Source of the DNA: an uncultured Nitrososphaerota archaeon | GTDB taxonomy: Archaea; Asgardarchaeota; Njordarchaeia; Njordarchaeales; Panguiarchaeaceae | Length of the DNA stretch: 16,139 bases | NCBI GenBank assembly: GCA_964636085.1 | Contig: CAZWPQ010000012.1 | Location: 41,727-57,865 of the forward strand | Direction of reading: 5' to 3' | In this document: piece by piece, positions 1 through 16,139 of the stretch | Numbering within the stretch: the first letter of the stretch is position 1 | How the letters are laid out: each line of letters starts with the position of its first letter | Program-made: the position numbers and the translations under genes | Notes under the pieces: generated by a model | Databases searched by the model: none | Seen by the model: the letters and a program-made list of their open reading frames with translations, nothing else | Told to the model about the DNA's origin: nothing

Positions 1-240
1 GCTAGAGCCCTCATAAACCAGCCAGAAGTACTTTTCTGTGATGAGCCAGTGGCCCAACTAGACGAGAAGATGGCGGACAAAATTCTAAGCGATCTGGTGG
101 AGATCAACAAAGCGGGAACAACAATAATTCTAGCTACGGCATCTGCGACTGTGGCAAACAAGCTAAGGCGATACGCCACAAAGATAGTTCATCTAGAATA
201 TGGAAAAATACAGAATATTGAGACTATAAGAAGGATCTAG
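1..240 (+). CDS. ABC transporter ATP-binding protein, FtsE/LolD-like; C-terminal part only (runs off the window start)
   Basis: Frame +1 is open from base 1: ARALINQPEVLFCDEPVAQLD (Walker B and D-loop) ... GTTIILATAS (H-loop position) ... RYATKIVHLEYGKI, stop TAG at 238-240. The GTG at 49 in the ORF track is internal. Confidence 0.85.
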   Translation, partial: ARALINQPEVLFCDEPVAQLDEKMADKILSDLVEINKAGTTIILATASATVANKLRRYATKIVHLEYGKIQNIETIRRI

Positions 241-362
241 GATATTAGACTCCTACTTTTTTATATTCTTTGCTAGTAGAAACATCCGTTACATTCTTAT
301 CAACCAAGATTTTTTAATTTCATTTCCTCATTATTATAATACCCCCGATCTGGGTGGAGTCC

Positions 363-3300
363 ATGCAGAGGGTCATAATGGCCTCGATCTGCCTTGTCGC
401 TATACTGGTAATCTCATCACTATCAAGTGGGATGGATCTTTCACTTATGCTTAATAATGAACAAAGCAAGGCACAGATTAGAGATATATCAGGCCCAATA
501 CCGTTTTTGAGTAATGAGTACAATAGACTAAATTTCGACGGACTACCGGGAATATTTGTAAGAACAGGAAACATAGGTCTATTACACATATCTATCAAAC
601 CTAGGGGGGTAACAAGGCAGACGAGAGAATGGACTTTCATGGTATATCTCGACGCGGCAAATAACCTAGAGCCATACGGTATTGAAGATTTCCTTGAGAT
701 GTCATCCGTCGGTTCATCATCAGAGGTAGCCATAATAGTTTTAATGGATAGAATAGCGGGCTATGATAGTTCCTATGATGACTGGACAGACACGAGGATA
801 TTTTATGTGGATCCAGGAGAGGGCCCAAATGCTACGAATGCTGATGAGATCTGGGGCGAGAAAAATATGGGCGACCCCCAGACTTTAGTAGATTTTGTAG
901 CTTGGTGCATCAGTAACTATCCTGCTAACCATTATGCATTGATACTCTGGGATCATGGAGGGGGTCTAAGTGGGGTATGTTGGGACGACGACGATGGGGG
1001 CGACAATATAAACCTTTATGAACTCAGAAATGCCCTCGAGACAATATATAATAACTTGGGCATAGTCATAGACATAATAGGGTTTGACGCATGCCTCATG
1101 GGAATGATCGAGGTGGCATATCAATGTAGGAACTACGTAAACTATGTGGTGTTCTCCCAGGAAACTGAGGGTGCAGATGGTTGGCCATATGGCGACATCC
1201 TTGGCCCACTGGTTGCGAACCCAACAATGTCGCCGGCGGATTTTGCTGTGCTTATCGCCCAGAAATACGTTGAGTCTTATAATGGTGGTAGCCAGGGGAC
1301 GGATACGTCTGCTACTCAGTCTGCGATAAACATGTCTGCCCTCACAACGGTGACGTTTAGGAAGCTGGATAGGCTTGTCGGGGAACTCATTAGGAATTAT
1401 GATTCGCTATCGACGGCTATTAGCAATGCTGTGAGTGGGGCAGAAGCATTCTATTATGACGAGGAGAAGGATCTGATACATTTCTTGGAATTGTTAAAGG
1501 GAGAGGTATCCGATCCAAATCTCATTAGTCTTATCGATGAGACCATAGATTCTGTGAATGCATCGATAATGTATGGTGGTCATCTATCCGGACACCCTAA
1601 TGCGTATGGACTATCCGCATACTTCCCATCAGGCTACTATGATGATTATGATGGTGTATTAATGTCTATACATCATCAGTGGGATGAATTTACTAAGAAA
1701 AGGACGGGGAATTCTGTAGATCTCTGGTTTTATGATATAGCCTTTACGGGGTCGGATTCTGATAATAACGGCTATTACGACTCTGGAGTGATATATGTTG
1801 ACTTGGACTCCGATACTGCGTTCGACTTGTTTGTAAGAGTGTATGGGTACGATGGGGTAGATGAGTATCCAATGGGGGAGTCCAGCATAGTTACGGTTAG
1901 TGGAAATGTGTCTAGCGATGTAGTGACCATAGATCTAGAAATGCCTCCGTATAGTGGAATATTCACCATGAGGTTTGAAGTATGTAATTCCTCTGGTAGT
2001 GTAATCAAGCAACTATATTATTACTGTGACGATGATGTATCGGATCTTCCGCTTGAATATCTCCCGGGCTATCCGAAGGTCAGGATAGTGGCTCCAGTCC
2101 CAAATACTCCCGTCTACAACACCGTATTATTGAGGGTCAATGCTAGTGATGAAGATGGAATCTCATGGGTAAAGGTTAAAATAGGAGATACATGGTATTC
2201 GATGACATATAATGCGACCTCTGGGTATTTTGAATACTTGTGGAATACCACTCTCCATGACGATGGTTGGTTCCAGATAATCGTTAATGCTTCGGATACT
2301 GGTGGCAATATAACAAGCACATCAGCGAAATACCTTATAGACAACATAATAATCAGTATACTTTCTCCCAAAAATGGAGATAGAATAAGGAACCGAACAC
2401 AGGTAGTGGTAAATGTTACATTAAGAACATCCATAGTGTCCATTGATAGGGTTACAATGCAACTGAGAAATTATACCTTTAATGGGTCTCTCATACAGCT
2501 ACAATATAATGTGACATCCGGATATTATGAGGGCGAGATAAATACCACGGAGTATAGTGATGGGGTCTATGAAATATATGTCTTTGCCAATCATACCAAT
2601 GGAGGAAGGGATCGCACGAAAATATCAGTGTACATAGACAATGTGATAGCACCAATATTAATTGTGGATGATGACGGTGGGGATTCCTACGAGGAATACT
2701 ACATACAGGCATTAGAGGACATAGGATTTATCCGAGATAAAGACTTTGAATTGTGGAGTGTGATCGCGGACGGTCAGGTAACATCAGATACTCTCTATGG
2801 AAGAAGTGTAGTGATATGGTTTACAGGGGATGATTACTCTAGTACCCTAACAACTAATGATAGGACTGTACTGGCGGAATACTTGGATAATGGGGGTAGC
2901 CTATTTATCTCTGGTCAGGACATAGGATATGACATCTACGATGAGGATGCCATATGGTATGAGACGTATCTTAAAGCCATCTATGAGGCTGATGATACAG
3001 ATGTGGATAATGTGGTTGGGCTTGAGGGAACTATTTTCGAGGGAGTTCAATACTACCTAACTGGTGGGGATGGTGCTAGTAACAACAATTATCCATCTGA
3101 CATTGCCCCAACAGGTGGCTCGATTCTCTCCCTATGTTATGGTGGTGATACAAATCTTGGTGCAGCAGTAACGTATGATGGGACATATAGACTCGTATAT
3201 TTTGCGTTTCCCTTCGAAGCTATAAATAGTGCTACAGATAGATCCGAGTGCATGCTAAAGATATTGGCATTTCTAATGGGTGTGGGGGGATATCCCTCAG

Positions 3301-5117
3301 TAGAATTTATGGAGCCTGAAAATGGTGACGTATTAACTGGAGAAATAACTGTCCGTGTGAACGCGACGGATGAAGATGGATACATTACCATGGTTTCTCT
3401 CTATGTTGATGATATATACTACTGTAACATGACATATAATGCGTCTGATGGGTATTGGTATGCAGAATTAAACGCATCAACACTAGCTTTTGGCGAACAT
3501 AAATTAACTGCAAGGGCAACTGATAATGATGGATTAATAGCCGTAGCCACAATAATAATATACACTAAACAGACCTCAACCTATATTCTAATAGTTGACG
3601 ATGACGGCGGCGCTAATTATGAGACCCTTTACATAGAGTCTCTAGAGAATCTCGGATTCGTGATTGGCCAAGATTTTGATGTCTGGTGCTATTCCACAGA
3701 GGGCGAATTGAGCGCAAAGCTACTATTAGAATACACAGTAGTGATATGGTTTACAGGGGATGACTACTCCTCCACATTATTGTCCAGCGATAGAGAGGCA
3801 TTGGCGCAATATCTCGATGCAGGTGGTAGCCTATTTATCTCTGGTCAGGACATAGGATTCGACATCTATTATGAGGATACCACGTGGTATGAGACGTATC
3901 TCAAGGCCATATATGAGGCTGATGATACAGATGTGGATAATGTGGTTGGGCTTGAGGGAACTATTTTCGAGGGAGTTCAATACTACCTAACTGGTGGGGA
4001 TGGTGCTAGTAACAACAATTATCCATCTGACATTGCCCCAACAGGTGGATCGACGCTTGCGTTGTGTTATGGAGGAGATTCGTCCTTGGGTGCAGCGGTG
4101 GTATATGATGGTACATATAGGTTGGTTTACTTTGCTTTCCCATTTGAAGCGATAAACAAGGCTGATGATAGAAAAGAGTGTATGGGGATAGTCCTAGGAT
4201 TTTTGATAATTGGTTATCCCTTAGAGCCACCAGAAGTGTTGGACTATGCACCGCATGAATTATATCTAGAAGTTCCAAGCGGCACCGAGCTGTACTTTGA
4301 AATATCAGTAGACAAGATAGCAAATATAACTTGGCTAGTTAACGGTACTGTTATGAGGGATGACATGAATGTAAATGCATCGTTCCTAGAAGCGATACTT
4401 GATCCCGGCCTGTGGAACATCACAGTTGTCGCATCCAACAGATATGGTTATACATCGATATCATGGACGATTAGAATATGCATACCGCTCGAGATTGTTG
4501 AATTTTACCCGACACAGCATGACATAAGGGTTCCAGAAAACACATCGGTTATATTTCGGGTGGAGTTTAACCAAAAAGCAAACATAACTTGGTACATAAA
4601 TTCCTCTGAAGCAATGACGGTAGATCAGACACGATTTTCTGAATTCAACACTACTCTAGGCTTTGGGACATGGAACATTACAGTGGTTGGTATCAATGAG
4701 AATGGTTCTGAGTACAAATCATGGATTGTTTTGGTATACAAGCAATTGGAGATACTAGAATATAGTCCCGAACAGTTGAGCATAGAAACTATGGAGGATA
4801 CAGAAGTAACATTTCAAGTAAGATTCAACCAACCAGTTGATGCAATATGGTACATTAATGGGACGGTCAAAAGGGTGGATGAAAACATAATAATTACTAA
4901 TCTCACAACAACATTCGAGGCGGGTATATGGAACATAACTATTGTGGGTAGCAATGAGAATGGCTCTGCGAGTATTTCATGGATTGTCAAGGTAAGTAGC
5001 AAGGGGCATCAAATCCCCACCTTTATATTCGCACTTGCCTTGGTGCTCGTAGCCGCGATAATAATATCTGTCCTGCTAATAACCCATAGGAGAAAGGAAT
5101 ACGAGGGGATTGAGTGA
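363..5117 (+). CDS. Secreted, C-terminally membrane-anchored clostripain-family (peptidase C11) cysteine protease with Ig-like and duplicated alpha/beta accessory domains
   Basis: Signal peptide-like N-terminus. C11 motifs WTFMVYLDAANNL, NMGDPQTL, LILWDHGGG (His codon 954-956), IGFDACLMG (Cys codon 1092-1094) and SQETE. These are followed by Big/Ig-like domains, two ILIVDDDGG domains, three 86-aa beta repeats, a TM helix and an RRKE tail. ATG at 363 follows GGGTGGAG (352-359); GTG at 354 is the alternative start. Confidence 0.9.
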   Translation: MQRVIMASICLVAILVISSLSSGMDLSLMLNNEQSKAQIRDISGPIPFLSNEYNRLNFDGLPGIFVRTGNIGLLHISIKPRGVTRQTREWTFMVYLDAANNLEPYGIEDFLEMSSVGSSSEVAIIVLMDRIAGYDSSYDDWTDTRIFYVDPGEGPNATNADEIWGEKNMGDPQTLVDFVAWCISNYPANHYALILWDHGGGLSGVCWDDDDGGDNINLYELRNALETIYNNLGIVIDIIGFDACLMGMIEVAYQCRNYVNYVVFSQETEGADGWPYGDILGPLVANPTMSPADFAVLIAQKYVESYNGGSQGTDTSATQSAINMSALTTVTFRKLDRLVGELIRNYDSLSTAISNAVSGAEAFYYDEEKDLIHFLELLKGEVSDPNLISLIDETIDSVNASIMYGGHLSGHPNAYGLSAYFPSGYYDDYDGVLMSIHHQWDEFTKKRTGNSVDLWFYDIAFTGSDSDNNGYYDSGVIYVDLDSDTAFDLFVRVYGYDGVDEYPMGESSIVTVSGNVSSDVVTIDLEMPPYSGIFTMRFEVCNSSGSVIKQLYYYCDDDVSDLPLEYLPGYPKVRIVAPVPNTPVYNTVLLRVNASDEDGISWVKVKIGDTWYSMTYNATSGYFEYLWNTTLHDDGWFQIIVNASDTGGNITSTSAKYLIDNIIISILSPKNGDRIRNRTQVVVNVTLRTSIVSIDRVTMQLRNYTFNGSLIQLQYNVTSGYYEGEINTTEYSDGVYEIYVFANHTNGGRDRTKISVYIDNVIAPILIVDDDGGDSYEEYYIQALEDIGFIRDKDFELWSVIADGQVTSDTLYGRSVVIWFTGDDYSSTLTTNDRTVLAEYLDNGGSLFISGQDIGYDIYDEDAIWYETYLKAIYEADDTDVDNVVGLEGTIFEGVQYYLTGGDGASNNNYPSDIAPTGGSILSLCYGGDTNLGAAVTYDGTYRLVYFAFPFEAINSATDRSECMLKILAFLMGVGGYPSVEFMEPENGDVLTGEITVRVNATDEDGYITMVSLYVDDIYYCNMTYNASDGYWYAELNASTLAFGEHKLTARATDNDGLIAVATIIIYTKQTSTYILIVDDDGGANYETLYIESLENLGFVIGQDFDVWCYSTEGELSAKLLLEYTVVIWFTGDDYSSTLLSSDREALAQYLDAGGSLFISGQDIGFDIYYEDTTWYETYLKAIYEADDTDVDNVVGLEGTIFEGVQYYLTGGDGASNNNYPSDIAPTGGSTLALCYGGDSSLGAAVVYDGTYRLVYFAFPFEAINKADDRKECMGIVLGFLIIGYPLEPPEVLDYAPHELYLEVPSGTELYFEISVDKIANITWLVNGTVMRDDMNVNASFLEAILDPGLWNITVVASNRYGYTSISWTIRICIPLEIVEFYPTQHDIRVPENTSVIFRVEFNQKANITWYINSSEAMTVDQTRFSEFNTTLGFGTWNITVVGINENGSEYKSWIVLVYKQLEILEYSPEQLSIETMEDTEVTFQVRFNQPVDAIWYINGTVKRVDENIIITNLTTTFEAGIWNITIVGSNENGSASISWIVKVSSKGHQIPTFIFALALVLVAAIIISVLLITHRRKEYEGIE
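2655..4205 (+). repeat. Intragenic domain duplication at a 930-bp offset (copies ~2655-3275 and ~3585-4205), with a 137-bp perfect core (2982-3118 = 3912-4048)
   Basis: Aligned by eye. Identical blocks are 2808-2833/3738-3763, 2895-2928/3825-3858 and 2982-3118/3912-4048. The copies are separated by one Ig-like domain. Confidence 0.95.
4227..4995 (+). repeat. Three tandem 86-aa (258-bp) PKD/Ig-like protein repeats
   Basis: Repeat motif E(V/I)..(Y/F).P ... F...F/V ... W..N ... G.WNIT(V/I)V..N..G....SW. The Glu codons fall at 4233, 4491 and 4749. Confidence 0.85.
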
Positions 5118-5146
5118 ACATTCCTTTTGATTTTTTAATATATTAT

Positions 5147-5192
5147 ATATTGCATACTATATATTGTATACTATAGGGTTACTATATGGTGA
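5147..5192 (+). promoter_or_regulatory. vapBC promoter/operator region and RBS
   Basis: Tandem 14-mer ATATTG(C/T)ATACTAT at 5147-5160 and 5161-5174; inverted repeat TATAG-N5-CTATA at 5172-5186; GGTGA at 5188-5192 ahead of TTG 5199. Confidence 0.5.
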
Positions 5193-5198
5193 TGATGC

Positions 5199-5402
5199 TT
5201 GTCCACCACAATAAGGGTTTCAAAGCGTCTTGTCGAGGCTCTAGAGGAAGAGAAGAAACTAATGGGTGCCCGTTCAATAGAAGAGGTTATATTAAATTTG
5301 CTGAGAGAGAAGAGGAAAAGGCTGGCTGAAAAATATTTCGGTATCGATAAGGATAGAATCTCTAGCTTTTCTGAGGAGGACAGACTTGATTCTCGTATTT
5401 GA
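5199..5402 (+). CDS. vapB: VapB-type antitoxin (ribbon-helix-helix-like)
   Basis: 67 aa; N-terminal beta strand TTIRVS followed by two helices (SIEEVILNLL); GGTGA RBS; overlaps the downstream PIN gene. Confidence 0.8.
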   Translation: MSTTIRVSKRLVEALEEEKKLMGARSIEEVILNLLREKRKRLAEKYFGIDKDRISSFSEEDRLDSRI

Positions 5403-5796
5403 CTCTTATGCATGGATCGAATACTTTGCGGGAACAGAAAAAGGAATTATTGTTAAGGATCTCATCGAGAAGGCGGATATTATCTATACCCCCACAGTGG
5501 TGTTGCTAGAAATTGCAAACAAGTACTCCAGAGATGGGTTCAGTCAGAATATAATAAGTGAGCGTCTCCGCATAATACGCGAGATTTCCATTATTGACCG
5601 CATAAGAGATGAAGTACTTTTACTCCTCAGGGAAGCACAGATAGCACTAAACGAGAATGCGAGAAGACTAAATCTGAAAAAGAAACCAAGCATGATCGAT
5701 TATTATATCTACGCCCTAGCAAAAAATTTAAATGCTAGAGTAGTCACTGGAGATCAACATTTTAAAGGACTAAACATCACGATATACCTAGAATAA
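5386..5796 (+). CDS. vapC: VapC PIN-domain ribonuclease toxin
   Basis: LVFDSYAWIEYF ... PTVVLLEI ... SMIDYYIYALA ... VVTGDQHF; all four acidic PIN positions are present. Confidence 0.9.
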   Translation: MILVFDSYAWIEYFAGTEKGIIVKDLIEKADIIYTPTVVLLEIANKYSRDGFSQNIISERLRIIREISIIDRIRDEVLLLLREAQIALNENARRLNLKKKPSMIDYYIYALAKNLNARVVTGDQHFKGLNITIYLE

Positions 5797-5912
5797 CCAC
5801 AATAAGGATTTTCCAGGAGCAACATATTTAATCCAGAGTACGTAGATTTTTTACATGCTTTGACTCTTATAACCGTGCAAAAACATATTAAAATTAGTTT
5901 GAAGTGAGATGT

Positions 5913-7952
5913 ATGAGAGGGGTATTCATAGTAGTCCTACTGTTGCTTGTGGCCTCATGGGGATCCATCGTTAAGCATAGAAATATGTCTTCTGTATGGA
6001 GGGTAAATATAGATAGTGACGAGGTCAATGATGGTTATGTCCATAGCAGGGCGGGGGAAAGTATAATCCTTTTTGTAAACCCAGATTCCGCATTCGAGGC
6101 AATAAATAAGACGATTTCTGGCGCAACATCGTCATTAGACATAATGGTATATGAGATGTGGAGTCTAGATTTTTTTGACATTATTAGTAGTGTTGCCAGC
6201 AGAGGAGTTAAGTGTAGAATTCTGCTGGAAGGCGATCCCTATGGTGATTTAGGAGATTCTTGGAATAGAAATATGGCCTCAATGCTATATGATCTAAATA
6301 CATCTGGTTTGCCAGTATGGATTAGACTTGAGAATACGGATATCCTAGTCCACGCAAAGATGATGATAGTAGATCGCTCCGTAGTAATCCTAGGGAGTGA
6401 GAACTATTTTCCTACATCATATCCTCCTAATACAGACAACATAACCTGTCAGCCATATACAAGGCCAAGTAGGGGCTGGGGAGCAATAATTTACAATAGT
6501 ACGTTCGCCAGGATTTGTGAATCAATATTCGAAGACATATTTCTTAATGACTCCAGAAGCGTAGATTATGACCCATTGGTACACGGTACAGGTACGGCTC
6601 CAGATGAGAATGGAAACTGTTCCATTCCAAAGAGCTTTGATACGACACGAATATATGATTATAGAATATCCCTTGTTTATTCTCCCGTGAATTCATATGA
6701 TACCATTAAATGGCTTATAGATCACGCCAATCACACCATCTTTATAGAGACAATGTATATTAATAATAGTTCATACTATGTTCAAGACCTAATAAATAGG
6801 CTCAAGTCGGCAGTTAATCGTGGTGTCACGGTTCAATTGATATTGGAGGATGATACAAATGTGACGGGAAACTATAGTATGATGGCACCATATCTGAATA
6901 GTCTGGGCATTCATGTTGTCCCAGCGTTCAGTCTGGATGAAGGGATCTTTCTCCATAATAAGGGAATTATTGTTGATGATGAGTATGTCGTAGTGGGTTC
7001 AATTAATTGGTCGGGAGCCTCTCTAACATTAAATACGGAAGTAGGTATACTTATTAGATCTAGAGAGGCAGCATTGTTCTTTAAGGAAGTCTTTGAGTAT
7101 GATTGGAACAAGAGTACAAACAATGTATTTGATACGGATGGCGATGGTCTGAGCGACATATTTGAAATAGAACACAATACGGATCCCTATAAGATCGACA
7201 CAGATGGCGATGGCGTTGATGATTATGGAGAGGTATTTGTGTATGGCACGGACCCCGCAAGGGCTGATGTTATTATTGCTTCTATAATCAGCCCAAATGA
7301 AAATGCATATATCTCAAGTACAGATGTAGAAATAAGATGGGAAATCACACATATAGAATTTGTAACAGGCATAGAAGTCAGGGTTGATTCCAACACCATA
7401 TCCAGTTTATCCCCCGACATAAATTCGTACGTCCTCCATCTATCCGATCAAGCAACACATATTGTGGAAATAATACCTAAAACAAGCACTGGATTCAGTG
7501 TCATATCTGCGAGAGCATATTTGCATATCGATACCCAAGCTCCAGAAGTAACAATAATAAGCCCCAAAAATAATACTAATATCAAAGATATACAATTTAC
7601 ATTAACCGCAAATATACATGATTTCTCTCCCACACAACTAGTGGTAAAACTCAACGGCACGACAATATACCTCGAAAACAGAACCGATACGGATTACAGC
7701 ATATCAATACCAATAACGGTATACAAGAAGGGGACATACCTTATAGATATTGAGGTAGAAGATAAGGCAGGAAACAAAACTAAAAAAACACTAATAATAC
7801 ACATAACCCAATCAGAAACAACACCAACAACCACACAAGCACAGGGAAACATATGGGGCAAGGAAGTACCCATAGAAGTTTTTGTAGGGCTAATAATAAT
7901 CATTATACTCGTAGGATTGGCCGTAATAATCATTTACACCAAAAAATCCTGA
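5913..7952 (+). CDS. Secreted, membrane-anchored phospholipase D-superfamily protein (two HKD motifs) with DxDxDG Ca-binding repeats and Ig-like domains
   Basis: HAKMMIVD (6351-6374) followed by GSEN, and HNKGIIVD (6954-6977) followed by GSINWS. N-terminal signal sequence, DTDGDG repeats (7131-7268), two Ig-like domains, Thr-rich linker, TM helix and KKS tail. ATG 5913 is preferred; GTG 5904 is the alternative. Confidence 0.9.
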   Translation: MRGVFIVVLLLLVASWGSIVKHRNMSSVWRVNIDSDEVNDGYVHSRAGESIILFVNPDSAFEAINKTISGATSSLDIMVYEMWSLDFFDIISSVASRGVKCRILLEGDPYGDLGDSWNRNMASMLYDLNTSGLPVWIRLENTDILVHAKMMIVDRSVVILGSENYFPTSYPPNTDNITCQPYTRPSRGWGAIIYNSTFARICESIFEDIFLNDSRSVDYDPLVHGTGTAPDENGNCSIPKSFDTTRIYDYRISLVYSPVNSYDTIKWLIDHANHTIFIETMYINNSSYYVQDLINRLKSAVNRGVTVQLILEDDTNVTGNYSMMAPYLNSLGIHVVPAFSLDEGIFLHNKGIIVDDEYVVVGSINWSGASLTLNTEVGILIRSREAALFFKEVFEYDWNKSTNNVFDTDGDGLSDIFEIEHNTDPYKIDTDGDGVDDYGEVFVYGTDPARADVIIASIISPNENAYISSTDVEIRWEITHIEFVTGIEVRVDSNTISSLSPDINSYVLHLSDQATHIVEIIPKTSTGFSVISARAYLHIDTQAPEVTIISPKNNTNIKDIQFTLTANIHDFSPTQLVVKLNGTTIYLENRTDTDYSISIPITVYKKGTYLIDIEVEDKAGNKTKKTLIIHITQSETTPTTTQAQGNIWGKEVPIEVFVGLIIIIILVGLAVIIIYTKKS

Positions 7953-7968
7953 TTGATATCGTATGGAA

Positions 7969-7977
7969 GTTTTTTTA
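7969..7977 (+). terminator. Possible archaeal oligo-T terminator
   Basis: Run of Ts starting about 17 nt after the PLD stop codon; similar tracts lie at ~257-262 and ~5125-5136. Confidence 0.35.
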
Positions 7978-8071
7978 TGAATGACTGGTCCTTGAAGGTC
8001 TTCTCATTCAGATAGAAGTTTGATCGAAGTTTAATTCACTTACCCCAAAATTATATGTCTACCTATGGCAG

Positions 8072-8094
8072 TTTATATATTATAGTGACACTAT
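8072..8094 (+). promoter_or_regulatory. TATA box with adjacent palindromic site
   Basis: TTTATATA at 8072-8079, then a perfect inverted repeat ATAGTG-A-CACTAT at 8082-8094; purine-rich RBS-like tracts precede ATG 8125. Confidence 0.5.
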
Positions 8095-8124
8095 TTTCTA
8101 TGGAGGGTATGGGGGAGAGGGTTA

Positions 8125-8358
8125 ATGAAAAGTAAAAGTAAAATACTGGGGGATTTTCAGAAGACTCTAACGCTTATAGTTATGGCTTCTAGAATATGGG
8201 CAAACATACGCAGTGAAATATCAGAGATACTGGAAGACGAAATAGACGATCTAGACGAAAGAGAAGCCGATGCACTACTAGAGATCTGCGAGATTCTCGA
8301 AAAACTCTACAAGAAAATATGGAGATACTATATGGAAAACAAGAGATCGATTCCATAG
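8125..8358 (+). CDS. Hypothetical small helical protein (77 aa)
   Basis: Has its own TATA box and GGAG-rich leader; two amphipathic helices joined by an acidic linker; no family recognised. Confidence 0.65.
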   Translation: MKSKSKILGDFQKTLTLIVMASRIWANIRSEISEILEDEIDDLDEREADALLEICEILEKLYKKIWRYYMENKRSIP

Positions 8359-8386
8359 GGAACATACATCAGCAATGTCCCTATGG
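8353..8386. terminator. Hairpin between convergent genes
   Basis: CCATAGGGAACAT (8353-8365) pairs with ATGTCCCTATGG (8375-8386): 12 bp with a 1-nt bulge. Confidence 0.45.
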
Positions 8387-8394
8387 GGATATAT

Positions 8395-8601
8395 TCACTC
8401 TTCGGGTCTAACGATCAAATATATGATGAGACCGATAATTCCTGTAAACAATACGATGATAAGCCAGAGAAGAGGAATACTGCTTTCTTCCGGGAAACGT
8501 ATTTTTGCGTCATGATAGATCCACATAGCAATAATAGCACTGCTAATAAAATAGGAGACAAGGATTATAATTGTTAGCATCACGAAAAGTGGCCCAATCA
8601 T
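8395..8601 (-). CDS. Small two-TM membrane protein, PLDc_N (cardiolipin synthase N-terminal)-like
   Basis: WIYHDA ... LWLIIVLFTGIIGLIIYLIVR matches the D...W......G.I.Y pattern; GAGG/GGAAAG lies upstream on the minus strand. Confidence 0.75.
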   Translation of the reverse strand: MIGPLFVMLTIIILVSYFISSAIIAMWIYHDAKIRFPEESSIPLLWLIIVLFTGIIGLIIYLIVRPEE

Positions 8602-8771
8602 TGTCTTTCCTCTTTGTACCTCACATATAGTTATGTCAGCAAATAGCTAATATTTGTTGTATCTTTAAAAAGGTTGTAAATATGAATAAGTGTGGATTTG
8701 TCGTTATATATGCTATTTTTGATTCAAAAGATTGTTTATGTTGAAACGGTTATTGGGGGAAGGTTGACTCC

Positions 8772-10145
8772 ATGTTTAAATTGAGAAAACTAATGCTTCT
8801 TCAAGCAGCCATAATCACAGTAATACAGGTCTCAAACCAATACATAATCATACCCAACTATAACCTTATCAAGGCCGATCTAGGCCTGTCAGATTTTATA
8901 CTTGGCAGCATGACTGGCCTATACATTTTCCTATTGGGGATATCGACTGTTATATGGTCCTATATTTCGGATGCTACGGGGGTTAGAAGAAAATGGCTTA
9001 TAGTTTTCACCATTTTCATGGGGGGGTTATTCACATATCTTGTTTTTCTGACCGAGAATATAATATTGTTTTTTATCCTTAGGGTTGCGACTGGGTTTTT
9101 CCTTGGTGCGATATTTCCCCTATTCTACAGTATAATTGCTGATTTCTTCGAGAGTGAGAAGAGAACAAGGGCATATATGTTATGGTACATCATTAGCGGC
9201 GTCGGGATGGGGCTTGGCTTCCTCACAAGCGTTTTATTAGGGGCCTATAAGGGCTGGAGATATCCCATTTACCTGAACGCATTAATGTTGCTATTAATTG
9301 GGACCCCCCTATCTCTAGTTCTGATAGAACCAACCAGAGGGATCGCCGATATAATGGAAGTATATGGCCAAGAGAGCGAGTACAAGTATAGGTTCAGTCT
9401 CTCAGATGCAAAAATAATACTAAGCAATAAAAGCAACATATATGTCGCCGTCGAGGAATTTATATCTACGCTTCCCCAAGGAGTACTCGTGGCATGGATT
9501 ACACAATATGTGGTGAGGGAGTTGGTGGCGACAGAGACTGTCGCATTAATATTTTTAGGGTTAGGAATGGTAGGTGGTCTCTTTGGTGTGATAATAGCGT
9601 ATCTAGCTGATGCATTATATGGAAAAAACCCCAGCTATAGGCCAATGATAGCGTCGATTAGTTCATATGCACAGACAATTTTTCTGGTAATATTTTTGTT
9701 ACTGCCAATAAAACTGAATATAACGGATCCAGACCCAGTAAATTCGGTTAAGCGATTCTTCTCGGTCCTAAAGACGAATATACTAGTCCCTATAGCGATA
9801 TTGATGTTCTTCTTTGGAATGATGTTCAATAGCTCCATAGAACCAATAAAGAATAGTGTCATATCAGATATAAATCTGCCTGAACAGAGAGCCATAGTAG
9901 TATCATCCATAAGTACCGCAGAATTGTTCTTCAGATCAGCAGGAATAGCGATAGCAGGACTAATATCCGACTACACGGGTAGCATAAGAATTACACTAAT
10001 AGCATTCATGCTACTATATATACTCGCAGGAAACCTTTGGTTAAATGTTGTAAGACACTACCGGGAAGACATAGAAAAAACAAGACAAAGACTACTAGAA
10101 AGACTAAACAAAACTGGAATCAAAGAGGAAAACCAGTCCCTCTAA
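8772..10145 (+). CDS. MFS transporter, Spinster-like
   Basis: 457 aa, about 12 hydrophobic segments; motif-A variants SYISDATGVRRK and AYLADALYGK; LRVATG; IADFF...R; GWR; EPTRG after TM6. Confidence 0.9.
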   Translation: MFKLRKLMLLQAAIITVIQVSNQYIIIPNYNLIKADLGLSDFILGSMTGLYIFLLGISTVIWSYISDATGVRRKWLIVFTIFMGGLFTYLVFLTENIILFFILRVATGFFLGAIFPLFYSIIADFFESEKRTRAYMLWYIISGVGMGLGFLTSVLLGAYKGWRYPIYLNALMLLLIGTPLSLVLIEPTRGIADIMEVYGQESEYKYRFSLSDAKIILSNKSNIYVAVEEFISTLPQGVLVAWITQYVVRELVATETVALIFLGLGMVGGLFGVIIAYLADALYGKNPSYRPMIASISSYAQTIFLVIFLLLPIKLNITDPDPVNSVKRFFSVLKTNILVPIAILMFFFGMMFNSSIEPIKNSVISDINLPEQRAIVVSSISTAELFFRSAGIAIAGLISDYTGSIRITLIAFMLLYILAGNLWLNVVRHYREDIEKTRQRLLERLNKTGIKEENQSL

Positions 10146-10322
10146 TTCCATGTAGTCCCTCTATTCCCAAGTTTCCTTTCCTTATTACAGCTTTCTCCTT
10201 GCACCGCACTGATTGACAAAAATGAAATTTATTAATTGTAAGGATAAAAGGATGGAATTAAATGTTTTATTCAAAGTTATTTTGGAGTAATGATGGCTGA
10301 AAGTTTTATGTTGGGGGTCTTT

Positions 10323-11114
10323 ATGCTTAGGATCGAGGGCTTGAAAGCTGGCTATGGTGCAGAAACCATTTTGAAAGACATCAGTGTGGTATTCGACAAA
10401 AAAGCCCTTTTGCTCGGCCCAAACGGAGCTGGCAAAACAACACTATTCAGGACAATATGTGGATTAACTAAGAAGCTATCGGGTAGGGTAATGGTTGGGG
10501 ATATAAATATTGATAATGTGAATGGTGTTCCCGGACTTGTCATAACAAATATCGATGAGATCTATCGTCTGATATATTATGTCGATGTCTATCATCTTGC
10601 AGATATGTATCTGGATCTTCTTGGGGGGGACATGGGTATGTTCCTAGAGGTTGTATCCAAGTTTGGTCTTGATGAGAATTTTCTTCACAAAAGAAAGCTA
10701 TTTGAACTATCTGCTGGACAGAAGAAGATTGTTTTGAACGCCATAGCACTATCGACAAAAGCAAAGGTAAAGCTATTTGACGAACCTTTTGAACAGCTAG
10801 ATCCAAAGAGAAAGGACATATTGATTGAATACTTAGAGAATGATGAGAATGTATTGATAGTATCAACCCATGAAACATGGCTAATTAAGAAGCTAAATCC
10901 AGCATCTTGGGATGTAGCCTTCATGTTTGAGGGAAAGATCTATGGTTCTCTTCCCCTAGAAAAATTATTAAATGCATACTTATTTTTTGGGGAGAAGCCC
11001 AACGCTCTGCTTATTGTGAAGACGGACACAGTAACATTCTCTATAACAATGGACCCTGTGGGAAAACCACTAAGCGACATTTTTTCGTTAGACTACATCT
11101 ATAAGCTAGCTTAG
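10323..11114 (+). CDS. ABC transporter ATP-binding protein (exporter type)
   Basis: Walker A GPNGAGKTT, signature LSAGQ, Walker B KLFDEP, H-loop STH. ATG 10323 follows GGGGGT; ATG 10290 is the alternative. Confidence 0.92.
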   Translation: MLRIEGLKAGYGAETILKDISVVFDKKALLLGPNGAGKTTLFRTICGLTKKLSGRVMVGDINIDNVNGVPGLVITNIDEIYRLIYYVDVYHLADMYLDLLGGDMGMFLEVVSKFGLDENFLHKRKLFELSAGQKKIVLNAIALSTKAKVKLFDEPFEQLDPKRKDILIEYLENDENVLIVSTHETWLIKKLNPASWDVAFMFEGKIYGSLPLEKLLNAYLFFGEKPNALLIVKTDTVTFSITMDPVGKPLSDIFSLDYIYKLA

Positions 11115-11122
11115 GTGTGAAT

Positions 11123-11965
11123 ATGAAGAGGATATTCACCCGTTACTTTAAAGTATCATTGCTTCATTATCTGCTCAACCCGTATTTGTGGTTCTGGGCA
11201 ATATTCTTCATGAGTTTCTGGGCGGCCATGGGTGCCTTTGTGTTTTCTAGGGAAACTCCCCCCGCGTATGTACAATATCACTTTGCCGCAATATTTGGGC
11301 AACTACTAATACTTTGTATAGGATCTATAGCTATATCGATAGTTCAGAGTATTTACTATGCTTCATTCTCTATAAGGTTTGTAACAAAATTTAGCAGACT
11401 AAACTCTGGGAGGTTCTATGTGGAGCATTCTCTAAGCACGATATTGGCGCTAATAGTATTTTCACTAATCCTATGGATGCTCCAATTATCATTCTACTTC
11501 ATCAAGTTTAGAGAGATATATCTCCCCAAGAAGCCATTGGGAACAATACTTGCCTTAGTGTTGTCTGCATGTTTTATGTATGTATTCTCAGTATTTATTA
11601 CATACCTCACCATATGTTCGAGAAAAGGGATGATGAGGTCATTTGCGTCCTATATCCCACTAATGCTTAGCTTTGTCGCCTATGCTGGATTCTGGATAGA
11701 CTTCCAAAAACTATGTCCATTCCTACCATTCTACCTAATATCAGCAATCACATACTATTTCTACATGGATCAAAAACCATACACTGGAGATATTATCAAT
11801 AACTTGATATTCCAATCGCATCATGGATATGTCAATAAGGAAGGAATATTAGAGCCGTCACTGGCGATAATCTCTATGATTGCTTGGATTATTATACTTT
11901 CAATATTATCAATATTCCTAATAAAGAAAGCAAGAGGCATAAGCATAGAAGAACTACAATTATGA
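11123..11965 (+). CDS. ABC-2-type permease (about 6 TM helices)
   Basis: Six or seven hydrophobic segments, immediately after the ATPase stop; AGGTG RBS ahead of ATG 11123 (GTG 11117 is the alternative). Confidence 0.8.
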   Translation: MKRIFTRYFKVSLLHYLLNPYLWFWAIFFMSFWAAMGAFVFSRETPPAYVQYHFAAIFGQLLILCIGSIAISIVQSIYYASFSIRFVTKFSRLNSGRFYVEHSLSTILALIVFSLILWMLQLSFYFIKFREIYLPKKPLGTILALVLSACFMYVFSVFITYLTICSRKGMMRSFASYIPLMLSFVAYAGFWIDFQKLCPFLPFYLISAITYYFYMDQKPYTGDIINNLIFQSHHGYVNKEGILEPSLAIISMIAWIIILSILSIFLIKKARGISIEELQL

Positions 11966-12094
11966 ACGATAATTATGTGTCCTAGAAGAAACCAAAGTGA
12001 TAAGAAGCATGTACTGTATTGATCGCGGTATTTTTTATATAAGCCAATTCCCCATAGATGTGCTCTATGTATTATCCCCATATATGTTTTGAAT

Positions 12095-12143
12095 AAAAAA
12101 CTTAAATCTCTTGATTTAATGCATCAGTGAACTACTGGTGCAT
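12095..12143 (+). promoter_or_regulatory. Putative BRE/TATA promoter and 25-bp palindromic operator for the amidotransferase gene
   Basis: AAAAAA-CTTAAAT at ~12095-12107; ATGCATCAGT-GAACT-ACTGGTGCAT at 12119-12143 (9/10 match between arms), covering the GGTG at 12137-12140. Confidence 0.5.
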
Positions 12144-12150
12144 ATGACTG

Positions 12151-13029
12151 ATGTGTAGGTTGTTGGGAATATTAAGCGACAAAAAAATGAAGATAGCGCC
12201 AATATACAAGATGCTGAGTATAGTTCTGAAAATGTTATGTGTTAAATATGGAGAATGTCATGGACACGGTTGCGGGGTTGCTTGGCTATCGGATAACTCA
12301 TGGGTCGTCAGAAAATATGCTCAACCACTCTGGGAGTCCGAAATAATGGAAAACATCATAAGAGAGGTCAAGAGTAAGGCCTATATTATGCATGCTAGGA
12401 AATCTACATTTCCTGTAGACAGCCTTTTGGGTATGCGGGGAGAGAACTCGCACCCTTTCATTCACACCGTAAGAGGGGAACAGTTTGTATTTGCACACAA
12501 TGGTTACGTGGTCTTCGACGAATCAAAAATTAGTGTAAATCCAAGTGAAAAACTCTTAGAGTTTAATGGAAGGAAAGAGTATCTAACTAGTAATGGGACT
12601 GATAGTGAGATCTTCTTTAGGATACTCCTAGCCAGTGTTCTTGATAACGGGTTAAAGGAGCCCGACTGCATTATATGCGCACTGGAGGATATACTCAATG
12701 GGACAATAATTAAAGATTTTAGGGCTATAAACTTTGTGATGGGCAGCGAGAAATACATGTATGCGCTAAGATACTATAACGAAGATTATCCCGATAGTGG
12801 AGCAACCCACACGCTATACTATTTAATGAAAAACCAGCAACATGGATATAAAACTTACGGGGGGCTGTATATCAGTTCGGAGCCATTAACGGGTGACAAA
12901 TGGATAGAGGAAACAAAAAACATTACAGGGGTTCAGGAAGAAAAATGGACTGAGCTTAAAAATCGATACATAATTTATGTTCCTATAGACAATCCCCGCG
13001 AGATACATGTTACTAAACTTCATGTGTGA
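12151..13029 (+). CDS. Class II (Ntn) glutamine amidotransferase, stand-alone YafJ/EgtC-like
   Basis: MCRLLG (Cys2 nucleophile), HARKST, NSHPF, FAHNG, TDSE, INF, SSEPL. Confidence 0.9.
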   Translation: MCRLLGILSDKKMKIAPIYKMLSIVLKMLCVKYGECHGHGCGVAWLSDNSWVVRKYAQPLWESEIMENIIREVKSKAYIMHARKSTFPVDSLLGMRGENSHPFIHTVRGEQFVFAHNGYVVFDESKISVNPSEKLLEFNGRKEYLTSNGTDSEIFFRILLASVLDNGLKEPDCIICALEDILNGTIIKDFRAINFVMGSEKYMYALRYYNEDYPDSGATHTLYYLMKNQQHGYKTYGGLYISSEPLTGDKWIEETKNITGVQEEKWTELKNRYIIYVPIDNPREIHVTKLHV

Positions 13030-13155
13030 ACAGAATCCTAGTGAAAAATAAATTTCTCATAGATAGTTCTTGACATTTTTGTATAAAATTTCTATTCCAA
13101 TTTACTAGTATTTTTGTGGAAAGAAAAAATTATTGGGAATTGGAGGGCCGACATA

Positions 13156-14016
13156 ATGCTTGTTGTGTTTTTGGGTTTGGACAAGGCGGGAAAGACATCA
13201 ATCAAGGTTTATCTTGAAACATTAGATACGGAGAAAGCCAGAAACACTAGGATGAGTAATGGTGTAGAGGCGTATCAGAGGGGTGATGTAAAGTTTGAGG
13301 TTTTTCCGGGACAGTTTGTTCTCAGGATGAATGAGCGTCTTTATGAGGTGTTTTTCCCACATACACACAAGATTGTTTTTACCGTTGATGCGGCCGATAA
13401 AAAGAGGTTTAGTGCCGTGAAGGAATACTGGAGATTTGTCAAGAGGATGATCGAGAAATATTGTGATAGGACACCAAATATCATACTTCTTGCCCATAAG
13501 CAAGACCTAGACGATGCCGTCTCCCCCGCCGAGTTGGAGAAAATAATATTTGACAAGGAGGACTTTTCTAACTACAGCATAGAGACCATAGGTACAAGCA
13601 TTTATGACCCCCTAAGCATGTCTCTACTATTACGTACTATCCATGGGGCCTCTAAGATTGGGATAGAACAGATAGTAGACACATTGAGGGAAAAAACTGG
13701 TAGTGATGTTGCTTTTCTATATGATTCCCATCTATTACCAATAGCGGTCAGCACGAGTGGTAGAGATTCGGAGATAATTACACTAATAAATGACTTAATA
13801 ATCTCCATTGAGAAGATAGGAGAATTGACCATGTTTGCAGGATACTTCAAGGGAAATAGAAACATAGTTGCTGTGAGCGAAAAAATTGGTGAGGATAGGA
13901 TTCTTGTGGGAGTATTTAACTTTAGGGTAAAGCTCAAAGAGGCGCTGGATCTGTGTATGGGTGTGCATAAGCATTACATATCAGAGCTTAGGAGGAGAAT
14001 GTGGGGGGGATGGTAG
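13156..14016 (+). CDS. Rag-like small GTPase with C-terminal roadblock-like domain
   Basis: G1 GLDKAGKTS (13174-13200), G3-like EVFPGQ (13297-13314), G4 HKQD (13495-13506), G5 TSIYD (13594-13608). The ~115-aa C-terminal domain has a helix-beta-beta-helix-beta-beta-beta-helix pattern, starting IEQIVDTLREKTGSDVAFLYD. GGAGG at 13142-13146 supports ATG 13156 over TTG 13114. Confidence 0.85.
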   Translation: MLVVFLGLDKAGKTSIKVYLETLDTEKARNTRMSNGVEAYQRGDVKFEVFPGQFVLRMNERLYEVFFPHTHKIVFTVDAADKKRFSAVKEYWRFVKRMIEKYCDRTPNIILLAHKQDLDDAVSPAELEKIIFDKEDFSNYSIETIGTSIYDPLSMSLLLRTIHGASKIGIEQIVDTLREKTGSDVAFLYDSHLLPIAVSTSGRDSEIITLINDLIISIEKIGELTMFAGYFKGNRNIVAVSEKIGEDRILVGVFNFRVKLKEALDLCMGVHKHYISELRRRMWGGW

Positions 14017-14750
14017 GAATCCTATACACTCTAGCCATAGGCATACTGGGCATAGTAACGGGAATATTAATAGTGCTTGTGTTGTATCTCCTAATTCAGA
14101 AACTAAATCGAAAAAACAGGCTTGCTGAAAGATTAAAAAGACTGTATAGAGAAGGGCCAAAAGTAGAGAAAAGAGTGATAATTTTGGACCCCTATACTAT
14201 TCTCAGGCTTTCTGAGAGCTGGGTAATGGAATCAGACTTATTGGAGCCTGAGCAGGTTTATGCGCTTGAGAGGGTAGGATTTGCGAAAAAAATAGGAAAC
14301 ATTATAATTGCAAATATCGATGCTATAGGGGCCTACATTAATCGTATCAGAAATATACAATTACCTCGCTCGGATACTATTGTGACAGACTATAATGATA
14401 GGCTGGCGGCATATGGAATAATCAGTATAACATTTTTTGGTGTGGATAGTCAGATAGGGCCAGTTTTCAAGTACACTACCGCACTGACCAAGTTGACTAG
14501 GAGGCTTATGGAAGATCAAGAAACCCGGGATAACCTATTCATATTATCTGGCAGAGTAGACGAGCTTATATTGGAGGGATCACGAGTACTTATTCATGAG
14601 ATCAGCGGTGGAGAGAGAGGAATAGAGGGCTATGTAATTGTTGAATTATCCAAGGATGCTGATATAGAAAAAGTGAAAACAAGAATCGCAAGAATAGATA
14701 AAATTCCCTCGTCTACGGAGGAGACAAGGAAATACCTAGAAAAACTATGA
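14001..14750 (+). CDS. Single-pass membrane protein with C-terminal uDENN/longin-like domain
   Basis: N-terminal TM helix followed by a basic segment (positive-inside rule puts the C-terminus in the cytoplasm). The domain from ~14412 starts IISITFFGVDSQIGPVFKY and has an ERG loop at 14613-14621. Overlaps the GTPase stop; GGAGG at 13991-13995; start is GTG 14001 or ATG 14010. The CDS is secure; the fold is inferred. Confidence 0.65.
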   Translation: MGGMVGILYTLAIGILGIVTGILIVLVLYLLIQKLNRKNRLAERLKRLYREGPKVEKRVIILDPYTILRLSESWVMESDLLEPEQVYALERVGFAKKIGNIIIANIDAIGAYINRIRNIQLPRSDTIVTDYNDRLAAYGIISITFFGVDSQIGPVFKYTTALTKLTRRLMEDQETRDNLFILSGRVDELILEGSRVLIHEISGGERGIEGYVIVELSKDADIEKVKTRIARIDKIPSSTEETRKYLEKL

Positions 14751-14803
14751 CAACGGGAGAGGGGTAGGAAAAATATTCCGACCATTTATTTTTATATGGT
14801 TAA

Positions 14804-14826
14804 ATTTCTATATTTCTATGTGGTGA
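14804..14826 (+). promoter_or_regulatory. Tandem 8-bp repeat (possible antitoxin operator) and RBS
   Basis: ATTTCTAT at 14804-14811 and 14812-14819, between a TTTATA box (~14791-14796) and GGTGA (14822-14826). Confidence 0.45.
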
Positions 14827-14832
14827 CATACC

Positions 14833-15090
14833 TTGGCTAGAAAGACAACTATAATGCTTGACGATGATATATACATCAAATTAGTGAATATAAGCATCAA
14901 GAAGTATGGGTCTGCAAGACATCTATCGAAAGTTATAAACGATCTTCTATCAGAAGTCCTAAGAAGACCGAAAAGTAAAATTCCAATGGACGAATTGAGA
15001 GAACTACTCTCTGGCCCAAGCCTTGCAGAGGTTACACCCGAGGAATTTGAGGAATTTCGTAAAGACCTTTCAAAAAGGTTTGAATCATGA
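14833..15090 (+). CDS. vapB: VapB-type antitoxin (ribbon-helix-helix)
   Basis: RKTTIMLDDDIY ... LSKVINDLL pattern, acidic C-terminus, ATGA overlap with the PIN gene. Confidence 0.82.
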   Translation: MARKTTIMLDDDIYIKLVNISIKKYGSARHLSKVINDLLSEVLRRPKSKIPMDELRELLSGPSLAEVTPEEFEEFRKDLSKRFES

Positions 15091-15557
15091 TTATCGATAC
15101 TACTTACTTGCTACCTTTAGCGAAAATAAATATTCCAACTAATCTTTTTAATGCAATTCTACAGAAAAAAGTAGACATCAGTATATACGATTTATCCACA
15201 AGCCTTATATCGATCTTCGAGCTCCAAGCAAAAGCAGCAAAATTGGGAATCCCGCATAAATATGTTTCGAAGGCTATAAGATTCATAATGAAATACTTGA
15301 ATGTAATTGATTTTTGGGATGAAGTCATAATAAATATTAGCTTTGATCTACGAAAAATACTACCCGACTACATTGACTGCGTAATAGTCGCAACAGCAAT
15401 AAAATGTGGAGATGTGCTTCTAACAGAGGACTCCAGAATCCACAAAGCCAAAAAGCATATCCACAAAAGCTACGGGATAAAAATAATGGATTATAATCAA
15501 CTTTTAAAAGAACGCCGGCAATACTGGACAAAACCAAACAAAGAACATGAAAAATAG
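15087..15557 (+). CDS. vapC: VapC PIN-domain ribonuclease toxin
   Basis: MIIDTTYLLP ... ISIFEL ... DYIDCVIVATA ... LLTED; acidic residues intact. Confidence 0.9.
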   Translation: MIIDTTYLLPLAKINIPTNLFNAILQKKVDISIYDLSTSLISIFELQAKAAKLGIPHKYVSKAIRFIMKYLNVIDFWDEVIINISFDLRKILPDYIDCVIVATAIKCGDVLLTEDSRIHKAKKHIHKSYGIKIMDYNQLLKERRQYWTKPNKEHEK

Positions 15558-15562
15558 CAAAA

Positions 15563-15917
15563 TCAAAATTCTTTATTATTAGTCCAGATTATGGCGTTTA
15601 GCTCTAGTGCCAATGCTATAAATGGGTAATCATCTAGGTCAAAATTTATAGCTATTTGTTTTGCCTCATCAATGGCGCGCCGATTAGTTATTTCTATGAG
15701 TCTGAGCTCGAGAAGAATAACATTAGAATAGTATGTAGTTAAAGATCTCCTGATCGAGACCAACTCTTCTGCAAATCTCATCCTGATACTCCTTAATTTC
15801 ATCTATAGCATAGCTAAGCGTGAAGAAATCTACTGGAGCTAACATCAGAAGTCGACGAGTTTTTTCGACTTTCAGTGTAGCTGCAAGAAGCTTATTGGTG
15901 TCCACTACCACCCTCAA
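15563..15917 (-). pseudogene. vapC: Frameshifted PIN-domain toxin
   Basis: The N-terminal half MRVVVDTNKL...AIDEI (15917-15723) and C-terminal half DLDDYPFIALALELNAIIWTN (to 15563) are in different frames. Removing one base near 15725 joins them as ...YILF-NVILLEL.... Confidence 0.85.
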
Positions 15918-16139
15918 GATTTTCTAACCTTTCAACAATCTTCCTTTTGATTTTTCTGTCAAACTCCTTGATTACCTCCCCAGATACCTCGGCATCCCTA
16001 GTGAGCTCGTCGGCCATTGTAAGCCTTAGAAGTTTCTCATGGAAAACCTCCACGGCGAGCTTCTCAAACTTCTTCTTGAGCAAGGGGTTCCTCTCAAGCA
16101 TTATCTTGACGTCATCTGGAACCTCTATAGTAATACTAC
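15892..16139 (-). CDS. Putative antitoxin, 5' end outside the window
   Basis: The frame stays open upstream of ATG 16101 to the window edge, reading SITIEVPDDVKIMLERNPLL (an RHH-like strand); overlaps the PIN start. Confidence 0.7.
   Translation of the reverse strand, partial: SITIEVPDDVKIMLERNPLLKKKFEKLAVEVFHEKLLRLTMADELTRDAEVSGEVIKEFDRKIKRKIVERLENLEGGSGHQ

Follow-up and report, generated by a model that had tools for sequence, protein, structure and literature searches.

Asgard archaea encode many Rag-like GTPases together with longin and roadblock proteins, and which regulator matches which GTPase is mostly unknown. Here a Rag-shaped GTPase gene is followed by a gene for a membrane-anchored longin protein, raising the question of whether the second protein is a dedicated partner of the first and, if so, in what capacity. 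The stretch of DNA analysed (16,139 nucleotides, hereafter the window) comes from an uncultured Njordarchaeales-like Asgard archaeon; the sequencing runs listed as containing the locus are DNA runs labelled as hydrothermal vent or sediment metagenomes, with no RNA run among them. The genes and their signals are arranged as follows.

13142-13146, plus strand: ribosome-binding GGAGG for gene 1, placed 9 nt 5' of its ATG, by direct sequence reading
13156-14016, plus strand: gene 1 (P0001), 286 aa, stop codon TAG at 14014-14016, from the open reading frame listing and translation
13991-13995, plus strand: GGAGG ribosome-binding site of gene 2, within the end of gene 1, by direct sequence reading
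14001-14750, plus strand: gene 2 (P0002), 249 aa, start codon GTG at 14001, in-frame ATG at 14010
14782-14799, plus strand: T-rich inverted repeat 3' of gene 2, from sequence only

The two genes overlap by 16 nt, an overlap found identically in the orthologous contig L003, and the GGAGG of gene 2 lies 5 nt from the GTG and 14 nt from the ATG. AT-rich spacers of 126 nt and 82 nt flank the pair, with GC of ~0.34 in windows that span the upstream spacer, 0.35-0.38 over the downstream spacer and ~0.37-0.43 in the genes themselves. Open reading frames, signals and GC windows thus bear out the initial annotation in its description of two overlapping genes, a GGAGG before the second and AT-rich gaps around them. 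The inverted repeat likely marks the transcript end, judging from its letters. Overlap, separate GGAGGs, spacers and downstream repeat together suggest that the genes are coupled in a two-gene operon.

Gene 1 is divided into two domains.

13156-13650, plus strand: G domain, ~residues 1-165, with P-loop GLDKAGKT, G3 VFPGQ, G4 HKQD and G5 TSIYD
13663-14007, plus strand: roadblock-type domain at the C-terminus of gene 1, residues 170-284, DSSP order a-b-b-a-b-b-b-a

The structure model supports assigning gene 1 to small GTPases of Rag architecture, although Arf scores best by sequence. Pfam profiles gave 63 bits for Arf, 33.6 for SRPRB and 21.9 for Gtr1_RagA (cut-off 22.0), and the matches in a PDB sequence search were all Arf/Sar/Arl. 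The model (pLDDT 86) consists of a G domain and a C-terminal roadblock-type domain, and its best full-length Foldseek matches are RagA, RagC, Gtr1, Gtr2 and LokiRagO (E 1e-15 to 1e-11, TM 0.59-0.69), with LokiRagO (8yl2) best by TM-score (0.67-0.69) and the roadblock-type domain aligned within the matches to Rag/Gtr chains. Residues 104-286, searched against the PDB by sequence, gave noise only and no Rag match, so that it is the fold, and not the sequence, that links the C-terminal domain to Rag. Model and matches agree with the earlier description of a GTPase carrying a roadblock-like domain; the accompanying expectation of a Gtr1_RagA profile hit together with a roadblock was borne out for the roadblock fold, but the profile stayed just under its cut-off. 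We found 11 full-length homologues at 37-71% identity, six of which have a precomputed PF04670 match, and a paralogue on contig C1, 34% identical to gene 1, passes the Pfam threshold for Gtr1_RagA with 52.7 bits.

The nucleotide-binding motifs point towards Rag in part. A canonical G3 of the form DxxGQ was looked for in gene 1 and is absent, VFPGQ standing in its place; in the GTPase family as a whole (A2), Val or Ile replaces the Asp in all 12 members and the Gln is kept, Gln53 being invariant. Val49 holds the Walker-B Asp position; in an alignment bridged by the C1 paralogue it falls on the Asp in DLGGQ of LokiRagO, and because this Asp is missing the nucleotide cycle of gene 1 may be unusual. 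G4 HKQD and G5 T-x-I-x-D, both of Rag type (HKxD in the case of G4), are invariant in the family alignment and correspond to AHKQD and NTSIY in the C1 paralogue, which in turn align with HKFD and NTTIYD of LokiRagO. Gene 1 has neither an N-terminal amphipathic helix nor a TM segment. Its FPGQ is presumably a RagC mark. The comparisons do not establish the RagC/D subtype put forward in the initial annotation, however: among the Rag heterodimer entries the longer chains, which we take to be RagA, match with a Foldseek E of 1.2e-15 and the shorter chains with 4e-11 to 2e-10, so that RagA scores at least equally, and neither the lead of the Arf profile nor the Val in G3 favours the assignment.

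Gene 2 comprises three parts, the last of which carries two motifs of interest.

14013-14096, plus strand: N-terminal TM helix, ~residues 5-32, hydropathy peak 2.88 at residues 13-31
14175-14360, plus strand: small winged-helix-like domain, residues 59-120, aligned by VIA to SarS/MarR-type winged helices
14415-14747, plus strand: longin domain, residues 139-249, DSSP order b-b-a-b-b-b-a-a
14457-14462, plus strand: GP motif Gly153-Pro154, in the loop between longin strands 1 and 2 or where strand 2 begins
14616-14618, plus strand: Arg206 (GGERG), candidate arginine finger, in the longin strand 4-5 hairpin loop

No match to gene 2 was found in Pfam (E up to 1), NCBIfam or PDB sequences, and a word-indexed homologue search returned the self-match only; an exhaustive search found 11 relatives. 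The model (pLDDT 87.6) shows an N-terminal TM helix, a winged-helix-like domain and a longin domain; with the hydropathy profile it agrees with the TM anchor, linker domain and longin-like domain described earlier, the linker being the winged helix. The juxtamembrane stretch (residues 33-58) is basic, with a net charge of +8, and the C-terminus is therefore predicted to be cytoplasmic; the fused homologue P0023 begins like a signal peptide and has its Ig repeats N-terminal to the equivalent TM helix. The winged helix aligns with its SarS/MarR-type counterparts at Z 6.1-6.2 and rmsd 2.4-2.6 over 56-62 residues, but its net charge across the gene 2 family is acidic to neutral (-5 to +2), and a DNA-binding role is judged unlikely for that reason. 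ESM Atlas searches gave weak rows (TM 0.27-0.39) of GAF, PAS, IclR, GerE and small Asgard proteins.

The proposal as first made hinged on the C-terminus of gene 2 being a longin, and the model supports this fold for residues 139-249. Strands at 140-149 and 153-159, a helix at 164-182, strands at 188-191, 194-202 and 208-216, and helices at 222-229 and 239-248 follow the longin order, and solved longins are among the matches. In VIA alignments the best is the AP2 mu longin (Z 8.8, rmsd 2.5, 94 aligned residues), and AP sigma, Vamp7, Sec22, sedlin, an FLCN complex chain and a C9orf72-SMCR8 chain fall at Z 6.8-8.2 (FLCN complex chain 6nzd_H 7.0, C9orf72-SMCR8 6.9; SEA complex 8adl_S also 7.0), values of 7-8.8 being middling and within reach of unrelated common folds. 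Foldseek probabilities are 0.96-1.00 for SEA/GATOR1 chains and 1.00 for DENND10. The description of gene 2 as folliculin-like stood in part, namely for the longin fold, the GP motif and the loop arginine. On the other side, the non-GAP longins of AP and SNARE proteins match as well as or better than FLCN/NPRL2, no Pfam profile links gene 2 to Folliculin, NPR2 or SMCR8 at E up to 1, and a DENN or NPRL2-type C-terminal domain is absent from the model, in which the longin domain ends the protein. Another longin protein, P0030 on contig C1, showed no relation to the gene 2 family in hhalign (probability 0.6%).

On loop topology, Arg206 is the candidate equivalent of FLCN R164 or NPRL2 R78. Within the gene 2 family alignment (A1), G153 is invariant, and GP is widely retained in the wider family. 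The loop arginine is present in all eight sequences that have GP, while in all five that have GL the loop is shorter and the arginine missing; both GP and the arginine persist in very diverged relatives, short stand-alone longins included. This covariation and retention point to a site whose function goes beyond scaffolding. The combination of a GP motif and an arginine has been described in a 2025 survey as a signature of the GAP-type longins FLCN, NPRL2 and SMCR8, and GP is reported missing from non-GAP longins (PMC12290439).

The strongest evidence that the two genes belong together is evolutionary. At all 12 assessable loci, that is, full-length gene 2 homologues with readable flanks, the TM-winged-helix-longin gene (E<1e-60) has an adjacent GTPase of the gene 1 family on the same strand; the paired loci include paralogous pairs of the same genome (contigs C12 and C35), four congeners and four metagenome contigs. 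The module is also found fused, at two loci, to Ig-repeat proteins of 1563 aa and 1776 aa directly upstream of the GTPase, and at two others to a ~540-aa polytopic protein directly downstream of it, and at a locus of another family (L042) surface protein, partner and GTPase lie in series. A profile search for longer fused forms found none, a weak null since long proteins crowd the word index. Chance adjacency of gene 1 and gene 2 is rejected on the strength of the 12 conserved pairings and the fusions. Across 15 non-redundant pairs, the identity matrices of GTPase and partner correlate with r=0.81, a value reached in none of 5000 permutations; as kin are not independent, this shows that GTPase and partner duplicated together and should not be read as a probability. 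The survey of gene pairs called for at the outset has thus borne out the linkage. The association is looser from the side of the GTPase, where nine of 24 assessable family members have no such neighbour, and in a sister family (f4) homologues of gene 2 occur with no adjacent GTPase. Among 400 genomes of the phylum searched, the GTPase family is confined to two genera and the TM-winged-helix-longin family to one order. This narrow distribution does not support the idea that the pair is a precursor of the eukaryotic system and marks it as a lineage-specific analogue or a side branch rather than a proven ancestor.

Modelling the two proteins as a complex, also suggested earlier, gave a mixed result that weakly supports binding. 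The pair scored 0.37 and the best control 0.00. In the benchmark, 58 of 80 solved complexes attained the mark, as did 2 of 110 mismatched pairs, but with scores of 0.60 or below only seven of the 80 complexes and both mismatches did so. One of three runs scored 0.08; contacts agree between runs to at least 88%, and the partner pLDDT is at least 84.

Starting from the folds, motifs and evolutionary linkage of the two genes, we favour, at somewhat better than even odds, an explanation in which gene 2 is the dedicated membrane partner and regulator of a Rag-architecture GTPase encoded in the same two-gene operon. The partner would be a single-pass protein that exposes ~4 residues on the outside, crosses the membrane with one TM helix and places its winged-helix and longin module in the cytoplasm; it would bind the soluble GTPase, keep it on the cytoplasmic side of the cell membrane and also regulate its nucleotide cycle. 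Tether and regulator are both likely roles: gene 2 very probably binds gene 1 and probably tethers it to the membrane. For the regulation we prefer GTPase activation, in which the partner would provide Arg206, beside the GP motif, in trans to complement Gln53 of the GTPase, in the manner of FLCN, NPRL2 and SMCR8; such putative GAP activity is possible, at less than an even chance. That the same cytoplasmic module ends Ig-repeat or polytopic proteins suggests a general logic in which a membrane or surface protein with a longin tail would control a Rag-like switch.

The partner could instead be a non-catalytic platform or an exchange factor, anchoring or activating the GTPase with no GAP role, an alternative we consider rather unlikely. 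Its longin would then form a pair with the GTPase's roadblock domain in the style of Ragulator-Rag or the Rag heterodimer, or act as a GEF like TRAPP, Mon1-Ccz1 or DENN. Roadblock folds do match the gene 2 longin in VIA alignments (Z 6.6-7.5, rmsd 3.7-4.1), and most longin regulators are GEFs or platforms (PMC12290439; PMC3747258). Moreover, partners of the C35 clade have neither GP nor arginine and are still paired with a GTPase, and the pairing is therefore independent of GAP chemistry. What weighs against a purely non-catalytic role is the joint variation of GP and loop arginine, their conservation in very diverged relatives and the lack of GP in non-GAP longins noted above.

A switch like MglA/MglB or the conservon, serving polarity, motility or envelope signalling and resembling Rag and FLCN only through a shared ancient fold, is improbable. 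MglA and the conservon GTPases are not known to carry a roadblock domain, their roadblock regulators MglB and CvnB have no known trans arginine, and the conservon unit includes a membrane sensor, a histidine kinase. The G3 of MglA is TxxGQ, which like that of gene 1 has no Asp. The narrow distribution and the association with surface proteins would also fit. MglA-MglB and the actinobacterial conservon (CvnA-D) likewise encode a prokaryotic small GTPase together with a roadblock-superfamily regulator, and such operons are old and widespread (for MglA/MglB: PMC9481161, PMC13408092). However, the gene 1 GTPase includes a roadblock domain and its match to Rag/Gtr extends over the full length, its C1 paralogue passes the Gtr1_RagA threshold, and the partner has a GP motif and the strand order of a longin (bb-a-bbb-aa), not of a roadblock. 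A reading of gene 2 as an IclR/GAF-sensor-type regulator tethered to the membrane, with a winged helix-turn-helix joined to an alpha/beta domain for small molecules and acting on DNA or ligand with no GTPase contact, is highly improbable, as the IclR-type regulators with the best Foldseek E-values (2e-4) and the GerE, IclR, GAF and PAS neighbours in the Atlas are set against TM-scores of 0.20-0.26 at rmsd 12-17 A for the IclR-type matches, no Pfam IclR or HTH match, an acidic to neutral winged helix, a longin strand order and co-diversification with the GTPase.

The explanation we favour, a dedicated membrane partner and regulator, shares parts with several known systems. Like eukaryotic Rag/Gtr proteins, gene 1 has a C-terminal roadblock domain, G4 HKxD, G5 TSIYD and no membrane anchor of its own, although its G domain scores as Arf and its G3 Asp is Val. 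Gene 2 shares a longin with GP and loop arginine with FLCN-FNIP (acting on RagC/D) and GATOR1 NPRL2-NPRL3-DEPDC5 (on RagA/B), but lacks the DENN or NPRL2 C-domain and a known second longin subunit. With respect to Ragulator/EGO (LAMTOR1/Ego1), it is an analogue at most, the anchor being a TM helix with folded domains and not a lipidated, extended protein that wraps roadblock dimers. Unlike in the eukaryotic system, one protein would combine tether and regulator here, in a prokaryotic cell membrane, with no TOR kinase context and in a family limited to one Asgard order.

Closer relatives are found within Asgard archaea. LokiRagO (8yl2) and LokiRagM (9m28/8zla) have the two-domain architecture of gene 1, and LokiRagO, linked to it by sequence through the C1 paralogue, itself has a canonical DxxGQ. 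Asgard GTPase-roadblock architectures were described by Tran et al. 2024 (PMC10933270), who report that MK-D1 GTPase genes are generally not in operons with roadblock or longin genes, whereas pairing of a gene 1-type GTPase with a longin gene is the rule here. Asgard FLCN/SMCR8-type GP longins (PMC12290439) and NPRL2-like longins (Liu et al., 10.1101/2020.10.19.343400) carry GP and arginine as gene 2 does; those proteins are described as soluble or sensor-fused, with no GTPase assigned, whereas gene 2 has a TM anchor, a winged-helix spacer and a fixed GTPase neighbour. A conserved Asgard operon of a LAMTOR1-like roadblock, a Rab-like GTPase and a DENN protein, read as an FLCN-like module (Liu et al., 10.1101/2020.10.19.343400), likewise unites a small GTPase with roadblock/longin-superfamily regulators, but has three genes, a GTPase its authors call Rab-like and not Rag, and a regulator with no membrane anchor. 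We found no published description of the present GTPase-longin pairing.

A more far-reaching joint reading, which we hold to be quite improbable, is that the paralogous pairs form a hetero-oligomeric, membrane-embedded proto-Rag machine. Two diverged GTPases, one of the window type and one of the C35 type (54-66% identical), would form a dimer by way of their roadblock domains, as RagA and RagC do; one of their partner longins would be catalytic (GP and Arg) and the other non-catalytic (GL, Arg-less), as in FLCN/FNIP or NPRL2/NPRL3; and the Ig-repeat or polytopic fusions would relay cell-surface events across the membrane to the GTPase. Such a machine, if it exists, would give an archaeon a small-GTPase pathway coupled to receptors.

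Which GTPases, ArfR or Rag/Gtr, the Asgard GP longins act on has been posed as a question (PMC12290439). Here the genome itself supplies the matching, with a Rag-shaped GTPase fixed beside a GP/Arg longin, which likely also anchors it to the membrane, and natural partner variants exist with and without the candidate catalytic residues. With gene 1 at 286 aa and the soluble part of gene 2 at ~195 aa, the proteins are small enough for the question to be directly testable.

Gene 1, which encodes a Rag-architecture GTPase (P0001), and gene 2, which encodes its putative partner (P0002), look like a self-contained two-gene unit with the following layout.

13156-14016, plus strand: gene 1, open reading frame of 286 aa
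14001-14750, plus strand: gene 2, open reading frame of 249 aa with a GTG start and an in-frame ATG at 14010
14782-14799, plus strand: T-rich inverted repeat in the sequence 3' of gene 2

A GGAGG lies 9 nt ahead of the gene 1 ATG and another 5 nt ahead of the gene 2 GTG. The genes overlap by 16 nt, as they also do on the orthologous metagenome contig L003, and GC is ~0.34 in windows across the upstream spacer and 0.35–0.38 across the downstream spacer. Coordinates, spacing and GC all match the initial annotation, which described overlapping genes, the partner's start behind a GGAGG, between AT-rich gaps. The neighbours are unrelated: on the upstream side lies a class-II glutamine amidotransferase, on the downstream side an RHH-like/PIN pair. 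The latter, directly 3' of gene 2, may be a toxin–antitoxin pair: its PIN gene (within 14833–15557; the window's other PIN gene is at 5386–5796) is overlapped on its 5' side by an 85-aa gene with no Pfam match, read by eye as RHH-like. Upstream of the gene pair are two large probable surface proteins, one of 1587 aa (354–5117) that combines a Peptidase_C11 domain of the clostripain type with Big_7 Ig domains, and one of 682 aa (5904–7952) that has PLD-like and Ig domains as well as a TSP3 repeat.

Judged by sequence, the G domain of gene 1 is closest to Arf, with Pfam scores of 63 bits for Arf, 33.6 for SRPRB and 21.9 for Gtr1_RagA (cut-off 22), and PDB sequence matches that are all Arf, Sar or Arl. 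Its AlphaFold model (12 homologues, pLDDT 86) reveals a G domain followed by a C-terminal α-β-β-α-β-β-β-α segment, the order of a roadblock domain. Over its full length the model is matched best in Foldseek by RagA, RagC, Gtr1, Gtr2 and LokiRagO, an Asgard protein labelled 'RagA-like' (E 1e-15 to 1e-11, TM ≤0.69); Arf structures align to the G domain only. Model and full-length matches agree with the GTPase plus roadblock-like domain proposed initially; nothing assigns the RagC/D subtype proposed with it. The genome also carries a paralogue on contig C1 that clears the Pfam cut-off for Gtr1_RagA with 52.7 bits. It shares 34% identity with gene 1 across 211 residues (E 1e-21) and matches LokiRagO by sequence (E 1.5e-6). 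Through the paralogue alignments, HKQD and TSIYD of gene 1 align with HKFD and NTTIYD of LokiRagO, and Val49 aligns with the Asp of LokiRagO DLGGQ. Given these alignments and the Rag, Gtr and LokiRagO structure matches, gene 1 is Rag-like in architecture and in G4/G5. It lacks an Arf-type amphipathic helix, since the protein begins straight at strand 1; hydropathy found no hydrophobic segment.

Within the gene 1 family, GLDxAGK(S/T), PGQ, HKQD and T-x-I-x-D are invariant and the Walker-B Asp is missing in every member. Val or Ile replaces the DxxGQ Asp across the whole family and in the C1 paralogue (Val49 in gene 1, 13300–13302), and an invariant Ser (Ser34, 13255–13257) occupies the position that Rag-type spacing gives to the switch I Thr; together these suggest unusual Mg and nucleotide handling. 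The conserved C-terminal tail RRRMWGGW (13993–14013), basic and Trp-containing, is coded where the gene 2 start overlaps. Y274 and W283 are invariant and R279 occurs in at least 90% of members; the tail is disordered in the model (pLDDT <50) and could contact the membrane or the partner.

Gene 2 falls into no family of Pfam or NCBIfam and matches nothing in the PDB by sequence, and an exhaustive search of 1.84 billion representatives returned only 11 relatives. Its model from 13 sequences is confident (pLDDT 87.6) and shows a TM helix, a winged helix and a longin, where a TM anchor, linker domain and longin-like domain had been read. The helix starts at residue 2, the first ~30 residues being strongly hydrophobic (hydropathy 2.88) and followed by a basic stretch (+8). 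Residues 59–120 form a small winged-helix-like domain (Z 6.1–6.2, rmsd 2.4–2.6 against SarS/MarR-type domains), whose net charge across the family is −5 to +2. Residues 139–249 have the longin order β-β-α-β-β-β-α-α, and a Foldseek-independent structure search placed longins on top, AP2 mu first (Z 8.8, rmsd 2.5), then AP sigma, COPI, Vamp7, Sec22 and sedlin. The FLCN complex chain 6nzd_H and SEA complex 8adl_S gave Z 7.0 and C9orf72–SMCR8 Z 6.9; roadblocks ranked after longins, with Z 6.6–7.5 but rmsd 3.7–4.1. Because the Z values are middling, the longin assignment draws jointly on the scores, the order of the strands and the agreement among the ranked matches. Local Foldseek matches include SEA/GATOR1 chains (probability 0.96–1.00) and DENND10 (1.00).

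The loop ahead of longin strand 2 contains G153-P154, with G153 invariant, and the strand 4–5 hairpin is GGERG, containing R206, a putative topological equivalent of FLCN R164. When 38 non-identical relatives from the loci analysed were aligned, GP and the loop Arg co-occurred in the window type, the Ig-fused type and the polytopic type ('HGR'), and also in most sister-family proteins and most short stand-alone longins; the C35-type clade has GL, a shortened loop and no Arg. A GP motif at exactly this site, beside an arginine finger, is reported to be specific to the GAP longins FLCN, NPRL2, SMCR8 and C9orf72; the longins of adaptin, TRAPP and DENND lack it, and one class of Asgard longins has it (PMC12290439).

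The window belongs to contig C12 of a 2.4-Mb genome (G000), 83% complete, which holds further GTPase–partner pairs.

L058:379-2130 = G000:C1:74878-76629, minus strand: C1 pair of GTPase and longin protein P0030 (Pfam, Atlas, loci comparison)
L059:114-3135 = G000:C35:13013-16034: paralogous C35 operon
L009:1411-3033 = G000:C5:85831-87453: C5 polytopic protein

The C35 operon encodes, in order, a GTPase, a 238-aa partner lacking GP and Arg, a protein of 300 aa and one of 169 aa that is secreted or TM and carries a 'YTFEELG' motif. Neither of the last two has a significant match in Pfam; similar motifs are seen again in proteins next to partner genes in L039, L016 and L042. The C5 protein (540 aa, no Pfam family) has ~6–7 TM segments, carries this winged-helix and longin module at its C-terminal end and lies directly downstream of another GTPase of the gene 1 family (A2). 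The C1 pair is more canonical than the window pair: its 329-aa GTPase is followed directly by P0030, soluble and of 253 aa, which starts with a GP-motif longin and has NPR2, Folliculin and uDENN families as Atlas neighbours (TM 0.46–0.55). This adjacency is kept in 8 of 8 loci from three families of the order, which strengthens the general point that the order's Rag-like GTPases are hard-wired to GP-type longins.

Surveyed across genomes, as the initial annotation had proposed, the pairing of partner and GTPase is kept at all 12 assessable loci: wherever the flanks of a full-length partner gene could be read, in this genome, in four congeners or on four metagenome contigs, an A2 GTPase adjoins it on the same strand. 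On two contigs, Ig-repeat proteins (1563 and 1776 aa) directly upstream of the GTPase carry the module as their cytoplasmic tail; the shorter, P0023, begins with a signal-like stretch, contains numerous Big_13 and Big_7 domains and has its TM helix at 1332–1350, and this layout fixes the topology as outside–TM–inside. GTPase and partner identity matrices correlate (r=0.81; 15 non-redundant pairs; 0/5000 permutations), and by this sequence measure the pair has duplicated and diverged as a unit, the partners evolving faster (closest orthologue 47% identical versus 71% for the GTPase). No such partner neighbours 9 of the 24 assessable A2 GTPases, six of the nine being in one subfamily. Partner homologues in the sister family f4 stand beside TM-anchored surface proteins without a GTPase, and surface proteins may be what the longin module is primarily associated with. 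Among 400 phylum genomes, the partner family occurs in two genera of one order and the GTPase family (E≤1e-40) also in two genera; one homologue is named Njordarchaeota at NCBI. At the f4 loci L017, L018, L019 and L021, partner homologues of 300–342 aa directly follow large Ig-like surface proteins ending in a TM helix and Arg-rich tail, with no GTPase within 1.5 kb.

Beyond the observed folds, motifs, topology logic and co-evolution of the pair, we infer binding, tethering and catalysis: gene 2 would be the membrane partner of gene 1, would hold the GTPase, soluble by itself, on the cytoplasmic side of the cell membrane and would regulate it, most likely as a GAP in which R206 beside the GP motif acts with the invariant Gln53 of the GTPase. 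Complex prediction, proposed initially and performed on full gene 1, gene 2 residues 55–249, GTP and Mg with a separate alignment per protein, scored 0.37 against 0.00 for the best control, weak support that came without interface output. In the benchmark, 58 of 80 solved complexes attained the mark, as did 2 of 110 mismatched pairs, but at ≤0.60 fall only 7 of those 80 complexes and both mismatches. Runs agreed in at least 88% of contacts, with partner pLDDT ≥84. Gene 2 could instead be a non-catalytic platform or a GEF, as the pairing persists in the Arg-less clade, which has no candidate finger. The pair could also work as a generic switch of the MglAB or conservon kind. Less likely, gene 2 could be a regulator of the IclR/GAF kind with no relation to the GTPase; IclR regulators give its best Foldseek E-values, but at TM 0.20–0.26 and rmsd 12–17 Å.

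Asgard archaea are already known to encode GTPase–roadblock fusions (Tran et al. 2024, PMC10933270), NPRL2- and FLCN-like longins (PMC12290439; Liu et al., 10.1101/2020.10.19.343400) and a roadblock/Rab-like/DENN operon (Liu et al., 10.1101/2020.10.19.343400), and MK-D1 GTPase genes lie generally outside operons with such regulators (Tran et al. 2024, PMC10933270). The literature searched held no description of a TM-anchored winged-helix–longin family fixed beside a Rag-architecture GTPase. The suggestion of a precursor of the Rag–Ragulator–FLCN system is unsupported because the distribution is so narrow; what the evidence supports is the other term offered with it, an analogue of that system built from homologous parts.

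Follow-up and report, generated by a model that had tools for sequence, protein, structure and literature searches.

Nutrient signalling in eukaryotes is tied to the lysosome by the Rag GTPases, together with regulators of the roadblock and longin types. The Rags themselves are obligate heterodimers of paralogues that pair through their roadblock domains. Asgard archaea also have Rag-like GTPases, some of them with crystal structures, yet to our knowledge neither their partners nor their membrane targeting is known. The gene described here bears on how the Rag machinery operated before organelles existed. Fusions of a GTPase domain and a roadblock domain with Rag-like character have been described in Asgard archaea, in a study which states that the way these genomes are laid out makes it hard to predict which regulator goes with which GTPase (Tran et al. 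2024, PMC10933270). Two-domain Asgard proteins with HKxD and TSIYD motifs are classed as RagGtr in the published classification (Klinger 2016 / Vargova et al., 10.1101/2024.02.28.582541). Like the protein studied here, the members of this class have a G domain and a roadblock, and many of them are annotated as Arf-like yet are structurally Rag-like. Crystallised examples are LokiRagO and LokiRagM, Rag(A)-like GTPases of Lokiarchaeota (PDB 8yl2, 8zla, 9m28), which share about 15-19% identity with our protein. LokiRagO has the canonical WDxGGQ in G3, whereas the family of our protein has an Asp-less (V/I)(F/I)PGQ and is shorter. We know of no dedicated membrane partner of the Loki Rag proteins, whereas the present GTPase has one encoded alongside. 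Hence, the class to which the gene belongs is already known, and what is new is a lineage-specific variant with an unusual switch motif and a dedicated membrane partner.

The gene and its features

The window, i.e., the whole stretch of 16,139 nucleotides that was analyzed, comes from an Asgard archaeon of the Njordarchaeales type and carries the following features at this locus:

13082..13089, + strand: TATA-like box tataaaat, candidate archaeal promoter, as read from the sequence
13142..13147, + strand: Shine-Dalgarno-like box GGAGGG, 8 nt ahead of ATG 13156, as read from the sequence
13156..14016, + strand: coding sequence of a 286-aa Rag-like GTPase-roadblock fusion (P0001), from the open reading frame and its translation, Pfam, homologues and the AF2 model
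13156..13641, + strand: G domain, residues 1-162, starting at strand beta1 without an N-terminal amphipathic helix
13174..13197, + strand: G1/P-loop GLDKAGKT, residues 7-14, Arf/Sar-like in sequence; G7, L8, D9, A11, G12 and K13 invariant
13303..13314, + strand: G3/switch II FPGQ, residues 50-53; P51, G52 and Q53 invariant, canonical DxxG Asp missing
13495..13506, + strand: G4 HKQD, residues 114-117, with His instead of the usual Asn; A113, H114, K115, Q116 and D117 invariant
13594..13608, + strand: G5 TSIYD, residues 147-151; T147, I149 and D151 invariant
13651..14013, + strand: roadblock domain, residues 166-286, alpha-beta-beta-alpha-beta-beta-beta-alpha, with a conserved R-x-R-x-W tail
14001..14750, + strand: coding sequence of the partner, a 249-aa single-pass membrane protein, starting at GTG 14001 or ATG 14010 and overlapping the GTPase gene

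The open reading frame lies where an earlier reading, made from the sequence only, had placed it, and it is real: we identified its ATG start at 13156, the Shine-Dalgarno-like box and the TAG stop at 14014-14016. This ATG was favoured over an upstream TTG at 13114 because the homologues begin at the equivalent ML(V/I)(V/I)F position. The TATA-like box sits in an AT-rich upstream spacer. Two open reading frames on the minus strand within the GTPase gene (13222-13503 and 13602-13937) were taken as shadow ORFs.

The motifs of the G domain

All the motifs quoted in the sequence-only reading were found, namely GLDKAGKT, FPGQ, HKQD, GTSIYD (residues 146-151) and IEQIVDTLREKTGSDVAFLYD (residues 170-190). 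Their conservation was assessed in an alignment of 12 full-length sequences, comprising the window protein and 11 homologues, with 37-71% identity. Judging from this alignment, the motifs are not due to chance, as they are invariant or almost so in the 11 homologues. Two further positions, L177 and D190, are also invariant across the 12 sequences.

The family departs from the canonical Ras-superfamily G3, a DxxG with a Mg-coordinating Asp. Its G3 reads (E/D/R/S)(V/I)(F/I)PGQ, and the position of the Asp is occupied by V or I. Despite this, G1, Q53, G4 and G5 are intact and the switch I Thr, T31, is invariant; Q53 is likely to be the catalytic Gln. The Asp-less hhxPGQ is common to this family and to a longer type of paralogue (320-346 aa, see below), while the Loki-type proteins have WDxGGQ. 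The Asp of DxxG is part of a general Ras-superfamily motif and is not a defining trait of Rags. Past PGQ, the sole addition relative to Arf6 is a 3-residue gap, with no large insert.

A His in G4 and TSI(Y/W/F)D in G5 are hallmarks of Rags. Both are present in the GTPase, as HKQD and TSIYD, and both are invariant in its family. The profile alignment with LokiRagO agrees with these motifs as marks of Rags, and so do the RagGtr-labelled sequences of Table S3 in the published study (Vargova et al., 10.1101/2024.02.28.582541). In our data, HKxD marks the two-domain Asgard clade and NKxD is found in the Arf-like set, TSI(Y/F/H)D is widespread among Asgard RagGtr proteins, and most two-domain Rag-like proteins of Asgard archaea, LokiRagO included, carry GLDxxGKT. 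As a general signature, TSIYD, HKxD and GLDxAGKT occur together in hundreds of Asgard RagGtr. At the level of their motifs, this shows that an Arf P-loop combined with Rag G4 and G5 is what Asgard RagGtr normally have, rather than a chimera, and therefore that annotation based on Pfam mislabels such proteins as Arf-like.

These observations do not sustain the label of RagC/D-type given to the protein in the sequence-only reading, since RagA/Gtr1 scores at least as high as RagC/Gtr2. The parallel drawn with the G3 of RagC, which that reading gives as DFPGQ, holds for the FPGQ itself but not for the Asp, which is absent in this family. The label is thus unsupported because the motif mix is shared across Asgard RagGtr, because the G3 Asp is missing, and because the motif at the domain junction is generic (see below).

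Relation to Rag and Arf GTPases

Pfam places Arf first on the whole protein (63 bits, residues 3-146), followed by SRPRB (33.6 bits) and Gtr1_RagA (PF04670, 21.9 bits). The latter match is borderline, at 21.9 bits in the protein scan and 22.1 bits in the genome scan for a cut-off of 22, and precomputed PF04670 matches exist for 6 of the 11 homologues. When the PDB was searched with the whole protein as a single sequence, the best 60 matches were to the Arf G domain only, with no Rag; with a profile of the family only, the best 60 matches consisted of Arf, Arl and Sar alone, again with no Rag. A scan of the GTPase against NCBIfam gave nothing informative. The protein shares with Arf, Arl, Sar1 and SR-beta (PF00025, PF09439) the fold of the G domain and the GLDxAGKT P-loop, present as GLDKAGKT, and these families give its best Pfam and PDB sequence scores. 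Unlike them, it has HKQD instead of NKxD, TSIYD in G5, FPGQ instead of WDxGGQ and an added roadblock, and it starts with MLVVF at beta1, without an N-terminal amphipathic helix or a Gly for myristoylation. Eukaryotic RagA-D and Gtr1/Gtr2 (PF04670) differ from it in turn, as its PF04670 score is borderline, its P-loop is Arf-like and its G3 Asp is missing.

The comparison of profiles and structures points to Rags. A profile of the family and the 320-346-aa type aligned with LokiRagO at 86.8 bits (E 1.6e-23, positions 3-275) and with human RagA at 60.7 bits (positions 2-267), each time across both domains. With a broader Asgard profile, RagA/Gtr1 reached 130-146 bits over both domains, above the values of about 100-108 bits for Arf/Arl. 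The AF2 model (pLDDT 86; G domain at 1-162, alpha/beta domain in roadblock order at 170-284) has LokiRagO, RagC and RagA as its top structural matches, over 268-270 residues, and its G domain superposes on those of the Arf family at 1.8-1.9 Å. Its neighbours according to a language model are Asgard clusters of the Arf+Gtr1_RagA type and then eukaryotic clusters of Rag/Gtr2. The homology to Rag-type GTPases over the full length of two domains, which had been proposed from the sequence, is thus supported by profiles that span both domains and by the match of the model.

In trees of the G domain, the family is recovered with a support of 98-99, and its grouping with the 320-346-aa type with 86-95. 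All the two-domain HKxD proteins come together, with a support of 89-90 that falls short of decisive, apart from an Arf-like set that was labelled by motifs and length rather than by names. Forcing the family into a clade with the Arf-like set made the tree 44.7 lnL units worse and was rejected by an AU test (p = 0.022), so that the protein does not show the grouping with Arf-like clades that the sequence-only reading had named as fatal to its proposal. A separate AU test left undecided the place of the family relative to two other Asgard groups. A search for homologues with the Asgard alignment gave at least 120 matches, and all those listed are Asgard. Since the trees were made with Asgard two-domain proteins and the Arf-like set, the tie to eukaryotic Rags rests on the profiles, the structure and published trees. 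Taken together, the sequence comparisons and the model support the assignment of the gene to the known class of Asgard RagGtr, in which a predicted G domain is joined to a roadblock at the C-terminus.

The C-terminal domain

The C-terminal domain, which the sequence-only reading took for a roadblock, indeed has the roadblock topology in the AF2 model. Its DSSP elements are H170-181, E185-189, E195-200, H205-221, E226-231, E235-244, E247-254 and H260-284, and it superposes on the corresponding domains of LokiRagO, RagC and RagA. Across 18 members of the family, D190, P195 and W283 do not vary. Comparison with hhalign relates this domain to that of the PF04670-positive 320-346-aa type of paralogue (98% probability, E 2e-13) and of the Loki-type proteins (91% probability, E 9e-7). 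Pfam recognised no roadblock family (no Robl_LC7) in the whole protein, and a search of the 18 C-terminal domains returned none either but only scattered weak matches, among them LAMTOR5 in one family member (E 0.0034). In the PDB, the C-terminal half used as a single sequence has no significant match to any Rag chain, and the best sequence match of the profile of this domain is MglB, a weak one (E 0.014). Because this best match is MglB and not a Rag, the motif A.vaFlyD after the helix, which had served as an argument for continuity with Rags, has to be regarded as a generic feature of roadblock alpha1-beta1. The similarity claimed across the domain junction thus stands as far as profile and structure are concerned, but the junction motif itself is not significant as a single sequence. 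The chain ends in RRRMWGGW and has no lipidation motif.

Paralogues in this genome and in other Asgard archaea

Only one Rag-like gene is found in the window, and a search of the genome for a second one had been suggested. We found four, with identities of 54% (contig 35), 39% (contig 5), 35% (contig 4) and 35% (contig 1). They are on separate contigs, no two GTPase genes adjoin, and three of the four each have their own membrane partner. The window GTPase is part of a subfamily of about 286 aa that is restricted to Njordarchaeales and has three members in this genome. Among 200 Asgard genomes, this subfamily was found in the genus itself and in one other family of the order, and the copy number varies within the genus, with 3-7 matches per genome. 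This restriction to one lineage sets it apart from the Asgard GTPase-RB/RagGtr proteins already described.

The paralogue of contig 1 is of another type, with 329 aa and a PF04670 score of 52.7 bits that exceeds the one of Arf (35.9). Like the window protein, it and its pan-Asgard orthologues have the Asp-less PGQ, AHKQD, TSIY and a homologous roadblock, and in the trees they are the sister or parent group of the window family. They differ from it in passing the PF04670 cut-off clearly, in being longer and in occurring in several Asgard families. Their own partner is soluble, with a length of about 250-360 aa and LAEFD..EGP at its start, whereas the window GTPase pairs with a membrane protein. 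A duplication of this pan-Asgard Rag-like gene of 320-346 aa, or one beside it, probably gave rise to the subfamily of about 286 aa.

A membrane protein encoded alongside

The stop codon of the GTPase gene and the start of the next gene overlap. The latter encodes the single-pass membrane protein listed above, which has a winged-helix-like domain and a C-terminal domain of the longin/roadblock superfold. Conservation of this pair extends to another seven loci (L002, L012, L013, L014, L041, L043, L052) and, in reversed order, to one more (L016), while the orthologue at L015 has no partner alongside. The partner of the contig-5 paralogue is homologous (E 4e-17) but multi-pass. The identities of GTPases and partners co-vary (r = 0.83). 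When compared with hhalign, the C-terminal domains of GTPase and partner showed no sequence relationship. When homologues of the partner were sought by word index, only the protein itself came up, and its relatives came from searches of genomes. We did not find, in the literature searched, a fixed pairing of a GTPase with a membrane-anchored winged-helix/longin-like protein. The partner may tether or regulate the GTPase.

The combination of a winged helix with an alpha/beta sensor-like domain gives the partner some resemblance to IclR. We rejected it as an IclR-type regulator, since the best Foldseek matches have a TM of 0.26-0.30 and an rmsd of about 10 Å, i.e., an architectural resemblance and not homology. 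The sequence-only reading had considered homodimers and a paralogue encoded elsewhere; the putatively co-transcribed membrane protein is a third partnering option, which it had overlooked.

Proposed function and alternatives

Our preferred reading, in which we have reasonable though far from full confidence, is that of a lineage-restricted Asgard RagGtr switch brought to the membrane by its co-encoded single-pass partner. The GTPase would bind and hydrolyse GTP via K13/T14, T31, Q53 and HKQD, despite its Asp-less G3. Since the GTPase itself lacks both a lipid anchor and an amphipathic helix, its access to the cell membrane would be via the partner, putatively co-translated with it, through which it would arrive on the cytoplasmic side. 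There, the cytoplasmic longin/roadblock-like domain of the partner may pair with the roadblock of the GTPase or dock on its G domain, and the partner may tether the GTPase, serve as its GAP or GEF, or do both, in parallel to Ragulator, the FLCN/GATOR1 longins and MglB, which act on their GTPases. More tentatively, the gene pair might be a minimal archaeal counterpart of Rag-Ragulator/folliculin, in which the partner both recruits the GTPase and switches it at the membrane, docking on it with a cytoplasmic winged-helix plus longin/roadblock-like domain, with at least three co-diverging pairs per genome. If true, such cells could have several separately addressable membrane switches and, with them, a primitive signalling code for membrane identity or coupled to nutrients or transport, older than the organelles of eukaryotes.

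Alternatively, the GTPase may self-assemble into a homodimer or homotetramer via its own roadblock, the membrane protein being only an operon companion or a downstream effector. Self-association without the partner is possible because the titles of the PDB entries present LokiRagO, the closest solved structure (8yl2), as a homotetramer and LokiRagM as a monomer; homodimers were also modelled for several Asgard Rag-like architectures (Tran et al., PMC10933270), and the C-terminal domains of GTPase and partner lack sequence similarity. We nevertheless regard this as rather unlikely, given that translational coupling, the recurrence of the pair in different paralogues and species, and its co-duplication and co-divergence argue for a stoichiometric relationship, and that the GTPase itself lacks a membrane anchor. 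The four paralogues of the genome would provide mates for a Rag-style heterodimer, and there is a precedent in MK-D1, where a pair of Rag-like genes in one operon was modelled as a heterodimer (Tran et al., PMC10933270). Here, however, the paralogues are scattered over different contigs with no adjacent GTPase genes, three come with their own membrane partner, and their numbers differ within the genus (3-7 matches per genome), which makes a heterodimer improbable.

The two remaining alternatives concern the origin of the protein, and we give very little credence to either. An Arf-family GTPase that gained a roadblock independently, its Rag-like architecture being convergent, would account for Arf ranking first in Pfam and in the PDB sequence searches, for the GLDxAGKT P-loop and for the superposition of the G domain on Arf at 1.9 Å. 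Yet this P-loop is common among Asgard RagGtr, HKQD and TSIYD are not Arf motifs, the N-terminal amphipathic helix is absent and the AU test rejects the Arf-like clade; moreover, PF04670-positive Asgard proteins have a homologous C-terminal domain, and the profile that includes the family aligns with LokiRagO and RagA across both domains. It is equally hard to believe in an MglA-MglB-type polarity module in one chain, i.e., a GTPase with its own roadblock GAP, in spite of MglB being the best PDB match of the C-terminal profile (E 0.014) and of a G3 that ends in PGQ without the Asp, which is reminiscent of MglA. No MglA is present among the best 50 structural matches (Foldseek, VIA) or the best 60 PDB sequence matches, and in G1, G4 and G5 the protein has the motifs of Asgard RagGtr. 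The published classification also keeps MglA1 and MglA2-5 apart from RagGtr (10.1101/2024.02.28.582541).

What this lineage offers is a set of fixed, putatively translationally coupled pairs of a GTPase and a membrane-anchored longin/roadblock-like protein, in three paralogous versions. As these are fixed pairs of two small proteins, the question of the partner becomes directly testable.

A Rag-like GTPase gene and its motifs

The window has a G+C content of approximately 38-44%, and its long open reading frames (ORFs) lie mostly on the forward strand. The GTPase gene shows the following features (residues are those of its 286-aa product, P0001).

13082-13089 (+), candidate TATA-like tataaaat, within the AT-rich spacer upstream of the GGAGGG box
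13142-13147 (+), GGAGGG box, 8 nt before ATG 13156
13114 (TTG) or 13156 (ATG) to TAG 14014-14016 (+), ORF flagged by the sequence-only reading
Residues 7-14, GLDKAGKT
Residues 50-53, FPGQ
Residues 114-117, HKQD
Residues 146-151, GTSIYD
Residues 170-190, IEQIVDTLREKTGSDVAFLYD

Given the position of the GGAGGG box and the start position ML(V/I)(V/I)F that all homologues share in the alignment, ATG 13156 is the likely start codon. The motifs quoted in the sequence-only reading are all present in P0001. Public data hold 11 full-length homologues (37-71% identity), one of them annotated as 'ADP-ribosylation factor-like protein [Candidatus Njordarchaeota archaeon]', and since the motif residues are invariant across their alignment, the gene and its motifs are real and under selection. 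The nucleotide-binding motifs are intact save for the Asp of G3. In a motif survey of about 280 retrieved relatives, two features were particular to the window family (P0001 and its homologues) and to the pan-Asgard Rag-like GTPases of 320-346 aa: a G3 that lacks the canonical Asp, (V/I)(F/I/T)PGQ, and an AHKQD that does not vary. The C-terminal end (13993-14013, residues 280-286) carries a conserved basic stretch and a Trp, R-x-R-x-W, modeled with low confidence; W283 does not vary among 18 family members, which include the types found on contigs 4 and 5 of the same genome, and this tail could serve in docking or membrane contact.

Rag and Arf affinities

The AlphaFold2 model of the GTPase, computed from a 12-sequence alignment (pLDDT 86, pTM 0.80), has a G domain that opens directly at beta1 (residues 1-162) and a second domain (residues 170-284) whose order, alpha-beta-beta-alpha-beta-beta-beta-alpha, is the roadblock topology, as the sequence-only reading had proposed. 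The top ranks of a Foldseek search against the PDB are full-length matches of about 300 columns, all with E ~1e-15: human RagA (6s6a_B, 6u62_B), S. pombe Gtr1 (8fw5_D), and 8yl2 (TM 0.67-0.69), titled 'Homo Tetrameric RagA-like small GTPase from Asgard Lokiarchaeota (LokiRagO)'. The matches also include the 'monomeric Rag-like small GTPase (LokiRagM)'. Judging from the structural comparisons (table), the modeled G domain is very close to that of Arf, and the protein as a whole is Rag-shaped.

Structural and profile matches of the GTPase (structural score, residues, deviation; A5, profile of the window family plus the 320-346-aa type; A3, profile of the wider Asgard two-domain family)
LokiRagO: structure 23.8, 268, 3.6 Å; A5 86.8 bits (top, E 1.6e-23, positions 3-275 of 289); A3 252 bits
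LokiRagM: A5 69.7 bits (positions 3-284); A3 192 bits
RagA: structure 21.2, 270, 5.3 Å; A5 60.7 bits (positions 2-267); A3 146 bits
Gtr1: A3 130-134 bits
RagC: structure 22.6, 270, 4.6 Å; A3 113-118 bits
Gtr2: A3 102-111 bits
Arf/Arl: structure ~22, 154, 1.8-1.9 Å (Arf1/Arf6/Arl, G domain only); A5 61-73 bits (Arf proteins, positions 1-132 only); A3 ~100-108 bits

Pfam scores on P0001 are 63 bits for Arf, 33.6 for SRPRB, and 21.9 for Gtr1_RagA (cut-off 22). Searches of PDB sequences with P0001 or a profile of its family gave, among the matches listed, only Arf, Arl, and Sar, over the G domain only. The C-terminal half alone had no significant match in the PDB sequence search, and a profile of this domain from 18 family members matched only MglB, a roadblock protein (E 0.014). 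Hence, the junction motif (a helix, then A-x-v-a-F-l-y-D), previously read as a sign of Rag continuity, is the generic alpha1-beta1 signature of roadblocks, not a continuation specific to Rags. At the profile level, the Rag homology of the window family becomes detectable once its nearest relatives are added: A5 spans both domains of LokiRagO and RagA, in favor of the full-length homology initially suggested. The neighbors in a language-model search agree with both profiles: Asgard clusters that carry Arf as well as Gtr1_RagA are nearest, and eukaryotic Rag and Gtr2 clusters come next. The label 'RagC/D-type' finds no support in the structural matches or in the A5 and A3 scores (table).

Trees were built on the G domain alone, from Asgard sequences, with neither eukaryotic Rag nor MglA rows. 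With FastTree (133 rows), the window family is a clade (support 98) that groups first with the 320-346-aa type (95); the Loki-type two-domain proteins are added at the next node (90), and the Arf-like and short HKxD proteins fall on the opposite side of the tree. IQ-TREE (LG+C20+F+G4, 68 rows) gave the same grouping (99, 86, 89). Constraining the family to group with the Arf-like set lowers the likelihood by 44.7 lnL units, and the AU test rejects this placement (p-AU 0.022); another AU test, of its position relative to the two other Asgard groups, singled out no placement. The C-terminal domains independently agree with these trees, as hhalign pairs that of the window family with the 320-346-aa type (98% probability, E 2e-13) and with the Loki-type (91%, E 9e-7). 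This shared history of both domains argues against an independent fusion, in line with the earlier proposal.

The combination of GLDxxGKT, HKxD, TSI(Y/F/H)D, and a C-terminal domain of about 120 aa was the common signature of two-domain Asgard proteins in the survey. A profile search gave 587 matches; the 120 listed all come from Loki-, Hel-, Hod-, Thor-, and Hermod-archaeota and are mostly annotated 'Arf-like'. The Arf/Rag 'mosaic' of motifs is the rule among Asgard archaea. In Vargova et al. (10.1101/2024.02.28.582541), such two-domain sequences are labeled RagGtr within the Ras superfamily, ArfL sequences are short and bear NKxD, and eukaryotic Rags are nested among Asgard RagGtr sequences. 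Under the name of Rag-like GTPase-RB fusions, Tran et al. 2024 (PMC10933270) describe this same class, whose members are often annotated Arf. P0001 is a GTPase-roadblock protein of this RagGtr class, a kind already known in Asgard archaea (Klinger 2016, Tran 2024, Vargova 2025, PDB 8yl2, 8zla). We found no description, in the literature searched, of the lineage-specific subfamily, of its Asp-less G3, or of its dedicated membrane partner.

Paralogues and distribution

The search for a second Rag-like gene in the genome (2.4 Mb, 102 contigs, 83% complete) revealed four further copies.

Paralogues of P0001 (identity; length; Pfam bits)
Contig 35: 54%; ~283 aa (289-aa longest ORF); Arf 52.7, Gtr1_RagA 18.4
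Contig 5: 39%; 284 aa; Arf 62.0, Gtr1_RagA 29.0
Contig 4: 35%; 286 aa; Arf 56.9, Gtr1_RagA 18.5
Contig 1: 35%; 329 aa; Gtr1_RagA 52.7, Arf 35.9

The contig-1 copy, the only one scoring higher with Gtr1_RagA than with Arf, is by these scores the clearest Rag/Gtr-family match of the genome, and has orthologues in other Asgard families. Among 200 sampled Asgard genomes, the tight 286-aa family was found only within the genus, in its four other genomes, and in a single further family of the same order.

Immediately downstream of the contig-1 type (L005:445-2196 in the same genome; L017-L021, loci from Asgard genomes) comes the gene of a soluble protein of ~250-360 aa, a pair conserved in other Asgard families. 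The N-terminal motif of this protein, '(L/V)(A/V)EFD..(E/K)GP(V/I)', resembles the GP motif described for FLCN/SMCR8-type GAP longins (PMC12290439). In two genomes, the contig-4 type has as its neighbor a gene for an MgtE-like divalent-cation transporter, which lies downstream of it in one genome and upstream in the other (L004:2542-3750, gap ~190 nt; L047:2388-3605, ~80 nt), a looser linkage than in the other pairs.

A membrane-anchored partner

The ORF that follows the GTPase gene had no relatives in Pfam, NCBIfam, or word-index searches. Its AlphaFold2 model (eight orthologues) has a pLDDT of 80.

GTG 14001 or ATG 14010 (+), start of the 249-aa partner ORF, preceded by AGGAGG and overlapping the GTPase stop codon
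Residues 2-50, long N-terminal helix (model)
Residues 64-117, winged-helix-like unit (model)
Residues 140-248, beta-beta-alpha-beta-beta-beta-alpha-alpha domain, preceded by a short helix (model)

The N-terminus is hydrophobic over about 27 residues, after which come basic ones. In an exhaustive structural search with the predicted model, the last domain falls in the longin/roadblock superfold, matching AP2 mu longin (8.6), LC7 roadblock (8.0), VAMP7 longin (7.9), a Lokiarchaeal longin (7.5), Npr2/3 of SEACIT (7.4), LAMTOR (7.1), C9orf72-SMCR8 (7.1), and Lst4 (6.9). Stand-alone ORFs of ~137-142 aa, one in the same genome (G000:C9:44276-44638) and others in sampled genomes (G021:C11, G095:C8, G042:C16), match only this domain (E 1e-10 to 1e-12) and are possible soluble paralogues, which might pair with the partner.

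The partner gene lies directly 3' of the GTPase gene at the contig-35 paralogue and at six loci in three other genomes of the genus; the two genes overlap (4-32 nt), abut, or are separated by no more than 13 nt. The other family of the order instead has a divergent homologue upstream of the GTPase. A multi-pass membrane protein is encoded directly after the contig-5 type, and its C-terminal part shares homology with the partner (E 4e-17). The partner profile matched only the same genus (4/4) and a sister family (6/7) among 200 genomes. Identities of GTPases and partners co-vary across pairs (r = 0.83, on non-independent data), consistent with duplication of GTPase and partner together.

The GTPase, which has no membrane-targeting element of its own, and the membrane-anchored protein with its longin/roadblock-like cytoplasmic domain form a pair that is conserved and coupled in translation. 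Proteins of the roadblock (Ragulator, MglB) and longin (FLCN-FNIP, GATOR1, DENN, TRAPP) kinds tether and/or regulate their GTPases, and the partner probably likewise tethers the GTPase to the cell membrane, regulates its nucleotide state, or both. Alternatively, the GTPase could act as a homo-oligomer like LokiRagO or as a heterodimer with one of its four paralogues.

Other genes of the window

Just upstream of the GTPase is a class-II glutamine amidotransferase-like gene (12151-13029, +; Pfam GATase_4, 50 bits). In another genome of the genus, a similar gene (L015:2427-3251, -) adjoins the GTPase orthologue, at the one locus without the membrane partner. The region 14833-15557 (+), in which a small ORF and a PIN-domain gene (15087-15557) overlap, resembles a VapBC-type toxin-antitoxin pair; another PIN-domain gene is found at 5386-5796 (+). 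The 1587-aa ORF at 354-5117 (+), clostripain-like (C11 peptidase) in its N-terminal region (NCBIfam TIGR02806, 80.8 bits, far under the equivalog cut-off), probably encodes a large protease-like protein that is secreted or on the surface. A 682-aa protein (5904-7952, +) combines two phospholipase-D-like HKD domains with bacterial TSP3 repeats and with Ig-like domains (Big_7/Big_13). Finally, the region 8772-11965 (+) encodes an MFS transporter (8772-10145) and an ABC ATPase (10290-11114), abutted by a 282-aa ORF without family matches (11117-11965) that is possibly the permease of the ATPase.
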